This document shows positions 1 through 64,000 of a stretch of DNA of 64,000 nucleotides, one piece after another. Under the pieces are notes generated by a model. The model did no database searches. It was not told where the DNA came from and was given only the letters and a program-made list of their open reading frames with translations. The translations under genes were made by a program, and so were the position numbers. The number at the start of each line of letters is the position of its first letter. Position 1 is the stretch's first letter. Source of the stretch: an uncultured Pirellulaceae bacterium (GTDB lineage Bacteria > Planctomycetota > Planctomycetia > Pirellulales > Pirellulaceae); contig CAYMWL010000021.1 in assembly GCA_964394305.1 (NCBI GenBank), forward strand, positions 7,196 through 71,195. Direction: 5' to 3'.

Positions 1-1
1 A

Positions 2-190
2 ACGAAAGAACCCGAAGCCGCGCAGTACGAACGAAGCGACGTGTGCGCTGTTTCCGCTGCGAGCGTGATTGTCGAGAACGTGGTTGCCTTTGAAGTGGCC
101 CGAGCGCTCGTCGAAAAATTCGGCAACGACAGCCTCGCTGAGATGCAGGCTCGCTTAGAACTGTTCAACAAGATGGCACGAGAGAGATAA
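2..190 (+). CDS. aroC: Chorismate synthase, C-terminal fragment (gene starts before the window)
   Basis: Frame 2 reads [48 protein letters not shown]...RER*; the ERSDVCAV...A..V.E...EKFG.DS motif is the AroC C-terminal signature. Not in the ORF track. Confidence 0.93.
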
Positions 191-222
191 ATTACCTTTC
201 GCAGAATTGTCGTCGAACAAGG

Positions 223-1575
223 ATGTTCGTCATGCACCGCAGACCAGCTCATTTCGTTTGCCGCGTCGGCTTTTTGCTGCTGTGCGTGTTGCCGACGGCC
301 GCTATTGCAGGTTGGATCGTGCATCGCTCGATGCCTGGCTTCATCCTGTCTGCCAAACAGGAATGGGAACAAGAACTGTCACGGCAGCTTGGCCTGCGTG
401 TGACGATTTCGGCCCTCGAATATGCGCGGCCTGATACGGCGGAACTGACGAACGTCACGCTGGTTGATCCCGAAACGGGAGCCGCAGTTGCCAGCGCGGC
501 GCTCTTGGAAGTGATACAATCGGCCGATCGCTGGAAGCTGGTGGGATCGCAGTGCGTTGTGGAAACTTCGCAATTGCCACTGCTACAAATGCAGTTGGAG
601 CAACGACTATTGCGGCGTGAGTCGGCGGCAACTCATCCGCCTTGTGAAGTCTGGTTACGTGAACTCACGTTCCGCGATGCCGCCAAAAGCCTGACCCTGG
701 TCGATGTCGCCGGCGAGTGGAAAATGAATGCCGCAGGGCCGCAGTGCTCACTCAACTTCCGTTTGCCGGAAGCGGATCCACAACTACCGCGCGGCCTATG
801 GCTGGTGCAGCGGAATCGGCAAGCCTCGCCACCGACAACTCGTTGGCAGTTGATTACCGGCGGGTTGCCTCTGCCGTGCTCATTTGCCGCTGCTGCCTGG
901 CCGGAAGTGCAACATCTGGGAGTCGGCGCACAATTTTCCGGCGAACTCGATGTGCTGCAAACTGCGAGCGAGTTTTCCGGCTCCGCGCGCGGGACGTTCG
1001 AGCACCTCGATCTCGACGCTCTGGTCAGCGAACAATTATCGCATCGGCTCAGCGGCCTGGCGCTTTGCAAAATCGAAGACGCTCGCTTCGAACACAATCG
1101 GCTGACACTCGTCCGCGGCACCTTGCAAGTTCGCGATGGCGGCGCGATCAGCCCATCGTTGCTCGCCGCCGCTGCTGAGCAACTGCAGCTGGCCGGACCG
1201 TCTACCGAGGCCGTCGCCAGCGGAAACGTCATACCCTTCCGTCAACTCTCTCTCGGGTTTGACTATCGCCCAACTGCATTGCAGCTCACCGGCAGCGCCG
1301 ATCCGCTCCGCGGTGGCGTGCTGATTGCAACGGCCACGGGCTCGCTGCTGCAAGCGCCGCCGCAACACCAGGCTCCGGCCGCTGCGCTGTTCGAAATGTT
1401 GATTCCTGCTAAAGATCGGCACACGCGCGAGGGGCAGTTTCTCGCGAACATTCTACCCGCTACATATCTGCAATCGCACAACGAACTTGCTCGTCAGCCC
1501 CAGCACACGCGCGTGCGGCTGCAGCCTCGCCACAATTCACAAAGCCCTGCGATCCGGCAACCTGAGTTGCGTTAA
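223..1575 (+). CDS. Hypothetical membrane-anchored protein, possibly AsmA-like
   Basis: 450-aa ORF directly after aroC. N-terminal hydrophobic helix, then EQELSRQLGLRVTISAL...LTNVTLVDP, which resembles AsmA-family N-termini; mostly beta-like sequence. Confidence 0.6.
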   Translation: MFVMHRRPAHFVCRVGFLLLCVLPTAAIAGWIVHRSMPGFILSAKQEWEQELSRQLGLRVTISALEYARPDTAELTNVTLVDPETGAAVASAALLEVIQSADRWKLVGSQCVVETSQLPLLQMQLEQRLLRRESAATHPPCEVWLRELTFRDAAKSLTLVDVAGEWKMNAAGPQCSLNFRLPEADPQLPRGLWLVQRNRQASPPTTRWQLITGGLPLPCSFAAAAWPEVQHLGVGAQFSGELDVLQTASEFSGSARGTFEHLDLDALVSEQLSHRLSGLALCKIEDARFEHNRLTLVRGTLQVRDGGAISPSLLAAAAEQLQLAGPSTEAVASGNVIPFRQLSLGFDYRPTALQLTGSADPLRGGVLIATATGSLLQAPPQHQAPAAALFEMLIPAKDRHTREGQFLANILPATYLQSHNELARQPQHTRVRLQPRHNSQSPAIRQPELR

Positions 1576-1613
1576 TTCATCACATCGGGCTGACGCCACG
1601 ACGCGCACCAATT

Positions 1614-2639
1614 TTACTTGGACGCAGGAAAAACTTGCATCCAATCTTTTTTCATATCCACCACTTGCCAGCCGCGATCGGGCGCTTCGGTTAGTGCTCG
1701 GTCCAACCGGCCGATGTGGGACTCACGGTCGTAGGAATATTCGCGCTCAGCATCCGTGTGATGTACGATCAAGCCTAAGCGAGGTCCCTTGCCCGCCGTC
1801 GTCCAGCGGAGCATCTCATAATCGCCATCAGAATTGCCGAATGCGAGCACCGGACGTCGGCCGATGAATTTCTGAATCGCGACAGGCTTACCTGCTTTAT
1901 CATCGTTGAATTCGAGTTCGGCCAATCGCATCAATACCGGCTGGCCATCGCGCAATTCATATTTCAGCTTGCCGGTGCTGCCGATGACTTGCTCAGGCGG
2001 AATGCCATACGCTTTCTCGGCAAAAGCCCGCATGAACTCGATGCCGCCACCGGACACGATGTACGTCTTGAAGCCGTTATCGCGCAGATACTCGAGTAGT
2101 TCGAGCATCGGTTGATAAACTACTTCCGTGTAAGGCCGCTGGTAACGCGGATGCTTCGCCGTCGCCAACCAATCCTTTACGGTCGTTTCAAACTCTTCGG
2201 TCGTCATGCTCGCGTGCGTCGCAGCGAGCAGCTGTAACATTCCTTTCTCACCGCGGGCAATCACCACTTTGAGGTCATTTTTCAGGACGGCAGCGAAGGG
2301 CTCGTATTCTTTCCATTCCGGATGTTTTGGCGCGAGCACTTTCACCCGGTCGAGCACAAATGCGAACTGGATATACAGCGGCTGTTCGCACCACAGCGTG
2401 CCGTCATTATCGTACACCGCGATCCGTTCCTCCGGCGGAATGTAGCTGCCGCAATCGGGATTGATCGCGCAAGCGACAAAATCGAGAATCGAGGACTTTG
2501 CCTTGCTTTCGTTCCAAGATGGCAACGGTTTTTCGTCGGCTTGATCTTGTGCGATGGCCGGCAGACTGACGATACTCCATGCGAACAAGAACGCTAACAG
2601 CGAGCCGTTGTTCATCGGAAAGCCCTCCCTTTCACTCAA
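1614..2639 (-). CDS. Exported HAD-family hydrolase (nonspecific acid phosphatase-like)
   Basis: Signal peptide; HAD motif I DNDGTLWCE; VSGGG; AFGNSDGD motif IV. Confidence 0.88.
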   Translation of the reverse strand: MSEREGFPMNNGSLLAFLFAWSIVSLPAIAQDQADEKPLPSWNESKAKSSILDFVACAINPDCGSYIPPEERIAVYDNDGTLWCEQPLYIQFAFVLDRVKVLAPKHPEWKEYEPFAAVLKNDLKVVIARGEKGMLQLLAATHASMTTEEFETTVKDWLATAKHPRYQRPYTEVVYQPMLELLEYLRDNGFKTYIVSGGGIEFMRAFAEKAYGIPPEQVIGSTGKLKYELRDGQPVLMRLAELEFNDDKAGKPVAIQKFIGRRPVLAFGNSDGDYEMLRWTTAGKGPRLGLIVHHTDAEREYSYDRESHIGRLDRALTEAPDRGWQVVDMKKDWMQVFPASK

Positions 2640-3661
2640 TTGACGATCTGCGGCACGGGTGCCTGCCAGGTGGCATCAAGCACTTCTTTTCGTGGCCGAT
2701 ACAGTCGCAGCAAATAGTTCCAGCCTGGCGTGATCGGCAGCATATTTGGACTGTCCGGCTCGCCACCGAATTGAATCGTGACACTCCCATTGGCGCTGGG
2801 CTTGGCGGTGACGTTGTTCAGCGTGTATGCGTTCTGCGGATTCTTTTCAAAGAAGCCAGATTTATTGTAGACGCTGATCGACCAGAAGCCATCGACGGGA
2901 ACGTCTTTGAGCGTGATGCGATAGACGGTATTCCCATCATTCTTCGCAGGTGTCTCGGCAACATACATAGCCGCCGACTTCGGATTGCCACCCCATCCAG
3001 CCGCAGTTCCCAGCAAATGTTGCACGGGATCAACCTGGTCCTTGCGGCCGAACATGCGAGCCGAATCCAAGCCGCCGTTGGCTGTGGTCACGGCCAGCAA
3101 CGCCTCACGCATTCTCGTGAGCGAAACTTGGTCCCAATTCGGCACTACCAGCGAACCAGTGGCCTTTTGTTCGACCTTGATTGCGTCCTGTAACGCGTGC
3201 ACTGCCCTTACGTCGGCCTCATCGCCGGGATTCACGAAAATGCGGATTGCCAGGCAAACGTAGCGCGTACCGATCTTGTCTTTCGTCAGCGTGTGTGCTC
3301 CCGCCGCATAGATTACATCAATGGCGTAATGCTCTTCGTTAATGATCTGCAGGCTTAGAAAGCGTTTGCCGGAATCAGGCAGAGTGACGGTCACTTCGCC
3401 CGCATCGAGATCAAATACACCGAATGAATAAAGCGTGTCGCGATTCATGCGAATGACGCTTTGCCGGTCGATGGGGGCCAATCCGCGCTCGTGAGCAATC
3501 TTGCCGAAACCGCCCTCCTTGGCAAACTTCGTGAAGTAATTGTCGGTTTCCGCCTGCTTGAAGTTGTCGACCGTCACGTGAATCGACTTCGAATCTTGAG
3601 CGTTAGCGACACAGCAAAACGCCGTTACAGCGAGGATGGAAACAAAAGTACACAGATTCAT
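2636..3661 (-). CDS. DUF1254/DUF1214 domain exported protein
   Basis: Signal peptide; RMNRDTLYS (DUF1254) and VPVDGFWSISVYN...NYLLRLYRP (DUF1214); 4-bp overlap with the HAD gene. Confidence 0.88.
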   Translation of the reverse strand: MNLCTFVSILAVTAFCCVANAQDSKSIHVTVDNFKQAETDNYFTKFAKEGGFGKIAHERGLAPIDRQSVIRMNRDTLYSFGVFDLDAGEVTVTLPDSGKRFLSLQIINEEHYAIDVIYAAGAHTLTKDKIGTRYVCLAIRIFVNPGDEADVRAVHALQDAIKVEQKATGSLVVPNWDQVSLTRMREALLAVTTANGGLDSARMFGRKDQVDPVQHLLGTAAGWGGNPKSAAMYVAETPAKNDGNTVYRITLKDVPVDGFWSISVYNKSGFFEKNPQNAYTLNNVTAKPSANGSVTIQFGGEPDSPNMLPITPGWNYLLRLYRPRKEVLDATWQAPVPQIVN

Positions 3662-3748
3662 TTGCCTCTCCAGATAAGGCAGCGCAGTCCGATACCAGAA
3701 ACAAATCCTAAGTCCATGCTGCGCCGCGCACCACTACCGCGGCGGAGA

Positions 3749-5431
3749 TCACTTGGCCGCTGGACTCTTTCCCTGTGTCACAAATTCATCGCGGGTGAGT
3801 TCGCCGTTTTTATCGACATCGAACTGAGTAAACCGCGCCGGCGCTTTGTCAGGATCAGGCTGGTTCGCAAGAAACTCAGCGCGAGTAAGCTTGCCATCCT
3901 TATCGGTGTCTTTGCGGGCGAATAGTTCGCTTCGATCAGTCGCCGGTTTGGCTGCCTGTTTGCCCTCTGCAGACTTGATTTGCGGTTTAGCCTCCGGCTG
4001 CCTGCTGAGAATGGCGCGCAATTCGGCGATGACATCAGGCCGCTCGACGGCGATGTTCTCGGTTTCGAGCGGATCTTTTTCGTAGTCGTACAATTCGAGT
4101 TCGGCGGATTCAGGGGGCGCGCCGATGACTTTCCATTCGACCAGTCGGTATCGCTCGTTGCGAACTGCTCGACCTAATCGATTGCCGCGCGGATAGACGT
4201 GAATGATCGCTTTTTTGGTCGTTGCCTTGGGATCGGCCAGTGCCGTCGCAAAACTGCGGCCGTCCAAGGTTGAGGGAACCGGCAGACCGGCCAGTTCGCA
4301 GAGCGAGGGGTAAAGGTCGACACTCTCTGCGAGCGACTGAGTGGCGACACCTGGCAATTTTCCGGGAGCCGAGACAATGAAGGGGATGCGAGCTGCCTGC
4401 TCGTAGTTAGTGTGTTTGCACCACATGCCGTGGTCGCCCAAATGCCAGCCGTGATCGCCCCAGAGGATGACAATGGTGTTCTTCACAAGCCCCGTTTCTT
4501 CCAACTTGCTCAGGACACGACCAAGTTGCGCATCCATATAACTGGTCGCAGCATAGTAGCCGTGAATGAGCGTTCGCTGCAAATCGGCGGGCAATTCGCC
4601 CTTTGTAGGAATGTCTTTGTAGTTCCGCAACTCGCCGCCGAACTGTGGCGCGTAGTCAGGAGCTTTCGCGGGAGGTGTTTTTTGTTCGGAGAGCGCGAAT
4701 TGCCGGGGATCGTATAGATCCCAATACTTTTTCGGCGCACAGAACGGCAAGTGCGGCTTTACAAAACCAACAGCGATGAAGAAGGGCTGATCCGGCCGAC
4801 CTTTTGCCGCTTGCAAACGTTGGATCGCTTCATCAGCGATCTTGCCATCGCCATACGTCGAATCGTCGACGTCAGCCGATTCGTACGCTGCACCTTTCGG
4901 TAGATTCGCGGCATTTTTGTTCTCGAAGAGCGCTCCTTCGCGCGTGGCGGTAGCAGAGTTTTCTTTCTGGGCGTAGGCGATGCTCTTGGCTTGAAAGTGC
5001 GGCACGCTCCAGGACGCGGCGTCTTCGTGGTTGCCGTGGCCGACGTGAAAGAGCTTGCCCATCGCTTCGGTTCGATAACCATGTTGTTTGAAATACTGCG
5101 GCAGCGTGACTGCTTCGGGAACCGCGCGGCGGAAGTTCGTCGCCAGGTCGTAGATGCCGAGCGTTTGCGAGCGCAGGCCAACCAGTAATGCATTGCGCGA
5201 CGGCGAACAAACAGCCTGGTTGCAATACGCGCGATCGAATCGCACGCCGCGAGCCGCAAGTTTGTCGATATTCGGTGATTTGGCAAGCTTGTCGCCGTAG
5301 CACCCCAGCACCGGCTTGAGATCGTCGACGCAGATTAGCAGTACGTTGGGTTTGGGATCGGCCGCGAGGAGTGAACTAGCCCAACAGAGTATGATCAAGC
5401 AACAAGAGAGTGTTTTCATGACAAGTTCCAA
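3749..5431 (-). CDS. Sulfatase (iduronate-2-sulfatase-like) with C-terminal EF-hand pair
   Basis: PNVLLICVDDL; formylglycine motif CSPSR; GKLFH; KPHLPF; WGDHGWHLG; EF-hand loops DTDKDGKLTRAEF and DVDKNGELTRDEF. Confidence 0.93.
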   Translation of the reverse strand: MELVMKTLSCCLIILCWASSLLAADPKPNVLLICVDDLKPVLGCYGDKLAKSPNIDKLAARGVRFDRAYCNQAVCSPSRNALLVGLRSQTLGIYDLATNFRRAVPEAVTLPQYFKQHGYRTEAMGKLFHVGHGNHEDAASWSVPHFQAKSIAYAQKENSATATREGALFENKNAANLPKGAAYESADVDDSTYGDGKIADEAIQRLQAAKGRPDQPFFIAVGFVKPHLPFCAPKKYWDLYDPRQFALSEQKTPPAKAPDYAPQFGGELRNYKDIPTKGELPADLQRTLIHGYYAATSYMDAQLGRVLSKLEETGLVKNTIVILWGDHGWHLGDHGMWCKHTNYEQAARIPFIVSAPGKLPGVATQSLAESVDLYPSLCELAGLPVPSTLDGRSFATALADPKATTKKAIIHVYPRGNRLGRAVRNERYRLVEWKVIGAPPESAELELYDYEKDPLETENIAVERPDVIAELRAILSRQPEAKPQIKSAEGKQAAKPATDRSELFARKDTDKDGKLTRAEFLANQPDPDKAPARFTQFDVDKNGELTRDEFVTQGKSPAAK

Positions 5432-5460
5432 ATGAAAATCGGTGGCACGCCGAGGGGCGA

Positions 5461-6867
5461 TTATGCAACGAGTTCTTTTACCACACTGCCTTGCACATCG
5501 GTCAGGCGGAACTCGCGGCCCTGATATTTGAACGTCAGTTTTTCGTGATCGAGTCCGAGCAAGTGCAGCACTGTGGCGTTCAGATCGTGCACATGTACGG
5601 GACGTTCGGCAATGTTAAAGCCGAACTCATCGGTTTGCCCGACGCTGCAGCCACCTTTCACGCCGCCGCCGGCCAGCCATATGGTGAATGCGTCTTTATG
5701 ATGATCGCGACCAGGCTTCGTTTTTTCCCCATTGCCGCCGATACCCTGCGCAAGAGGTGTGCGGCCGAATTCACTTCCCCAAATCACCAGCGTATCGTTC
5801 AGCAGGCCACGGTCTTTCAAGTCGGCGATTAACGCGGCCATGGGTTGATCGACATCGCGAGCTTTTTTGGGCAGACTGTTCTCGATGTTTGCATGATGAT
5901 CCCAATCGGCGTCGTACAACTCCACCACGCGCACGCCACGCTCCACAAGTCGCCTTGCTAACAAGCAGTTGTTGGCAAAACTGGCCTTGCCAGGCTGAGC
6001 GCCGTAGCGCGCGAGCGTTTCAGCCGACTCGGCCTTCAAGTCGATCAACTCGGGTACATTAGTCTGCATGCGATATGCCATTTCGTATTGGCTGATCCGC
6101 GTCGCAATTTCGGGATCGCCTACATCGGCGAGACGCGCTTCATTCAACGCTTTCGTCGCATCGAGTACACGGCGGCGACTTTGTGCGGAATGGCTGGCGG
6201 GATTCGAGAGGTATAACACCGCATCGCCCTGCGAGCGGAACTGCACGCCTTGATTCACGCTCGGCAGAAAACCGCTCGACCACATCGCGGTCCCGGCGCC
6301 ACCAGCATTGCCGCTGAGTAGCACTACATACGCGGGCAGATCGCTGTTGGCGGAGCCCAAGCCGTACGTCACCCAGGATCCAAAGCTGGGCCGATCGCCA
6401 CGGCCGAATCCGGTGTGCAGAAAGATCTGCGCCGGCGCGTGGTTGATCTCTTCTGTGTGCAGCGTGCGTACGACAGCAATATCATCCGCTACCTTCGACA
6501 AATGGGGCAGCAACTCGGAGAACTGCTGACCGCTTTCGCCATGTTGCGCGAACTTGAAACGCGAACCGGAGAGACGTTTTTCCGTACCGAGAAAAGCAAA
6601 GCGTTTGCCGGCCAGTAACGATTCCGGGCAGGGCTCGCCATCACGTTTGATAAGTTCCGGCTTCGGGTCGAACAAATCGAGTTGCGAAGGCGCGCCGATC
6701 ATGTGCAGATAAATCACCCGCTTGGCCCGCGGCTTGAAATACGGCGCTGATCGCGCGGATTCGCCTTGCAACAGTCCCCACAGCGCGAGCGAACTGAGTC
6801 CCATGCCACTGTGCTGGAAGAACTCTCGCCGACTGGCAGGAGTCAGATAGTTCCGATGACTGTCCAT
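5461..6867 (-). CDS. DUF1501 domain protein (planctomycete-expanded)
   Basis: Tat-like SRREFF; [23 protein letters not shown]; WDHH; GSEFGRTP; GRDHH; RLTDV..G.VV end. Confidence 0.93.
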
Positions 6868-6870
6868 GCG

Positions 6871-9756
6871 TCAGCCTTTGGTGATGGTTTCGTCCAAATT
6901 CAGCAGCGCGCTCGCCACGGCAAACCAGGCAGCATCTTCGCCAGCTGCATTACTTTCACCGATAAAGAGCGTTTTCAGAACCTGCAGTTCTTTGGCTTGT
7001 GGAGGTCGTGCGACTGCCAGCCGAAATGCATATTCCAGCTGTGCTTCGAGATCGGCGTCCGGCGTTTCCTTGCGAATTCGCTGTGCAAGGGCACGGGCAG
7101 TGCTGACGTAAACGGGATCGTTGAGAAGTGTGAGCGCCTGCAACGGTGTATTCGATCGCAGCCGCTTCACGCGACAAGACAATCGCGCAGTGGCATCGAA
7201 CGTAATCAAGCTTGGGTTCGGCGACATCCGTTTGAGCACGATGTAGATGCCGCGGCGGTACTGTTCGGAACCAGGGCTGACGGCATATTCGTAGCGTTCG
7301 CCACCGACTTTATTCCACAAGCCATCCGGTTGCGGTGGATAGATGGGCGGGCCGAATTGCTTCTTATCCAATAATCCTGAGATCGCGAGGGCATTATCCC
7401 GAATGCCTTCCGCGCTGAGCCGAAAGCTGGGGCCACGTGCGAGCAATCGATTCTGCGGATCACGCTCCCGTAACCCTGGCGTTTGATGGCTTTGCTGACG
7501 ATAAGTTTCGCTCGTCAGAATCAGCTTCAACAGCCTTTTCTGCGACCAGCCATTCTCGCGGAACTCGACGGCAAGCCAATCGAGCAACTCCGGGTGTGAC
7601 GGCAATTGTCCTTTCAAACCAACATCTTCCGGCGTGCTGACCAGTCCTTCGCCGAAGATCTCGAGCCAGAGGCGGTTAACGGCAACGCGTGCCGTGAGCG
7701 GATTCTCGGCCGCCATCAACCAGCGAGCGAGCGCACTGCGATCGCCGGCGTTTGTCGGCAGTTTCGGCAACACTGCTGGCGTAGCGGCTGAGACTTCTTC
7801 ACCAGGGGTTCGAAAGTCGCCGCGTTGCATGAGGTGAGTCGACCGGGCCTCAGTCACCTCTCGCATCACGAGCGTCCGTGGCGATTTAAGGCCTTTTAAC
7901 CTGGCCTCGGCAGCGGACAATTGCGACAGCAGTTCCCTTTCCCCGGCGGGCTGAGCTTTACTACTGCTCTGCGTGGCTGACGTGAGAGCGGTGATGCGCA
8001 CCCGCCCGATCGTGCGCGCTTGACCGAATTCCTGCACAAGCTTGATGGTCAGCTTCATTCCGTCGCTGCCCTTCAATGGCTCGGCGAACTGAAAATCCGC
8101 CCAGTGTGCCTGTTGAAATCGCGGCGCAATCGCCCAACCGGATTTCGGATCGCCATCGACAGCACCGGCGACATCCCACTTTTCTTGTGAGAAACTGGCT
8201 CCTGTCGCGGTCATCTTCAAAGACTTCGCATTGTCCGGAGACGAAATCGCAGCGGCAGTCGCGGTGAATTCATGCAAGACAAAATTCGTACGTTTCGGAT
8301 CTCCCCGGCCGGGCCCAGTTCCTGGCAACGAAGGATCCGTCAGCGCTTCCAACTTCAGTCCGACAATCTGCGGCAGCTTCGTTTCAAAGGTCAAAGTGTA
8401 CGTGTCAGTTGCGGGCGGATCCCCAACTAATAGCACGGAACCGTCGTGGAGAATCTTGTGCCCCGCATCCCCAGCAGAATCGAACTCGCTCGGCGTGAGG
8501 ACCTCTTCGTTAGACGTCTCACTCGTGTCGTTGCGAATCGCCTTCGCTCTTGTGAGTTGTTTCTGCAGCAAACCGATCTGCGTTTCCAGTTGCTGTCGAC
8601 TAGCTGCAGTCGCAGGATCGTTCAAGTCGAGATACGGGCCAATGAAGCGAATGGAGCCTGGCACTTTAGGATTTGATCGTTCCGCTTCGATTTCGGTTTG
8701 GTTGAAATAAGCGAACAGCGAGTAGTAGTCGCGCTGCGTGATGGGATCGTACTTGTGATCGTGGCACTGAGCACATTCAAGAGTCGTACCGAGCCAAATC
8801 GCGCCGAGCGTGTTTACCCGATCGAAAACCTGGTTGACGCGGTTTTCTTCTGGATCGGTCCCCGCTTCAACATTGCACGGCGCACAGCGATTGAATCCCG
8901 TGGCGACGCGCTGCGCCTCGGTTGCTTGGGGCAACAGGTCCCCCGCGAGTTGCTCAAGCGTGAATTGGTCAAAAGGCTTGTCGCCGTTTAGCGCGCGAAT
9001 CACCCAGTCGCGATAAGGCCAAAGATCGCGCAGATCATCGCGTTGAAAGCCGTGGGAATCGGCGTAGCGGGCCGCATCGAGCCAAGGCCGCGCCCATTTC
9101 TCGCCATATTGCGGTGACTGCAGCAGTTGATCGACCAACGCTTCGACAGCCTTTGGCAAGTCCTTAGTTGCAGCTTGTTCGAACGCTGTAACTTCAGCTG
9201 GTGAAGGCGGCAAACCGATGATGTCGAGATACAAACGCCGCGCGAGCACGGCAGGTTGAGCGGGCCGGGAGGGTTGCAGATCGGCGGCTTTTAGTTTCGC
9301 ACGCACGAATGCATCGACGGGATGCAGGTGAGCAATCGGCAACGCTGCTTTGCGTGGTGGCAGATAAGCCCAATGCGGCGCCGGCTTGGCCCCGTCAGGC
9401 CAGATTGCTCCTTCCTCGATCCAGGCTTTGATTTGAGCGACTTCGACCGCGGTCAGTGGCTCGCCGCGGTTCGGCATCACGTCGCGATCGGTCGTCGGCA
9501 GGGAAACTCGCCGCAGCAGTTCGCTGTCGGCCGCGTTCTTCGCGATCACCACCGCGCCGCTGTCGCCGCCTTTATTCAAGGCTGCCGCTGAATCGAGACG
9601 CAAACCGCCAGCTGCTTTCTTATCACCATGACATTCAAAGCAGCAACGCTGCAATATCGGGAGCACATCGCGCGCGAAATCGGTTTCCGCCGCGTTGATG
9701 CGGGGCAACGCGACGCCAATCAATCCCAACACAATCAGAAATCGCTGCAAACACAT
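6871..9756 (-). CDS. PSD1 / planctomycete cytochrome c / DUF1549 / DUF1553 protein
   Basis: Start moved to MCLQRF (9756), which gives a signal peptide and removes the overlap with the upstream gene. Heme motifs CFECH and CAQCH; YGEKWARPWLDAARYADS; NRLWLEIFGEGLV; NTPLQALTLLND. Confidence 0.92.
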   Translation of the reverse strand: MCLQRFLIVLGLIGVALPRINAAETDFARDVLPILQRCCFECHGDKKAAGGLRLDSAAALNKGGDSGAVVIAKNAADSELLRRVSLPTTDRDVMPNRGEPLTAVEVAQIKAWIEEGAIWPDGAKPAPHWAYLPPRKAALPIAHLHPVDAFVRAKLKAADLQPSRPAQPAVLARRLYLDIIGLPPSPAEVTAFEQAATKDLPKAVEALVDQLLQSPQYGEKWARPWLDAARYADSHGFQRDDLRDLWPYRDWVIRALNGDKPFDQFTLEQLAGDLLPQATEAQRVATGFNRCAPCNVEAGTDPEENRVNQVFDRVNTLGAIWLGTTLECAQCHDHKYDPITQRDYYSLFAYFNQTEIEAERSNPKVPGSIRFIGPYLDLNDPATAASRQQLETQIGLLQKQLTRAKAIRNDTSETSNEEVLTPSEFDSAGDAGHKILHDGSVLLVGDPPATDTYTLTFETKLPQIVGLKLEALTDPSLPGTGPGRGDPKRTNFVLHEFTATAAAISSPDNAKSLKMTATGASFSQEKWDVAGAVDGDPKSGWAIAPRFQQAHWADFQFAEPLKGSDGMKLTIKLVQEFGQARTIGRVRITALTSATQSSSKAQPAGERELLSQLSAAEARLKGLKSPRTLVMREVTEARSTHLMQRGDFRTPGEEVSAATPAVLPKLPTNAGDRSALARWLMAAENPLTARVAVNRLWLEIFGEGLVSTPEDVGLKGQLPSHPELLDWLAVEFRENGWSQKRLLKLILTSETYRQQSHQTPGLRERDPQNRLLARGPSFRLSAEGIRDNALAISGLLDKKQFGPPIYPPQPDGLWNKVGGERYEYAVSPGSEQYRRGIYIVLKRMSPNPSLITFDATARLSCRVKRLRSNTPLQALTLLNDPVYVSTARALAQRIRKETPDADLEAQLEYAFRLAVARPPQAKELQVLKTLFIGESNAAGEDAAWFAVASALLNLDETITKG

Positions 9757-9764
9757 CGGTTCGG

Positions 9765-11252
9765 CTATTCCTTCTTCTCTTGCTTCTTTTTTGCAGGCTG
9801 CTTTTTGTTCTTTCCTTCGTTTTGATAGGTCTTCCACCAGGTAGGGCCTTCGGCTTCGATCTCGGCATTGAGCTTTTTGAGCGCGGCCTGCATTTCAGCA
9901 AATTTGGCTGGCTCTTTGGTGGAGAGGTCCTTCTCTTCCTTTTGATCCGTACTTAAATCATACAATTCGAACTTCGTTAGCGGCTCATCAGCAACAAGCT
10001 TCCAATCGTCAATCCGCATTGCCGTCTTCATTGGCCCCGGGGCAATGACGCACCGCCAATAAAGGGGCCGATCGCGTTTCACCGGCTTATGCTCGAGAGC
10101 GGGTAGCAAATCACCGCCATCGAGGACTCGATCGGTGGGTAACTTTGCGCCGGCGACTTTCACTGCGGTCACAAAAATGTCCGAGCCAATTACCGGAATG
10201 TGGCTGGCCGTGCCTCCAATGACATTTTCGTTTTTCAGGGCTTTAGGCACGCGTACAATGCCCGGTACGCGAATGCCGCCTTCATACACTGCTCGCTTGC
10301 GACCGCGCAAGCCGCCGGTAGAACCGCGGCCGGGAGTTTTCACGCCGTCCCCTTCTGGGCCGTTGTCGGAGGTGAAAATCACCAAGGTATCGTCAGTCAG
10401 CCTCAACTCATCGAGCGTTTTCATCAACTTGCCAAACGCTGCGTCGAGCTGCGAAACATTTGCGTGATGCTCGCGCTGTACGTCGTCCGTCAGATTAGGA
10501 TAGAGCGCCTTGAACTCCGCCGCGGCCTTGATCGGATAGTGAGGCTCATGAGCCCATACCGAAAGTAAAAATGGCTTGGCAGAATTTCGTTTTTCCTTCA
10601 GCCACGTCGCGGCTTCATCGACAATGAGGTGCGATGAGTAGCCTTCGATCTTCCCCACAGATTTGCCGTTGCGTACGAAGTTAGTGGGGTTCTCATGGCT
10701 TGGCGCCGCGTTGTTTTGCGTGGCCAGCCAGTAGTCGTATCCGTGCTCGTTGGGTTGCGGCTGTGTGGGCTGATTGAAATGCGAGTTGAGATGCCACTTA
10801 CCGACGTGGCAAGTTTCGTAGCCCACGTCCTTCAGCAACTTCGGCAGCGTGATCTCGCTGGTTCGCAGATGGATTTCACGGTTTTCCGGAATCCAAGTGA
10901 ACACACCATTGCGGTAGGGCGTGCGACCCGTGAGGATCGCCGAACGCGACGGGCTGCAAACAGCACTCGCCGAGTAACACTGCATCAGCGTTACGCCGCG
11001 TTTAGCAAATTCATTCAGATTCGGCGTTTTGATCAGCGGATGGCCATACAACTCAAGATCGCCGTAACCGAGATCATCGGCAAGTATTAGCACTACATTT
11101 GGCACCCGATCGGTGCGCGGTTTCTGTTCGCAATTTGCCGTACGAACTGACACACAGAGGCAACAGGTGATAAGGATACACGTAGCTAACGAGTGCGTCT
11201 GACCGTCCAAATATTCGGCTGGGAAACGGGGTATTGTTTGGTGAAGGAGCAT
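9765..11252 (-). CDS. Arylsulfatase-family sulfatase
   Basis: PNVVLILADDLGYGDL; CSPSR; GKWHL; TSDNG; YEGGIRVP. Start uncertain; 11252 chosen over 11414. Confidence 0.92.
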   Translation of the reverse strand: MLLHQTIPRFPAEYLDGQTHSLATCILITCCLCVSVRTANCEQKPRTDRVPNVVLILADDLGYGDLELYGHPLIKTPNLNEFAKRGVTLMQCYSASAVCSPSRSAILTGRTPYRNGVFTWIPENREIHLRTSEITLPKLLKDVGYETCHVGKWHLNSHFNQPTQPQPNEHGYDYWLATQNNAAPSHENPTNFVRNGKSVGKIEGYSSHLIVDEAATWLKEKRNSAKPFLLSVWAHEPHYPIKAAAEFKALYPNLTDDVQREHHANVSQLDAAFGKLMKTLDELRLTDDTLVIFTSDNGPEGDGVKTPGRGSTGGLRGRKRAVYEGGIRVPGIVRVPKALKNENVIGGTASHIPVIGSDIFVTAVKVAGAKLPTDRVLDGGDLLPALEHKPVKRDRPLYWRCVIAPGPMKTAMRIDDWKLVADEPLTKFELYDLSTDQKEEKDLSTKEPAKFAEMQAALKKLNAEIEAEGPTWWKTYQNEGKNKKQPAKKKQEKKE

Positions 11253-11526
11253 GAACCACCAACTGGAAAGAAGAGTTGCCGACGAACGAGGGGCAGTATC
11301 CACCGAGAGAATTTGCCGGTCAACACGCTGCCAGGAACGACGAAGCGAATGCCCCTCCCTGACGACAAGGGTGAAAGAGTTCGGGCCCCAGCGATCTAGC
11401 GGCAGCAGAGCCACCCAAGCGACTTAAACAGACTCCATTTTCTAAGATGGCAATTAATCAAATAGTGATCGCCTCGGCACAATGAACCCATAGTTGCAGC
11501 AATTTGTTTATGGCACCGACCGACAC

Positions 11527-12090
11527 TTAACTCGCAAACGCTGCGTTCAAGTCATGCAGGCACTTCCGCTCGGCGTCCGAGATCGCATTGAAGCCCAGAA
11601 TTCCCCCCGCCGCCGCAGCGATTTTTTCGGCCCGGCCCATGATGCCGTCTTGAATCTTTACGGCCAGCACCGGCCCTGCCTTCGCCGTTAATTCCTTGAC
11701 GTACACCTTCCACAAGTCAAGTGCCGCAGCCGAAGGCCGGGCATCTAGCCAGTTCTGCAAAAAGACGTAGAACGGATGATCCTTTTGCACTCCCAAGTCA
11801 AGGGTTGCTTTGAGAATGGCGTTCTTCTCAGCAGCCGAAACCTGTCCATCGCACCAGGCGACTTCGACGAGTGGCAAAATTGCAATCGTTGGCGGCACAT
11901 CAAGCCCCGGGGCCAAGTGGGCCATTTCGTGCTCGGTCAGGCCGAGTGTCACCGCGAGCAAGCGTTTCTTTTCGGCCTCGTTCAATTCACTCCGCAGTTT
12001 CTCGATCAACTGCCGATCGCGTTCAGCAAAGTAAGCATCTTCGAGGCTTTTGCCACGGGCATGCAGGGAATCGAAATCGTGGGCAGACAT
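11527..12090 (-). CDS. Hypothetical protein with TerB-like domain
   Basis: LVEVAWCDGQVSAAEK...I resembles the TerB-like A.aDG.v...E motif; charged N-terminal helix. Confidence 0.6.
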   Translation of the reverse strand: MSAHDFDSLHARGKSLEDAYFAERDRQLIEKLRSELNEAEKKRLLAVTLGLTEHEMAHLAPGLDVPPTIAILPLVEVAWCDGQVSAAEKNAILKATLDLGVQKDHPFYVFLQNWLDARPSAAALDLWKVYVKELTAKAGPVLAVKIQDGIMGRAEKIAAAAGGILGFNAISDAERKCLHDLNAAFAS

Positions 12091-12173
12091 CGGATTATCT
12101 TTCTAGGGAGAGACTCAGTTGCTCAGCAATCAAATTAACCCGCAGACCGGAGCCCGCAAAGTAGGTACTGCCC

Positions 12174-12263
12174 GTAGTCGGAGCACTGCTCCGTCCAGAA
12201 TTGACGCAGACCGAATCTCAACGCTGGCACCCACCACCTGAACGGTGCAGTGCTCCGCTCTAC
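12174..12263. repeat. Inverted doublet of GTAG-type REP-like palindromes
   Basis: GTAGTCGGAGCACTGCTCCG at 12174 and, on the minus strand, GTAGAGCGGAGCACTGCACCGTTC ending at 12263; each is GTAG followed by a short palindrome. Confidence 0.55.
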
Positions 12264-13528
12264 AGCTTCGCCTCAGCCGCCGCGGCGTGTTGCAGTGCCT
12301 CTTCAATTTCCTTTTGCTTTACTCCTTCGCGGCCGTCGTAGCGCAAAAACTTTGGCAACAGCAAAGCCAGCCCAAGGATCGCAACAATGCACAACAACCC
12401 ACCGGAAACAACCGCCTGCTGCACGCCGTACTTCTCAGCCACGATGCCCATCTTCGCGTTCCCCAGCATCGGTCCTGCGAGGTATGAAATCATTTCGATG
12501 CTTGCCAGGCGGCCGCGCAGATAATTCGGAATCGTTTGATTCCAAATCGAGCCGCGAAAAATGCCGGAGATGGCATCGAAAAAACCGGCGAAAATTAAAA
12601 ACGACAATGCCAGCCAAACGTTCCCAGCCCAGCCAAACGCCAGAATGGCGACTCCCCACAACACAGCCGCTGCGGTAATCAGCAAGCCGTGGCGATGCGC
12701 GTGCCTGGCCCAGCCCGACGTCAGACTAGCGAGCAAAGCGCCGGTGGCGATCGCGGCAGGAAAGAGACCGGTGAACTGCTTCCCATAGATTTCCCCAAGC
12801 GCCGGATAAAGCGCCTGCGGCATCGCAAAAAACATCGCGGCAAAATCAACGAGATAAGTGCCGAGCAACTCCTGGCGGCGGAGAGCGTACGACCAGCCTT
12901 GCAAGGTGCCGCGCAGTGTCGGCCGCTCTGCATGTTCGCGACCGGGATCTGCCCGTAGCATAAACACCGCGACGAGTGACGCGAGAAACGTCAGCACGTC
13001 AAAAGCATACGCGGCTATCGCACTATATTGCGTAGCCACAATCGCACCGATAGCCGGACTGATGATCGCGCCCAGGCACCACCGCAACGAATTGAGTGCC
13101 ACCACTGCCGGCATGTGTTCGGCGGGAACGACCTTCTGAATGAACGACTCAAACGCGGGCCGTTGCACGGCCGCAAAGCCTGCATGCAGTGCGACCGCCA
13201 CGAACAACACCCACACCTGCGGCTGCGCGAAGCATGAATTCAGCAGCAGCAAGGCCGTCGCCAGCGTTTGACCGATCTCTGTGACACGCAAAATTTGCCG
13301 GCGATCGAACGCATCCGCGAGCGCGCCGCCGAAGAACGCCAGCAACACCATCGGCACGAACTCGGCGAGATAGATTAAGCCGACCATGCCATCGGATCCG
13401 GTCAGATTGCGCATTTGCACCGGCACGACGATGAAGGTCATCATCGAGCCAAAAAAAGAAATCAACTGCCCAAAGAACAGCAGTCGATAATCGCGCGAAA
13501 CCCGCAGCGGCGTAATGTCGAGAAGCAT
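12260..13528 (-). CDS. MFS transporter (EntS/DHA3-like)
   Basis: About 12 TM segments; GGALADAFDRR motif A; RDYRLLFFGQLIS start; QTIPNYLRGR. Confidence 0.9.
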   Translation of the reverse strand: MLLDITPLRVSRDYRLLFFGQLISFFGSMMTFIVVPVQMRNLTGSDGMVGLIYLAEFVPMVLLAFFGGALADAFDRRQILRVTEIGQTLATALLLLNSCFAQPQVWVLFVAVALHAGFAAVQRPAFESFIQKVVPAEHMPAVVALNSLRWCLGAIISPAIGAIVATQYSAIAAYAFDVLTFLASLVAVFMLRADPGREHAERPTLRGTLQGWSYALRRQELLGTYLVDFAAMFFAMPQALYPALGEIYGKQFTGLFPAAIATGALLASLTSGWARHAHRHGLLITAAAVLWGVAILAFGWAGNVWLALSFLIFAGFFDAISGIFRGSIWNQTIPNYLRGRLASIEMISYLAGPMLGNAKMGIVAEKYGVQQAVVSGGLLCIVAILGLALLLPKFLRYDGREGVKQKEIEEALQHAAAAEAKL

Positions 13529-13737
13529 GCGTTGGTTGCTAAATCAAGGGAGAGTGCCGAGTCGCCTATTGTACTTCTTGCCGCCGAAAAGGTTGCCCGA
13601 CAAGTGAGCCGAGGGCCTAGGAAGTTCTGCGAGTTGATGGTTCATCAACTCGCAGCGTTGCCTTGGCTCACGTGGCGGGCTAACTTCGTGCGCGTCTTCC
13701 GCCCTTTACTGTGCTCAATCCAATCCAAAAGCAATTC

Positions 13738-14154
13738 ATGAAAACCGCGCTACGCTTCATTTTGGCAATCATCGCCGGCTTGTTCGTATTGTTCGTACTA
13801 CTCGTGGCTGTCGAATTATTCAGCGCCGTGGTGCATCCGGTTCCTGCTGACTTCGGTCATACCGAGAAGGAAGTGATTGAGCACGTCGCGCGCTATCCGA
13901 CATGGGTCTTAGCAGTTGCCGCGCCCATGTGGGCGGCGGCCGCGTTTGCCAGCGTTTGGACGGCGCGACACATTGGCAACATCTACGCAGCGGCGATTGT
14001 GGGCCTGCTGCTGCTCGCAGCGCTGGTTTGCAATCTCTCGATGCTGCCTTATCCGCTTTGGTTCAAGGCGGTCTGTTTGCTACTCATTCCTCTGGCGGTG
14101 CTTGCGGGTAGTCGGCTTGGGAAGAGCACTGTCGCTGCCAATACTGCAAATTAA
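13738..14154 (+). CDS. Small hypothetical integral membrane protein
   Basis: About 4 hydrophobic segments; ends NLSMLPYPLWF. ATG at 13738 preferred. Confidence 0.65.
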   Translation: MKTALRFILAIIAGLFVLFVLLVAVELFSAVVHPVPADFGHTEKEVIEHVARYPTWVLAVAAPMWAAAAFASVWTARHIGNIYAAAIVGLLLLAALVCNLSMLPYPLWFKAVCLLLIPLAVLAGSRLGKSTVAANTAN

Positions 14155-14176
14155 ACCTTGGGAGTGCACGTTCAAA

Positions 14177-15193
14177 CTACTCGCGCGGCGCCGCAGCCTT
14201 TTGCAAGCGATCCCAAATCGCCGCATCGTGATTTTGCTTGTCGCGCTCGTGCACGACAAGCAATACCGCGTAGCCCGCATCATCGGCGGCCCGCAATGCA
14301 ATATAAAGTCGCTGCGCTCGAACCACGGGATCGGCAGACAATTTAAACCAATGAGCTTGATGCACATTGGCCGCTTTCGCGACGAGCGGATCGCAGATTA
14401 CGGCGAACCGCTGGCCGGCTTCTTCGCATTGCCTCATTGTTTTCGGCAGTTCGATAGGTTCGATGATCTGCACTTGAGCCTGCGGCGCATAATGGCTTTG
14501 CAAGCGGCCCGAAGCTCGCGTGGCACTGAGCAGCGGATCGCCCAAGTATTCGCCGATGACTGCTTGCATTTGCTCAACGCTGATCGCCCCCGGTCGCAGC
14601 AGGACGGCTTGCTCGCCGGTCAAATCGACGATGGTTGATTCCAGGCCGACTTGCGACGGCCCGCCGTCGAGGATCAGGTCCACACGATCGCCCAATTCCT
14701 GCCGCACGTGCGCTGCCAGTGTCGGGCTGAGTCGGCCGAAGCGATTCGCCGAAGGCGCCGCAATGCCGCGACCAAATTCTTTGAGCAACTGCAACGCGAC
14801 GGGATGATTTGGTACCCGCAGCCCCACGGTTTCCTGCCCGCCAGTCACGACATCGAGCGCTTTCGGGCTCCGTTTCAAAATCATGGTCAGCGGACCGGGC
14901 CAATAACATTCGGCAAGCCGCAATGCGCATTTGGGAATGTTGTACGACCAAGCGTGCATGTCCTGGGCTTCGGCGAGGTGGACAATTACTGGGTGGTCAG
15001 CAGGCCGTCCCTTGGCAGCAAAAATACGGCGGACCGCCGCTTCATTTTCGGCGTCGGCCCCCAATCCATAAACGGTCTCGGTGGGAAACGCCACCAGGCC
15101 GCCTCCGCGTAAAATCTTCGCTGCCGCCGCGATTTGCTCGGCAGAGGGGGCCATTGGCGAAGTGGGCAGCGGCGAATTCGGGGTGGAGTCCAC
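14177..15193 (-). CDS. sua5: L-threonylcarbamoyladenylate synthase (Sua5 type)
   Basis: VAFPTETVYGLGA; KGRP.DHPVIVH; WPGPLT; APSANRFG; GLEST; Sua5 C-terminal domain (SHYAP, RLQKAA). Confidence 0.95.
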   Translation of the reverse strand: MDSTPNSPLPTSPMAPSAEQIAAAAKILRGGGLVAFPTETVYGLGADAENEAAVRRIFAAKGRPADHPVIVHLAEAQDMHAWSYNIPKCALRLAECYWPGPLTMILKRSPKALDVVTGGQETVGLRVPNHPVALQLLKEFGRGIAAPSANRFGRLSPTLAAHVRQELGDRVDLILDGGPSQVGLESTIVDLTGEQAVLLRPGAISVEQMQAVIGEYLGDPLLSATRASGRLQSHYAPQAQVQIIEPIELPKTMRQCEEAGQRFAVICDPLVAKAANVHQAHWFKLSADPVVRAQRLYIALRAADDAGYAVLLVVHERDKQNHDAAIWDRLQKAAAPRE

Positions 15194-15381
15194 GCGAGTT
15201 AGTCAACCTCAAGTAGTGGCTGGATTTAGGTTTCGCACGATTCGTGTTGTCCTCGGCACTGGCGCGCGATAGAATTCGCGCGACTGGTCCTACCATTTAT
15301 CTGGATTACCTGACCCGCAATTTCTACCCCATCGTTGTACGATGCGGCCGAATTCAGCGGGTAAGGGGCGAGGAATCTCGA

Positions 15382-17493
15382 ATGCGACTGCTTTCTGGTG
15401 ACACGACGTTCCAAGCATTTCGTCCGCTTGGTCTGCTGCTTGGCTTAACCGTGCTGGGGGCTTCGTTCGGCAAACCGGCAGTGTTAGCCCAAGCGCCGGC
15501 GACGGTGGCCAAAGCCCCCGTGGCCGCTGCACTGGTGGCCCCGCGGACTACCGACCGTCAGATTACCAAAGCCGTGACGATGCTCGTAGGTGGGCAACAC
15601 CTCTCGAAGCACAAGTTGGATGACGAAATCTCGCAACGAGCTCTCGAGCAGTTCGCCAAGAAGCTCGACGCTATGAAGTTCTACTTCTACCAGTCCGACA
15701 TGGACGAATTCGCCAAGAGTCGCAACGACCTCGACGACATGGTCGGCGCCGGCGATATCTCGTTCGCATACACCGTGTTCAACGTGTTTTTGAAGCGGAT
15801 CGACGAACGGTTGGTCACGGTTGATGAATTGCTCAAGGAAAACCTCGACTTCACGATCGACGAAACGCTGATCACCGATCCCGACAAGTTGACCTATGCC
15901 AAGACTCCCGGCGAGGCCAAGGATCGTTGGCGGAAGCGGATCAAGTATGATTTGCTCACCTTGAAGAACGACAAGACTCTCAAAGGGGAAGATCCCAAGG
16001 CCCGCCTCAAGCGGCGTTATGCCAACTTTGCTCGCCGCATGCATCAGACTGATGCCGACGAGTTGCTGGAAATGTTTCTGACGTCGGTGACTGGTTCATA
16101 CGATCCGCACACCACGTTCATGTCCCCCAGCTCACTGGAAAACTTCCGCATTCTGATGACGCTGAACCTCGACGGCATCGGCGCTCAGTTGGAAGATCGC
16201 GACGGTTACACTGTGCTCAACAAGTTGATCCCCGGCGGTGCTGCCGAGAAAAGCGGCCAATTGAAGGCCGAAGATCGCATCGTCAGCGTTGGGCAGGGCG
16301 ACACCGGCGAAATGGTCGATGTCGTCGAGATGAAATTGAACGATGTCGTTTCCAAGATTCGCGGCAAAGCCGGCACCGTGGTCCGCCTGGGTGTAATTCC
16401 CGCTGCGGGTGGCGAAACAAAGATTGTTCGCATCGTCCGCGCCAAGATCGAACTCAAAGACAGCGAAGCCCGTGGCGTGATCTTTGAAGAAGGAAAGAAG
16501 CAAGACGGTTCGCCGTTCAAGATTGGTGTGATCGATCTCCCGAGCTTCTACATGGATATGGAAGGCGCTCGCGAGGGGCTCGCCGATTTCAAGAGCTCAA
16601 CCCGCGACGTGAAGAAGTTGCTCGACGATTTCAAGAGCAAGGGTGTCGATGTGGTGATGCTGGATCTTCGGCGTAACGGCGGTGGCAGCTTGACCGAAGC
16701 CATCAGCCTGACTGGCCTGTTCATTGACGAAGGCCCGGTAGTGCAAGTGAAGGACCCGAACGGCCGCGTGCAGATCTATGACGACATGGATGCTGGCGTG
16801 TATTGGAAGGGACCGCTTGTCGTGCTGGAAAGCAAGTTCAGCGCTTCGGCCAGCGAAATTCTTGCCGGTGCCATTCAGGATTATCAGCGCGGTTTGATCA
16901 TTGGTGACTCGACCTCGCACGGCAAAGGCACGGTGCAAAGCCTGCTCGATCTGGGCGAAACAATGTTCCGCGTCGGCAATCCGCCGAACCTCGGCGCTTT
17001 GAAGCTCACCATGCAGCAGTTCTATCGCCCCAACGGCGAGAGCACGCAACGTCGCGGTGTGCTGGCCGATGTGGTGTTGCCGTCGATCACCGATCACATG
17101 GACGTCAGCGAAGCTGATCTCGATCATGCGATTGCGTTCGACAAGATCCCGTCGGCCAAGTTCGACAAACTCGATCAGGTCAACCCAGGCCTGGTGAATC
17201 GCCTGAAGGCCGAATCGGCCGCGCGGCGTGAAAAATCGGAAGACTTCAACAAGCTGCAAAGCAACATCACGAAGTACATCGAGCAGAAGACGAAGAAAGA
17301 GATCCCGCTGAACGAAGCTAAGTTCATGGCTCGTCGTGCCGAACTCGATTCGGACAAGGAAGATCAAAAGATCGACGAGAAGCTGAACGATTCGTCGAAG
17401 GTGGTCGACCGCGACTTCTACTTCAACGAGTGCATCGGCATCACGCTCGATTACCTCCGCTCGCTGGGCAAGGACAAAGTTGCCGTGAAGTAA
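15382..17493 (+). CDS. prc: Carboxy-terminal processing (tail-specific) protease
   Basis: YDPHTTFMSP; GIGAQL; PDZ domain; DLRRNGGGSLTEA; catalytic SASASEI and HGKGTVQ. Start 15382 preferred over 15244. Confidence 0.93.
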   Translation: MRLLSGDTTFQAFRPLGLLLGLTVLGASFGKPAVLAQAPATVAKAPVAAALVAPRTTDRQITKAVTMLVGGQHLSKHKLDDEISQRALEQFAKKLDAMKFYFYQSDMDEFAKSRNDLDDMVGAGDISFAYTVFNVFLKRIDERLVTVDELLKENLDFTIDETLITDPDKLTYAKTPGEAKDRWRKRIKYDLLTLKNDKTLKGEDPKARLKRRYANFARRMHQTDADELLEMFLTSVTGSYDPHTTFMSPSSLENFRILMTLNLDGIGAQLEDRDGYTVLNKLIPGGAAEKSGQLKAEDRIVSVGQGDTGEMVDVVEMKLNDVVSKIRGKAGTVVRLGVIPAAGGETKIVRIVRAKIELKDSEARGVIFEEGKKQDGSPFKIGVIDLPSFYMDMEGAREGLADFKSSTRDVKKLLDDFKSKGVDVVMLDLRRNGGGSLTEAISLTGLFIDEGPVVQVKDPNGRVQIYDDMDAGVYWKGPLVVLESKFSASASEILAGAIQDYQRGLIIGDSTSHGKGTVQSLLDLGETMFRVGNPPNLGALKLTMQQFYRPNGESTQRRGVLADVVLPSITDHMDVSEADLDHAIAFDKIPSAKFDKLDQVNPGLVNRLKAESAARREKSEDFNKLQSNITKYIEQKTKKEIPLNEAKFMARRAELDSDKEDQKIDEKLNDSSKVVDRDFYFNECIGITLDYLRSLGKDKVAVK

Positions 17494-17544
17494 TTTCCGC
17501 TGCGAGTCATACGCAGCCGTTGTGGCTGTGTCAGCTACAACCTG

Positions 17545-17588
17545 GCCCCGGTGAGCTCAACGCATCTCGCCGGGGCTTTGTGTTTCGT
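17545..17588 (+). terminator. Rho-independent terminator after prc
   Basis: GCCCCGGTGAG...CTCGCCGGGGC stem followed by TTTGTGTTT. Confidence 0.75.
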
Positions 17589-17759
17589 TAGAACGTTCCT
17601 GCGGAACTTGAAAACACCTTAAGCATTTCGGCAAACGTGCTGCATTCGGCTTCCGGCCAGCACCTTGGCCAAAACGCCTCCGAGACCTAAAATCGCGGGA
17701 TTAGGCTGCAAAAACCGCAGCAGGCGACCTCCAGGCAGTAAGTACGGAAATAGACAACC

Positions 17760-19088
17760 ATGGCCGATGCAAAAAAATCCACCACCAGCCTTTCGGCGCC
17801 CACCAAGCAAGAGTCGCAGTTCAAACGGGTCGGCATTCTGTTCGCCGGCGGCCCGGCTCCCGCCGCAAATGCGGTGATTTCGACGGCCGCCAATTCCTTT
17901 TTGCGAAACGGTACCGAAGTCTACGGCATTCTGTATGGCTATTCAGGGTTGATTGAATACACGCCGGAAAAACCACTGGAAGAAGAAAAGCACTTTCGCA
18001 AACTCACGCCGCAGCACTTGAAGCGGAGTCGCAATTCACAAGGCATCTTGATTGGCACTGCGCGAAGCAATCCCGGCAAGAATATCTCCTCGCCGGCACA
18101 CTTGCATGATCCGCAGTTGAGCGCGCCGTTGCGTCGCGTCTATGAAGGCCTGTGCTCCCTCGGCATCGACGCGCTGATCTCAATTGGCGGCGACGACACG
18201 CTGAAGACGGCCAACAAGTTCAAGATGTATCAGGATACCTTGCCGGCCGGCTCGAAGAAGATTCCGGTGGTGCACCTGCCCAAGACCATCGATAACGACT
18301 ACATGGGCATTGACTTCACATTCGGCTATTTCACTGCCGTCGAAACGCTCGCGGCCGAAATTCGCAACCTGCTGGCCGACGCCGAAGCCTCGAAGTCGTA
18401 CTTCCTAACCGAGACGATGGGCCGCAGCGCCGGTTGGCTTAGTTATGGCGCCGCGATCGCCGGCGAGGCCAGCCTCGTCGTCAGCGTCGAAGACATTATC
18501 GGCAGTTATCGTTTGAAAGAAACCGTCGTCAATCCGAAGACGAATGAGTCCGAAGTTCGCGACATCATGGATGTCGATCGAGTCGTCGCTCGCATCGTCA
18601 AAACGATGATCGCCCGCGAAGAAGAGGGTAAACAATTTGGCGTGATCGTGATGGCCGAAGGGCTGGCGGAGTTGCTGCCACAAAAGTACTTGGAAGGTAT
18701 TCCACGCGACGATCACGGCCACATCTCGATCTCGCACGTCAATCTCGGCCGCATGTTCTCGAAGCTGGTCACCGAAGCTTTCAAAAAGCAAACAGGCCGC
18801 AGCCGGAAGATCACCGGCTTACAGCTCGGGTACGAGTCGCGCTGCGCCCGGCCACACGCGTTCGACGTGATGCTCGGCAGCCAACTGGGCGTCGGCGCCT
18901 ATCGCGCCCTAGTCGAAGAAAAGCTCAACGGCGTCATGGTTTCGGTCGTGGGTCAACTTCAACTGCACTACGTGCCGTTCGAGAAGTTGATCGATAAGGA
19001 AACGCTGGTGACTGTCGTGCGCTACATTGAGACGAGCAGCGATTTTCATCGACTGGCGCGGTTTCTAGAAACGTATGTTGATGAGTAG
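17760..19088 (+). CDS. pfp: 6-phosphofructokinase, PPi-dependent type
   Basis: GGPAPAAN; GGDDT and PKTIDND (Asp/Lys pair typical of PPi-PFK); ETMGRSAGW; GYESR. Confidence 0.88.
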   Translation: MADAKKSTTSLSAPTKQESQFKRVGILFAGGPAPAANAVISTAANSFLRNGTEVYGILYGYSGLIEYTPEKPLEEEKHFRKLTPQHLKRSRNSQGILIGTARSNPGKNISSPAHLHDPQLSAPLRRVYEGLCSLGIDALISIGGDDTLKTANKFKMYQDTLPAGSKKIPVVHLPKTIDNDYMGIDFTFGYFTAVETLAAEIRNLLADAEASKSYFLTETMGRSAGWLSYGAAIAGEASLVVSVEDIIGSYRLKETVVNPKTNESEVRDIMDVDRVVARIVKTMIAREEEGKQFGVIVMAEGLAELLPQKYLEGIPRDDHGHISISHVNLGRMFSKLVTEAFKKQTGRSRKITGLQLGYESRCARPHAFDVMLGSQLGVGAYRALVEEKLNGVMVSVVGQLQLHYVPFEKLIDKETLVTVVRYIETSSDFHRLARFLETYVDE

Positions 19089-19104
19089 AGGCGAGTTCCG
19101 CACC

Positions 19105-19692
19105 CTACAGAGCGCCTTTAGTGCTTGGAATCCCTGGCTGCCGTGGATCCGCTTCTACCGCCATCCGCAATGCTCGCGCTGTGCACTTGAAAATCGCTTC
19201 GCTAATGTGATGTGTATTCCGGCCGTATTGAATATTCACGTGCAGATTGCACAGCGCATTTGCCGCGACCGCTTGCCAGAAGTCTTCGACCAACTCGCTG
19301 TCGAAATCGCCGATCTTCGGGCTCGGCATCGGCGCGTTGAAGACGAGATAATATCGCCCCGATAGATCAATGGCCGTCGTGCAAAGTGTTTCTTCCATCG
19401 GCAACGTGAAGTGACCGTAGCGGCGGATGCCCTTTTTGTCGCCGAGCGCGGTGCGAATGGCCTGGCCGAGGCAGATGCCGACGTCTTCGACGGTATGATG
19501 CGCATCGACATGCAGATCGCCCTTGGCTTGCACGGTCAGGTCCAGCGAACCATGCCGCGCAAGCAATTCCAGCATGTGATCGAAGAAGCCGACGCCGGTG
19601 TTCAGGTTCACCTGGCCACTGCCATCAAGGTTCAAATCGAGGTGGATTTGAGTCTCACGGGTGCTGCGATCAAGAGATGCGGTGCGATCCAT
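19105..19692 (-). CDS. hisB: Imidazoleglycerol-phosphate dehydratase
   Basis: RSTRETQI; GFFDHML; DAHHTVED; [11 protein letters not shown]; IPSTKG. Confidence 0.97.
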
Positions 19693-19711
19693 TGTTGTCT
19701 TTCGAAAATCA

Positions 19712-20758
19712 TCAAACCATCGAACCCAGCAGTGCGAGCAGCACGTCCGTTTGTTCGTCGGTGCCGACGCTGATCCGCAAGCCGTCCTTCCAGCCTGGAT
19801 AATTCATATATCGAATCAATACCTTCTGCTCTTTGAGCTGTTCGTAAAGTGGCCGGGCAGCGCGGGTGGGATGATCGCACCAGACAAAGTTGGCCTGCGA
19901 CGGAATCACCGCAAAGCCAAGCTTCTCGAGCCCCGCTACCAACCGGCTGCGGGTCGCAACGATCTTGCGGCGGTTGTCGGCCTGCCAGGCTTCGTCGTGG
20001 ATCGCGGCCGTCGCGGCGCCAATCGCAAAGGCGTCGCAATTGTAAGAATCCTTTACTTTGATTAGTTGCTCAATGATTTGCGGCTGCGCCAACAGAAAAC
20101 CGAATCGCAGCCCCGCCAGGCCGTAAGCTTTGCTCAGCGTGCGCGAAACAATGATCTTTTCGTGCTGTTGCACCAGATCAACACAATTGAACTCCGCAAA
20201 ATCGGCATAAGCTTCGTCCACCAGCAACGGACAAGGTAGCCGCTCGGCGAGTTTCAAAACCTCCTCGCGCGAGACCATCGTGCCCGTCGGGCTGTTGGGA
20301 TTCGGCAGAAAGACAAGTTTCAAACCGTCAGCCGCATCTCCAAACGAAGCAGGCAGCGACCAATCGCCATTGAAACGCACTTCTTGCCACTTCGCCCCCT
20401 GAATCTGCGCCAGCGAGCGATACAAAATGTAACTCGGATAAGGTAGCCGCAGCAATTCGCCCGCGCCGACAAACGCCCGCGTGCAAATCGTCAGCAGATC
20501 GTCGCTCCCATTGCCGCACATCACCCATTCTTTGCTCGGCAGCTTGAATAGATCTGCCGCTCGCGTCCGAAACGCATTGGCCATCGGATCGGGATAGCGC
20601 TGCAAGCCACGATCGAGCACTTCCTCGATCGCGCGGCGAATGCCGGCCGGCGGTGGGTACGGATTTTCGTTCGTGTTCAGCTTGATGAACTTCCCCGCCT
20701 GCGGCTGTTCGCCGGGCGTGTAACCATCCATCGCGAGAATTTCGGGGCGGAAATACAT
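19712..20758 (-). CDS. hisC: Histidinol-phosphate aminotransferase
   Basis: KLNTNENPY; PNPNSPTG; VDEAYADF; [15 protein letters not shown]. Start MYFRPE at 20758. Confidence 0.96.
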
Positions 20759-20762
20759 GAGT

Positions 20763-20790
20763 GCGGATTGCGGATTGCGGAATGGAAAAT
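20763..20790. repeat. Short heptamer tandem repeat (GCGGATT)n in the hisD-hisC spacer
   Basis: GCGGATT GCGGATT GCGGAAT GGAAAAT. Confidence 0.7.
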
Positions 20791-22145
20791 TACTTCGTTC
20801 GCTTCGCCACGCTTTGTTCATGCGCGGTGAGGCCTTCGACTTGGGCGAGGTACTCGATGTCAGCGGAAATGTTCTTTAGAGCGTGCTGGTCGTATTGAAT
20901 GACGCTGCTGCTGCGGAGAAAGTGATTCGCCGACAGGCCCGAGGCCCAACGCGCCGTGCCGCCAGTGGGCAGCACGTGTGATGGTCCCGCCGCGTAATCG
21001 CCGAGAGCAACTGGGCTGTAGTTTCCGAGGAACGTCGCGCCGGAGTTGCGGATTTTTTTCAGCAGGTCGGCCGCGTTGTCAGTGGCAATGTGCAGATGCT
21101 CCGGCGCGATCAGGTCGGTCAAGCGGCAGGCTTCTTCCGCGTCGCGCACCAGGATCAAACAGCCGAAGTCGCGGAGCGACTGCAGCGTCAGATCACAGCG
21201 TGAAAGCTGTTGCACTTGCTTGTCGAGTTCAGCGGCAGTCGCTGCGAGCAATTTTTCGCTCCAAGTGATGAGGATACTCGCACCAGGCGCATGTTCCGCC
21301 TGCGCGAGCAAATCCGCCGCGGTGAAATCCGCACGCGTCGTATCGTCGGCGATCACGACCACTTCGCTGGGACCGGCGATCGAGTCGATATCGACGTCAC
21401 CGTACACATGCCGTTTGGCGAGGGCCACAAACAGATTACCGGGCCCAACGATTTTGTCGACCTTCGGCATCCCTTCGATTCCGTACGCGAGTGCGGCGAT
21501 CCCCTGCGCTCCGCCGACGCGATAGACCTCGCGAATGCCAATTTCATGGCACGTCGCGAGCACCACTGGATTGTGGGCACCGAACGCCGTCGGCGGCGAC
21601 ACGACAACGACTTCTTTCACACCCGCAGCCTGAGCAGGAAGTGCTGCCATCAACACCGTCGAAGGATAAGCCGCAGCGCCACCCGGCACGCATACGCCGG
21701 CGCGCTCTAGCGGAACATAACGCTGTGCGAGCAGCACGCCATCGCGGCGCAGTTCCTTGTCCTGATGCAGAATGTGTTTTTGAAACTCCAATACGTTTTT
21801 CCGCACGCGTCGCACGGCTGCGAGCAACCGTGGATCGGCTTCCGCGTGCGCCTTCGCTAGTTCCGCTGCAGAAACGCGGATCGTGTCCGCCGTCAGTTCC
21901 GCTCGATCCAGCTTGCGCGAATAATCGAGCACTGCGGCCAAACCTTGGTGTTTAACATCGGTACAAATCCGCTCGACCACCTGAACCGGCGTCAGCGGTT
22001 CGCCAAAAACTTCCAGCGTTCGCCTCTTACCTGCTTCGCTTACCACGTTGCCGCTCGGGCTGAGCTTAGCCCGCAGGGCATCGAGCGCGGCCGTCACATC
22101 GTCGCGGCGGGCATCGATGCGTTGGATTTGAAGGGAACTGGACAT
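20790..22145 (-). CDS. hisD: Histidinol dehydrogenase
   Basis: GVCVPGGAAAYPSTVLM; GGAQGIAALAYG; IVGPGN; IDSIAGPSE; QAEH; APEHL; GPSHVLPT. Confidence 0.97.
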   Translation of the reverse strand: MSSSLQIQRIDARRDDVTAALDALRAKLSPSGNVVSEAGKRRTLEVFGEPLTPVQVVERICTDVKHQGLAAVLDYSRKLDRAELTADTIRVSAAELAKAHAEADPRLLAAVRRVRKNVLEFQKHILHQDKELRRDGVLLAQRYVPLERAGVCVPGGAAAYPSTVLMAALPAQAAGVKEVVVVSPPTAFGAHNPVVLATCHEIGIREVYRVGGAQGIAALAYGIEGMPKVDKIVGPGNLFVALAKRHVYGDVDIDSIAGPSEVVVIADDTTRADFTAADLLAQAEHAPGASILITWSEKLLAATAAELDKQVQQLSRCDLTLQSLRDFGCLILVRDAEEACRLTDLIAPEHLHIATDNAADLLKKIRNSGATFLGNYSPVALGDYAAGPSHVLPTGGTARWASGLSANHFLRSSSVIQYDQHALKNISADIEYLAQVEGLTAHEQSVAKRTK

Positions 22146-22319
22146 AAGTGCAGAAATATCGCGACGAAAAGAAAAGCAGGTACTAACCGAAAGACACCGA
22201 ATCTCCCATTGTGTTCACTGCCGCCCCGTTGGGAAAGGGCCAGCGATGGCCCCTCCTGCAATACCTTGGCTCCTTTACAATGATGCAAACGACTTCCAAC
22301 TGCACCCAAGGGATCGCCG

Positions 22320-23429
22320 ATGAATGCCCGTTTTCCTGAGTCCATGCCTGCCCTGCGGAAAATTTACGATAAGCCCGGACTCTGGCTGCAGGAAGACACC
22401 CCGCTGCCGCGGATCGGGCCGCGCGAAGTGTTGATCGCGGTCACACATGCGGGCATTTGCGGCACGGATCGGCATATTTACGAATGGGACGCTTGGAGCA
22501 AGAGCCGAGTCGCAGTGGGTATCACTACCGGGCATGAGTTCGTTGGCAAGGTGGTGCAGCTCGGCTCCGCGGTGACACGGGCGCAGCTCGGCCAACGCGT
22601 GAGTGCCGAGGGGCACATCGGCTGCGGCGTTTGTCAGCCTTGTCGTACGGGCAACGGTCACATTTGCGAGCGTGTCGACATTCTTGGCATCGATTGCAAT
22701 GGCTGCTTTGCCACCTATGTTGCCGTGCCGGAGGAAAATGTCTGGCCGGTGCATCCGAAAATTCCGAATCACATTGCCGCGGTGTTTGATCCGCTCGGCA
22801 ATGCGGTTCATACGGTGATGGCAGCCGGCGTGAGTGGCCGCAGCGTTCTGATCACTGGCGTCGGCATCATTGGACTGATGGCCGTGACGGTTGCCCGCGC
22901 TGCCGGCGCTGGTTTGATCATGGTCACCGATCGTGATGAGCGCCGCTTGAAAGTGGCCAAGTCGATCGGCGCCGATCATGTCTTTCAAGCCAGCGACGAC
23001 ACCTGGCCCGCGCAGGCTCGACAATTGACGCACGATCAAGGGCCCGAAGTTTTGCTCGAAATGAGCGGCCATCCTAAGGCAATTCGTCAAGGCTTCACAG
23101 CGTTACGCAACGGCGGCACGGCAGCATTGCTGGGCTTGCCAGCCGAGCCGGTGGCATTCGATCTCGCCAACGACATCATCTTCAAAGGCGCGACGGTGCT
23201 TGGCATCAACGGCCGGCGGATGTTCGAAACCTGGTATCAGATGGAAAGCCTGCTCCTCAGCGGCCGGCTGGAACTCGATCAGATTGTGACGCACACGCTG
23301 CCGATGCGCGAATTCGAGCGCGGTTTCCAGCTGATGCAGTCGGGCGAAGGGATTAAGGTTGTACTCGAAATGCCGCAGGATACTTCGGCTGCAGCAGATC
23401 AACTGCAAGCCGCTGCTGTGGCGAAGTAG
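22320..23429 (+). CDS. tdh: L-threonine 3-dehydrogenase
   Basis: GICGTDRHIYEWD.W; GHEFVG; SAEGHIGCGVCQPCRTGNGHIC; DPLGNAVHT; GINGRRMFETWYQM. Confidence 0.92.
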   Translation: MNARFPESMPALRKIYDKPGLWLQEDTPLPRIGPREVLIAVTHAGICGTDRHIYEWDAWSKSRVAVGITTGHEFVGKVVQLGSAVTRAQLGQRVSAEGHIGCGVCQPCRTGNGHICERVDILGIDCNGCFATYVAVPEENVWPVHPKIPNHIAAVFDPLGNAVHTVMAAGVSGRSVLITGVGIIGLMAVTVARAAGAGLIMVTDRDERRLKVAKSIGADHVFQASDDTWPAQARQLTHDQGPEVLLEMSGHPKAIRQGFTALRNGGTAALLGLPAEPVAFDLANDIIFKGATVLGINGRRMFETWYQMESLLLSGRLELDQIVTHTLPMREFERGFQLMQSGEGIKVVLEMPQDTSAAADQLQAAAVAK

Positions 23430-23692
23430 TCAAAACCAGCGAGCGTGCATCTGGAACAAAAACTCCTTGGTGAGCGGAAAACCCGCTGCCGAGCCGATGA
23501 CGGAATCGATCCCGCAACGGGGGACACTACGCGGTGTCTTCTGGTCCGTTCCTGCGTAGAAACCCACTTCTTGATTCTGCTGGGTGAATAGGTCCCCAGG
23601 CAGTAGAAACATCCGCAGAGTTCACTGGCCAGAATTTCTTGCCGGTGATCAATCGAGTCCTGGTGGGCGCTTATGATGTTTGGGTGTTTCAT
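23430..23692 (-). pseudogene. Degraded gene for a small Cys-rich conserved protein (CGCFYC...CPxCGIDS type)
   Basis: MKHPNIISAHQDSIDHRQEILASELCGCFYCL...KKWV in one frame, EDTA*CP in a second, RCGIDSVIGSAAGFPLTKEFLFQMHARWF* in a third: two frameshifts plus an in-frame TAG. Confidence 0.75.
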
Positions 23693-23727
23693 TCCCCCCA
23701 TTTCATCCTCATGAAAGCGCGGAATCA

Positions 23728-24801
23728 ATGTTGCCCCGCACCTCTCGCCGTACATTTCTTGCTGCCAGCGCTGCCGCCATGACTGTGGCATCGTTCAATC
23801 GCCCCGCTTTCGCTCAAGCCAAGCCCAAGATCAAGGTTGGCCAGATCGGCACTGGCCACGCGCACGCGAGCAAGCTGAGTGTGTATCGCGCATCGCCCGA
23901 TTACGAAGTGGTCGGTATCGTCGAAGCCGATGAGAAACAGCGCGCGCGGGCGGAGAAGCAGGCCGTTTATCAAGACCTACCGTGGATGACGCGTGAGCAG
24001 TTGCTGAACACGCCCGGCCTGCAAGCCGTGTTGATCGAAACGGAAGTGCGTGACTCGCTCGAGAATGCCGCCGCAGCGATTGCCGCGGGAAAGCACGTCC
24101 ATTTGGATAAGCCGGCTGGCGTGCAACTGTCGAAGTATCGCAAGATTTTGAAGCAGGCCGAAGCCAAGAAACTGCTCGTGCAAATGGGCTACATGTTTCG
24201 CTACAGCCCCGCCGTGCTTCTGATGCGCAAGTTTCTCGCCGAAGGTTGGCTCGGCGATCTGTTCGAAGTGCATACGGTGATGAGCAAAGTTGTTGGCGCC
24301 GTAGAACGCAAGAATCTCGCGTTCTACGGCGGCGGCATCATGTTTGAACTCGGCTGCCACGTGATCGATCTCGTCATCAGCACGCTCGGAAAGCCGGAGC
24401 AGGTGCACCCGTTTGCTCGCAAAGTGTCGAAGCTCGAAGATAGCCTGGCTGATAACATGCTCGCTGTCCTCGAGTATCGCAACGCGACGGCGACGGTCAG
24501 GTCAGCAGCGATCGAAGTCGAAGGTGGCGCGCGGCGACACTTTGTCGTGTGCGGAACGCAGGGCTCCTTTCACATTCAGCCTCTCGATTCGCCGAATGTG
24601 ACGTATGCTCTCGATCGTGACTGCGGCGAATACAAAAAGGGCCGGCACGAAATCAAGTTCGGCAACTATCCGCGCTACGTCGGCGATGCGGCCGATATGG
24701 CCCAGATCATTCGCGGCGAAAAGGGTTCGGAATTTTCGTGTGCCCACGACCTCGCGGTGCAGGAAACCGTGTTGCGAGCCAGTGATCAAGATATTGACTA
24801 A
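23728..24801 (+). CDS. Gfo/Idh/MocA family oxidoreductase with Tat signal
   Basis: SRRTFL Tat motif; GQIGTGHAHA; HVHLDKP; GYMFRY; ELGCHVID. Confidence 0.9.
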   Translation: MLPRTSRRTFLAASAAAMTVASFNRPAFAQAKPKIKVGQIGTGHAHASKLSVYRASPDYEVVGIVEADEKQRARAEKQAVYQDLPWMTREQLLNTPGLQAVLIETEVRDSLENAAAAIAAGKHVHLDKPAGVQLSKYRKILKQAEAKKLLVQMGYMFRYSPAVLLMRKFLAEGWLGDLFEVHTVMSKVVGAVERKNLAFYGGGIMFELGCHVIDLVISTLGKPEQVHPFARKVSKLEDSLADNMLAVLEYRNATATVRSAAIEVEGGARRHFVVCGTQGSFHIQPLDSPNVTYALDRDCGEYKKGRHEIKFGNYPRYVGDAADMAQIIRGEKGSEFSCAHDLAVQETVLRASDQDID

Positions 24802-24802
24802 T

Positions 24803-24833
24803 CGCCCCCGCCGCAGGGGCAGGGGCGGGGGCG
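24803..24833. terminator. GC-rich hairpin between convergent genes
   Basis: CGCCCCCGCC / GGCGGGGGCG perfect 10-bp stem. Confidence 0.55.
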
Positions 24834-24838
24834 GTTGT

Positions 24839-27214
24839 TTACGCATCGTCGCGGACAAACCAACCGAGCAGCAACGGCAGAATAATCAAGTTCCCTGCCA
24901 GGCCGCCGATCATCGCCAGGCTTACCAGCGCGCCGAAATATACGGTCGGAATGAACTCGCTAGTGCAGAGCACGAGAAATCCCAGGTCGAGCGTAAGCGT
25001 CGTAAAGAGCATCGCCCGACCGACGCTGCTTTGCACTTCGGCGAGCGCATCGGCGACGGATTTTCCCAGGCGCCTTGCGTGTAGGAATGTATCGAGATAG
25101 TGAATCGAGCTGTCGACGGACAGGCCCATCGAAACGGCAGCGATCATCGCGGCGCCCATATTGATTCGCAGGCCGATCCAACCGATCAGGCCCATCACTA
25201 GAAAGATCGGTACGACGTTCGGCACGATGCCGATCACTGCCAGTTTGAAACTTCTAAAAATGACGAGCATGATGAATCCCATCGCCGCGGTCGCTACCGC
25301 GAATGTCATCCACTGATCGCGGAGCATGCTTTCGATCAAACTGGTGAGCAGCACGAAGAAGCCAGTCACCTCGGCGCCACTGCGTGGGTCGTTGCCTTTT
25401 GCCGGCAACGGAAATTCTTCGAGCGCAATCGTGCGCACCTGTTCGATCAGCCAACGTTTTTGTTCTGCCGACTGCCGTTCGCGAGCACGCAGCATGATTC
25501 GCAATCGACTTGGTTCCTTTTTCTCATCGGGAACCGAGCGAAGTGCGGCGGTAAAGACCGGCAGCTCTTCCATCATTTTTTGGATTTTGAAATCAATGGT
25601 CAGCGGCACCATTGACAGAAGCCCATCGACTTTAACCTCATCAATGGCATCGACTAGGCTGATGACTTTCGTCAATCCCGGTCGTGCTGCCTCCGTGTCG
25701 GTTGCTGGGAATTCGATCGCCCGTAGCCGCGTTTGCAACTTGCGCACGCGGTCGAGATACGCTTCGTCGAGCTTTCGCGGCGCGGGAATCATCACATCCC
25801 ATACACCCGCGCCACCGAGTCGCGTCTCGACGAACTCATACGACTTCACGACGTCGCTATCCGAATGAAAGTTGCGGGTGAAATCGGTTTCAACATCGAG
25901 TCGCAGCGTGCCAAACGCAATGAAGATGCCAAGCAACGTAATGACGATAGCGGCGGCAACCTGACGCGCTCGTAAAAACGCAAGCAGATCCGACAGGCCG
26001 CGGTGTAGCTGCCGGTCAATCCATGAGGTGTGCGCTGCTGTACTAGCGTTTGACGGTGTCGTTTCTTTTTGGCGAATGCCCAGTAACGAGATCGCCGGAA
26101 GCAGCAATGTAATCGCCGGGATGACCATCAGCGAGCCGATGAACATCATTGTGCCGAAGTCTTGGACGGGGCCGACCTTCGCCGACCAAAGAGAACCAAA
26201 GCCGCCGACGTCGGTGGCGATGGCGCCGGCAATGGGAATCGCCAGCGCCAGAATCGAAGTGCGAAACGCAGTGTATTTCGCGACGCCTTCGGCTTCGAGT
26301 TCGCGGCAGCGCACGATTAAGTGCACGACGCTCGCGACACCAACGACCGTGATGATTGCCGAGAGCATCGAACTGACCATGGTCAATTCCAACTGCGTCC
26401 AAACGAGCGTCGCTTGAGTGAGGAGCAACGCCCAGTTGACGACCGCCAGTGGTGCGATGAGCCAGCGGAAGCTGAAGAAGCAAACAACGACGGTTACCGC
26501 GAGCATGATCGTCGACCAGAGCCACAGCCGGCGGCCATCTTTTTCGAGCATGTCAAACCCTTCGACGACCATGACCGGTTCGCCAGCGAGCACGCCTCGT
26601 TGCAGTCCAGCGGGCAGATCTTTCACAATTGCGCGGAGCGAATCGATGGTGTTATTGCGGCGGCGCGCATCGAGTGCCTTCCCAGGTTGCGGCGGCTCGA
26701 GCATGCAAGCGAACGCGGCCGTCTTCTGATCGGGCCCATGGGTGTAACCCTCGAACAGCGCCAGAAAGTTCTGCGCCGTTTGATTGTTTACATCAACCAG
26801 CGGCGGGCTTTTCCGTTTGGGTTTCGTAACGTTGAATGCCTCGATCTTGGCAACGAGCGTGTTGATCTCTGCCAGGCTGAGCACATCGCGGACGCCGTCG
26901 ACTTTTTCCAAGCGGTCGCGAACGGCAGCCACGCGCTGCAAACCACTCCCATCAGGTTCGAGGAGTTTTGGGTCGGCATAAACGGCCAGGACAATTTCAT
27001 TGCCGCCGAATTCGGTCTTTAGCCGGTTATACGGTGCGAGCAGCGGATCGTCGGAAGCAAACATCCGCTCGACACTACGGTCGAACTTTACGCGCTGCGC
27101 TGCGGGGTAGGCAATCGCGGCGACGATCAGAGCAATAGTCAGCCAAATCCAGCGGCCTCGCAGATAGTAATCGACAATGCGATTTGACAGGCTGGCTCCC
27201 GGCGGTGATGACAT
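24839..27214 (-). CDS. MMPL/RND family transporter
   Basis: Two repeats of TM + large periplasmic loop + 5 TM; AGEPV; GLSVDSSIHY. ATG at 27214 preferred over TTG at 27244. Confidence 0.88.
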   Translation of the reverse strand: MSSPPGASLSNRIVDYYLRGRWIWLTIALIVAAIAYPAAQRVKFDRSVERMFASDDPLLAPYNRLKTEFGGNEIVLAVYADPKLLEPDGSGLQRVAAVRDRLEKVDGVRDVLSLAEINTLVAKIEAFNVTKPKRKSPPLVDVNNQTAQNFLALFEGYTHGPDQKTAAFACMLEPPQPGKALDARRRNNTIDSLRAIVKDLPAGLQRGVLAGEPVMVVEGFDMLEKDGRRLWLWSTIMLAVTVVVCFFSFRWLIAPLAVVNWALLLTQATLVWTQLELTMVSSMLSAIITVVGVASVVHLIVRCRELEAEGVAKYTAFRTSILALAIPIAGAIATDVGGFGSLWSAKVGPVQDFGTMMFIGSLMVIPAITLLLPAISLLGIRQKETTPSNASTAAHTSWIDRQLHRGLSDLLAFLRARQVAAAIVITLLGIFIAFGTLRLDVETDFTRNFHSDSDVVKSYEFVETRLGGAGVWDVMIPAPRKLDEAYLDRVRKLQTRLRAIEFPATDTEAARPGLTKVISLVDAIDEVKVDGLLSMVPLTIDFKIQKMMEELPVFTAALRSVPDEKKEPSRLRIMLRARERQSAEQKRWLIEQVRTIALEEFPLPAKGNDPRSGAEVTGFFVLLTSLIESMLRDQWMTFAVATAAMGFIMLVIFRSFKLAVIGIVPNVVPIFLVMGLIGWIGLRINMGAAMIAAVSMGLSVDSSIHYLDTFLHARRLGKSVADALAEVQSSVGRAMLFTTLTLDLGFLVLCTSEFIPTVYFGALVSLAMIGGLAGNLIILPLLLGWFVRDDA

Positions 27215-27240
27215 GGCTTCCGTTATACAGGCGAACCGCT

Positions 27241-29049
27241 TCAAGGTGCCATTGGGGCAGGAGCGGCTGCTGCAGGCACTGGTTTGTCGGCCGGCTTGGC
27301 CGGTTCCACCGTTTCGGCTTCTGCTTCCTTCTTTTCCTTTTGAGCAACCTTCCGTTCGGTTCGCTTGGCTTGTTTGACAAGCTTGGGAACGAGCTTGTTC
27401 AATTCTTCCGCAGGAATTGCATAGGTAGTCACTCGCCCCGCGCGGGCGATGTTCACGCCCACGACCTTGCCGTCGAGATCAAGCAGCGGGCTGCCGCAGG
27501 CTTGCGGAATGATCGCCGTGTCGTGTGCAAAGACGGCTGGAAAGCCTGCGCGACGCACACTGAGGTCGCCCGAATATTCTTCGTCTTCGTCGACAAACAG
27601 CACGAGTTCCAACTTCACATCTAGTTCTTTGTCGGCCCTCCTCAGCTTCACTCCCACTTGCTGGCCGGGCTTCGTTTTTTCCATGTGTTCAAACAGGGCC
27701 TCTGCATCGGCGATCTTCTTGCCTTCGAATTCGACCAGGCAGTCATCGACGCGAATGCCGGCTTTCGCCGCCGGGCCACCGAAGATGACTCGCTTGATCT
27801 TCACGCCGCCATCGTCGGCATCGGCGACTTCCACTTTCATGGCGCCACGCGGCGGCGACGTCGGCTCGACCTTGCAGACCGCATTGCTGACGACACCGAG
27901 CGACAATGGCGTGGCGTCGATATCCGGGGTGATCAGCCACGCGCCGGGTAGCGGCGATTTTTCGGCGAAAGTGACGGGCTTTAACTTGGGCGCAGCTTCG
28001 ATTTGTAGCAGCGCCAGATCGTGCTCTTCGCTGCGGGCGACAATCTTGGCCGCGAGCGGTTCGTCGTCGATGAGGCACTGAAGATCGCCTTGCAACACGC
28101 TCAGCTTTGTCATGATCAAGCCCCGGCGATTGACGGCCAGGCCCATGGCGACCGCATTTTCATCGGCGAGAACGTCGACAATCGAACGCTGCAGCGGCGA
28201 TGTGAGTGGCTCCACACTGCCCAGCGTTTCGGCGCTATCCTTCGCCAATCCATACCAATCGGGCGCATCGACAAACCAACTGGCAACGATGTCGTAGAAC
28301 GAAAGAATGGAATCCGGAATGAAGTTCAACAATTCGAATGCCGCGTCATAAGCCTCGGGATCGAAGGGTTCGCCGATTTCTTTGCTGGCGACGAAGTCGT
28401 CCCAGTTCTTTTGATAGATCTCGACCGGCACATGCTGATTCTCGAGGACATCGAGGCCGATGTTGGAATGAATGCCGATGACTTCGCCCTGCAAATTGAA
28501 CAGCGGGCCGCCCGAATCGCCGGGATATACCGTGGCATCGGTCTGCAGTCCCGCGAGTGGGTCGCTGCCATCGCCCACGACCAAAATTCGCCCCAGCCGC
28601 AGCGGCGGCTTGCGATCTTTGAAGATGCCGCCCGGATGCCCCGTCGCTAAGCACCATTCGCCGGCTTTGGGTTTGTCTTTGGCCATTTTTACATGCGGCC
28701 ACTTTTCATCTTTTTGGATTTTGGCGAGGCCCGCGTCCCACGCATGGTCCATGCCGAGCGACTTCGCCTTCACCTTGCGACCGTCGCTGAGTTCCACCTC
28801 AAAGATATCGCCCGGCACCATGATCACATGCGCGGCTGTGAGGATGTAACCATCATCGCTCACGATGACGCCGCTGCCGGAGGAGTCTTCCAGATGAATG
28901 CCGACGGTGGCGGCGATCATCTGATCGAGATGCTGGCGCGTTTGCTCTTGGGCCTTTTTCAAATCGGCGAGCGATGGTGGTTCGGCTGCCGCCGTAGCCA
29001 ACATTACGAAAGCTAGACACGCGGCGCCGAAGAATTTGCCGAACTTCAT
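27241..29049 (-). CDS. Exported trypsin-like serine protease with a second degenerate protease domain and PDZ
   Basis: Domain 1 has the full triad (LTAAHV, DAGL, GDSGGP). Domain 2 has TKLS, DLALL, QACGSP and is split by a PDZ (GGPAAKAGIRVDD). Start 29049 follows a GGGGAG RBS-like sequence. Confidence 0.88.
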   Translation of the reverse strand: MKFGKFFGAACLAFVMLATAAAEPPSLADLKKAQEQTRQHLDQMIAATVGIHLEDSSGSGVIVSDDGYILTAAHVIMVPGDIFEVELSDGRKVKAKSLGMDHAWDAGLAKIQKDEKWPHVKMAKDKPKAGEWCLATGHPGGIFKDRKPPLRLGRILVVGDGSDPLAGLQTDATVYPGDSGGPLFNLQGEVIGIHSNIGLDVLENQHVPVEIYQKNWDDFVASKEIGEPFDPEAYDAAFELLNFIPDSILSFYDIVASWFVDAPDWYGLAKDSAETLGSVEPLTSPLQRSIVDVLADENAVAMGLAVNRRGLIMTKLSVLQGDLQCLIDDEPLAAKIVARSEEHDLALLQIEAAPKLKPVTFAEKSPLPGAWLITPDIDATPLSLGVVSNAVCKVEPTSPPRGAMKVEVADADDGGVKIKRVIFGGPAAKAGIRVDDCLVEFEGKKIADAEALFEHMEKTKPGQQVGVKLRRADKELDVKLELVLFVDEDEEYSGDLSVRRAGFPAVFAHDTAIIPQACGSPLLDLDGKVVGVNIARAGRVTTYAIPAEELNKLVPKLVKQAKRTERKVAQKEKKEAEAETVEPAKPADKPVPAAAAPAPMAP

Positions 29050-29485
29050 TTGCGAACTCCCCCAAGGCAGATTCTTCGCGGGCAAGATCCCTGCAAAGCG
29101 GCCTTGGAACTGTCCTGAAAATGCGAATCAACGTCCGTGCGGCGAGGGAGAGAAGCCGAGTTCGCCGCCGATCAATGCAGCGGCAAAACTCGCCTGCGCC
29201 AGGCTCCTATTGTGATCGGAGGTGTGTAATTTGCCAAGAAGAGTGTGACTGCGGCGGACTGCGGAGCGGCGATGTGACTTGAATTATGCCAGGAGATGTT
29301 GTCGCTTATCAGCCAACTTCTTCGGCAATTGCGCATTGACGACCGGCCGAACAGTATGCAATTGATGCGTACTCGCGGGCAAACGCCACAAGCGATCGTG
29401 CCTTACCCCAGTTTGACCGCCGCTGATGACACCATCAGGCGGTTAAACGCTATTTCTTGTTGCCCGAATTGCACGTCGGCCACCA

Positions 29486-29668
29486 GTTATCGCGACGTTT
29501 TAAAGCGATGCTTGAAGCCAAATGATGGGGTAATCACGATGAAATCTACCAGTGACAAAACACGTTGCGAAGGGTTATCGTGCTGTTATCACCGCCGCTC
29601 GCCGAATTGCTGTAAATCACAATCAGCAATGCGGTTGCGACATTCAAAAGCGGCTCGAAAGTGTTATC
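29486..29668 (-). other. Non-coding GATAAC-box element, copy A
   Basis: GTTATC on the plus strand at 29486, 29574, 29585 and 29663; aligns with 45114-45299. Confidence 0.7.
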
Positions 29669-29706
29669 GCCCTGACCCCCGAAGGAGTTCGGCTCGGACT
29701 GCCGCA

Positions 29707-31083
29707 CTACCTGGGAGCTTCTGGCGGCGACTCGAGAATGGCGCGCTTGGCATCGAAGGGATTGCCGAGTGGATCGAGCAGTGCTTCGGTGATTCGGCGG
29801 CGGCGGACTTTGCGGACCTGAGCCCAGAGGCCGTCGAGTTCAACCATATCGCCACCCTTGAGGTTGTCGTCGCGGCCGGCGTTAAGCCAATCGTTGAGGG
29901 TCATGGCATCGGGGTTATCGCCGCCGAGTTCGGGGCGATTGAGTTGCGTGCGGAGTTGTGCGAGCGTCACTCCGCCACCCACGACCAGTTGCTGGCCGGC
30001 AGGGCTGATGTGCCGCGGCAGGCGATCGAATTCGTCCTGAATATCGCCGACCAGTTCTTCGAAAATATCTTCCTGCGTGATCATGCCGACGATGCGGCCA
30101 CCTTCGCCACGGACCAGGGCCAAGTGCTGGTGTTCGGTCGTCATGCGGCGGAGGGCTTCGCTGAGCGTCATGTTTTCCGACAGGCTGCTGATCTGGCGGA
30201 CGATTTCACGGATGACTGGATTGCCCGGATGCGTCTTGGCGAGCAGCACCATGTCTTTGAACGTGACATAGCCGATGATCTTTTGCGGGTCGCCCCGCTG
30301 CACGGTCACCGGAAACCGCGTGTGCAAGTCCATGTGGGCGATGATCAGGTTTTCGCTCAGCGTGGCGTCGGCGACGACCATCACGATGTCTTCTTCGGGA
30401 AGCATGATGTCGGCGACCTTCATCGCCGACAGGCGACTCGCCTGCAAAATGATCCGCTCTTCTTGCATACCGATGGCCTGGCTGGCACGGAGCAAGTTTA
30501 CCTGGGCCCGCAGTTCATGCAGTCCGACGGCCCGGTGATCTTCTTTTTGCTTCATGAACGGCAGGCGTTCGACGAGAGCGACAAACTGCGTGGTAATGGA
30601 CTCGAAGAACCAGACGGCTGGATAAAAAATCACCGAAAAGACCCACATCGTGGGGCTGAGCAGCAAGCAGACGAGTTCGGCGTTTTTGAGCGCGAAGACC
30701 TTGGGGATGAGTTCGCCGACCACAATGGTGAACGCCGAGATCGGCAGCACTACGCAAGTGATGGCGACGAAATCGGCGAAGTCCTTGTGGATGCCAACCT
30801 TGGCGAGGACACCTTCGAAATAGGGTGCTAGACTTTCTTCGGCCGAAGCGCCACCGAGGGCTGCCGCGATGGCCCCAACCAGCGTGATGCCCAATTGCAC
30901 CGCGGCCAGGCTGGCTTCCATGCGACCCTTCATGCGGAGCGAGACGCCGGCACCGCGGCGTTTTTGCTCGGCTAGCAGTCGCAAACGGTCAGTCCGAACC
31001 GAGGCCAAAGCCAATTCATAAGCGGCGAACATGCCGTTGAGTAACAGCATGACGATGATGACCAAAACGACCGTAAGACTCAT
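29707..31083 (-). CDS. Hemolysin/CorC-HlyC (CNNM + CBS) family membrane protein
   Basis: LNGMFAAYELALASVR; VQLGITLVG; GELIPK; HTRFPV; EDIFEELVGDIQDEFD. Start MSLTVV at 31083. Confidence 0.9.
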   Translation of the reverse strand: MSLTVVLVIIVMLLLNGMFAAYELALASVRTDRLRLLAEQKRRGAGVSLRMKGRMEASLAAVQLGITLVGAIAAALGGASAEESLAPYFEGVLAKVGIHKDFADFVAITCVVLPISAFTIVVGELIPKVFALKNAELVCLLLSPTMWVFSVIFYPAVWFFESITTQFVALVERLPFMKQKEDHRAVGLHELRAQVNLLRASQAIGMQEERIILQASRLSAMKVADIMLPEEDIVMVVADATLSENLIIAHMDLHTRFPVTVQRGDPQKIIGYVTFKDMVLLAKTHPGNPVIREIVRQISSLSENMTLSEALRRMTTEHQHLALVRGEGGRIVGMITQEDIFEELVGDIQDEFDRLPRHISPAGQQLVVGGGVTLAQLRTQLNRPELGGDNPDAMTLNDWLNAGRDDNLKGGDMVELDGLWAQVRKVRRRRITEALLDPLGNPFDAKRAILESPPEAPR

Positions 31084-31323
31084 TCCGCGCGATTTCCTGA
31101 AAGCCTTGAGGCAAAACGCCTTGGCAGCAGGATAATCGAAACCAAGGGATGGGATAAGGCGGGAGATTAGTGCGGGGGCATGTTCGCTGGAACGCCAAAA
31201 AGTGGCCCGACCAGAGAGGCGAGGGAGTGCAGGGTGAAGCATTCCCATCGCCAACCCTCGCGGCAGCAATATACTTAAAAGGTCCACCTTATTTACGTTG
31301 CATGCTGTACTCCAGCAAAGGTT

Positions 31324-31347
31324 CCTCGGCTCACGCTTCGGGCTTAC
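31324..31347. repeat. Single REP-like unit
   Basis: CCTCGGCTCACGCTTCGGGCTTAC resembles a CCTCGCTxACGCTTCGGGCT repeat that I recall from planctomycete intergenic DNA; only one copy in this window. Confidence 0.35.
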
Positions 31348-31496
31348 TGGAGGCGGGAGTAAGATAGGGAAAGAATTGTGACAGCATTTTCATGCCGAGA
31401 TTCGCCTTTCCTCAACTGCCAGCACCTTGGTACACTCCGCGCCGTCCTTGCACTTACGGATTTTTGCAAGACGACACTGCCTGTGAGGGACAAAGC

Positions 31497-33128
31497 ATGT
31501 CTGCCTGGATGTTGGTCTGTTTAGCACTCGCAGCCGATCCTGCTCCCGTGGCCGAAGCCGACGAAGCTCCTGATGTTGTCGTGGTCTGCCCGCGCGTGTT
31601 TGTCAGCGCGCTCGAGCCGTTGCTGGCCCATCGCCATGCGCAAGGACATCGCTTCGCGTATGTTCCCAACACTTGGAAGCCAGAAGAAATCAAAGCGGGC
31701 ATCAAAAAGGTAGCTGACCGCGGCAACCTGAAATACGTGCTGCTGGTCGGCGATTCCGAGCCGCAAGCAGCGACCAATGTGCTGACGCGGCAACGTTGCA
31801 TTCCTGCGCATTACGAGCCGGCCAAGGTAAACGTCAAGTTTGGCAGCGAACCGGAAATCGCTACGGACAATTGGTACGCCGATCTCGATGACGATGCGAT
31901 TCCGGATGTTGCGATCGGCCGACTGCCGGCGGACAACGCGAAACAAGTTTCCGATATGGTCGCGAAAATCATCGCCTACGAAAACTCGATTGACCACAGC
32001 GAATGGCGGCAGCGGATCAACTTCGTCGCCGGTGTGGGCGGATTCGGCGGCGTGATCGATCCGATGATCGAAGCGACCACGCGGAAGTTCCTCACCGACG
32101 GCATTCCAGCCGGATACACCACGAACATGACCTACGGCAGTTGGCGCAGCCCCTTCTGCCCCGATCCTCGCAAGTTTCACGACGTGTCACTGCAACAGCA
32201 TAACGATGGTTGCTTGTTCTGGGTTTACCTGGGGCACGGTCAGCACAACTCGCTTGACAAAATCGTCGTGCCAGGCGCGCGGTTTCACATTCTCGATAGC
32301 AACGATGGCCACAAGCTGAAGTGCCAGAACCGCGCGCCGATCGCGGTGATGCTCGCGTGCTATACAGCTGCCTTCGATGCCGAAGAAGATTGCCTCGCGG
32401 AAACGATGATTCACTCACCCGGCGGACCGGTCGCCGTGTATGGCGGTTCGCGCGTGACCATGCCTTACGCAATGGCCGTTATGGGCTCGGCGATGATGGA
32501 GCAATACTTCAAGCAACGTCCGGAGACGCTCGGCGAGGCAATGTTGAATGCCAAGAAGGAAATGGTTCTGCCGATCGACGAGACCAATCCGCTGAAGAAC
32601 ACCAACCGGCTGTTGCTCGACGGGCTGGCTTCGGTGATGAGTCCGACTCGCCAGCATCTGGCCGATGAGCGGAAAGAGCATTTGCATCTCTTCAACTTGA
32701 TTGGCGACCCAATGACCAAGCTCGCTCATCCGCAAATCGTGAAACTCACTTCGCCACGCGAAGCGAATCCCGGTCAAACGATTGAAGTCTCCGGCGAGTC
32801 GACGCTCGCGGGTCGGGCTGTGTTGGAACTCTGCTGCCGCCGCGATTGTTTCAAAGGTGAACTGCCACAGCGTGATCATTTCGATCCTTCGAACGCTGGC
32901 CTCGCCGCGCTGCAACCGGTATATGAACAAGCCAATGACCGCTCTTGGGCGAAGTATCAATTGCAACTGCCGGTGGGTGCCTTCACGACGAAGATCGTTG
33001 TTCCTGCTGAATGCCTCGGCGCTTGCCACGTTCGCATGTATGTGCAAGGCGACAAGGCTCATGCGCTGGGGAGTTCGAATCTGTACGTGAAGCCGGTGAA
33101 ACTGGTCGAGCACGTCGAAGCGAAGTAG
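31497..33128 (+). CDS. Peptidase C25 (gingipain) family cysteine peptidase
   Basis: YVLLVGD; ATDNWYADLD; IGRLP; catalytic YLGHG and LACYT; NLIGDP. Confidence 0.88.
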   Translation: MSAWMLVCLALAADPAPVAEADEAPDVVVVCPRVFVSALEPLLAHRHAQGHRFAYVPNTWKPEEIKAGIKKVADRGNLKYVLLVGDSEPQAATNVLTRQRCIPAHYEPAKVNVKFGSEPEIATDNWYADLDDDAIPDVAIGRLPADNAKQVSDMVAKIIAYENSIDHSEWRQRINFVAGVGGFGGVIDPMIEATTRKFLTDGIPAGYTTNMTYGSWRSPFCPDPRKFHDVSLQQHNDGCLFWVYLGHGQHNSLDKIVVPGARFHILDSNDGHKLKCQNRAPIAVMLACYTAAFDAEEDCLAETMIHSPGGPVAVYGGSRVTMPYAMAVMGSAMMEQYFKQRPETLGEAMLNAKKEMVLPIDETNPLKNTNRLLLDGLASVMSPTRQHLADERKEHLHLFNLIGDPMTKLAHPQIVKLTSPREANPGQTIEVSGESTLAGRAVLELCCRRDCFKGELPQRDHFDPSNAGLAALQPVYEQANDRSWAKYQLQLPVGAFTTKIVVPAECLGACHVRMYVQGDKAHALGSSNLYVKPVKLVEHVEAK

Positions 33129-33170
33129 ATCGGCTTTGGAAATTGAGAATTTGAGGGGAGCCTGCTGCCG

Positions 33171-34472
33171 ATGACGAACCCAACTTCCAAAGCCAAAGCG
33201 ACGGCCCCCAGTTCCGTTGCTCGTGAACTGCCCCGCGATAAAAGCGCACGGCCACTCGAGCACTTCATTCCAATTCGCAAGAGCGATCTCGTGCGCATGC
33301 TGCTGAATGATCCCGCACTCGAGTTGCACGAGCGCGAAGCATTCGCACATTTCTGCAAGCTCGTCGAGGCGACACTGCATCACGACTTCCATCGGCACCT
33401 AGATGAACTCAAAGACGCTTACGCTCCGTTCGATCCCGATGCCGAACCCAAGCCGCGGGAAGTGCTGACGGTTGAACAGCGCGAAACGCATGGGCAGCAT
33501 TTGTTCGATCACTTTGAAGAGCTAATGGCCAAGGCGAACTTTCGCCGGCTGTCGTCGGATGAACTTGACTATTCGCTCAGGACAAACAACGAATCGGGCG
33601 TTGACGTTCAGCCGAACCTCGATATTTTCGAGCGGCTCGAAATCTATGTCCGCGGCGACGTCATCGGCAAAAAAACCGTGCGTCACTGGTCCCGCATCGG
33701 CGCCGGCAAGGAAGTCGAAATCTGCACGTATCAGCGGCTCGCCATTATGTTCCGCTTAAAGCCGAGCAACATCGGCAAGCAGCCACTCGATTCGTCGGGT
33801 GTCGTGTTAAAGCTTTTCAAGAACATCCCGAAGTCCGATATCGAAATGTTGTTGCCGGGGACCAGCGTGCGAATGACGCTGATTGATCGCGGCAAGATCA
33901 TCATTCCAACACTCTCGGGCGTGGTCATTACGATCATGAAAGTGTTGCAGGGGGCTGTGGCCCTCGCCTTTGCGAGCATCAACGGCGCGTTGGCTTTTTT
34001 GGCTCTAGTTTGCGGCGTGTTTGGCTATGGGCTGCGGTCATTTTACGGCTACCTGAATACGCGCGATCGGTATCATCTTAATCTGACGCGCAGTTTGTAT
34101 TTTCAAAATCTCGACAGCAATGCAGGCGTGATTCATCGCTTGCTGGATGAAGCCGAGGAGCAAGAGTTCCGCGAAGTAATGCTGGCCTGGTGGTTGCTTA
34201 GGCAGAGCGGTTTTGCTGCCATCACCAGCGAACAACTCGATCGGGCCTGCGAAGTCTGGCTGCAAGCGAAGCTCGGGCTGCAAGTTGATTTCGAAGTCAG
34301 CGATGCTCTGGCGAAGTTGCAGCGGATGGGCCTTTGCCGAGAACTGCCGGGAAGCAAGTTTCGGGCAGTTGATCTGGAGGCCGCGCTCGTCGCTCTCGAT
34401 CGCGCCTGGGATGCGCAGTTCGAGTTCAGCAACAAAGCGCAGCCGACCATTCCGCTCCGCCGCGCTGCGTAA
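33171..34472 (+). CDS. TMEM143/DUF3754 family protein
   Basis: EHFIPIRKSDL; LKLFKNIPKSDIEMLLP; LYFQNLDSNAGV...AEEQEFRE; FEVSDALAKL. Confidence 0.82.
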   Translation: MTNPTSKAKATAPSSVARELPRDKSARPLEHFIPIRKSDLVRMLLNDPALELHEREAFAHFCKLVEATLHHDFHRHLDELKDAYAPFDPDAEPKPREVLTVEQRETHGQHLFDHFEELMAKANFRRLSSDELDYSLRTNNESGVDVQPNLDIFERLEIYVRGDVIGKKTVRHWSRIGAGKEVEICTYQRLAIMFRLKPSNIGKQPLDSSGVVLKLFKNIPKSDIEMLLPGTSVRMTLIDRGKIIIPTLSGVVITIMKVLQGAVALAFASINGALAFLALVCGVFGYGLRSFYGYLNTRDRYHLNLTRSLYFQNLDSNAGVIHRLLDEAEEQEFREVMLAWWLLRQSGFAAITSEQLDRACEVWLQAKLGLQVDFEVSDALAKLQRMGLCRELPGSKFRAVDLEAALVALDRAWDAQFEFSNKAQPTIPLRRAA

Positions 34473-34535
34473 ATGGCGGCGAACGCGCCAAGCACCGTTG
34501 GCCAAATCGCTGCTCCGCGCTAGAATAGTGTTGCC

Positions 34536-37500
34536 ATGACGGCAACTTTATCTGTCACAGCAACAGCGGCCGAAAACCTTCGGCAGCTGCCCGATGCGCT
34601 TCGGCGTTATGAGGGCTTTGCCGAAGCGACAGCGGCTTTGACCAAGGGTCAACCCGCCACGTTCGACGGAGTCTGGGGATCAAGCTGCGCACTGCTTGCG
34701 GCCTCGCTTGCGCGAGCTGGCAATCGCCCACTGCTGATTGCCACCGCGCACGACCGCGAAGCTGATGATCTGGTCGCTGACCTGCCGCTCTTTGACGCTC
34801 CACACGCAGAAATTTTTCCGGCCTGGGATCCTGACTCGGAAGAGCGCGGCCTGCGCGACGAGAATTACGGCGAACGGATTCGGCTGCTGAAAAAACTGGC
34901 TCTGCATGCCGATGCAAAAGATCCGCCACTCTTCGCAGCCAGCATCGGCGCGCTGATGCAACCCGTGCCGAGTGCCGAGCTGATCCGCGGTTCGACGCGC
35001 ACGATGCGCCGCGGCGAAAGGATCGATATCGATGCGCTCCTCAAGTGGTTCGTCGAAAGTGGCTTTCACCCGACGAGCGCCGTTGAACTGCCGGGCGAGT
35101 TTTCGCACCGCGGCGGCATTCTCGATATCTATGCGCCCGACTGGCTTGAACCCGTTCGCCTGGAACTCTTCGACGACGAAATCGAATCGCTCCGCTCTTT
35201 CGATGTGGCAACGCAGCGCAGTTTGGAAGTGCTGGAATTCATCGAAGTCACCGTGCTGCCTAAAGATCAGCCGTTCACCGCACATCTCGCCGATCACTTT
35301 CCTGCAAATGCGTGGGCGCTGCTCGTTGAGCCGCAACAGTTGAGCGACGAGGCAAAGAACGTCCTCACGCGAGCGGCGGACACGGCGGTGTTTCATTCCG
35401 TGCAAGCGGTACTGGCCAGCGTGAGTCGGCTTGGTGTCGCGACGGCGGCTCATCTTTCGCCCGGCACCTATGGCGCGAATTGCCACCTGCCGATTGAATC
35501 GGTCGAGCGGTTCAGCGGCGATCTGCAGCGAGTGCGCGATGAGTTGGATCACGTCGCGGTCAACAACAACGTCTATTTGATTGTTGCGACCGATGCGGAA
35601 ACCGAACGCCTCCGCGAGTTGCTCCGCGAAACAAAGTTGATGGCCACGGGCCGGCTGCATTTCGTCGTCGGCAGTTTGCGCGAAGGGTTTCGCCTGCCGC
35701 GTGATGAGGCGCTGATCATCACCGGCGGCGAGTTGTTTCATCGTGGTGAACTGCGGCGAATTCCGCGGCGGCATCTCGGCAAGGCAATCGACAGCTTTCT
35801 CGATCTCCGTGATGGCGATCTGGTCGTGCATCTCGCGCATGGCATTGGTCGCTATCGCGGCCTGAAGCAGATCAGCAAAAATGGCCAGGCCGAAGAGCAT
35901 CTGGAAATCGAGTTCGACGGCGGCACACGCATTTATGTGCCGGCGATCAAAATCGACCTCGTGCAGAAATACGTCGGCGGCACGAAGACGCGGCCGACGC
36001 TCGCCAAGATCGGCGGCAAGACCTGGATCAAGCAAAAAGAGGCTGCCGAAGAAGCCGTCAAAGACCTCGCGGTCGAAATGCTCGAAGTGCAGGCCATGCG
36101 CAGCAGCCGGCCCGGCATTTCGTTCACCGTCGACAGTGAATGGCAACGCGAGTTCGACGCGTCGTTTCCGTATCGCGAAACCGTCGATCAGCTCAGTGCG
36201 ATCCGTGCAATTAAGGGGGACATGCAAAAGCCGCGGCCCATGGACCGCCTCCTCTGCGGCGACGTCGGTTTCGGCAAAACCGAAGTCGCCATGCGGGCTG
36301 CGTTCAAGGCCGTCGATAACGGCTATCAAGTCGCGGTGCTCGTGCCAACGACGATCCTCTGCGAACAACACTACCACAGTTTCAGCGAGCGGATGTCCGA
36401 GTTCCCGTTCGACATCGGCAAGCTCAGCCGGTTTTGCACGGCGCAAGAAACGCGCGAGACAATTAAGGGAATCAAAAGCGGCAAGGTCGACATCGTCATC
36501 GGCACGCACCGCATCGCTTCCAAAGACATCGAGTTCCACAACCTGGGCTTGGTGATCATCGACGAAGAGCAACGCTTCGGCGTCGACGTTAAAGAGCGAT
36601 TGAAATTGCTCCGTGCGACGGTGGACGTGCTCACACTCAGTGCAACGCCGATTCCGCGCACGCTGCACATGTCGCTCGTCGGCGTGCGCGATATTTCGAA
36701 TCTCGAATCGCCGCCAGAAGATCGCGTCGCGGTGGAAACGCGCGTCACGCGCTGGGACAACGATCTGATCAAGCATGCGATCAATCGCGAATTGGCCCGT
36801 GGCGGTCAGGCTTATTTCGTGCACAACCGTGTGAACGATATCGAGCAAATCGTCACTCGCATCAACAGCATCGTGCCCGAGGCCCGCATTCGCATTGGCC
36901 ATGCGCAGATGGCCGACGACGAACTCGAACAAGTGATGATCGACTTCGTCGCACACAAGTTCGACATTCTGGTTGCGACGACGATTGTCGAAAGCGGCCT
37001 CGATATTCCCAATGCCAATACGATTTTTATCGACGAGGCAGATCGCTACGGCCTCGCCGATTTGCATCAGCTTCGCGGCCGCGTGGGCCGGTACAAACAT
37101 CGGGCTTACTGTTATTTGCTGACCGACCCCAACAAGCACATCACGCCGAATGCTTCGCGCCGCTTGCGGGCGATCGAGGAGTTCAGCGAAATGGGGGCCG
37201 GCTTCGCGATCTCAATGCGCGATCTGGAAATTCGCGGCGCCGGCAACTTGCTCGGCACCCAGCAGAGCGGGCACATCGCGACGGTCGGCTACGAGCTCTA
37301 TTGCCAGCTGCTGGAAAATGCGGTGAGAGCGCTGCAGAACGCCGCGCCGCGGCTGAAGCTCGATGTCGATATCAATCTTCCCGGCGAAGCCTATCTGCCT
37401 GACGAATACATTCCCGATATCCGTTTGAAAATTGACCTCTATCGCCGACTGACGCGGATCAATACTTACCAAGAGCTGGCTGATCTGCGGGCTGAATTTG

Positions 37501-37790
37501 TCGACCGCTTCGGCCCGCCGCCGCGGCCCGTCGAACGGCTGATGGAAATCATCGAGCTGCGTATGGACGCTGCCTTGTGGTTCATTTCGGCGATTTTTCG
37601 CGAAGATAAGTTTCTTGTCTTTCAGTATCGCGATCGCTCCCGCATCGAACAGTTGGCCCGGCAACACAAAGGGAAATTGCGGGTTGTCGACGATAAATCG
37701 GCCTATCTGCCGTTGCCGGCGCAGAATCTCGAGGCCGACCAAATGTTTGCGTTGGTGAAATCCGTCCTGGCAGGCTCGCTCGCGAAGTAG
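34536..37790 (+). CDS. mfd: Transcription-repair coupling factor
   Basis: UvrB-like N-terminus; CarD/RID domain (HGIGRY); DRLLCGDVGFGKTEVA; DEEQRFG; LSATPIPRTL; QLRGRVGR; TRCF C-terminus. Confidence 0.98.
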   Translation: MTATLSVTATAAENLRQLPDALRRYEGFAEATAALTKGQPATFDGVWGSSCALLAASLARAGNRPLLIATAHDREADDLVADLPLFDAPHAEIFPAWDPDSEERGLRDENYGERIRLLKKLALHADAKDPPLFAASIGALMQPVPSAELIRGSTRTMRRGERIDIDALLKWFVESGFHPTSAVELPGEFSHRGGILDIYAPDWLEPVRLELFDDEIESLRSFDVATQRSLEVLEFIEVTVLPKDQPFTAHLADHFPANAWALLVEPQQLSDEAKNVLTRAADTAVFHSVQAVLASVSRLGVATAAHLSPGTYGANCHLPIESVERFSGDLQRVRDELDHVAVNNNVYLIVATDAETERLRELLRETKLMATGRLHFVVGSLREGFRLPRDEALIITGGELFHRGELRRIPRRHLGKAIDSFLDLRDGDLVVHLAHGIGRYRGLKQISKNGQAEEHLEIEFDGGTRIYVPAIKIDLVQKYVGGTKTRPTLAKIGGKTWIKQKEAAEEAVKDLAVEMLEVQAMRSSRPGISFTVDSEWQREFDASFPYRETVDQLSAIRAIKGDMQKPRPMDRLLCGDVGFGKTEVAMRAAFKAVDNGYQVAVLVPTTILCEQHYHSFSERMSEFPFDIGKLSRFCTAQETRETIKGIKSGKVDIVIGTHRIASKDIEFHNLGLVIIDEEQRFGVDVKERLKLLRATVDVLTLSATPIPRTLHMSLVGVRDISNLESPPEDRVAVETRVTRWDNDLIKHAINRELARGGQAYFVHNRVNDIEQIVTRINSIVPEARIRIGHAQMADDELEQVMIDFVAHKFDILVATTIVESGLDIPNANTIFIDEADRYGLADLHQLRGRVGRYKHRAYCYLLTDPNKHITPNASRRLRAIEEFSEMGAGFAISMRDLEIRGAGNLLGTQQSGHIATVGYELYCQLLENAVRALQNAAPRLKLDVDINLPGEAYLPDEYIPDIRLKIDLYRRLTRINTYQELADLRAEFVDRFGPPPRPVERLMEIIELRMDAALWFISAIFREDKFLVFQYRDRSRIEQLARQHKGKLRVVDDKSAYLPLPAQNLEADQMFALVKSVLAGSLAK

Positions 37791-37910
37791 CCCAAGATTG
37801 CATTCACGCGAGTTCACTTGGCTCGCAGAATCAGCCATACTAGTTTCTGATTGCCCGCGTCGCCCGCTCATCGATCCGTTTCTACTATGAACAATCTTTG
37901 GTGCCTCACG

Positions 37911-39491
37911 ATGACAAAACGTCGCTGCCGGCAGGCGGCTGTCGATCGCACGTTGGTGGTGATCTTAGGTTCGCTTGTCGTGCTCGTGTTCCTTGTCGTG
38001 ACGCTGTTGCGGAATAAGCCCGGTGTCAAACCGCCGGGAAATCAAGCCGACGCGGCGAAGCAGGTTCAGCCGCTCGTCGTATATTGCGCCGCCAGCAACA
38101 AGAGCGTGATCGAAGCAATTCGCCGCGACTATGAACGCGAATTTCAAGTGCCGCTGGAGTTGCAATATGGTGCTTCGCAAACCTTGCTGGCTTCGTTGTC
38201 GGTAACCGGCACCGGTGACTTGTATCTGCCGGCGGACGACAGTTTTTTGATTGCGGCGCGCGAGAAGCAATTGATTGATGACGAGTATCAGCTCGCAACA
38301 ATGCAGGCCGTCGTCGCCGTAGCCAAGGGGAATCCGCTGCAGATCAAAACCTGGGGCGACCTTCTCAAACCAGAAGTGCGTATCGCCCAAGCCAATCCTG
38401 AAGCAGCTGCCATCGGCAAACTGGTGAAAGCTTCGCTCGATGAGCGAAGTTTGTGGAAGCCTCTGCATGAGCACACGACAGTCTTCAAAACAACCATCAC
38501 GGAAGTAGCCAACGATCTGAAAGCCAATGCCGTCGACGCCGGCATTGTCTTCGACGCAGTGCTGCACGATTACAAAACACTGGAAGGTGTCACGCTGCCG
38601 GAACTTGAGCCCGTGAAAGCCAACGTGGCCATTTCCGTTCTCAAGTCGAGCACGCAAGCCCGCCAGGCGCGGCACTTTGCCCGTTATGTCTCGGCGAGTG
38701 ACAAGGGCTTGAAACATTATCGCGAGTTCGGCTTTCAGCCTGTCGCGAGTGAAAAATGGAGCGAGGCGCCCGAACTTACGCTCTATTCCGGCTCGATGCT
38801 CCGCCCCGCCATCGAGCAGACAATCACGGACTTCGAAAAAGAAGAAGGCGTACGCGTGACCCGCGTCTACAACGGCTGCGGCATTCTCGTCGCCCAGATG
38901 AAAGCCGGGCAAGTTCCGGATGCATACTTTGCCTGCGACCTCGAATTCATGAAGCAGGTAAAGGAAATTTTCCCGGCGTACGAAAGCATCTCGCAGAATG
39001 AACTCGTCATTCTGGTGAAAAAGGGAAACCCTGCCGGCATTCGAAATTTGAAAGACCTTTCGAAGGATGGCCTGCGTATCGGCATTGGACATGAAAAGCA
39101 ATGTGCGATGGGCTGGCTGACGCAGCGCACGTTTGACGAAGGGGGCGTGCGCGAATCGGTGATGAAAAACGTCGTCGTACAAACGCCGACCGGCGACATG
39201 TTGGTGAATCAAATGCGTTCCGGATCGCTCGACGCGGCGGTCGCCTATTTGAGCAATGCCGCCGGCGCTAAGGATGATCTTGATGCGATTCGCATTCAGG
39301 GCATTCCCTGTTCCATCGCCAGTCAACCTTTCGGCATCGCTAAGGATACGCCGCACAAGCAGCTCGCCGCACGGTTGCTGACGGCCATCAAGGCCAAGGA
39401 ATCGCAGGAGCGATTTACCAAAGAGGGATTCCGCTTGGCGGATGAGGAAGCCGAGAAACCTGATGACGCGAAGGCTACTCCGGATGAGTGA
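37911..39491 (+). CDS. modA: Molybdate/tungstate-type ABC substrate-binding protein with two tandem ModA-like domains
   Basis: N-terminal TM anchor. Domain 1: YCAAS, YGASQTL, ANPEAAAIG. Domain 2: YSGSML, YNGCGIL, QCAMG. Start may be 37887. Confidence 0.85.
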   Translation: MTKRRCRQAAVDRTLVVILGSLVVLVFLVVTLLRNKPGVKPPGNQADAAKQVQPLVVYCAASNKSVIEAIRRDYEREFQVPLELQYGASQTLLASLSVTGTGDLYLPADDSFLIAAREKQLIDDEYQLATMQAVVAVAKGNPLQIKTWGDLLKPEVRIAQANPEAAAIGKLVKASLDERSLWKPLHEHTTVFKTTITEVANDLKANAVDAGIVFDAVLHDYKTLEGVTLPELEPVKANVAISVLKSSTQARQARHFARYVSASDKGLKHYREFGFQPVASEKWSEAPELTLYSGSMLRPAIEQTITDFEKEEGVRVTRVYNGCGILVAQMKAGQVPDAYFACDLEFMKQVKEIFPAYESISQNELVILVKKGNPAGIRNLKDLSKDGLRIGIGHEKQCAMGWLTQRTFDEGGVRESVMKNVVVQTPTGDMLVNQMRSGSLDAAVAYLSNAAGAKDDLDAIRIQGIPCSIASQPFGIAKDTPHKQLAARLLTAIKAKESQERFTKEGFRLADEEAEKPDDAKATPDE

Positions 39492-40323
39492 AGTGCCGCC
39501 CGCGCAGCGACCGCATAAGGCAGGTTCCGATTGGCCGTTCATGATTGTCCTCAGTATTCTGGGTGGCAGTTATGTCCTGCTGATCGTCGCGCTGCTGATC
39601 GCCGATTTGGCTTACACTTCACCACGTCATTTTTCTGCCGCACTCGCTAAACCGGAAATTCAGTATGCGATCTGGCTCACCATGGTGAGTTGTTCGATTT
39701 CTGCATTGCTCTCGGTGTGGGTTGCGACTCCGCTGGGATATTTGCTCTCGCGATTTACCTTTCGTGGCCGCTGGTTGATTGACACCATCATTGACATCCC
39801 CGTCGTGCTGCCCCCGCTCGTGATTGGTCTCAGCTTGTTGATTTTGTTCCATCTGCCGGTGGGTGGCACGAACCTCGAGCGACAGATGCAGCGTCTGCTT
39901 GGTCTGCGCATTACGTACGCAGAACCTGCCGTCGTGCTCGCGCAATTTGCGGTTGCTTGTGCATTCGCCGTGCAAACGATGCGAGTTACGTTCGACCAGA
40001 TTGATACCCGTGCGGAACAAGTCGCGCTCACGCTCGGCTGTCGACGGAGCCAGGCGTTTTTCCAAGTCACAATGCCGCAGGCGTGGCGTGGCATGATCGC
40101 TGCGTTGACGATTGCCTGGGCTCGTTCGCTCGGCGAATTCGGCCCGATTCTCGTTTTTGCCGGCGCCACGCGCATGCGGACGGAGGTGCTCTCGACGACC
40201 GTGTTCCTGGAACTCAGCGTGGGCCAACTCGAAGCTGCGGTCGCGGTTTCGTTGCTCATGGTCGTCGCCTCGATGTTGGTGCTCGGCGTCGTGCGATTGC
40301 TCGGGACCAAGGTGACCCGATGA
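39484..40323 (+). CDS. modB: Molybdate ABC transporter permease
   Basis: DIPVVLPPLVIGLSLL; EQVALTLG; WARSLGEFGPILVFAG; start overlaps the modA stop. Confidence 0.9.
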   Translation: MSEVPPAQRPHKAGSDWPFMIVLSILGGSYVLLIVALLIADLAYTSPRHFSAALAKPEIQYAIWLTMVSCSISALLSVWVATPLGYLLSRFTFRGRWLIDTIIDIPVVLPPLVIGLSLLILFHLPVGGTNLERQMQRLLGLRITYAEPAVVLAQFAVACAFAVQTMRVTFDQIDTRAEQVALTLGCRRSQAFFQVTMPQAWRGMIAALTIAWARSLGEFGPILVFAGATRMRTEVLSTTVFLELSVGQLEAAVAVSLLMVVASMLVLGVVRLLGTKVTR

Positions 40324-40997
40324 TCGAACTGCAAAATCTTTCGCTTCGCGCCGGCGCGTTCTCGCTGTTGAATGTAGACTTGCTGATTCCTCAGGGAACG
40401 TACGCGGTGCTGATGGGCGGTACGGGACAGGGAAAGACTTCGCTGCTCGAGGTTATCTGCGGCTTGAAGCCAGTCGCCGCGGGAAAAGTCCGACTTGCCG
40501 GACAGGACGTCACGCATTGGAAACCCGCCGACCGCGGCATTGGCTATGTGCCGCAGGACCTGGCGCTCTTTCCGACGATTTCGGTTCGTGGCCATTTGGA
40601 ATTTGCGCTCAAGTTGCGGAACTGGTCGACTGCGGCAATGCGCGACCGCGTCGCTCACCTCGCCAGCGTGCTCAGCATCGAACATTTGCTCGATCGAGGC
40701 GTGCGGCATTTGAGCGGCGGCGAAGCGCAGCGTGTGGCGATCGGCCGCGCGATTTCTTTCGAGCCTGAAGTGCTGCTGATGGATGAACCACTCAACGCGC
40801 TGGATGAAACGACTCGCGATCGACTCTGCAATTTGTTACGGACCATTCATGCCCAAATCAAGTTGACGACGTTGCATATCACACATAGCCGCTCAGAAGC
40901 TCGACAAGTCGCTGATAAGTTCTACTTTCTCGTGGCTGGCAAGCTGCAAGAACGCCCCGTGTCTGAACTTGATGGACTCGCCAACCACTTTCACTGA
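40320..40997 (+). CDS. modC: ABC transporter ATP-binding protein (ModC-like, no TOBE domain)
   Basis: GGTGQGKTS; YVPQD; LSGGEAQR; LLMDEP; ITHS; ATGA overlap with modB. Not separately listed in the ORF track. Confidence 0.88.
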   Translation: MIELQNLSLRAGAFSLLNVDLLIPQGTYAVLMGGTGQGKTSLLEVICGLKPVAAGKVRLAGQDVTHWKPADRGIGYVPQDLALFPTISVRGHLEFALKLRNWSTAAMRDRVAHLASVLSIEHLLDRGVRHLSGGEAQRVAIGRAISFEPEVLLMDEPLNALDETTRDRLCNLLRTIHAQIKLTTLHITHSRSEARQVADKFYFLVAGKLQERPVSELDGLANHFH

Positions 40998-41007
40998 TTC
41001 CGTCCCC

Positions 41008-41289
41008 ATGAAACTGATCGTCAAATATTCCGCACAACTTCGCACGGCCTTGCAACGGGCCGAGGAGGTGATTGAACTGCCGCCGGCGAGCCGGCTGTCC
41101 GAACTGCTGCTGCATCTCGCCGAACGCCATGACTCCGGCCGGCCGCACTTGCTGAACGCCAAGGGAAACGTCCAAGCCAGTTTGCTCGTTGTGGTGAACG
41201 AAGCTGCAGTGGCGGCGAACGACGCAACCACGTGGCAACTCAACGAAGGCGATGTGGTCCTTTTATTGCCGCCAATCGCGGGAGGATAG
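41008..41289 (+). CDS. MoaD/ThiS family sulfur-carrier protein
   Basis: 93 aa, ubiquitin-like fold pattern; ends LNEGDVVLLLPPIAGG with C-terminal GG. Confidence 0.92.
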   Translation: MKLIVKYSAQLRTALQRAEEVIELPPASRLSELLLHLAERHDSGRPHLLNAKGNVQASLLVVVNEAAVAANDATTWQLNEGDVVLLLPPIAGG

Positions 41290-41295
41290 TGGGCC

Positions 41296-42048
41296 ATGAC
41301 AGAGCTGCCTCCACTAACTCCCGAAGAACGCCGTCGATACGAATGGCAACTTTGGGTCCCCGATTTCGGCGAAGCCGGCCAGCAGCGATTGAAAGCCGCG
41401 ACGGTTTTGGTTTCCCGTATCGGCGGCGTCGGTGGCACCGCCGCATTGCAACTCGCGGCGGCGGGAGTGGGCAGATTGATACTTGCCCACGGCGGCGAAC
41501 TGCGGCTCAACGATCTCAATCGCCAGTTGCTCATGACGACCGCGGGCATCGGCGTGCGACGAGTCGAACTCGCAACCGAGCGTTTGCGCGAACTCAATCC
41601 GCATGTCGAGATTGAAACCGTCGCCGAAAATTTCAGCGAAGCCAATGCGGCCGAACTCGTCAGTCGCTGCAATTTGATCATCAGCGCGGCGCCACTCTTT
41701 GCCGAACGAATGCTGATGAATCGCGAAGCGGTTCGCCAACGCAAGCCGCTCATCGACTGTGCGATGTACGAGCTGGAAGGTCGCCTGACGACGATCATCC
41801 CCGGCCAAACTCCCTGTCTCGCTTGCATGTATCCTGAGCCTCCGGTCAATTGGAATCGCGAATTCCCGGTATTCAGCGCGGTTTCATCAACTGTGGGATC
41901 GATGGCAGGCATGGAAGCAATCAAGTTGCTGGCGAGCTTGGGTGAACCGCTGGCGGGGCGACTCCTCGTTTTCGATTTGCGCGACATGAGCTTTCGCAAG
42001 CTCTCGATCGCGCGCCGCGCTGACTGTGCCGTTTGCGGGGAACTGTAA
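41296..42048 (+). CDS. HesA/MoeB/ThiF family adenylyltransferase, HesA-like
   Basis: RYEWQLWVPDFGEAGQQRLK; GGVGG; ILAHGGELRLNDLNRQ; LTTIIPGQTPCLAC; CAVCG. Confidence 0.9.
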   Translation: MTELPPLTPEERRRYEWQLWVPDFGEAGQQRLKAATVLVSRIGGVGGTAALQLAAAGVGRLILAHGGELRLNDLNRQLLMTTAGIGVRRVELATERLRELNPHVEIETVAENFSEANAAELVSRCNLIISAAPLFAERMLMNREAVRQRKPLIDCAMYELEGRLTTIIPGQTPCLACMYPEPPVNWNREFPVFSAVSSTVGSMAGMEAIKLLASLGEPLAGRLLVFDLRDMSFRKLSIARRADCAVCGEL

Positions 42049-42059
42049 GGAATAGGGCG

Positions 42060-45000
42060 ATGACCAATAAATTGCTGCCGCTGTTGCTGTATCTGTTCGT
42101 TGGGACCGCGACCGCCGCCGATTGGCCGATGTATCGCGGCGATGCGGAGCGAACTGGCTACACGGCTGAACCGCTCCCTGCGAAGCTGTCGCTGGTGTGG
42201 ACTTATCGTCCCACGCATCCGCCGACTCCGGCGTGGCCACGAGACGATCGCATGCTCTTTGATCGTGCCAGCGATGTGGTCATCAGCGGCGGCGTGGCAA
42301 TCTTCGGCAGTTCCAGCGATAGCCAGGTGATCGCGCTCGATGCTGCAACCGGCGCGCATCGGTGGACTTTTTTTGCCGATGCTCCCGTCCGATTCGCGGC
42401 GGCCATCTGGCACGACAAAGCGTTCATCGTGAGCGACGACGGCATGTTGTATTGCCTCGCGGTTGCTGACGGCAAATTGTTGAACCAATGGCGCGGCGGT
42501 CCCACCGATGACTTGATCCTCGGCAACGGCCGGATGGTTTCGCGCTGGCCCGCGCGCGGTGGACCTGTCATTCGCGATGACATCGTCTATTTCGCCGCAG
42601 GCATCTGGCAGTCGGAGAGAATCTATCTGACTGCGATCAACGCGGAGACCGGCAAACAGATTTGGCAGAATGACAAGGCGGGGCAGATCTACATGCCGCA
42701 GCCGCACGGCGGCGCGATGGCCAACAGCGGTGTGTCGGCGCAGGGCTATCTGGTGGCGAATGACAACGAGTTGATCGTGCCCACCGGCCGTGCAGTCCCT
42801 GCCGGTTTCGCGCGGCGGAGTGGTGAGTTTCTTTACTATCACTTGCAAGCCAACGGACACATCGGCGGCACACAGACGGTCGTGGCCGATGACACGTTCT
42901 ACAACGGTGGCTCGGCGTTTCGAAACGAAAATGGCGCGCTCGTGGCCAAGTTGGGAGTTGGATCGATCGCGGCAACTCCAGCCGGCACGTTGTTTGGCAC
43001 GAAGAAAGATGTGCGGCTCGTCAAATTGATCGAGAAGACTGCGCCCGATCGCAAAGGGGTACCGACGAAAACAATGGACCACCAGGTGGAATGGTCCGTT
43101 GCTGATGTCGACGGCAGCGCGTCCCTCATTGTTGCTGGCCACGTCGTCGTCGCCGGAGGCAGCATTAGCGGAGGCAACGGCAAGGTGACAGCCATCGATG
43201 TGCAGTCGCAAAAAATACTCTGGTCCGCAGAAGTCGCGGGCATTCCGTATGGTTTGGCCGCAGCGAATGGCAAACTCTATGTCAGCACCGATCGCGGCGA
43301 AATTCATTGCTTTGCAACAGAAGCGAGTTCCAAACCAGCAGTTATTACTCTGCCGCAAACAAAGATCGTTGCGAATGCCCAAGCGACGAAGGCTGCGCAG
43401 GAGATCCTGCGGAAAACGAGCGTCACTGAAGGATTCTGCCTCGATCTCGATTGCGACGACGGCGAATTGGCCGTTGCCTTGGCTCAGCAATCGAAGTTGC
43501 AAATCTATGCCGTTCATTCCAGCGCTGAAGATGTCGCCGCGTTGCGAAAAAAGTTGGCCGCGGCCGGCTTGTACGGCACTCGCATCACTGTACATCAAGG
43601 CACCCGTGACAAGCTCCGCTACGGCAAGTACTTTGCGGACCTCGTGGTTTCCAGCCAATCGCTGAAGTCGGGACCAATCCCCTCGACGGCAGATAAGATT
43701 CCCTCGGCGCTTCGACCTGCTGGCGGGCAACTCTGCTCCGGCAAGGTTGGCAACATGGAAACGTTCCAACGCCCCGCCCTTGCTCGTGCGGGGAGTTGGA
43801 CGCATCAATACTCCGATCTCGGCAATAGCAGTTGCTCGACCGATGAGATTGTGAAAGGTGACTTGCGGGCCCTCTGGTTTCGCGATGTGGATCTCGAAAT
43901 GCCGCAACGGCATGGCCGCGGTCATGCGCCGCTGTTTCAAGACGGCCGAATGTTTGTCGAAGGAATGGGTGCCCTCCGCGCGGTCGATGGTTACAACGGC
44001 CGCAACTTGTGGGAGTTCCCGCTGCCGAACATTCAAGCTGCGTACAATGCCGACCATCTGTCGGGAACTTCGGTGACTGGCAGCAATTTCTGCGTGGCCG
44101 ACGGCAACGTGTATGTGCACGACAAGTTGCAATGTTACCGTCTCGATGCCGCAACTGGTCGCAAACTGGGGGAATTCAAGACGCCCGTCAATAAGGACCG
44201 CAAGCCTGGTTCGTGGGGCTATATCGCCAGCGACGGCAAGTTGCTGTTTGGCTCGGTCGCCAATCCGCAGCATGTTGCTCGCTTTGCTTGGAAGTTCGCC
44301 GATGTGAGCGAGTTGTGGGGCGAATCGGCGACGTTTTTCGCGCTCGATGCCAAGTCCGGCGAACTGCGCTGGAAATACGACGCCGAGGAATCGATCCGTC
44401 ACAATGCGATCACGATCGGCAACGGCCACGTTTATTTGATCGACCGCGCCATCGCCAAAGAAGACAAGCTGACAACGGTCGACAAGGCCGGTAAGTTGCC
44501 GGCCGTCGCGGCGGTGAAGCATTCGCCGGGACAGATCGTCGCGCTCGATATCAATACGGGAGAGATTGCTTGGAAAGGGGAACGCGATGCCTTCGGCACT
44601 GTTCTCTCGCTTAGTCCGCAGCACGACACGCTGCTGATGAGTTATCAATCGACGCGGTTCAAGTTGCCTTCGGAAGTCGGCGGCAAGTTGGCTGCCTATC
44701 GCGCAAGCACGGGCAAACCTCTGTGGCAAAAAGAAGCCAAGTACGTTACCCGTCCGCTGATTAACGATCGCACCATCTACGCCCAAGGAGGCTCTTGGGA
44801 TCTGATCACTGGCGAAGAAAAAGGCTTCACGTTGAACCGCTCGTACGGCTGCGGACAGTTCGCGGGCTCGAAGCACATGCTGCTGTTCCGTTCCGCAACA
44901 CTTGGCTATTTGGACCTGTCTCGCGGCTCGGGCGTCGAAAACTACGGTGGTATCCGCCCCGGCTGTTGGATCAACGCGCTTCCCGTCGGCGGCCTGGTGC

Positions 45001-45083
45001 TGGTGCCCGATGCCTCGGCGGGCTGTGCCTGCAGCTATCAGAATCGAAGTTGGATGGCGCTGTCGGGGACGGGGGATGAGTGA
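42060..45083 (+). CDS. Exported PQQ-binding-like beta-propeller protein with central methyltransferase-like domain
   Basis: Signal peptide + DWPMYRGD; Trp-docking repeats (ALDAATG..RW); LDLDCDDG insert; second propeller starting WTHQYSD; C-terminal YGCG, RPGCW, GCACSY. Confidence 0.85.
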   Translation: MTNKLLPLLLYLFVGTATAADWPMYRGDAERTGYTAEPLPAKLSLVWTYRPTHPPTPAWPRDDRMLFDRASDVVISGGVAIFGSSSDSQVIALDAATGAHRWTFFADAPVRFAAAIWHDKAFIVSDDGMLYCLAVADGKLLNQWRGGPTDDLILGNGRMVSRWPARGGPVIRDDIVYFAAGIWQSERIYLTAINAETGKQIWQNDKAGQIYMPQPHGGAMANSGVSAQGYLVANDNELIVPTGRAVPAGFARRSGEFLYYHLQANGHIGGTQTVVADDTFYNGGSAFRNENGALVAKLGVGSIAATPAGTLFGTKKDVRLVKLIEKTAPDRKGVPTKTMDHQVEWSVADVDGSASLIVAGHVVVAGGSISGGNGKVTAIDVQSQKILWSAEVAGIPYGLAAANGKLYVSTDRGEIHCFATEASSKPAVITLPQTKIVANAQATKAAQEILRKTSVTEGFCLDLDCDDGELAVALAQQSKLQIYAVHSSAEDVAALRKKLAAAGLYGTRITVHQGTRDKLRYGKYFADLVVSSQSLKSGPIPSTADKIPSALRPAGGQLCSGKVGNMETFQRPALARAGSWTHQYSDLGNSSCSTDEIVKGDLRALWFRDVDLEMPQRHGRGHAPLFQDGRMFVEGMGALRAVDGYNGRNLWEFPLPNIQAAYNADHLSGTSVTGSNFCVADGNVYVHDKLQCYRLDAATGRKLGEFKTPVNKDRKPGSWGYIASDGKLLFGSVANPQHVARFAWKFADVSELWGESATFFALDAKSGELRWKYDAEESIRHNAITIGNGHVYLIDRAIAKEDKLTTVDKAGKLPAVAAVKHSPGQIVALDINTGEIAWKGERDAFGTVLSLSPQHDTLLMSYQSTRFKLPSEVGGKLAAYRASTGKPLWQKEAKYVTRPLINDRTIYAQGGSWDLITGEEKGFTLNRSYGCGQFAGSKHMLLFRSATLGYLDLSRGSGVENYGGIRPGCWINALPVGGLVLVPDASAGCACSYQNRSWMALSGTGDE

Positions 45084-45113
45084 AAAACACCGCCGCCTTG
45101 TACGGGGGAATTT

Positions 45114-45374
45114 GATAACACTTTTTGTGTCTGCTTGAAAGTTGCAACGGGTGAATTGCGCAATACTTGCGCATGAACAGGGAACAAGTTTGATAACATC
45201 GCGACCCTGGTTTCGGAGGACCGAAAACCGACGCAAGCGGTGTTTTATTAAGGACTTATGTCGCAGTCGGCATATCTTCGTTGTTAACATCGCGATAACC
45301 CGTGATAACCACTGACAAGTGCTCAATAAGCCTTCGTGCCAATTTGATAACGCTCTCTGATAACACCTGATAAC
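45114..45374 (+). other. Non-coding GATAAC-box element, copy B (convergent intergenic region)
   Basis: GATAAC at 45114, 45192, 45294, 45304, 45346, 45359 and 45369, plus GTTAAC at 45283; all on one strand. Confidence 0.75.
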
Positions 45375-45537
45375 AGGCTCCCGCCGCCAATTGCCGCAGT
45401 GCTTGGTGAAGCGCGCAGCAACAACCAGCCTCAGGCACGTCTAGCGCCAGGGTGATGGATATCTGATCTTTTGTATATATTGCCCAGATCCCAGGGCACG
45501 TCAAGATTGGCTGGCCAATTACACCTGGAATTAGCAG

Positions 45538-46218
45538 CTAGTTCCCTGGCACTCGCGCCGTTTCCACGCGCGGCGGAATGAGCAGCGTTACGCCCAGCGG
45601 CAAGATCTCGGGATCCGCGAGGCGATCGAGATTGGCCACGTGGATTTCTCCCGCGCGGCCGCCATCGCCTAGATAGCGTTGCGCTAAAGCAGTCAGCGTG
45701 TCCCCTTCGACGATACGATGTTTCCGCCACAGCGGACCTGGTTTGGCTTGAGCTTCTTTGGCCGCAGCAACCTCATCGGCCGACGGGAGTAAGGGTTCAT
45801 GCACCGGCAAGTTCGTGTTGGGACCGTGGCTGATTTTGGTCGGACCGGGCACTTGCGGCGAAGAACCGGGATCCGAGCCCACCGGCACGAGCAGCGATTC
45901 GTACGACATGGGTAAGAACGGCGGCGCGGGCAATGCTTCCAGCGGCGGTTCTGTGGCCGGCACGGTTTGAAATGCGGCGGGCCGTGTCAACCGCCCCGGA
46001 GAAGTAGAAACCGGTGGCAGTTCTGGAGCAGGCGACTGACCGGGCTGCGAATGAACTTGCAGCGTCAAATCCTGCGGCGGCGACCAGGTGAGCGCGGGGC
46101 TCTCGTGATCGACGGACAAGGGCTGCGGCGCGACGGGCCGCGCATGACGAAAGGGCCACGCGAGCGCCACGCCGCCGGCCATCACCGCGCCGGCAATGAC
46201 AAATCGTTTGTAACTCAC
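45538..46218 (-). CDS. LysM peptidoglycan-binding protein
   Basis: N-terminal TM, Pro-rich linker, C-terminal LysM (HRIVEGDTLTALAQRYLG...N...L.DP..LPLGVTLLIP). GTG start at 46218 preferred. Confidence 0.85.
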   Translation of the reverse strand: MSYKRFVIAGAVMAGGVALAWPFRHARPVAPQPLSVDHESPALTWSPPQDLTLQVHSQPGQSPAPELPPVSTSPGRLTRPAAFQTVPATEPPLEALPAPPFLPMSYESLLVPVGSDPGSSPQVPGPTKISHGPNTNLPVHEPLLPSADEVAAAKEAQAKPGPLWRKHRIVEGDTLTALAQRYLGDGGRAGEIHVANLDRLADPEILPLGVTLLIPPRVETARVPGN

Positions 46219-46423
46219 AGCACCGCTCCACGCACAACTTGCTTGGAACGGCCTTGTTCCGCAGCGATCAACGCCTTTGGGATAGATTCCGCAGCAAATT
46301 CCCACACTGCGGCAACTCGCTTTCGCGGCGAGCTGATTCGTCCGTGGCTGTCATCGGCGCGTGCGAGCGTGCGGAGCGAATGATTTTTCGCGCAGCGAAA
46401 GTACCGCTAAAGAGCGAAGAGTT

Positions 46424-47278
46424 TCACAAACCGATTGCATAAGGCTTAACGAGCGGCGCGAGAACTGCGTAGGCCTGGGCGGCCGCTACGGGAGCCATGT
46501 GACTGTGCCGGCTGAGCTCCACATGCACGCCGCCGCGATAATTCGCGGAGCCCAGGGCGGCAATGATCGGCGGAAACTCCATCTCTCCTTCGCCAAACAT
46601 CAGGTGTTCGTGCACGCCGGCCCGCATGTCTTCGACGTGCACGTTGACGATGTACGAACTCCAGCGGGTGATGTAATCGGCGATCGGCACTTCCCCTTGG
46701 CAGTAGAGATGCCCCAGGTCGAGCGTCAATTTCAACTGCGGCGAATCGACCCACTGCAACAACCGTTGAAAGCGGCTCATCGAATCGATGAACATGCCCG
46801 GCTCTGGCTCGAAGCCGATAGGCGTGCCGAGTTTCTCCGCCTCACGCAGCAAAGGTTGCAGGCCGTTGGCGAGGCGATCGAGCAAGGTTTGATCATCGGC
46901 AACCGACTCTGCATCAGGCGTTCCTGACCAGAGCGAGACGCAATCGCTTTCGAGTTCTGCGGCAGCTTGGAGCGAGCGCACTAAGAAATCGATTCGTCGT
47001 TCACGATCAACCTCCGCAACCGACAGCAGCGTGGGTTGATGCTTGCGACGCGGATCGAGCAGAAAGCGTGCACCGGTTTCAATGACCGATGAAAGTTGCA
47101 AGCGGCGAAGCGTGGAGCGCAAACGCTGCAAGTTGGCAGGCCAATCGGCGGCAAACGGATTCAGATCACCGTGATCGAGTGTAATCGCCACGCTGCGATA
47201 ACCGAGTTCGGCGATCAGTTCGAGCGCTGCAAACGGGTCGTGATGAGCCCAGCCATTCGTGTTGTAGCCGAGCCGCAT
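46424..47278 (-). CDS. Sugar phosphate isomerase/epimerase (TIM barrel), ebo-cluster type
   Basis: MRLGYNTNG; ITLDH; IETGARFLLDPRRKHQPTL; FEPEPGM; DLGH; HVEDM...HEHLMFGEGE; ELSRH. Confidence 0.88.
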   Translation of the reverse strand: MRLGYNTNGWAHHDPFAALELIAELGYRSVAITLDHGDLNPFAADWPANLQRLRSTLRRLQLSSVIETGARFLLDPRRKHQPTLLSVAEVDRERRIDFLVRSLQAAAELESDCVSLWSGTPDAESVADDQTLLDRLANGLQPLLREAEKLGTPIGFEPEPGMFIDSMSRFQRLLQWVDSPQLKLTLDLGHLYCQGEVPIADYITRWSSYIVNVHVEDMRAGVHEHLMFGEGEMEFPPIIAALGSANYRGGVHVELSRHSHMAPVAAAQAYAVLAPLVKPYAIGL

Positions 47279-47311
47279 GCCTGAATCCTGATTGCTTTCT
47301 GACAGAACAGA

Positions 47312-48337
47312 TTACGTAGAATAAACCCATTTGCCGAGGAGCACCGCGGGCCCGAGCAGCATGACGACGACAATCGCATAGACCGGAGGGCCGGCAGCCA
47401 GACAGACCGCGGCGTCAAGCATGATGATTGACAGGATCGCATGTTTCACAGCGCCTTGCACCAAGGCAGAAGAACCATCGAGGGCCGCGGCCACCGCGCG
47501 GCGGAGGATCGTGACCGTTAACAAGGCGAGCAATGCCGGATAAACCCAGTTGGGTCGAATTTGCAACTTCGTCAGCCATGCGGCCGAGCCCATTAGCATC
47601 ACGCCGCAGAGCATCACCATCACTCCCAGCAGCAACTTGAGTGTTTGGCTTTTTTCTTCGGCTTCGGACTTGGCGTAAACAGTAATGCCAACGACATAAA
47701 CCCCGATGCCTACCGCGATCAACCATTCAGCGTGAGTGTATCCCAGCCAGAAAAGGTCTTTGCCGACGTACGGACCAGCCAGACTCATTCCCAGCAACAC
47801 ATTCAGCAGCCGGCAGCAGCCCATGGCGAGGGGACCGACCAACGTTTTTTTCAGAATCGCGTCGTACGCCAAGACGGCAACCGCCAGCAGCGTGGCGATC
47901 ACGCCGCTCCGCCAAGGATGGGCGACGGGCAGGATCGGATCGTTTTGATAGAGATATCCGGCCAGCCAACCAAACCCAACTCCTAGCAACAACATGACAA
48001 ATCCCAAGGCCCGAGCCTGAGCAATGGCAATCTGGCCGGACGGGAGCGGGCGGAAGGGGCGTTCCTTTTTATCCACCTCCAGGTCAAACACGTCGTTCAG
48101 CACCATGCCCGCGGTATAGAGCAGCGCAGACGCCAGAACCAGGCAGGCGAGGGCTCCACCAGGGCTGAAGGAATGACGCGTAAAGACATACCCCATCAGC
48201 ACATCGGATACAGCCGTAAACACGTTGGGCAGCCGCATTAACCGCAGTAGCGGCAGGAGCGGCCCCAGGGGAGAACGCCGCGGCCGCTGAAAGTCGGCCG
48301 TTTCCAAGGGGGTGCCAGTTTCGGCAGGGTTATTCAC
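47312..48337 (-). CDS. UbiA family prenyltransferase (EboC-like)
   Basis: LMRLPNVFTAVSD; GMVLNDVFDLEVDKKERPFRPLPSG; YD...K; MGCCRLLNVLLG; multiple TM segments. Confidence 0.88.
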   Translation of the reverse strand: MNNPAETGTPLETADFQRPRRSPLGPLLPLLRLMRLPNVFTAVSDVLMGYVFTRHSFSPGGALACLVLASALLYTAGMVLNDVFDLEVDKKERPFRPLPSGQIAIAQARALGFVMLLLGVGFGWLAGYLYQNDPILPVAHPWRSGVIATLLAVAVLAYDAILKKTLVGPLAMGCCRLLNVLLGMSLAGPYVGKDLFWLGYTHAEWLIAVGIGVYVVGITVYAKSEAEEKSQTLKLLLGVMVMLCGVMLMGSAAWLTKLQIRPNWVYPALLALLTVTILRRAVAAALDGSSALVQGAVKHAILSIIMLDAAVCLAAGPPVYAIVVVMLLGPAVLLGKWVYST

Positions 48338-48719
48338 AGCAAATTCGTTTCTTCAGGTTTGGTTCGCTTCCCCTGGGTGGAGCCCAGTCTGGCGCAAAGC
48401 AAAAGCGATGACAATCCGGGGAAAATGATTTGCCAGCCAGAAAATGCGGAGCTGACATTAGGTACTTTTGCAGCTTTCGCACGTTTAGGAAGTTGGAGTT
48501 TGAGGTAGCGGGACTGTAGAATTGGTATGAAAGCGGAAATTCTTTCCAGATCAAAGGTTAGAAACGCTTGCATTGTCAATTTCAGTCGGCGAGAATACCG
48601 ATGTTTTGCAGGTAGGTATTTGTGCGTAAACTGCTGGCGTGCCGATGGTTTGGGTGCGTCTGATCGAGTGATAGCTTGCATTCCTGCTGGTTGGGTCGGA
48701 CGGAACAGGAGAGTCAACC

Positions 48720-50738
48720 GTGAAGCTGCTGGAAAGTTTGAAGCGGTCTTGGCGTCAACAGACGGGCGAAGATGAAACGCCCTTGGATGGCGATTCGCCG
48801 TCGTTTCTCATCAGCTTCGTAGTGCACTTGATCCTGCTGGTGATCATGGGCCTGGTCGTTGTGGTACCTCCCGACGGCCAAATCACGCTCACCATCACAC
48901 AAGTGACCGAAGAAGAGCAAAAAGAAGAAGTCGAAATTAAGATTCCTGAAGAATTCTTCTTCAGCGAACAACAAACGCCCGAAGTCGGCGCCAACAGCTT
49001 CGATGGCGTCGCAGTAGCCATGTCACTGGCTCCCGTGGTCTCGGATGTATCGGAGGTTCCGAATCAAGAAACGTTCGTCGAAGAGACCGAAGTCGGCGTC
49101 CAAGTGAACGAAGCCATCGCCGTGGCGACCGGTTTGAATTATAGCGCCAATCAGGTCGTTCGCGGCGCTGCTGGCGAGGGGACAACGGGTGCCGAAGGTG
49201 CCATTGATCGCATCACCCACGAAATTCTGTTGTCGCTCGAAGAACGAAAGACTCTCGTGGTCTGGTTGTTCGACTCCACTGCCAGCCTGGTCCCACAACG
49301 CAAGTCCATTCATGATCGCTTCGATCGCATTTACAAAGAGCTGGGGATCATTGAAGCCAGCGGCAACGAGAAATTTACGAAGCACAGCGATTCGCCATTG
49401 CTGACTTCCATCATCTCGTTCGGCGCGGGTGTGGAATTGCTGACGAAAGAACCAACCGACAATTTGGCCGAACTGAAGCAAGCCATCGCGGGCATTAAGA
49501 ACGACGAATCGGGCACCGAGAACGTCTTTTTGGCTGTTCACGACGCTGCGAAGAAGTTTGCGCCCTTCCGCTATACCACGGAAGAGAAGCCCACTCCTGA
49601 ACGAAATGTGATGATCATTGCCATCACCGACGAAGTGGGTTCCGATTGGAAAAACGGCTTGGAACCGACCATTCGCATGTGCCGCCGTTGGCAAATGCCG
49701 GTGTACGTGATTGGTGTGCCAGCTCCATTCGGCCGCCAAGAAACGCAGATGAAGTGGGTCGATCCCGATCCGAAGTACGACCAAACCGCACAATGGGGCG
49801 TGGTCGATCAGGGGCCGGAAACGCTCTATCCAGAGCGGATCAAACTAGCCTTCTCAGGGAACAAGCTCGACGACGATCCGATTGATTCGGGCTTCGGTCC
49901 TTACGGCCTCACTCGCTTGTCGGTAGAAACCGGCGGCATTTATTTCGCCGTGCACCCGAATCGCAATGTCACGAAGTCGGTGAATCGCGCCGACACCGCA
50001 GCTTACTCTTCGCACATCAAGCACTTCTTCGATCCCTCGGTGATGCGGAAGTACAAACCCGAATACGTTTCGGTGCAGGAATACGACAAGCGGGTCAGCT
50101 CGAACATGGCTCGCCGCAAGCTGATCGAAGCGGCTCTGATTCCTGAAATGCAACAAATGGAAAAGCCCGAGATGCGGTTCGTCAAGCGTGACGAAGGTTC
50201 ATTCTCGAATGCGTTGTCGGAGGCTCAGAAGGCCGCCGCCGTTCTCGAACCACGCGTGCGGGCCTTGGTCGAACTTCTCAAGCAGGGTGAGGCCGATCGT
50301 GAAAAGGAAACCGTTCTCCGCTGGCAAGCTGGCTACGACCTGGCCATGGGCCGCGCCCTCGCGGTGCAAGCCCGGACCGAGTCGTACAACGCGATGCTGG
50401 CCGCTGCCAAGCGTGGCTTGAAGCCCAAAGATCCTAAGAGCAACACGTGGACGCTCGAACCCGCTGATGAAATCAGCGTCGGTAGCGCTCTGCAAAAGAC
50501 GGCGGACCGCGCCAAGATGTACCTGGAACGCGTGATCAAGGATCACGAAGGGACACCCTGGGCAATGCTCGCCGCTGCCGAGCTGAAGGATCCAATCGGC
50601 TGGAAGTGGAAGGAGTCGTACACCGACCTGAACCCCATGCGTGAAGGCGCCGGCAACGGCAATGCACCAGCGCCAGCCAACGATCAGCGCATGATGTTGC
50701 AAAAGGGACCACCGAAGCGGCCTGCTCCTAAGCTGTAA
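48720..50738 (+). CDS. Membrane-anchored vWA domain protein
   Basis: N-terminal TM, acidic linker, MIDAS-like VWLFDSTAS, ITDE.G, YGLTRL..ETGG. GTG start after GGAG. Confidence 0.8.
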   Translation: MKLLESLKRSWRQQTGEDETPLDGDSPSFLISFVVHLILLVIMGLVVVVPPDGQITLTITQVTEEEQKEEVEIKIPEEFFFSEQQTPEVGANSFDGVAVAMSLAPVVSDVSEVPNQETFVEETEVGVQVNEAIAVATGLNYSANQVVRGAAGEGTTGAEGAIDRITHEILLSLEERKTLVVWLFDSTASLVPQRKSIHDRFDRIYKELGIIEASGNEKFTKHSDSPLLTSIISFGAGVELLTKEPTDNLAELKQAIAGIKNDESGTENVFLAVHDAAKKFAPFRYTTEEKPTPERNVMIIAITDEVGSDWKNGLEPTIRMCRRWQMPVYVIGVPAPFGRQETQMKWVDPDPKYDQTAQWGVVDQGPETLYPERIKLAFSGNKLDDDPIDSGFGPYGLTRLSVETGGIYFAVHPNRNVTKSVNRADTAAYSSHIKHFFDPSVMRKYKPEYVSVQEYDKRVSSNMARRKLIEAALIPEMQQMEKPEMRFVKRDEGSFSNALSEAQKAAAVLEPRVRALVELLKQGEADREKETVLRWQAGYDLAMGRALAVQARTESYNAMLAAAKRGLKPKDPKSNTWTLEPADEISVGSALQKTADRAKMYLERVIKDHEGTPWAMLAAAELKDPIGWKWKESYTDLNPMREGAGNGNAPAPANDQRMMLQKGPPKRPAPKL

Positions 50739-50760
50739 CGCGGCCGGTGGTTGATTGATC

Positions 50761-50800
50761 AAAAAGGGCCGTCACCTTCTGGGGTGGCGGCCCTTTTTTT
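50761..50800. terminator. Bidirectional intrinsic terminator
   Basis: AAAAAGGGCCGTCACC-TTCTG-GGGTGGCGGCCC-TTTTTTT between convergent genes. Confidence 0.88.
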
Positions 50801-50819
50801 ATTGATCACGCTGCGGTGG

Positions 50820-51713
50820 TTATTTCCGTTCTTCCCACTCTTCAATCGTGCGCGGCCAATCATCTTTCAGGAGCCGCGACAACGAGCGATCGGCGAGCAG
50901 CTTGCCGGCGGTTTGGCAGCGCGGGCAATAGTTACATTCATTCTCCGCATACACGATGCGCTGCACGCGGCCGCCACATACCGGGCATGGTTCGCCAAAC
51001 TTGCCGTGCACGGCCATTTCGGGGCGAAAGGCCGTCACCTTCTCGGGGAACCGCGCGGCTGCTTCTGCGCACAAGCGATCTCGCCAAAGCGTGAGGATCT
51101 GCTGCGTGCAGCGATAGAGTCGTTCTAACTCTTCCTCGTTTAACCGCGACGTCCACTGCAACGGCGACAAGCCTGCGGCGTGCAAGATTTCATCGCTGTA
51201 CGCGTTGCCGATCCCCGCGAATAATCTTGGGTCCACCAAGGCGCGCTTCAGCGTATGATTCTCGCGTTGCGTGGCTTCTTGGAATTCCGCCAGCGAACAG
51301 GTCAGGGGTTCGAGCCCGCCGCGATTTTGCGCCTGCACCGCGGACAGCGCCGAAAACAGATGCATGGATGCTCGTTTTTTGGGGCTGGCTTCGGTTAGCA
51401 AAAGGGTCCCGTTGTCAAAATGAAGAGCGGCGAGATCGTTTTTGCCTTTCGCTGTTGCGCCTACTTTCTTCCAATGAAATCGTCCGGCGATCATCAGGTG
51501 AAAGACCAAAAAACGATCCTCTGAAAATTGCCAAACAATCCGTTTCTCTTGCCGCCAAATGTGCTCAGTGCGTTGGCCGATTAATGATTCCAGCGGCGGG
51601 TCAAACGTCCGCAACACGAAGGGGCTGCGCACGACGACTTGCTCCAAGCGCTGTCCGCCAGTCAGCCGCCGCAGCGCGAGCAGATAGCACTCCAGATCAG
51701 GCAACTCGGGCAT
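50820..51713 (-). CDS. Fpg/Nei family DNA glycosylase
   Basis: N-terminal PELPD; H2TH GIGNAYSDEIL; zinc finger CPVC...CPRCQ. HLMIAGR suggests a paralog rather than canonical MutM. Confidence 0.9.
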   Translation of the reverse strand: MPELPDLECYLLALRRLTGGQRLEQVVVRSPFVLRTFDPPLESLIGQRTEHIWRQEKRIVWQFSEDRFLVFHLMIAGRFHWKKVGATAKGKNDLAALHFDNGTLLLTEASPKKRASMHLFSALSAVQAQNRGGLEPLTCSLAEFQEATQRENHTLKRALVDPRLFAGIGNAYSDEILHAAGLSPLQWTSRLNEEELERLYRCTQQILTLWRDRLCAEAAARFPEKVTAFRPEMAVHGKFGEPCPVCGGRVQRIVYAENECNYCPRCQTAGKLLADRSLSRLLKDDWPRTIEEWEERK

Positions 51714-51748
51714 CGGCAGAAAGTGTCCGCAGAAATTCGGGCGACAAC

Positions 51749-54640
51749 TTATTCCGTTGGCGGGACTGGCTCGGCAGCCTCCGACTTTGGCGAGGTAGTT
51801 GTCGCACTGGGATTTACCGGCATCGGAGCCCCCGGCGGTGTGACAACTTCGGGGACTGCTTCTGGATCGGGCTTCAGCAATTTGGCCGACGGCTCGGTGG
51901 GACGTGGGATGTCATCCAGGCGAGCGCCTGCGGAGTGAGGAGAAGTTTCTGACAATTGATAGTGCTCGGGGAGTTGTGAATGGGGCGGCAAATCCGCTGC
52001 CGGCGGCGATTGCCAGATCACGCCGAAATCGGCCGAGCGTTCGGCAGATGCCCAACGGCTGCGATTGTCGAGATTGAAATCAACCATCCCTTCGCCAGCC
52101 GCGACAGATCGGGCGCGAACGAACAGCATCTCTTCGCGCGGATAACAATTGTCAGTGCCGCTGAAGCTGAAGCGAATTTCGTCAAGGTTCGGCATGCCCG
52201 CGAACTCGAACAGCGGAGATTCGCTGCCGACGGTGAAGATGCTGCGATCGCTGGTCACTTCCAAATCGAGTTGATGGGCAGCGTCACTGCGCCGCTTCAT
52301 TTGAAACACACCCTGCTGTGCGGCAACCGTAACGCGATTGAGCGCGAGTTCCAAGCGGCCATGCCACCGCGGCTTGGCGATGGTGCCACCGGTTTCAATC
52401 AGCCGCTTTGAAGAAATGAACAGCCCTTGATCCCATTCCAGACGGACGGGCAACTCTTCGGGGACGGAAAGGAACGTCGCTTCACCACGGACAAAGCAAT
52501 CGGAAAGATAGATCGACGTGGCCGCAATCATTGCCATGTCGTCTTCCATTTTCATCATTTCGGTCAGCCGCCGCGTTTGCAGTTGCACCACGCTTACTTG
52601 ATCGTGTACCGCGGCGCCGTTGCTCCCTTGATCAACGACGGTGACCACGCAGCGAGAAATATCGAGCGACTGCCCCTGATGCACGGCGAACATCGTCCAG
52701 CCGAACGATGGTTCGGCGGGGAGTTCCAGCCGCACATCCAAATCTTGCAGCGATAACCGCGAGCTACTGCCGAGCAAGCGAATCATCTGCCGTTGATCGA
52801 CCACCGTCGACAGTTCAGGTTGAAACACAATGCGGGGTTTGCGGCCTGGCGCGGCATGCACCAACATGCGGCCGGCAGGGATTTCGAACGGATGCTCGAC
52901 ACTATCGCCGTTGAAATCGAGCTCGACTTCGGTGATCCCTTTTTCCGCCGCGCGGCGGATGGCTTGAGCCAGCGAGCCGACAACGTCTGTCTCGGCACTC
53001 ATGATGCCGCCCGGGCGGACAATCACTTTTGGCACCGGCGGCTTGGGCGGGACGTCAGCAACTTCGGTCGGCAGTGTCGGACTCGGCGTCACTCGGTTAG
53101 CTACCGTATCCGGCGGCGGTCCCACTTGCGGCGGATTTTCGAGCAACGCTGCGACACCAGGCTGATCAATCATCGGCACACGATTTCCGCTGCCTGAATT
53201 CGTCGGCTCGTTGCCATTTGCTCTGGGCGGCACGACCGTGTTGGAATTGCCGTTCTCGCTGCTATTGCCTGGTGCAACTGGATCTTCCTCAGGCACCTCA
53301 ACTTTCGGAACTTCGGTCGCTGGGATGGAAGGTGAAGTCGCCATCGCAGGCTGCAATTGCCAATGCGTCTCATGGGCCGGCGGCCGCGTGGCATATTCCA
53401 GCACTGCCAAAGCAAAACCCAGCACGACAACAGGTGCGATGATGGTCGCAGCCCAATTCATCCACACCGGACGAGGCGCCCCATGCGCATGGGAAAGCTC
53501 TACGGCAGCGTTGCCGATGTCGTAACCCAGGTCACGGGCAATGCGTTCAATTTCGTTGACCAATTCTTCGGCCGACTGCTGCCGCTGCACGGGCCGCTTG
53601 GCAAGCATCTTGCCGAGTAACGGACCGATTGCCGGCGGCAACTCGGGGCGGAACAAGCGGACGTCGGGTGGATCCACGCCGTTGTGCCGCAGCAGTTTTT
53701 GCAGCGCGCTACCATCCGGAAATGGTGGCTTGCCGACCAGCATGAAATAGAGCGTGCAGCCGAGCGAGTAAATGTCGCTGCGCACATCCGCGGCACGTGG
53801 ATCACGCGCCTGCTCCGGCGAAATGTAATCGAAGGTACCGAGTGTCACACCGCTGGCCGTCAAATCGTCGAACGACGAATCGACCTGGTGCAAACGGGCC
53901 AGGCCCATGTCGACGACCTTCACCTGGCCAGCCGGAGTAATGAGCACGTTCGAAGGCTTGATATCACGATGAACCACATCGCGGGCAGATGCATGCGCCA
54001 GCGCTTCGGCTACTTCCATCGTGTAGCGGAGCGCTTCATCAATGGGCAGCGGACCTTTTTGCTGCACCAGTTCGCGGAGGTTGATCCCTTCGATGAATTC
54101 GAAAACGATGAAGTTCAGGCCGGCATCTTCGCCCACATAATGGACGCGGGCGATGTAGCGATGATCGAGCCGGGCGGCGCTTTGGGCTTCGTTGCGAAAG
54201 CGGCGGACATTTTCTTCCGACGATTGATCGCGCGACAGCACCTTCACGGCGACTGTTCGTCCGAGCCGCGTGTCATTGGCGCGAAACACAGCGCCCATAC
54301 CGCCGCCACCGACGAACTCGACGAGGTTATAGTGCTCCAGCCGTTGACCGACGAGCGTTTCGCCCAGATGATGGGCCGCATGTTTTCCGCCAAAAGGGAC
54401 GGGGAGTTCCACGTGCGGCGCACTCGACTTTGCCGCGGAGATCACGGTCTTCTCGTCGGGCAAAACATCCCCCGGCATGATCCCTTCCCCGGGACTGGAG
54501 GGGATCACCACCACGCGCGAATCGGTCGGCCGTTTTTTGCGCGTGCGGGTACCGCTGCCATCACTGCTGGGATGGTCGCCGTCGGGAAGTTGATTCCCCG
54601 GCAATTCCGCCGTCCCCGATTCAGGTGGTTGGCTGGCCAT
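51749..54640 (-). CDS. Hanks-type Ser/Thr protein kinase with TM and large extracytoplasmic domain
   Basis: VGGGGMGAVF; VAVKVL; HRDIKPSN; DMGLAR; GTFDYISPEQ; DIYSLG; TM around aa 395-415; Pro-rich linker. Confidence 0.92.
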   Translation of the reverse strand: MASQPPESGTAELPGNQLPDGDHPSSDGSGTRTRKKRPTDSRVVVIPSSPGEGIMPGDVLPDEKTVISAAKSSAPHVELPVPFGGKHAAHHLGETLVGQRLEHYNLVEFVGGGGMGAVFRANDTRLGRTVAVKVLSRDQSSEENVRRFRNEAQSAARLDHRYIARVHYVGEDAGLNFIVFEFIEGINLRELVQQKGPLPIDEALRYTMEVAEALAHASARDVVHRDIKPSNVLITPAGQVKVVDMGLARLHQVDSSFDDLTASGVTLGTFDYISPEQARDPRAADVRSDIYSLGCTLYFMLVGKPPFPDGSALQKLLRHNGVDPPDVRLFRPELPPAIGPLLGKMLAKRPVQRQQSAEELVNEIERIARDLGYDIGNAAVELSHAHGAPRPVWMNWAATIIAPVVVLGFALAVLEYATRPPAHETHWQLQPAMATSPSIPATEVPKVEVPEEDPVAPGNSSENGNSNTVVPPRANGNEPTNSGSGNRVPMIDQPGVAALLENPPQVGPPPDTVANRVTPSPTLPTEVADVPPKPPVPKVIVRPGGIMSAETDVVGSLAQAIRRAAEKGITEVELDFNGDSVEHPFEIPAGRMLVHAAPGRKPRIVFQPELSTVVDQRQMIRLLGSSSRLSLQDLDVRLELPAEPSFGWTMFAVHQGQSLDISRCVVTVVDQGSNGAAVHDQVSVVQLQTRRLTEMMKMEDDMAMIAATSIYLSDCFVRGEATFLSVPEELPVRLEWDQGLFISSKRLIETGGTIAKPRWHGRLELALNRVTVAAQQGVFQMKRRSDAAHQLDLEVTSDRSIFTVGSESPLFEFAGMPNLDEIRFSFSGTDNCYPREEMLFVRARSVAAGEGMVDFNLDNRSRWASAERSADFGVIWQSPPAADLPPHSQLPEHYQLSETSPHSAGARLDDIPRPTEPSAKLLKPDPEAVPEVVTPPGAPMPVNPSATTTSPKSEAAEPVPPTE

Positions 54641-55102
54641 CCAATTCTCTCCACAGGTCTGACAAGTGGCATCCTGCCACTCTCACACGCGCAGCACACT
54701 AAAAGTGCCCTGATGCACGCGCCAGGAGCATATGCCCTAGCAAAGCGAATCGCTAACTGAATAGAAGCAAAGAAAAGACTGCTGTGATTATAGTTGCCGC
54801 TGCTGGGCAGGGTCAATAAATTGTGCACTTCGGCAGGCGACAATCTCCGCTGTTAAATGGCAGAAACTTCTCCGCACACGCCACTGAATGGCCTTCACTG
54901 CTACTTGCGTTACTCTTTGCCAAAAAGAAGCTGCGTTCCAGCTAAAACCCCCATAAAGAACTGCGCAAAGTGGTGTTTTGCGAAGCTTGCGAAGAACAGG
55001 TTGTTTCGGGTCACTTTGCCGTTTGTAGCAATCGAATTCGATTTGCGGCCTATAGCGGTCGAAATGATTATCGGGCAACCAGTTTTACGGGGGAGATTTC
55101 AC

Positions 55103-56200
55103 ATGCGTATCACGAATCTTTGGATCTTGGCGGCCGCGTGTGCCGCAGTCTTAATGTCCGGGGAATGGTCGATGGCTCAGATGGGCGCTGCGCCACCGAT
55201 GGCACCGATGTCACCCATGGCAGGTGCTGCCACTTACGGCTGCTCCGACGGCATGTGCGGCATGGGCTGCGACAGCTGCGACGACTGCGGCTGGTCGAAC
55301 CGCTGGAACGTCTTCGGCGAGTTCCTCTACTTGCGTCCTCGCGATGCAGAAACCGCTTACGCTACGATCCTCAATGGTCCAATCGTCGCCGGTGCTCCTG
55401 GCGTGCAAGTCGGTCGCACGGGCGTGCTCGATTACGACTATCAACCTGGCTTCCGCGTGGGGGCGGGGTTTACGTTGGATAATTGCAACCAGATCCAAGT
55501 CAGTTACTCGCAACTCGACGCCACGTCGAACGATACGATCGGCACGGCAGCTCCGTTCGTGCTGCGTTCTCTAGTCGATCATCCCAATGCACTGAACGCC
55601 GGCGCCAACTGGCTCGACGCAACTGCCACAGGCGACGTTCGCTTTCAACTGCTCGATGCAGCTTACCGCGGTTTGCTGGCCAGTTGCAGTGATTACGAAG
55701 TAGGTTATTTGGTCGGCGTGCGTTCGACCCGCTTCGAACAATACTTCCAAGCCACCTACACCAACGTGGGTTCGGAAACCGTGACTTCGTCGGTCGACTT
55801 CGATGGTGTGGGTATGCGGTTTGGTATGGACTTCGAACGTTATGGCCGCAACCGTCAATGGTTCGTTTATGGAAAAGGCTACGCCAGCTTGATCGGTGGT
55901 CGGTTTGAAACCGACTACCTGCAAGTCGACCAGGCTAACGCGGTGATTGCCTCGACCCAATGGGAAGCTGGCCGTGTCGTCACGATGATGGACCTCGAAG
56001 CTGGCATCGGCTGGCAGAACTGCGGTGGCAACCTCCGCTTGTCGCTGGGTTACCTCTACAGTGGCTGGTTCAACACGATCCGCAACAACGAATGGATCTC
56101 GGCCGTGCAGAACAACAACTTCGTTGCCAACGGCATGAGCACGTACGACTCGGGCATCACCTTCGACGGTTTGACCGCCCGCGTCGAACTGCTGTGGTAA
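55103..56200 (+). CDS. Outer-membrane beta-barrel protein (Lpg1974/BBP7-like)
   Basis: Signal peptide; Cys-rich spacer; FGEFLYLRPR; PGFRVGAG; alternating amphipathic strands; FDGLTARVELLW end. ATG at 55103 follows GGGGAG. Confidence 0.82.
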   Translation: MRITNLWILAAACAAVLMSGEWSMAQMGAAPPMAPMSPMAGAATYGCSDGMCGMGCDSCDDCGWSNRWNVFGEFLYLRPRDAETAYATILNGPIVAGAPGVQVGRTGVLDYDYQPGFRVGAGFTLDNCNQIQVSYSQLDATSNDTIGTAAPFVLRSLVDHPNALNAGANWLDATATGDVRFQLLDAAYRGLLASCSDYEVGYLVGVRSTRFEQYFQATYTNVGSETVTSSVDFDGVGMRFGMDFERYGRNRQWFVYGKGYASLIGGRFETDYLQVDQANAVIASTQWEAGRVVTMMDLEAGIGWQNCGGNLRLSLGYLYSGWFNTIRNNEWISAVQNNNFVANGMSTYDSGITFDGLTARVELLW

Positions 56201-56226
56201 TAGCAAACGACTCTCGCTCAAACTGA

Positions 56227-56271
56227 AAGCCTAAGCCGGTTGCGTTCAAACGTAACCGGTTTTTGGCTTTT
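56227..56271 (+). terminator. Intrinsic terminator after the beta-barrel gene
   Basis: GCCGGTTGCGTT-CAA-ACGTAACCGGT followed by TTTT, with outer AAGCC/GGCTT pairing. Confidence 0.8.
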
Positions 56272-56414
56272 CTTGGACTACGCCCAGTCACAGCGGCGAA
56301 ATTTGCCTCCGCTTCTAAACCATTCGAGCCTCAAGTCGGATAACTCGCCTAACCGATACTTCTTACCTGAATGACCGTCCCTGCCAAGTTCTATTCAAAT
56401 AATGGTGTGACAGC

Positions 56415-57314
56415 ATGACTAGCGTCCACGCTCGCGGCCGGTTTGGACCGCTGCAACGTGCGGATCGTCCCAATTGCTACCTCAACACGGTAAGCGATGG
56501 ACGACAGCGGATGGCCGATGCGCGCATTGTCTTTTGCGGGCTGGCTCGCAATGTCGCCGACATCTTACCGCTCACCCGAACCCGCTTAGAGCGGACGGGC
56601 GCCTTGTTTCGAGACTATCGGATTTTTCTCTACGAGAATGATTCGCATGATTGCACCTCGCGTTTGCTGGCAGACTGGCATTCAGCCAATTCGCGAATGA
56701 GTTTTCGCAGCGATGGCCTGGGGCGACCACAGCATCCCTCCATCCGCTGCCTGAACCGTGCGGCAGACATGGCCGAGTATCGCAATCGCTGTCAGCAAGA
56801 AGTTGCTGAGCGGTGGAGTGATTTTGATTTTGTCTGCGTTGTCGATACCGACCTCCTCGGAGGCTGGAGCGACGAAGGCCTGGCCCATTCGTTCGGTTCG
56901 CAACCATGGGACTTTGTGGGTGCATACGGCACGATTAATCGCCGCCGCCATCTGACGCTGAAAGCCTTGCATTACGATGTGTGGGCGTATCGCGAATTCG
57001 GCGACTACACACCGGTCGATGGTCGCGTCGGCAATGCGCTGTCGTGGAACTGTGGCGAACCGCTGGTTCCAGTTTATTCTTGTTTTGGCGGGTTGGGTGT
57101 CTATTTGATGCCTGCCTGGCTATCGGCTCGATATTCCGGCGAGGACTGTGAGCACGTCACCTTGCATCGCAGCATGCGCGCTGCGGGTTATGGCCGGCAG
57201 TTTCTCAATCCCAGCCAGCGAACCTGCTACGGACGCAAGCCGCGGCGGTTCGACAGCCTGTTGCTGCCACTCGGCCGCGCCATCCATTCCACAGCGGCCA
57301 TCTTCGTGTTTTAG
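56415..57314 (+). CDS. Glycosyltransferase-like protein (GT-A; CAP59/GT69-like motifs)
   Basis: FCGLARN; LYENDSHDCT; MAEYRN; VVDTDL; VYSCFGGLGVY; DCEHV. Confidence 0.7.
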   Translation: MTSVHARGRFGPLQRADRPNCYLNTVSDGRQRMADARIVFCGLARNVADILPLTRTRLERTGALFRDYRIFLYENDSHDCTSRLLADWHSANSRMSFRSDGLGRPQHPSIRCLNRAADMAEYRNRCQQEVAERWSDFDFVCVVDTDLLGGWSDEGLAHSFGSQPWDFVGAYGTINRRRHLTLKALHYDVWAYREFGDYTPVDGRVGNALSWNCGEPLVPVYSCFGGLGVYLMPAWLSARYSGEDCEHVTLHRSMRAAGYGRQFLNPSQRTCYGRKPRRFDSLLLPLGRAIHSTAAIFVF

Positions 57315-57336
57315 CGTGCAAATTCGAGTAGGAATC

Positions 57337-58443
57337 ATGCAGAAGCCGCGTATTTCCATCATCGTTCCCTTGCCCGATCATCGCGGGCACGCGCTGGCTG
57401 GAATCGGCTCTTGGCTGCAACAAACCGTCGATCGTGATTGGGTGCAGGTCATTGTGATTGCCGACGGGCGAGAACCGGAACTCGAACGCGACATTGATAA
57501 TTTGCTTGGTCCGCACGATCTGAGATTGAGTGTTGAACGCGGCTCTTTGCATGATTGCTACAATGCCGGCGCGCACGCCGCCGCTGCCGATTTGTTCCTC
57601 TTCACCGAATCGCACGTGCAGGCTGATTCCGATTGCGTCGAGCAAGTTCTAAAGGGCCTGGCCGAATCGGATGTGGCCGCACTCGCCAGTGGCGGCATCG
57701 ACAAGGATCGTTTTGCCGCACAAGAGCAAGCGATCTACGATGAGGCATTAGAAACGCGTGTTGCTACAGGTTGGAACCTATGCACGGTTCGCGGCTTTGT
57801 CGCTCGCCGCGCCGCGTTTGCACGCTCGGGTGGATTCCAAGTCCGCTACGGTCATTTTTCCGAGCTGCTCTTGGGTGCCATGTTTAAGTCGCAAGGCGCA
57901 CGGATGGGCTATTTGCGCCGAGCGCGCGTGTCGCACTTCAATGACGGGACAATCGAGCACTTGGCACGCGAACTCGCTGAGTTTGGTCGAGAAGAGATTC
58001 ACTTTCGTGCCACGCAGCCGAACTCGCCCGTGTTGAACCATCTTGGCCCTTGTCCTATCTGGGAACAGCGGAAAACTTTTCACCGGGGTGCCGCACTCCA
58101 CGCAGCTGGTAAAGCACTGATACGAGGGGCTCGTGCGCTGCTGCAAGGAAAGGCGAAGGAGTTTGGCCGCAGTGCAGAAGCAGCCATTCGCGCGATCCCC
58201 TTCGTTTTCTTTGGTCCCCAGTGGCTCCAATGGCGAAGCGCGGCCAGCAGTGCTCTGGCGCGAAACTTGCTGAAAGTTAGCTATGTCCCAGACCGGTGGT
58301 ACTACGCCAATTTTTGCAACTTTTGGAATTGCGAAATCCGTCGCGGACGCGCCGCAGCAGTGGCCGAATGGCTGGCTCGTTCAAGATCTGTGCCGAGCAA
58401 AGAAGCAGCGACGCCGACGGTGCATTATAAATCGGCAGCATAA
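57337..58443 (+). CDS. GT2-like glycosyltransferase
   Basis: PRISIIVPL; VIVIADG; CYNAGAHAA..D..LFTESH; GGF...YGHFSE. ATG at 57337 after AGGA. Confidence 0.72.
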   Translation: MQKPRISIIVPLPDHRGHALAGIGSWLQQTVDRDWVQVIVIADGREPELERDIDNLLGPHDLRLSVERGSLHDCYNAGAHAAAADLFLFTESHVQADSDCVEQVLKGLAESDVAALASGGIDKDRFAAQEQAIYDEALETRVATGWNLCTVRGFVARRAAFARSGGFQVRYGHFSELLLGAMFKSQGARMGYLRRARVSHFNDGTIEHLARELAEFGREEIHFRATQPNSPVLNHLGPCPIWEQRKTFHRGAALHAAGKALIRGARALLQGKAKEFGRSAEAAIRAIPFVFFGPQWLQWRSAASSALARNLLKVSYVPDRWYYANFCNFWNCEIRRGRAAAVAEWLARSRSVPSKEAATPTVHYKSAA

Positions 58444-58458
58444 CGAGTAGGCCGACGC

Positions 58459-59298
58459 TTACGAAGTTTTCCACCCCGCTGCTTCTTCACCATCCAATCG
58501 CAGCGTCAAACACTTCGCGCTGCCACCTGCTTTTACAAATTCACTGAGTGGCGTTTCGTGTGCTGTGTAGCCTGCTGCGGTTAGATCGCGATGTAGTTGC
58601 GGGCACCCCGTGTTCGTCACCACGTGCTTGCCGACAACAACGGCATTGCACGCAAAACTGTGCGCCTCGTCTGCCGAGACTTCAATCAACTTCGGCACCG
58701 CCTCGCGCAACGCCGCGCGGCCGTAATCGTCGAATGCGCCGGGAAACCAAATCGCTTCACCCGCCGCGAGCGGGCAACAGCAGGTATCAAGGTGATAATA
58801 ATGTGTGTCGAACAGTTCCAAGGGAATCACGCGACTGTCGACCAACTTGGCTACCAGCTGCTGACTGTGAATGTCACTCCGAATGCGATAGCCGGCAAGC
58901 AACGTCTCGCCGCAGAAGAGGGCATCGCCGGCACCTTCGAAATATCGGCCATTGGGCAAACGTTGCACCGCGAAGCCGTGTTCGCTCAGCCAGCGTTCGC
59001 AGAGCTGCTCTTCGCCTTGGCGTTGTTCGTGCCGAAAATGCGCGAGGATCGCTTGCTGGCGATAAATCATCGCCGCGTTGGCAGTGAAGACTAAGTCGGG
59101 CAGCCCTGCGGCGGGTTCCAGCAGTGAAATCCGCGCGCCGACTCCTTCCAGCAGGGCTTTCAGGTCCTTCCACTGCTGCTTTGCTAACTCACGATCCGCC
59201 TGCCGGCTGCGACTCATCCAAGGATTGATTTCATACTCAATGCCGTAGAAATCGGGCGGACACATGAGAATATGGGGTGTCCCGCTCATGAAACTCAC
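58459..59298 (-). CDS. Amidinotransferase / DDAH (arginine deiminase-related) family protein
   Basis: YEINPWM; PDLVFTAN; FEGAGD; YHLDT; GGSAKCLTL. Confidence 0.9.
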   Translation of the reverse strand: MSFMSGTPHILMCPPDFYGIEYEINPWMSRSRQADRELAKQQWKDLKALLEGVGARISLLEPAAGLPDLVFTANAAMIYRQQAILAHFRHEQRQGEEQLCERWLSEHGFAVQRLPNGRYFEGAGDALFCGETLLAGYRIRSDIHSQQLVAKLVDSRVIPLELFDTHYYHLDTCCCPLAAGEAIWFPGAFDDYGRAALREAVPKLIEVSADEAHSFACNAVVVGKHVVTNTGCPQLHRDLTAAGYTAHETPLSEFVKAGGSAKCLTLRLDGEEAAGWKTS

Positions 59299-59409
59299 CC
59301 TTCGCTAGCATGTGGCCTGAAATCGCTGAACGCAAGCAATCTTGTGACAAATGAGCGAATCTTCTAGTATTCGTCGCCCAGTCTCTCGAACCTTTCTATC
59401 ATTGTACTG

Positions 59410-59901
59410 ATGATCGACTACGAAGTTTCTCGCTGTACCCGCCGCTGCGCCGCGACCGATCGCGAACTGCAGCCCGGTGAGGCGTTTTACTCTGTGCTCG
59501 TTCCTCAGGGGGGACAGGTGCTGCGACACGACTATTCGGTTGCCGCTTGGAAAGGCCCACCGGAGAACGCGCTGGGCTGGTGGAAGTCGACGATGGCCGA
59601 CGCCAGTCGCAAGCCACAATGGGCGCCGCACGATGTGATGCTCGAGTTCTTCGAAGGGCTCGAGCAAGATCCAACCCGCGAGGATCTGCGTTATGTCCTC
59701 GCGCTGCTGCTGGTGCGCCGCCGCGTGTTGCGGCTCGAAGGCGAAGAAACTGATCACCTCGGCCGCACGGTGCAAGTGCTCGATTGTGCGAAGAAGGAAA
59801 TGCAATATCGCGTCGCCGTTGTGCTGCCCGAAGCCCATCGCGCTGCGGAGTTGCAAGCGCAGCTCGCTCAACTCCTGACCCAGCCCGGCAGTTCGACCTG
59901 A
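59410..59901 (+). CDS. Conserved hypothetical protein
   Basis: 163-aa ORF with normal codon usage; N-terminal CTRRC; YVLALLLVRRRVLRL. Confidence 0.7.
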   Translation: MIDYEVSRCTRRCAATDRELQPGEAFYSVLVPQGGQVLRHDYSVAAWKGPPENALGWWKSTMADASRKPQWAPHDVMLEFFEGLEQDPTREDLRYVLALLLVRRRVLRLEGEETDHLGRTVQVLDCAKKEMQYRVAVVLPEAHRAAELQAQLAQLLTQPGSST

Positions 59902-59937
59902 ACGAATCCTGAAAAATCCAGTTGCAAGGATGCAACG

Positions 59938-60966
59938 TTGAATCGCTCACTCCAACTGCTGCTCATCGCACTCGTCGCTCTCAGCGCTGCGGGTTGTCGT
60001 AGTTGGCCGGGATTCGTTTCTCCTTGGGCACAGCGGCAACAAGATGCACCGCCGGTCCTATTCAGCTCGATCCCTGCCAAAGAAGAGTTAGTCGCGGCGC
60101 TCAATATTCCCAGCAGCAAGATCCAATCGCTACAGACACAAGGCGCCACGGTTTCAATTTCCGGTGTGCCCAACATCGCGACGGATATCTCGCTGCAACG
60201 CCCCGGCCGTTTTCGCTTCAAGGCTTCGTCGAGTTTCCTAGGTCAACTGGTCGACATGGGTTCGAACGACGAGATGTTGTGGTTCTGGACCTCGCAGGGA
60301 AGTCCACCGGATGTCTTCTTCGCCCGGCATGATCGCCTCGCGCAAAGCTCCATTCGCCAGCGCTTGGCCGTCGATCCCAGCATGATCATTGAAGCGTTCG
60401 GCTTGCTCGATCTCAAACCCGAGCAGGTCATCGGTGAACCAACGGCGGCGGGCAAAGATCGTCTGCAACTCGTCTGCCGCCAACTCACACCGGCTGGCGA
60501 ATGCACACGCACGCTGCTTGTTCATAACAAGCATGGTTACTTGCTCGAACAACGATTGACCGATGCTGCCGGTCGCCCGCTGCTCCATGCCCGCTTGTCC
60601 AATCAACAACATTACGCGCTCGATGGTGTAACGCTGCCGCAGGAGATCGACTTGCACATTCCGAGTGGCGAAAACATGCGGGTGCAACTACATGTGCCGC
60701 GTTACTCGATCAATCAGCCGCTCCCCAACGGCGATGCCACGTTTGCCTTTCCGCAGGAGCAATTGGCTCAGCATCGCATGATCGACATTGCCGACCCCAA
60801 CTTCTTGCCGCCTGGACAGCAGGCACCCGCACAGTATTCTTCCCCAGGCTATCCTCCGCCAACCGCTCAACCCGGATATCCGCAACCAACTTACCCGCAG
60901 CCTGCCTATTCGACGCCCCGAGCCAGCCAGACGCCGGCGCAGCCCTATCGCGGTCGACTATACTAA
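59938..60966 (+). CDS. Hypothetical lipoprotein (possible LolA/LolB-like fold) with Pro/Gln/Tyr-rich tail
   Basis: TTG start; lipobox LSAAGC; DMGSNDEMLWFW; YPQP repeats at the C-terminus. Confidence 0.68.
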   Translation: MNRSLQLLLIALVALSAAGCRSWPGFVSPWAQRQQDAPPVLFSSIPAKEELVAALNIPSSKIQSLQTQGATVSISGVPNIATDISLQRPGRFRFKASSSFLGQLVDMGSNDEMLWFWTSQGSPPDVFFARHDRLAQSSIRQRLAVDPSMIIEAFGLLDLKPEQVIGEPTAAGKDRLQLVCRQLTPAGECTRTLLVHNKHGYLLEQRLTDAAGRPLLHARLSNQQHYALDGVTLPQEIDLHIPSGENMRVQLHVPRYSINQPLPNGDATFAFPQEQLAQHRMIDIADPNFLPPGQQAPAQYSSPGYPPPTAQPGYPQPTYPQPAYSTPRASQTPAQPYRGRLY

Positions 60967-61044
60967 GCAAACGCGAACTCGTTGCGCGGCAACGAGGCAC
61001 GACTGAGTTCGCGATCAGGGGCAGAACTTTTCTTGAGTCCTCGC

Positions 61045-62205
61045 ATGACTTCATCCACTCTGAATCTGCCTTTCCAATTCCTGTGCGCTTTGTGCGCAGG
61101 ATTGCTTATCGCAAATAGTGTCTCGGCCGTCGAACTGATCACCGTCAAAAAAGGCGGCGTCACGCGGATCTTGAAGGGCAAGGTGCTCGTCGAAGCTGAA
61201 GATGGTGGCGTGCTCTTGCTCACACAAGACGGCAAACACTGGCCGCTTCCCAAAGAAGAGATTCAATCGCGAAAGTCCGACGAAAAACTATTCCAGCCGC
61301 TAACCAAAGCAGAATACAACAAGCAACTGCTGGCCGCATTGCCGCAGGGTTTCAAGATTCATCAGACCAAGCATTATTCAATTTGTTACAACACATCGAC
61401 CGGTTATGCCCAATGGGTCGGCGCACTCTATGAGCGGCTCTACTCGGCGTTTTATGTCTACTGGCCCAGCAAAGGGGCCGAGCTTAGAGAGCCGGAGTTC
61501 CCCCTCGCCGCGGTTGTGTTCGATACGCGGGCTAACTACGAGCAATATGCTCGCGGCGAGCTCGGCGCGTCGACCTCGACCATCATGGGCTTCTACAGTC
61601 TGCATACGAACATGGTCACGATGTACGACCTGACCGGGCACGAAGAACTCCACTTTGTCGGCGATCGCAATTCGCAAGCCCGCATTAGCCAGGTGTTGTC
61701 GCAGCCCAATGCCGAGCGGAATGTTGCAACCATCGTGCACGAAGCGACCCATCAGCTGGCCTTCAACAGCGGCTTGCAGCAGCGTTTCACCGATACGCCG
61801 TTCTGGGTCAGCGAAGGCCTGGCTGTGTTTTTTGAAACGCCGGATCTCGACAACGCCAAAGGCTGGCGAAAAATCGGCGCCGTAAATCGCTACAACTTGA
61901 TCAACTTCCGCAAGTACTTGCGGACACGCGAACCGGGCGCGCTATCGAAGCTGCTTTCCGACGACAAACGCTTCCGCGATCCAGCCTCGATGGCTGATGC
62001 CTATTCCGAAGCTTGGGCGCTGAACTATTACCTGATCAACACGCAAGCCCAAACTTATTCGAAATATCTCAAGGTCTTGAGCGAACAAACGCCGCTCGTG
62101 ATGCAAGACCCCGCCGCCCGCCAAGAACAATTCCTGAAGCTCTTTGGCCGGAGTTTGGAAGAGCTCGAAACGGACTTCTTGAAATACATGCGCAACGTCG
62201 AATAG
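61045..62205 (+). CDS. DUF1570 domain protein (putative zinc metallopeptidase)
   Basis: Signal peptide; TIVHEATHQLAFNSG (HExxH); FWVSEGLAVFFE; YSEAWAL. Confidence 0.85.
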   Translation: MTSSTLNLPFQFLCALCAGLLIANSVSAVELITVKKGGVTRILKGKVLVEAEDGGVLLLTQDGKHWPLPKEEIQSRKSDEKLFQPLTKAEYNKQLLAALPQGFKIHQTKHYSICYNTSTGYAQWVGALYERLYSAFYVYWPSKGAELREPEFPLAAVVFDTRANYEQYARGELGASTSTIMGFYSLHTNMVTMYDLTGHEELHFVGDRNSQARISQVLSQPNAERNVATIVHEATHQLAFNSGLQQRFTDTPFWVSEGLAVFFETPDLDNAKGWRKIGAVNRYNLINFRKYLRTREPGALSKLLSDDKRFRDPASMADAYSEAWALNYYLINTQAQTYSKYLKVLSEQTPLVMQDPAARQEQFLKLFGRSLEELETDFLKYMRNVE

Positions 62206-62217
62206 CGCGACTACTGG

Positions 62218-63210
62218 TTACTTGGGCGCTGCCGGGTTGACCGTCACTTCGCTGTCAGGCAGCGCCTCGATCTTGGCATCGACACCTTTCAGATGCTTGT
62301 CGAAGAAGGCAACGGTCAGTTTGACAACCGCTGGCATCGCGAACGAAGCGCCACCATGGCCCGCACCGGGCAGCTTCTGCAGCGTGGTTTCGACGCCTGC
62401 TTTCGCGAGCAGATTGTTCAGCTCCACGCTTTGCTCGTAAGGCACCAGCGTGTCGTGATCGCCGTGCAGAATCAAAAAGGGCGGGTTGTCCTTGCTGACG
62501 TACTGTACCGGGCTCACTGCGTCGCATTTCGCTTTGTCTTCGCCGAGCTTCGCGGCGATCAAACGCGAATAGGGATCGCCGTTGTTCCACTTGAAGATGT
62601 TTTTAACGTTCTTGTCTTCTTCGGCTTGCTTGATCACGGTCCAAAAATTCGTGGGCCCGAAGATATCGCAAACCGCCTGTACGCGATCTGACTGATCTTC
62701 GTTGCCGCCGATCGCGGGAAACGCCTTCTTTCCGCCACTCGTTCCCACGAGCGCCGCAAGATGGCCGCCGGCCGATGCGCCGCCGACGCCGACTCGCTCT
62801 GGATCGATGCTGTACCTCTTGGCGTTGGCTCGCAAAAAGCGAATGGCTGCCTGGCAGTCTTGAATCTGCGCTGGGAACGGCGCCTTTTGGCTGAAGCGAT
62901 ACTCGATGCTGGCCGCCACATAACCGCGAGGCAACTGACTTAGATAAGGCATGCCGGCCTTGCTGCCACCGCTCCAACCGCCGCCGTGAATCCAGATAAG
63001 CAGCGGCAGCGGCTTCTCGGCTACAGTTTCCGGATAGTAGATGTCTAGCGCTTGGGCGTCGTCTCCATCCGGCACGTACTTCACGTCGTACTCGGCCGTG
63101 AAACCCTTCGGCAACGCGGGCCGCTGCGGCGCTTGCTTCTGCGCAATCGCCGTTCCGCTCCAGCAACAATAAACGGCAAGCACAATGGCGAACAGACGCA
63201 GCGAGCGCAT
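62218..63210 (-). CDS. Exported alpha/beta hydrolase (carboxylesterase, BD-FAE-like)
   Basis: IHGGGWSGGSK; GASAGGHL; LILHGDHD; GAGHG. Confidence 0.9.
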   Translation of the reverse strand: MRSLRLFAIVLAVYCCWSGTAIAQKQAPQRPALPKGFTAEYDVKYVPDGDDAQALDIYYPETVAEKPLPLLIWIHGGGWSGGSKAGMPYLSQLPRGYVAASIEYRFSQKAPFPAQIQDCQAAIRFLRANAKRYSIDPERVGVGGASAGGHLAALVGTSGGKKAFPAIGGNEDQSDRVQAVCDIFGPTNFWTVIKQAEEDKNVKNIFKWNNGDPYSRLIAAKLGEDKAKCDAVSPVQYVSKDNPPFLILHGDHDTLVPYEQSVELNNLLAKAGVETTLQKLPGAGHGGASFAMPAVVKLTVAFFDKHLKGVDAKIEALPDSEVTVNPAAPK

Positions 63211-63385
63211 TGAGTAATTCCTCGTGATTAGAAATTAGGTGAAGACAGCATGGTAACAACGCCGCGACACGTCGGGAACTATCAAATTCACAAACGTTGA
63301 TATCAAGGTCCGCCGCGGTGTAGATTGACGCAACTTGAAGCCGCCGCGCCCGCCTGGTCGTCGCTGGCTTTGAACAGGAGTCACC

Positions 63386-64000
63386 ATGAAGTACGCGTCA
63401 CTTTTGTTGTTCACTTGGCTTGCGTTTTTCCTTTCCGCTGCAGCTGCCGACCGTTGGCCGCAGTTGCAGGGGGATGCGCTTCGTTCGGGAAATGCGCCCG
63501 AAGTGGTGTTGCCGGAAAAAATTGGATTGCTTGGCGCTGTCCCGCTGACTGATGGCATTTACGCGGCGCCAGTCGTCGCGGACGGCCTGGTTTATGTGGT
63601 CGACGGCGCTGGCGTGGTAAGTTGCGTCGACACCAAGTCGCTGGAAGTGCGCTGGCGGTTTGCAACTCGCGGCGGAGCGGGAAATTGTAACAACGTCGCG
63701 ACTCCGGCGCTCAGCGGACCTTATCTGCATGTGGGCACGACGGCCGGTTACTACTACGTGCTGAAACGCGACAGCGGCGAAGTGGTGCGCGAAATCGATT
63801 GCCGCGAACCGATTTTCTCGGCGCCGGCGGTGGGAAACAATCGCGTTTATTTTGCGACGCTCGGTGCGCAGATCTATGCGTTGGAGCCGGACGGCAATAC
63901 GGTTTGGACCTGGGACTTCGTCAAGGAAGTGGTCAAGTTCAATGGAAATCGCTGGAGCGGCGAAGATTGGTTGAAGGACCGCCAAGGCCGCGTGAACTGG
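63386..64000 (+). CDS. PQQ-binding-like beta-propeller protein, 5' part (runs off the window)
   Basis: AGGAG RBS, ATG at 63386; MKYASLLLF...DRWPQLQGDALRSG; APVVADGLVY; SAPAVGNNRVYF; open to the end of the window. Not in the ORF track. Confidence 0.85.
   Translation, partial: MKYASLLLFTWLAFFLSAAAADRWPQLQGDALRSGNAPEVVLPEKIGLLGAVPLTDGIYAAPVVADGLVYVVDGAGVVSCVDTKSLEVRWRFATRGGAGNCNNVATPALSGPYLHVGTTAGYYYVLKRDSGEVVREIDCREPIFSAPAVGNNRVYFATLGAQIYALEPDGNTVWTWDFVKEVVKFNGNRWSGEDWLKDRQGRVNW

Follow-up and report, generated by a model that had tools for sequence, protein, structure and literature searches.

The closest described systems to the protein analysed here are extracytoplasmic beta-propellers on one side and methyltransferases on the other. 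BamB (YfgL) and PQQ_2-type propellers (YxaL; PF13360) have the blade repeat and the eight-bladed fold of both of its propellers, and BamB is also, like it, extracytoplasmic. BamB is, however, a lipoprotein of ~390 aa with one propeller, and it lacks a methyltransferase fold and a Cys module. PQQ-dependent alcohol and methanol dehydrogenases match in repeat type, in their eight-bladed propeller and in their periplasmic location, and have an active site placed axially at one face; the cysteines described below are unlike the vicinal Cys-Cys of methanol dehydrogenase. Tetrathionate hydrolase of Acidithiobacillus ferrooxidans (PDB 6l8a, 7cqy) is a cofactor-less exported PQQ-like propeller enzyme. 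Class I SAM methyltransferases (Methyltransf_25/11; PDB 3dlc) match a further domain of the protein in fold and motif order. Finally, Ada, MetE/MetH and ArsM combine a methyl-transfer module with a three- or four-Cys cluster that binds Zn or As and activates the acceptor. The latter are a functional analogy only: they are cytoplasmic enzymes with no relation in sequence or fold to our protein, whose cysteines sit in a propeller and whose family can dispense with the methyltransferase motif in many lineages.

The gene lies in a window of 64,000 nucleotides (the whole stretch of DNA analysed) from an uncultured Pirellulaceae bacterium. From the N- to the C-terminus, its product consists of a signal peptide, a PQQ-type propeller, a compact class I methyltransferase fold and an eight-bladed propeller, with the following coordinates:

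42060..45083, + strand: whole gene, 1007 aa plus stop (ORF list and translation; identical to database record P0002)
42060..42116, + strand: Sec-type signal peptide MTNKLLPLLLYLFVGTATA, predicted cleavage before ADWP (sequence features, heuristic export rule)
42123..43349, + strand: N-terminal PQQ-type (BamB-like) beta-propeller, residues ~22-430 (Pfam PQQ_2/PQQ, AlphaFold, Foldseek)
43365..43769, + strand: compact class I methyltransferase-fold domain, residues ~436-570, degenerate here (Pfam, profile, AlphaFold)
43791..45068, + strand: C-terminal eight-bladed propeller, residues ~578-1003, closed by an N-terminal strand (AlphaFold)

Translated from an upstream TTG at 42033 instead, the protein would have 1016 aa; the database record begins at the ATG at 42060, and a codon-usage gene caller picks 42060-45083 (+) over a longer antisense shadow ORF. 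The signal peptide has a positive n-region, a 15-residue hydrophobic core and an A-x-A site. An invariant pair, D21-W22, directly follows the cleavage site and starts the mature protein across homologues. A Sec-like N-terminus is found in all 36 aligned homologues, as well as in 106 of the 111 diverse representatives with a locatable conserved DWP motif. The preliminary description, made from the sequence of the window, spoke of an exported propeller with a Sec signal, and this holds: the ORF is real and its homologues have the same type of N-terminus. The Rossmann-like part, on the other hand, had been called an insert and is in fact a separate domain between two propellers, with PQQ_2/PQQ repeats flanking the Methyltransf_25 match on both sides in Pfam. 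The N-terminal propeller is modelled by AlphaFold with pLDDT mostly >85, and its Foldseek matches are BamB and PQQ-alcohol dehydrogenases. The C-terminal propeller, the most conserved part of the superfamily, is modelled from a 120-sequence alignment with a mean pLDDT of 91.9 and a pTM of 0.93, its blades being assigned from secondary structure.

Homology runs from end to end, with residues 8-1002 aligning with hundreds of proteins. A database search returned >1700 close homologues, and the superfamily as a whole comprises 2072 clusters at 50% identity (E<=1e-30) from Planctomycetota (including Phycisphaerae), Verrucomicrobiota, Kiritimatiellia and Omnitrophota, with up to 9-11 family matches per genome. 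Its C-terminal signature (YGC...FRS...R-x-x-C...C-x-C-S-Y together with WTH and RHG) is present in full in our protein, and the elements of this signature are 88-100% conserved over 430 domains. The window gene belongs, as an ordinary member, to a very large and uncharacterised Sec-exported family of the PVC group; a full-text literature search found no paper on the architecture of twin propellers and a methyltransferase fold, and no published function.

Databases name the family 'BamB' or 'PQQ-binding-like'. The former name arises because the propeller repeat and fold and the extracytoplasmic location are common to both, and it is an over-annotation. By structure, Foldseek gives a TM of 0.56 to BamB when normalised to the C-terminal-domain query and of 0.63-0.70 when normalised to BamB. 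As equivalogs, the BamB models fall far short (TIGR03300, 71.8 bits against 285.2; NF008351, 63.4 against 423), and BamB identity was rejected. Moreover, compared with BamB, the protein has two propellers and an extra domain in 1007 aa, and its signal peptide ends in A-T-A (cleaved before A) with no lipobox. The models for PQQ enzymes were rejected likewise (TIGR03075, 64.9 bits against 480; TIGR03074, 36.3 against 833). In this genome, which is 96% complete, PqqC had no match, the PqqC model being also silent in 14/14 control genomes, and the search for PqqE gave radical SAM matches only far below the cut-off; scavenging of PQQ is conceivable. Judged from these sequence searches, PQQ binding by the protein is not supported. 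In structure, the C-terminal propeller matches tetrathionate hydrolase best (E 9e-17, TM 0.57-0.59), at an identity of just 15-17% and with neither a four-Cys module nor a methyltransferase domain on the side of the hydrolase.

What sets the C-terminal propeller apart is a module of four cysteines, which the preliminary description had placed at 44850, 44964, 45024 and 45030. All four positions are exact (residues 931, 969, 989 and 991):

44850..44852, + strand: Cys931 (YGCG), in the loop from blade 6 strand D to blade 7 strand A; present in 430/430 sequences
44964..44966, + strand: Cys969 (RPGCW), in the loop from blade 7 strand D to blade 8 strand A; present in 430/430 sequences
45024..45032, + strand: Cys989-x-Cys991 (GCACSY), in a loop of 14 residues that joins blade 8 strand B to strand C; present in 423/423 complete sequences

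The tally comes from an alignment of 430 domains (~252 effective sequences, identity down to ~33%), seven of which are incomplete at the CxC. All four cysteines occur together in every one of the 423 complete C-terminal domains, far beyond chance. A second cysteine pair of this domain, C678/C692, reaches just 59% and 97% conservation. In the AlphaFold model, all polar residues conserved at >=85% lie in D-to-A loops, B-to-C loops or the N-terminal coil, and the conserved residues of the top face are WTH582, R617-H618, N782, D795, R927, R944-S945, R966, N972 and Y993 together with the four cysteines. That is, the cysteines occupy top-face loops of blades 6-8 amid near-invariant His, Arg and Asp. 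The CxC loop has the lowest local pLDDT (~63) of this otherwise good model, and with a shallow alignment the whole Cys region falls below a pLDDT of 50. Mean-field DCA, run on 430 and on 298 domains, placed no coupling among the three Cys loops in its top 1500, and its top couplings were gap/indel artefacts; the method is powerless here because ~170-250 effective sequences stand against 438 columns and the cysteines are invariant. A search of the PDB by sequence profile and by fold returned no entry covering the Cys module.

The top face of the C-terminal propeller, with its D-to-A and B-to-C loops, would then be the working centre of the protein. The topology of the loops suggests that the three Cys loops meet there and that the four thiols may form one centre. 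As to its nature, for which the preliminary description had offered a metal site or disulfides, we modestly favour a metal bound by the cysteines, or a reactive-thiol site, over routine structural disulfides: the genome shows no known disulfide-forming machinery and its exported proteome no disulfide signature. Specifically, models for DsbA (PF01323, PF13462), DsbB, VKOR and MauE had no match in this genome (96% complete), and the DsbA family was found in just two of ten sampled genomes of the same phylum that carry the propeller family. An even number of cysteines was no more common in exported than in cytoplasmic proteins of this genome (0.473 vs 0.460, Fisher p = 0.55), as counted with a gene caller and a signal-peptide rule of our own making and without a positive-control genome. 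A metal site has no backing from any metal-binding family, solved structure or paper.

The strongest rival is that the four cysteines form two ordinary structural disulfides, with each Cys of the CxC paired with Cys931 or Cys969. These bonds would pin down the irregular final blades with their long loops, and the conserved His, Arg and Asp would do the work. An even count of invariant cysteines in a Sec-exported protein is what one classically expects of two disulfides, a CxC paired with two distant cysteines is a common stapling pattern, and the cysteines here are in loops rather than in buried strands. In addition, C678 and C692 of the same domain lie on neighbouring strands of a single blade, which would allow a blade disulfide. 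Nor is a lack of machinery peculiar to this bacterium: ~20% of the species in one data set lack DsbB, VKOR and MauE, and solved structures with structural disulfides are listed from 13 such pathway-less species (preprint 10.64898/2026.03.05.709764). Against this stand the lack of matches to DsbA, DsbB, VKOR and MauE in the genome, the missing DsbA-family match in most of the sampled planctomycete genomes that bear the family, and the even-Cys comparison. Conservation also speaks against it, since the four cysteines are 100% conserved across paralogues down to 33% identity, which is stricter than for C678/C692. The absent machinery and the absent even-Cys signature speak against ordinary blade disulfides without being decisive; we regard this alternative as a real, if somewhat doubtful, possibility.

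Another way to read the cysteines is as a redox-active relay that trades electrons or sulfur with a partner, which would make the family an extracytoplasmic thiol- or sulfur-transfer enzyme. A candidate partner is a membrane-anchored three-Cys protein (the P0123 family, 375-400 aa), in which one invariant Cys follows the signal peptide and two form a GxCxCE motif. Its gene adjoins the malectin paralogue or both family genes in 7/86 loci, and likewise in contig C25 of this genome; it is not beside the window gene and is missing from most loci. No match to this family was found in Pfam, NCBIfam or the PDB, with no thioredoxin or other known fold detectable by sequence, and the surroundings of the paralogue in this genome contain no MacB-type ABC genes. 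By fold, the C-terminal propeller comes closest to an enzyme of sulfur compounds, tetrathionate hydrolase, yet the TM of this match is hardly above that for BamB. CxC is also the active site of the disulfide-forming MauE (10.64898/2026.03.05.709764). Taken with its evidence on both sides, a relay of this kind appears unlikely.

Metal or thiol chemistry at the top face, which we favour, leaves the role of the domain between the propellers to be considered. The Methyltransf_25 match is just above its cut-off (27.8 bits vs 27, E 4e-6), and a profile of the family matches the SAM-methyltransferase structure PDB 3dlc with E 3e-14. AlphaFold models residues 440-550 as alternating beta/alpha elements with pLDDT >90, in agreement with a class I fold. 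The positions that bind SAM in canonical relatives have changed:

43440..43463, + strand: motif I, LDLDCDDG; (V/L)DLGCGDG in canonical relatives, Gly1 and Gly2 both replaced by Asp (alignments)
43515..43517, + strand: His486 at the end of beta2; canonically a ribose-binding Asp/Glu (IVAID) (alignments)

Compared with class I methyltransferases, the window domain is compact (~135 aa) and exported, has D464-C-D466-D-G468 in place of GxGxG and His486 in place of the beta2 acid, which is Asp/Glu in most members outside its clade, and carries Thr for the Asp of motif III. The replacement of LDLGCGxG by LDLDCDDG, as previously described, is borne out at nt 43440-43463. The proposal of a pseudo-methyltransferase likewise gains support for the window protein, as far as motifs can tell, from the losses in motif I, the beta2 acid and motif III; for this copy we would adopt it because the Gly residues of the SAM motif and the beta2 acid are lost. 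The same cannot be said of the family at large. An alignment of its members confirmed the decay of motif I, yet the canonical state (GxGxG plus beta2 acid) was the commonest, with 246 of the 469 domains of relatives, whereas the type seen in the window ('xxG, no acid') accounts for 12/469. About half of the superfamily resembles class I methyltransferases in that GxGxG, an acid at the end of beta2 and the Asp of motif III are retained. Within the window's clade (>=60% identity), the first Gly and the beta2 acid are lost, and the window protein additionally lacks the second Gly. Odder than this decay, and not remarked on in the preliminary description, is the canonical SAM motif itself, which is the majority state of the superfamily in proteins that bear signal peptides.

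These patterns would fit a domain that was ancestrally of the SAM-binding type and that, in the lineage of the window, has parted with Gly1 and Gly2, with the acid of beta2 and with the Asp of motif III. Its fold now most likely does no more than link the propellers rigidly or offer a docking surface between them. A bolder alternative is that the superfamily consists of true extracytoplasmic enzymes using SAM or a SAM analogue. The four-Cys/His/Arg centre would then be a metal-thiolate site that takes up and activates the acceptor, as in methyl transfer to Zn- or As-bound thiolates, and the window lineage would have dropped methyl transfer and retained the binding centre. In its favour, about half of the Sec-exported members retain the full canonical SAM signature across several PVC phyla, which would reflect long-term selection. 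To our knowledge, SAM is not known to be available outside the cytoplasm, and we hold this alternative to be decidedly improbable.

Two genes directly upstream bear on the last alternative:

40969..41289, + strand: ThiS/MoaD-like gene (Pfam), upstream neighbour
41296..42048, + strand: ThiF/HesA-like gene (Pfam), upstream neighbour

ThiS/ThiF neighbours occur in only 6/86 homologous loci, all at >=65% identity, and are clade-specific; functional coupling to ThiS/ThiF and ModABC as a family trait was rejected because these loci amount to one shallow clade. That the protein of this lineage forms, together with the products of the tandem ModA, ModBC, MoaD-like and HesA-like genes upstream, a Mo/W-sulfur system of which it is the exported end, its cysteines binding thio-molybdate or thio-tungstate, is very improbable: a ModA-type ABC importer does lie upstream of thiF/hesA and the propeller gene, and the latter starts 8-36 nt after thiF/hesA, in the same orientation, in the window and in loci L001 and L003, but the neighbourhood is confined to that clade, hundreds of members whose neighbours are unrelated have the Cys module without variation, and MoaD/HesA-type proteins are cytoplasmic whereas this protein is exported.

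Returning to a metal- or thiol-based centre on the top face, its substrate would be found outside the cytoplasm, and is probably a glycan or other envelope polymer. We infer this from longer paralogues, which carry fused carbohydrate-binding modules, and from genes for sulfatases and esterases nearby. Among 34 longer family members, Malectin occurs in 16, CHB_HEX_C in 14, 3-keto-disaccharide-hydrolase/LamG-like domains in 10 and CBM9 in two. Sulfatase genes are among the neighbours of the family loci, and a paralogue has genes for a BD-FAE-family alpha/beta hydrolase and a GDSL lipase/acylhydrolase beside it. The link to glycans is drawn from domain fusions and scattered neighbours only. As a whole, then, we tentatively see the protein as a member of an exported twin-propeller family with a conserved Cys centre on the top face (metal or thiol being favoured), a dead methyltransferase fold and a probable glycan substrate, an account to which we would give not quite an even chance.

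In Planctomycetota, Verrucomicrobiota and related groups, the family ranks with the larger families of exported proteins, and it poses two puzzles. The first is the retention of a canonical SAM-binding fold outside the cytoplasm; the second is a four-Cys module that never varies in organisms apparently without any known disulfide-forming pathway. Placed beside its canonical relatives, the window protein is a natural 'motif-dead' control that can separate chemistry carried out by the fold from the mere holding of propellers. If the Cys centre does bind a metal or is redox-active, the family would represent propeller enzymes of a new kind, located in the envelope of bacteria that degrade polysaccharides.

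The twin-propeller gene belongs to a large undescribed family, of which it is a typical member, and its four C-terminal cysteines form part of that family's conserved centre. An identical database record (P0002; 1007 aa) takes the ATG at 42060 as its start, and residues are numbered from there. The locus offers two overlapping frames:

42033-45083, + strand: open frame of the twin-propeller gene (1016 codons, from the ORF list and translation)
40893-45326, - strand: antisense ORF of 1477 aa, spanning the whole gene and its upstream neighbours

The antisense ORF was rejected as a real gene. It is a GC-rich shadow frame, because a codon-usage gene caller trained on the organism's own genome picks the + strand gene and because homologues match the + strand frame only, with none found for the antisense frame. 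Gene callers that rank by length would wrongly favour the shadow. Pfam places PQQ_2/PQQ repeats in both end regions of the protein and a borderline Methyltransf_25 match (27.8 bits, cut-off 27) in its middle. The N-terminus, MTNKLLPLLLYLFVGTATA ahead of the break and ADWP after it, is shaped like a Sec signal peptide, and D21-W22 at the mature end are invariant across the family. The preliminary description had picked out a motif, LDLDCDDG, and four cysteines in this gene. That observation is real: the motif lies at nt 43440-43463, and the Cys codons at 44850, 44964, 45024 and 45030 encode residues 931, 969, 989 and 991.

Close homologues number more than 1700, each of about 1000 aa, and are named, where they are named at all, 'BamB' or 'PQQ-binding-like beta-propeller repeat protein'. 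Neither BamB (72 bits, cut-off 285) nor a PQQ dehydrogenase (65 bits, cut-off 480) is an acceptable identity, and PqqC and PqqE were not found above cut-off in the own genome. Foldseek searches with the predicted structures gave no matches beyond generic PQQ-type propellers (for the C-terminal domain, tetrathionate hydrolase at TM 0.57-0.59 and BamB at TM 0.56), and no study of such a protein architecture turned up in the literature searched. Among 1.84 billion cluster representatives, 2072 clusters matched at E<=1e-30, many aligning end to end and many carrying additional C-terminal domains. By genome record, members occur in Planctomycetota, Verrucomicrobiota, Omnitrophota, Kiritimatiellia and Phycisphaerae. 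An even sampling of 61 genomes from the phylum shows the domain in 10, with up to 9-11 matches in one genome. Four loci with close homologues (L016, L050, L019 and L017) are labelled Candidatus Kuenenia stuttgartiensis, Candidatus Nealsonbacteria, Chthoniobacterales or Planctomyces sp. SH-PL62; some of these labels look like mis-binning or mislabelling, since the homologues are 50-71% identical to a Pirellulales protein. A eukaryotic proteome set contains a 1478-aa homologue (P0101, eukprot g8411.t1) that shows 57% identity across the methyltransferase fold and the C-terminal region and also has Kelch-type matches; it probably reflects contaminating bacterial sequence or a chimeric gene model.

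The methyltransferase fold assignment is sound, because a profile of the family hits 3dlc, the structure of a SAM-methyltransferase, at E 3e-14. Across 469 domains, we scored the three motif I glycines and the acidic residue that ends beta2, calling a domain canonical when all four are present.

Domains with the canonical motif (three Gly + acid)
All domains: 246 of 469
Diverse representatives: 74 of 149
Malectin paralogues: 85 of 117
Genome loci at 46-79% identity: 63 of 84

In the window's clade (at least about 60% identity; 82 domains), the first glycine has become Asp and the beta2 acid is lost. The second glycine is also lost in the window's protein and 11 others, and the motif III Asp is Thr in the window's protein. 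Judged by sequence, these losses would make canonical SAM binding hardly possible for the window's copy, and the earlier proposal of a pseudo-methyltransferase is supported for it. The domain has its fold in common with class I methyltransferases but fails two of their defining sequence features. Signal peptides were found in 106 of the 111 representatives with a locatable mature N-terminus, and canonical motifs are retained across phyla in members that bear them; the motif has decayed independently in several lineages. Its persistence in exported proteins is odder than its decay in the window's copy. Two readings fit: the domain binds an adenosyl ligand outside the cytoplasm in many members, or structural demands preserve the motif.

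The full-length AlphaFold model (36 sequences; pTM 0.80) gives the first propeller and a compact beta/alpha domain (436-570) with high confidence, and pLDDT falls below 50 across residues 925-995, the Cys region. For the C-terminal domain by itself, a second model built on a deeper alignment (120 sequences, the malectin paralogue at 33-39% identity among them) reached a mean pLDDT of 91.9 and pTM of 0.93. The model has eight blades of four strands each, closed by an N-terminal strand (fragment residues 37-44) that forms the outer strand of blade 8. Cys931 is placed in the D-to-A loop that joins blades 6 and 7, Cys969 in the corresponding loop between blades 7 and 8, and Cys989 and Cys991 in a 14-residue B-to-C loop of blade 8, where local pLDDT is lowest (about 63). 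Since the D-to-A and B-to-C loops of a propeller share one face, all four cysteines are predicted to lie on one face of three adjacent blades. Two of them sit 4-5 residues ahead of innermost strands, and a meeting of the four would be geometrically easy.

Conservation was sampled across 430 C-terminal domains, equivalent at 80% identity to about 252 effective sequences. None of the 430 lacks Cys931 or Cys969, and the CxC (Cys989/Cys991) occurs in all 423 that extend that far; another pair on adjacent strands of blade 2, C678/C692, is much less strict (59% and 97%). Besides blade-motif residues, at least 85% conservation is seen for the polar residues T581, H582, N589, S593, D595, R617, H618, N782, D795, R927, R944, S945, R966, N972 and Y993. 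All map to D-to-A loops, B-to-C loops or a conserved coil ahead of the first strand. Such a distribution in the model fits a functional centre on the top face of the C-terminal propeller, four cysteines included, and does not fit scattered stabilising disulfides.

Four invariant cysteines in an exported protein would classically be read as two disulfides. That reading is less likely here because of three results. First, the own genome (96% complete) has no match to DsbA (PF01323), Thioredoxin_4 (PF13462), DsbB, VKOR or MauE, whereas control genomes matched. Second, a DsbA-family match occurs in only 2 of the 10 sampled genomes that carry the twin-propeller family; overall, only 10 of the 61 genomes sampled from the phylum gave such a match. 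Third, a crude version of the even-cysteine test, an idea from work by Dutton et al. that the preprint named below cites, covered 3767 codon-usage-called genes, with 1029 predicted exported soluble proteins, and found no even-Cys bias in the exported set (even fraction 0.473 exported vs 0.460 cytoplasmic; Fisher p = 0.55; own gene caller and signal-peptide rule, run without a positive-control genome). Cys content was similar (0.92 vs 1.07 per 100 aa). MauE has recently been proposed as a third disulfide-formation route with a CxC active site, and, in favour of routine disulfides, solved structures with structural disulfides exist from species that have none of the known pathways (preprint 10.64898/2026.03.05.709764). 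On balance, a metal or reactive-thiol centre is judged slightly more likely than routine structural disulfides. The planctomycete itself may lack routine periplasmic disulfide formation or use an unknown route.

Upstream of the gene lie, in tandem, a ModA-type binding protein, an ABC permease, an ATPase, a ThiS/MoaD-like protein terminating in Gly-Gly and a ThiF/HesA-like gene that ends 12 nt ahead of the ATG. The same order recurs in Anatilimnocola aggregata and one metagenome contig. A family-wide link was rejected: ThiF is upstream in only 6 of 86 homologous loci, all at >=65% identity, and the family gene has unrelated neighbours in Symmachiella and at the remaining, more distant loci that were looked at. 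We regard the arrangement as synteny confined to a single shallow clade. The opposite strand downstream carries a LysM-domain protein gene (45538-46305, -) and a xylose-isomerase-like TIM-barrel gene adjoining a UbiA-type prenyltransferase gene (46424-48337, -).

A more widely scattered neighbour is a protein of 375-400 aa with a signal peptide, a C-terminal membrane anchor and three invariant cysteines, one right after the signal peptide (A-C-N-V-P-V-F-R) and two in G-x-C-x-C-E. At 7 of the 86 loci (L001, L003, L004, L015, L016, L020 and L059) its gene neighbours the malectin paralogue or both family genes, and it is also found on contig C25 of the own genome (locus L011), which carries a malectin paralogue of that genome:

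L011:7426-11214, + strand: malectin paralogue
L011:11192-12364, + strand: anchored-protein gene (longest frame, overlapping the paralogue's end by 23 nt)

The anchored protein matched no known domain in Pfam, NCBIfam or PDB; it may be a partner dedicated to the four-Cys propellers.

The paralogous lineage (P0122, about 1225 aa) adds a malectin domain to the family build. Among 34 long members, the add-on domains are Malectin (16), CHB_HEX_C/Fn3_assoc (14), 3-keto-disaccharide-hydrolase, LamG-like (10), Laminin_G_3 (4) and CBM9 (2). Sulfatases occur among the neighbours of family genes, and the malectin paralogue adjoins a BD-FAE-family alpha/beta hydrolase and a GDSL lipase/acylhydrolase. On one metagenome contig (L005), sulfatase genes (4124-5977 and 9050-10465) stand on either side of the family gene, 23 and 22 nt away and in the same orientation. 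These fusions and neighbours suggest that the family acts on glycans outside the cytoplasm.

Follow-up and report, generated by a model that had tools for sequence, protein, structure and literature searches.

BOX, ERIC and BIME elements are mosaic intergenic repeats with promoters or protein sites, and arrays of transposase-binding hexamers lie subterminally in Ac/Ds (AAACGG) and En/Spm, while the ends of Tn7 and Mu carry multiple TnsB and MuA sites, respectively. The Correia repeat-enclosed elements of Neisseria contain promoters, an IHF site and an RNase III target (PMC2649163), and the prokaryotic MITEs have been reviewed (PMC10969869). Direct repeats of variable number are bound in yet another way by BldC, a small winged-helix-turn-helix protein (HTH_17/MerR-like) that forms head-to-tail oligomers on variable direct repeats one turn apart with the consensus AATTxxxx(C) (PMC5859096), and the filaments formed by Xis/RDF proteins are related to binding of the BldC type (PMC11963761). 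We describe here an array of the hexamer GATAAC in an uncultured Pirellulaceae bacterium that shares features with several of these systems. A mosaic intergenic repeat with a promoter and protein sites is a known kind of element, as the Correia elements demonstrate (PMC2649163). Neither the GATAAC family nor its phased hexamer arrays seem to have been described before, and a search of the literature on GATAAC in Planctomycetes found nothing relevant.

The array lies in a stretch of 64,000 nucleotides, referred to here as the window, from a genome (G000) of 7.96 Mb with 57.8% G+C in 162 contigs, whose gene content resembles that of planctomycetes. Reading of the sequence and a pattern search both place seven GATAAC boxes on the plus strand, at 45114, 45192, 45294, 45304, 45346, 45359 and 45369, together with a single GTTAAC at 45283 on the same strand. 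This is the composition that an earlier note on this DNA had reported for positions 45114-45374, and the box spacings of 11, 10, 13 and 10 bp and the recurrence of AATTTGATAAC at 45109 and 45341 are also as it claimed. Its rough estimate that well under one box would be expected agrees with our calculation, which gives 0.034 boxes per 261 bp at the genome-wide GATAAC density of 1.3e-4 per strand and a chance of P ~1e-14 for at least seven boxes in 261 bp. The window as a whole contains 24 GATAAC against 12.9 +/- 3.7 in shuffled sequences, and none of 100 shuffles reached 24. The gap that holds the array does run between two stop codons, as the note had it: it covers 454 bp (45084-45537) between the stop of a plus-strand gene for a PQQ/BamB-type propeller of 1016 aa, itself preceded by a ThiF-family gene, and that of a convergent minus-strand gene for a LysM-domain protein.

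A genome-wide scan for clusters of the box, which the earlier note had recommended, returned 31 same-strand clusters of at least three GATAAC boxes in G000, and the array thus belongs to a dispersed family. Its copies, ~31 in this genome, are diverged, and the window itself has another of them at 29.5 kb, in inverted orientation. The extended consensus derived from 122 array boxes is y-Y-T/C-GATAAC-a (yTGATAACa). Read in the direction of GATAAC, an element starts with a C-run/G-run hairpin, box 1 (often GATAACACTTT), a (T/C)GCAA block and a CTTGC(G/A) block; box 2 (TTGATAAC) follows 78-80 bp past box 1, then comes a variable stretch with more boxes, and the far end consists of GCGCAGCA...CCAGGG, GATCTTTTGT and ATTATC-N16/17-GTCAAG. 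Across the genome, 22 pairs of boxes are 78, 79 or 80 bp apart, where ~0.3 would be expected for each spacing value. The genes on the box side are mutually unrelated (fabF-like, ahcY, proS, groES, topA, sulfatase and DUF1501 genes). In 24 of the 31 clusters the box-side gene is co-oriented with the internal promoter described below; both window copies fall into the convergent class, 30 and 38 bp past a stop codon. Because 10 of 16 loci in the congener G003 have a convergent gene on the box side, the element is not obligatorily a leader. The iteron-like site that had been offered as one option fails on these data, given ~30 chromosomal loci and no rep gene among the neighbours: plasmid and phage iterons are repeats of 17-22 bp at one origin, with a rep gene and an AT-rich unwinding region, whereas the GATAAC box is a hexamer.

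The window copy extends over ~420 bp (45085-45505); it opens just past the propeller stop codon and closes with the -35 hexamer of the promoter inside it. These limits come from nhmmer, which aligns the copy end to end, over ~420 nt, with copies on contigs C160 and C12 (E values of 1.5e-16 and 5.6e-10, respectively); iteration of the search gathers 10 copies. Homology among the copies stops at GTCAAG, which is the -35 read from the other strand. An imperfect short GC hairpin (ccgccgccttgtacggggg, 45090-45108) stands before the first box, and most copies have a similar C-run/G-run hairpin a few bases ahead of theirs. We considered an intrinsic terminator at this hairpin and rejected it, as no consistent T-run follows on either strand in most copies. 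The boxes begin with a terminal unit of 84 bp (45114-45197, plus strand), in which box 1 (GATAACACTTT) at 45114 is followed by TTGAAAGTTGCAAC at 45135-45148, CTTGCG at 45166-45171 and, exactly 78 bp from box 1, box 2 (TTGATAAC) at 45192. The internal cluster (45283-45374, plus strand) comprises the GTTAAC and the remaining five GATAAC boxes, and its spacings of 11, 10, 42, 13 and 10 bp are consistent with a genome-wide period of ~10.9 bp.

The same 84-bp unit recurs on the minus strand at 29585-29668, within the partial and inverted second copy (29486-29700, minus strand). This copy lies 38 bp past the stop codon of a CNNM/CBS transporter gene, has boxes at 29663-29668, 29585-29590, 29574-29579 and 29486-29491 (plus-strand coordinates), and shares GATAACACTTT-N11-TTGAAnGTnGCAAC and the exact 78-bp box distance with the copy at 45 kb; no promoter module was detected in it. 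Its neighbours are a gene for a CNNM/CBS/CorC-type transporter (29707-31287) and one for an HtrA-like Trypsin_2/PDZ protease (27241-29085), both on the minus strand and hence on the same strand as its GATAAC boxes. A composite transposon made from the two inverted window copies was also considered and discarded, since the synteny with G004 described below covers only the operon at 38.0-45.1 kb and not the 15-kb interval.

On the strand opposite to the boxes, the far end of the element reads cTTGAC(a/t)-N16/17-(G)ATAAT-G-nACAAAAGATCA, which is a near-consensus sigma70 promoter with a conserved initial transcribed sequence. This module is conserved in 10-12 copies; it points into the array, and promoter and boxes are invariably on opposite strands. 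The sigma70-type promoter of the window copy occupies 45477-45504 on the minus strand (-35 TTGACG at 45504-45499, a 16-nt spacer, -10 CAATAT at 45482-45477) and aligns with TTGACA-N16-GATAAT on C160, TTGACT-N16-GATAAT on C14 and others; because its -10 has only three of six consensus matches, this copy fails a consensus promoter scan. The earlier note had argued from the two flanking stop codons that the gap cannot be a promoter for either neighbour; the flanking stops are confirmed, but the family does carry a promoter on the opposite strand, degenerate in the window copy. Of the 31 arrays, 8 are preceded in the sense direction by a match to a strict promoter pattern, where 1.6 would be expected, and TATAAT, TACAAT and TAGAAT are the most sense-biased hexamers upstream of G000 genes, so canonical sigma70 promoters are in use in this genome. 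Other promoter readings were tried as well: an ECF-type or sigma70 promoter in the direction of GATAAC has no consistent -10, and a sigma54 promoter (GGCAA..TTGCA) in the 78-bp unit was dismissed by eye, as the spacing and the GG vary between copies.

Past the -10, the presumed start of the transcribed region is marked by the conserved ACAAAAGATCA (45464-45474, minus strand), and nACAA(A/T)(A/T)G is found after the -10 in all copies of the promoter module. Further along in the promoter's direction stand a hairpin (45425-45457, minus strand), whose position is kept and whose sequence varies, and just beyond it an invariant block at 45412-45420, CGCGCAGCA on the plus strand and TGCTGCGCG on the minus strand. 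In the 10 aligned copies of this promoter-proximal module TGCTGCG is unchanged, and the 44 nt before GCTGCG form a hairpin at the same place in all ten (mean z -1.28, individual values down to -5.3); when RNAalifold was applied to a MAFFT alignment, it failed to recover the structure. The promoter-leader module (TTGAC-N16/17-GATAAT-G-nACAAAAG, hairpin, TGCTGCGCG) also occurs where there are no obvious arrays, at C2:86.1, C1:47.4, C12:51.6 and C78:22.7 kb. It is then found 330-470 nt upstream of ACP/fabF, dnaE and rpmA genes, with a Shine-Dalgarno sequence and ATG directly after it in two cases.

Among the five genomes of the genus, triple-box arrays number 11 in G000, 58 in G002 and 79 in G003, whereas G001 has 2 and G004 has 0; the counts for 36 other genera are ~0-2, and a reversed-pattern control gave ~0. 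BLAST of the element returned no match in 40 relatives, plasmid collections or phage collections, and the exact unit pattern, searched over 185,579 species genomes, gave only scattered single matches at chance level outside G000. Housekeeping proteins are 93-98% identical across the genus, and the elements are at different places. At ahcY, ~390 bp with four boxes separate the trpF stop codon from the conserved ahcY promoter in G000 and ~40 bp do so in G001, with flanks too diverged between the two genomes to define junctions or a duplication. At proS, an array stands just upstream of the conserved CTACAAT promoter only in G000 among the relatives searched. The window operon (38.0-45.1 kb) and its G004 counterpart are collinear as far as the propeller stop codon, where the synteny stops. 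The element is an insertion and not a conserved operator.

The earlier note had also wished to see whether the gap is conserved in relatives. It is not in G004: there the orthologous operon (propeller proteins 76-84% identical) is separated by ~40 bp from a convergent gene that differs from the LysM gene, and neither boxes nor element are found in between. This bears directly on whether the array is a cis-element specific to its locus, serving the mod-hesA-propeller operon or the LysM gene as a terminator, 3' regulator or titration site, or is simply a chance cluster. It does lie directly after the last stop codon of the operon, and the remark that it follows the mod-hesA operon is true of its position; no tie goes with it, however, as the array is one of ~31 copies, some 30 of which are paralogs beside unrelated genes, and the G004 operon does without it. 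Chance would require an event with a probability of ~1e-14. We regard a locus-specific or accidental origin as extremely improbable, and the array is nothing specific to the neighbouring mod-hesA operon. On balance we judge it somewhat probable that a lineage-specific mosaic repeat without coding capacity, of which the GATAAC array forms the box-bearing module, has been inserted at many intergenic sites, some 30 in this genome and 60-80 in two congeners.

Copies in G003 are stereotyped, with boxes at 0, +13, +39, +112 and +123 and phased T-tracts, and some loci carry two tandem modules. The 19 G003 loci that we compared are 70-85% identical and include no near-identical pair. In G002 we found tandem arrays of 12-13 units, each unit with a GATAAC core, and in both G002 and G003 a TTGACA-N17-TAnnAT promoter stands at the far end, again pointing into the array. 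Two of the G002 tandem arrays (L129 and L130, at C720:9656-9839 and C859:4758-4992) have 12-13 units of 16 bp (GATAACCACTCGGGTT) and 19 bp (GATAACCCCTTTGATCCTT), and each is situated between a consensus sigma70 promoter and a gene start. Separate from the GATAAC element, a REP-like palindrome, TCATCTCGCTCCGCCGAGATGA (also CATCTTGCGGAGCAAGATG), recurs in many G003 intergenic regions and is frequently found within the variable stretch of GATAAC elements, as at L106, L108, L113 and L120 (e.g. ~900-1100 in L120).

With Correia, BOX, ERIC and BIME elements and MITEs the GATAAC element has in common that it is small, non-coding, exclusively intergenic and present in tens of copies, that it is patchy between close relatives with occupied and empty orthologous sites, that it is modular with a variable number of internal units, and that it combines a promoter able to read into neighbours with presumptive protein-binding sites. 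It differs from them in being larger (~420 bp), in lacking terminal inverted repeats or a recognisable target duplication, in being marked by an asymmetric hexamer in 3-16 direct repeats and not by a palindrome, and in the high divergence of its copies, which keep only boxes, spacing and promoter. It is like a MITE in being a small non-coding multi-copy sequence with presence/absence differences (arrays in three of five congeners) and unlike one in that no terminal inverted repeats bracket the window copy. REP, BIME and REPIN units, which co-occur with a cognate RAYT (Y1 transposase) gene, are imperfect palindromes of 20-40 nt that form hairpins, whereas the boxes are asymmetric direct repeats. 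An inverted-repeat search over 45040-45560 found no pair that joins the two element ends; the aligned copies end in the hairpin and a GATAAC box on one side and in the -35 hexamer on the other, and no target-site duplication was found flanking the element.

The boxes may serve mobility rather than gene control, as subterminal sites of a transposase or recombinase acting on a non-autonomous transposon with the enzyme encoded elsewhere. The likeness to Ac/Ds, En/Spm, Tn7 and Mu lies in many short asymmetric motifs at irregular spacing within 100-300 bp near an element end, and in non-coding derivatives scattered in the genome. Occupied and empty orthologous sites, a copy number from 0 to ~80 in one genus and modules duplicated in tandem all speak for such a role, and of the 12 Y1-transposase hits in G003, 5 are no more than 6 kb away from an array, where ~1.4 would be expected, a weak lead. 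However, the arrays of those transposons are at both ends, inverted, beside terminal inverted repeats, whereas the GATAAC element has a single array at just one of its ends and lacks both terminal inverted repeats and an autonomous partner; no target duplication was seen, no coding master copy was found, and the 19 G003 loci contain no near-identical copies that would mark recent movement. Y1-transposase (Y1_Tnp) hits are present in all five congeners (5-12 each), the two array-free ones included, and none in G003 is flanked by arrays on both sides. Moreover, the boxes have been kept in old, diverged copies, which suggests host selection. It seems unlikely to us that the boxes are transposase sites.

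The option of a polymerizing DNA-binding array, raised in the earlier note, gains support from the spacing of the boxes and from box modules without a conserved RNA fold. Spacings between adjacent same-strand boxes in G000 peak at 9-13, 20-22, 30-33, 42-45, 51-55, 67, 78-80, 90 and 102 bp, and Fourier analysis assigns a power of 21-36 to periods of 10.9-11.3 bp, where the 99th percentile of the null is ~9, a result that comes from G000 only and from copies that are paralogous and thus not independent. When a single spacing was taken per locus (41 loci), the median power was 8.2 against a null 99th percentile of 6.5, and when the window's contig was left out, the peak was 18.2 at 10.9 bp. The G002 tandem periods of 16 and 19 bp and the 13/26/73/11-bp layout in G003 depart from a simple rule of 10.5-11 bp. 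RNAalifold on the box modules (the 78-bp units of G000 and 16 G003 modules) gave an empty consensus with energy 0 on both strands. The fixed spacing without covariation and the helical period favour a protein-DNA complex over a single-stranded RNA. A DNA-binding array is the best-supported reading of the boxes. Readings of the box as a DnaA box, an IHF site or a Fur box were rejected, as they have only GATAA/TTATC in common with it and neither flanks nor spacings fit. A coding reading (GTT ATC for Val-Ile, 78 bp as 26 codons) was rejected too: 78, 79 and 80 bp all occur, stops are found in every frame, and the copies share no common peptide and no ORF.

The element could also be a ncRNA gene of ~400 nt or a long leader, transcribed from the internal promoter. 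Its single-stranded GUUAUC(A) sites would then either sequester an RNA-binding protein in the manner of CsrB or base-pair with the anticodon loop of tRNA-Ile(GAU); the earlier note had listed a ncRNA gene as well. In three species a near-consensus sigma70 promoter at the far end always faces the array, the orientation of the boxes relative to it is strict and would be explained equally well by an RNA motif GUUAUC, and the next gene is co-oriented with the transcript in 24 of the 31 G000 clusters. The presumed start site is followed by the conserved hairpin, which hints at a function of the transcript, and by the invariant UGCUGCGCG; the 12-13 tandem units of G002 have non-helical periods of 16 and 19 nt, and UGAUAAC equals the anticodon loop of the G000 tRNA-Ile(GAU). 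As in CsrB/RsmZ, a promoter is followed by several hundred non-coding nucleotides with many copies of one short motif. In contrast to CsrB/RsmZ, the motif is not in conserved hairpin loops, its spacing has DNA-like helical phasing, and neither a terminator nor a fold signal is present. No consensus fold presents the motifs in loops, the window element taken as a whole is folded no more stably than its shuffled versions (z -0.39 and +0.32), no intrinsic terminator follows the array, and Rfam gave no match at gathering thresholds or at E up to 10. A period of ~10.9 bp in G000 has no rationale in a single-stranded RNA, it is difficult to see why one should keep a fixed 78-nt spacing with no covariation, and the downstream gene is convergent in 10 of 16 G003 loci. 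The ncRNA option has a promoter and a promoter-proximal hairpin in its favour, but it is weakened, and we consider it unlikely.

The G000 tRNA-Ile(GAT) genes, on C3 and on a second contig, have the anticodon loop CTGATAAC, and the box with its preferred 5' T corresponds to U33-C39. This match is probably a coincidence, yet the loop is a conceivable pairing partner for GUUAUCA. At ~80.3-82.1 kb of C3, outside the window, ~17 tRNA genes are packed into ~2 kb, among them one for tRNA-Ile with a TAT anticodon and one for another, divergent tRNA-Ile(GAT); this tRNA array resembles those often carried by mobile DNA.

If the boxes are bound as DNA, BldC sites offer a comparison. The GATAAC repeats are likewise direct, variable in number per site and on one helix face (~10.9 bp period in G000), and the box is an AT-rich core in GC-rich DNA; genes of the HTH_17 type are numerous (15-27 in each genome). 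Variable direct repeats about one turn or multiples of it apart, as bound by BldC and Xis, are demonstrated for G000 only, and the box consensus is yTGATAACa rather than AATTxxxxC. GATAAC boxes further differ from BldC sites in often being several turns apart instead of contiguous, and in residing on a dispersed repeat with its own promoter instead of in the promoters of a regulon. Each of the five congeners has HTH_17 genes, whether it carries arrays or not, and these genes do not track the arrays. Presence or absence was therefore of no use in naming the binding protein from either the HTH_17 or the Y1_Tnp family, since both are present in all congeners.

A DNA-binding array may work as follows. 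The YGATAAC boxes are predicted sites for an asymmetric sequence-specific protein, which would bind head to tail on one helix face and build a nucleoprotein platform of variable length. As the family's strong promoter fires into this platform, the platform would most likely silence or block that promoter, and it may also serve the spread of the element. The window copy is probably a passenger insertion with little effect on its neighbours, because its -10 has decayed and what it faces is the 3' end of a gene running towards it. A bolder proposal, which we consider unlikely, is that a subclade of the genus has an undescribed two-part system, consisting of a portable promoter with an operator array and of a candidate filament-forming protein on phased YGATAAC boxes. 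Insertions upstream of housekeeping genes (proS, ahcY, groES, topA, fabF and sulfatases) would then give these genes common lineage-specific control, and copies in convergent gaps, the window copy among them, would be silenced orphans.

If the boxes were docking sites of one protein, the family would show in nature how a repeat element spreads a regulatory circuit, in which a strong promoter and a multi-site operator travel together and land before unrelated, often essential genes. Regulatory rewiring between very close species, with housekeeping proteins 93-98% identical, would then be directly testable, and the boxes would point to an uncharacterised DNA-binding protein with a simple code of 7-8 bp. 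If they are not such sites, the family still has value for annotation, as dense motif arrays in this genus would be recognised as modules of repeat elements and not as regulators of adjacent operons.

G000 also contains a second GATAAC-bearing subfamily, defined by the inverted pair GTTATC-N12-GATAAC (8 occurrences) and a common block, ccgactgaattttaaagtcgac, with sites at C3:33.5 kb, C4:123.7 kb, C34:31.7 kb, C104:20.9 kb and C105:18.9 kb. Distinct element families therefore reuse the same box.
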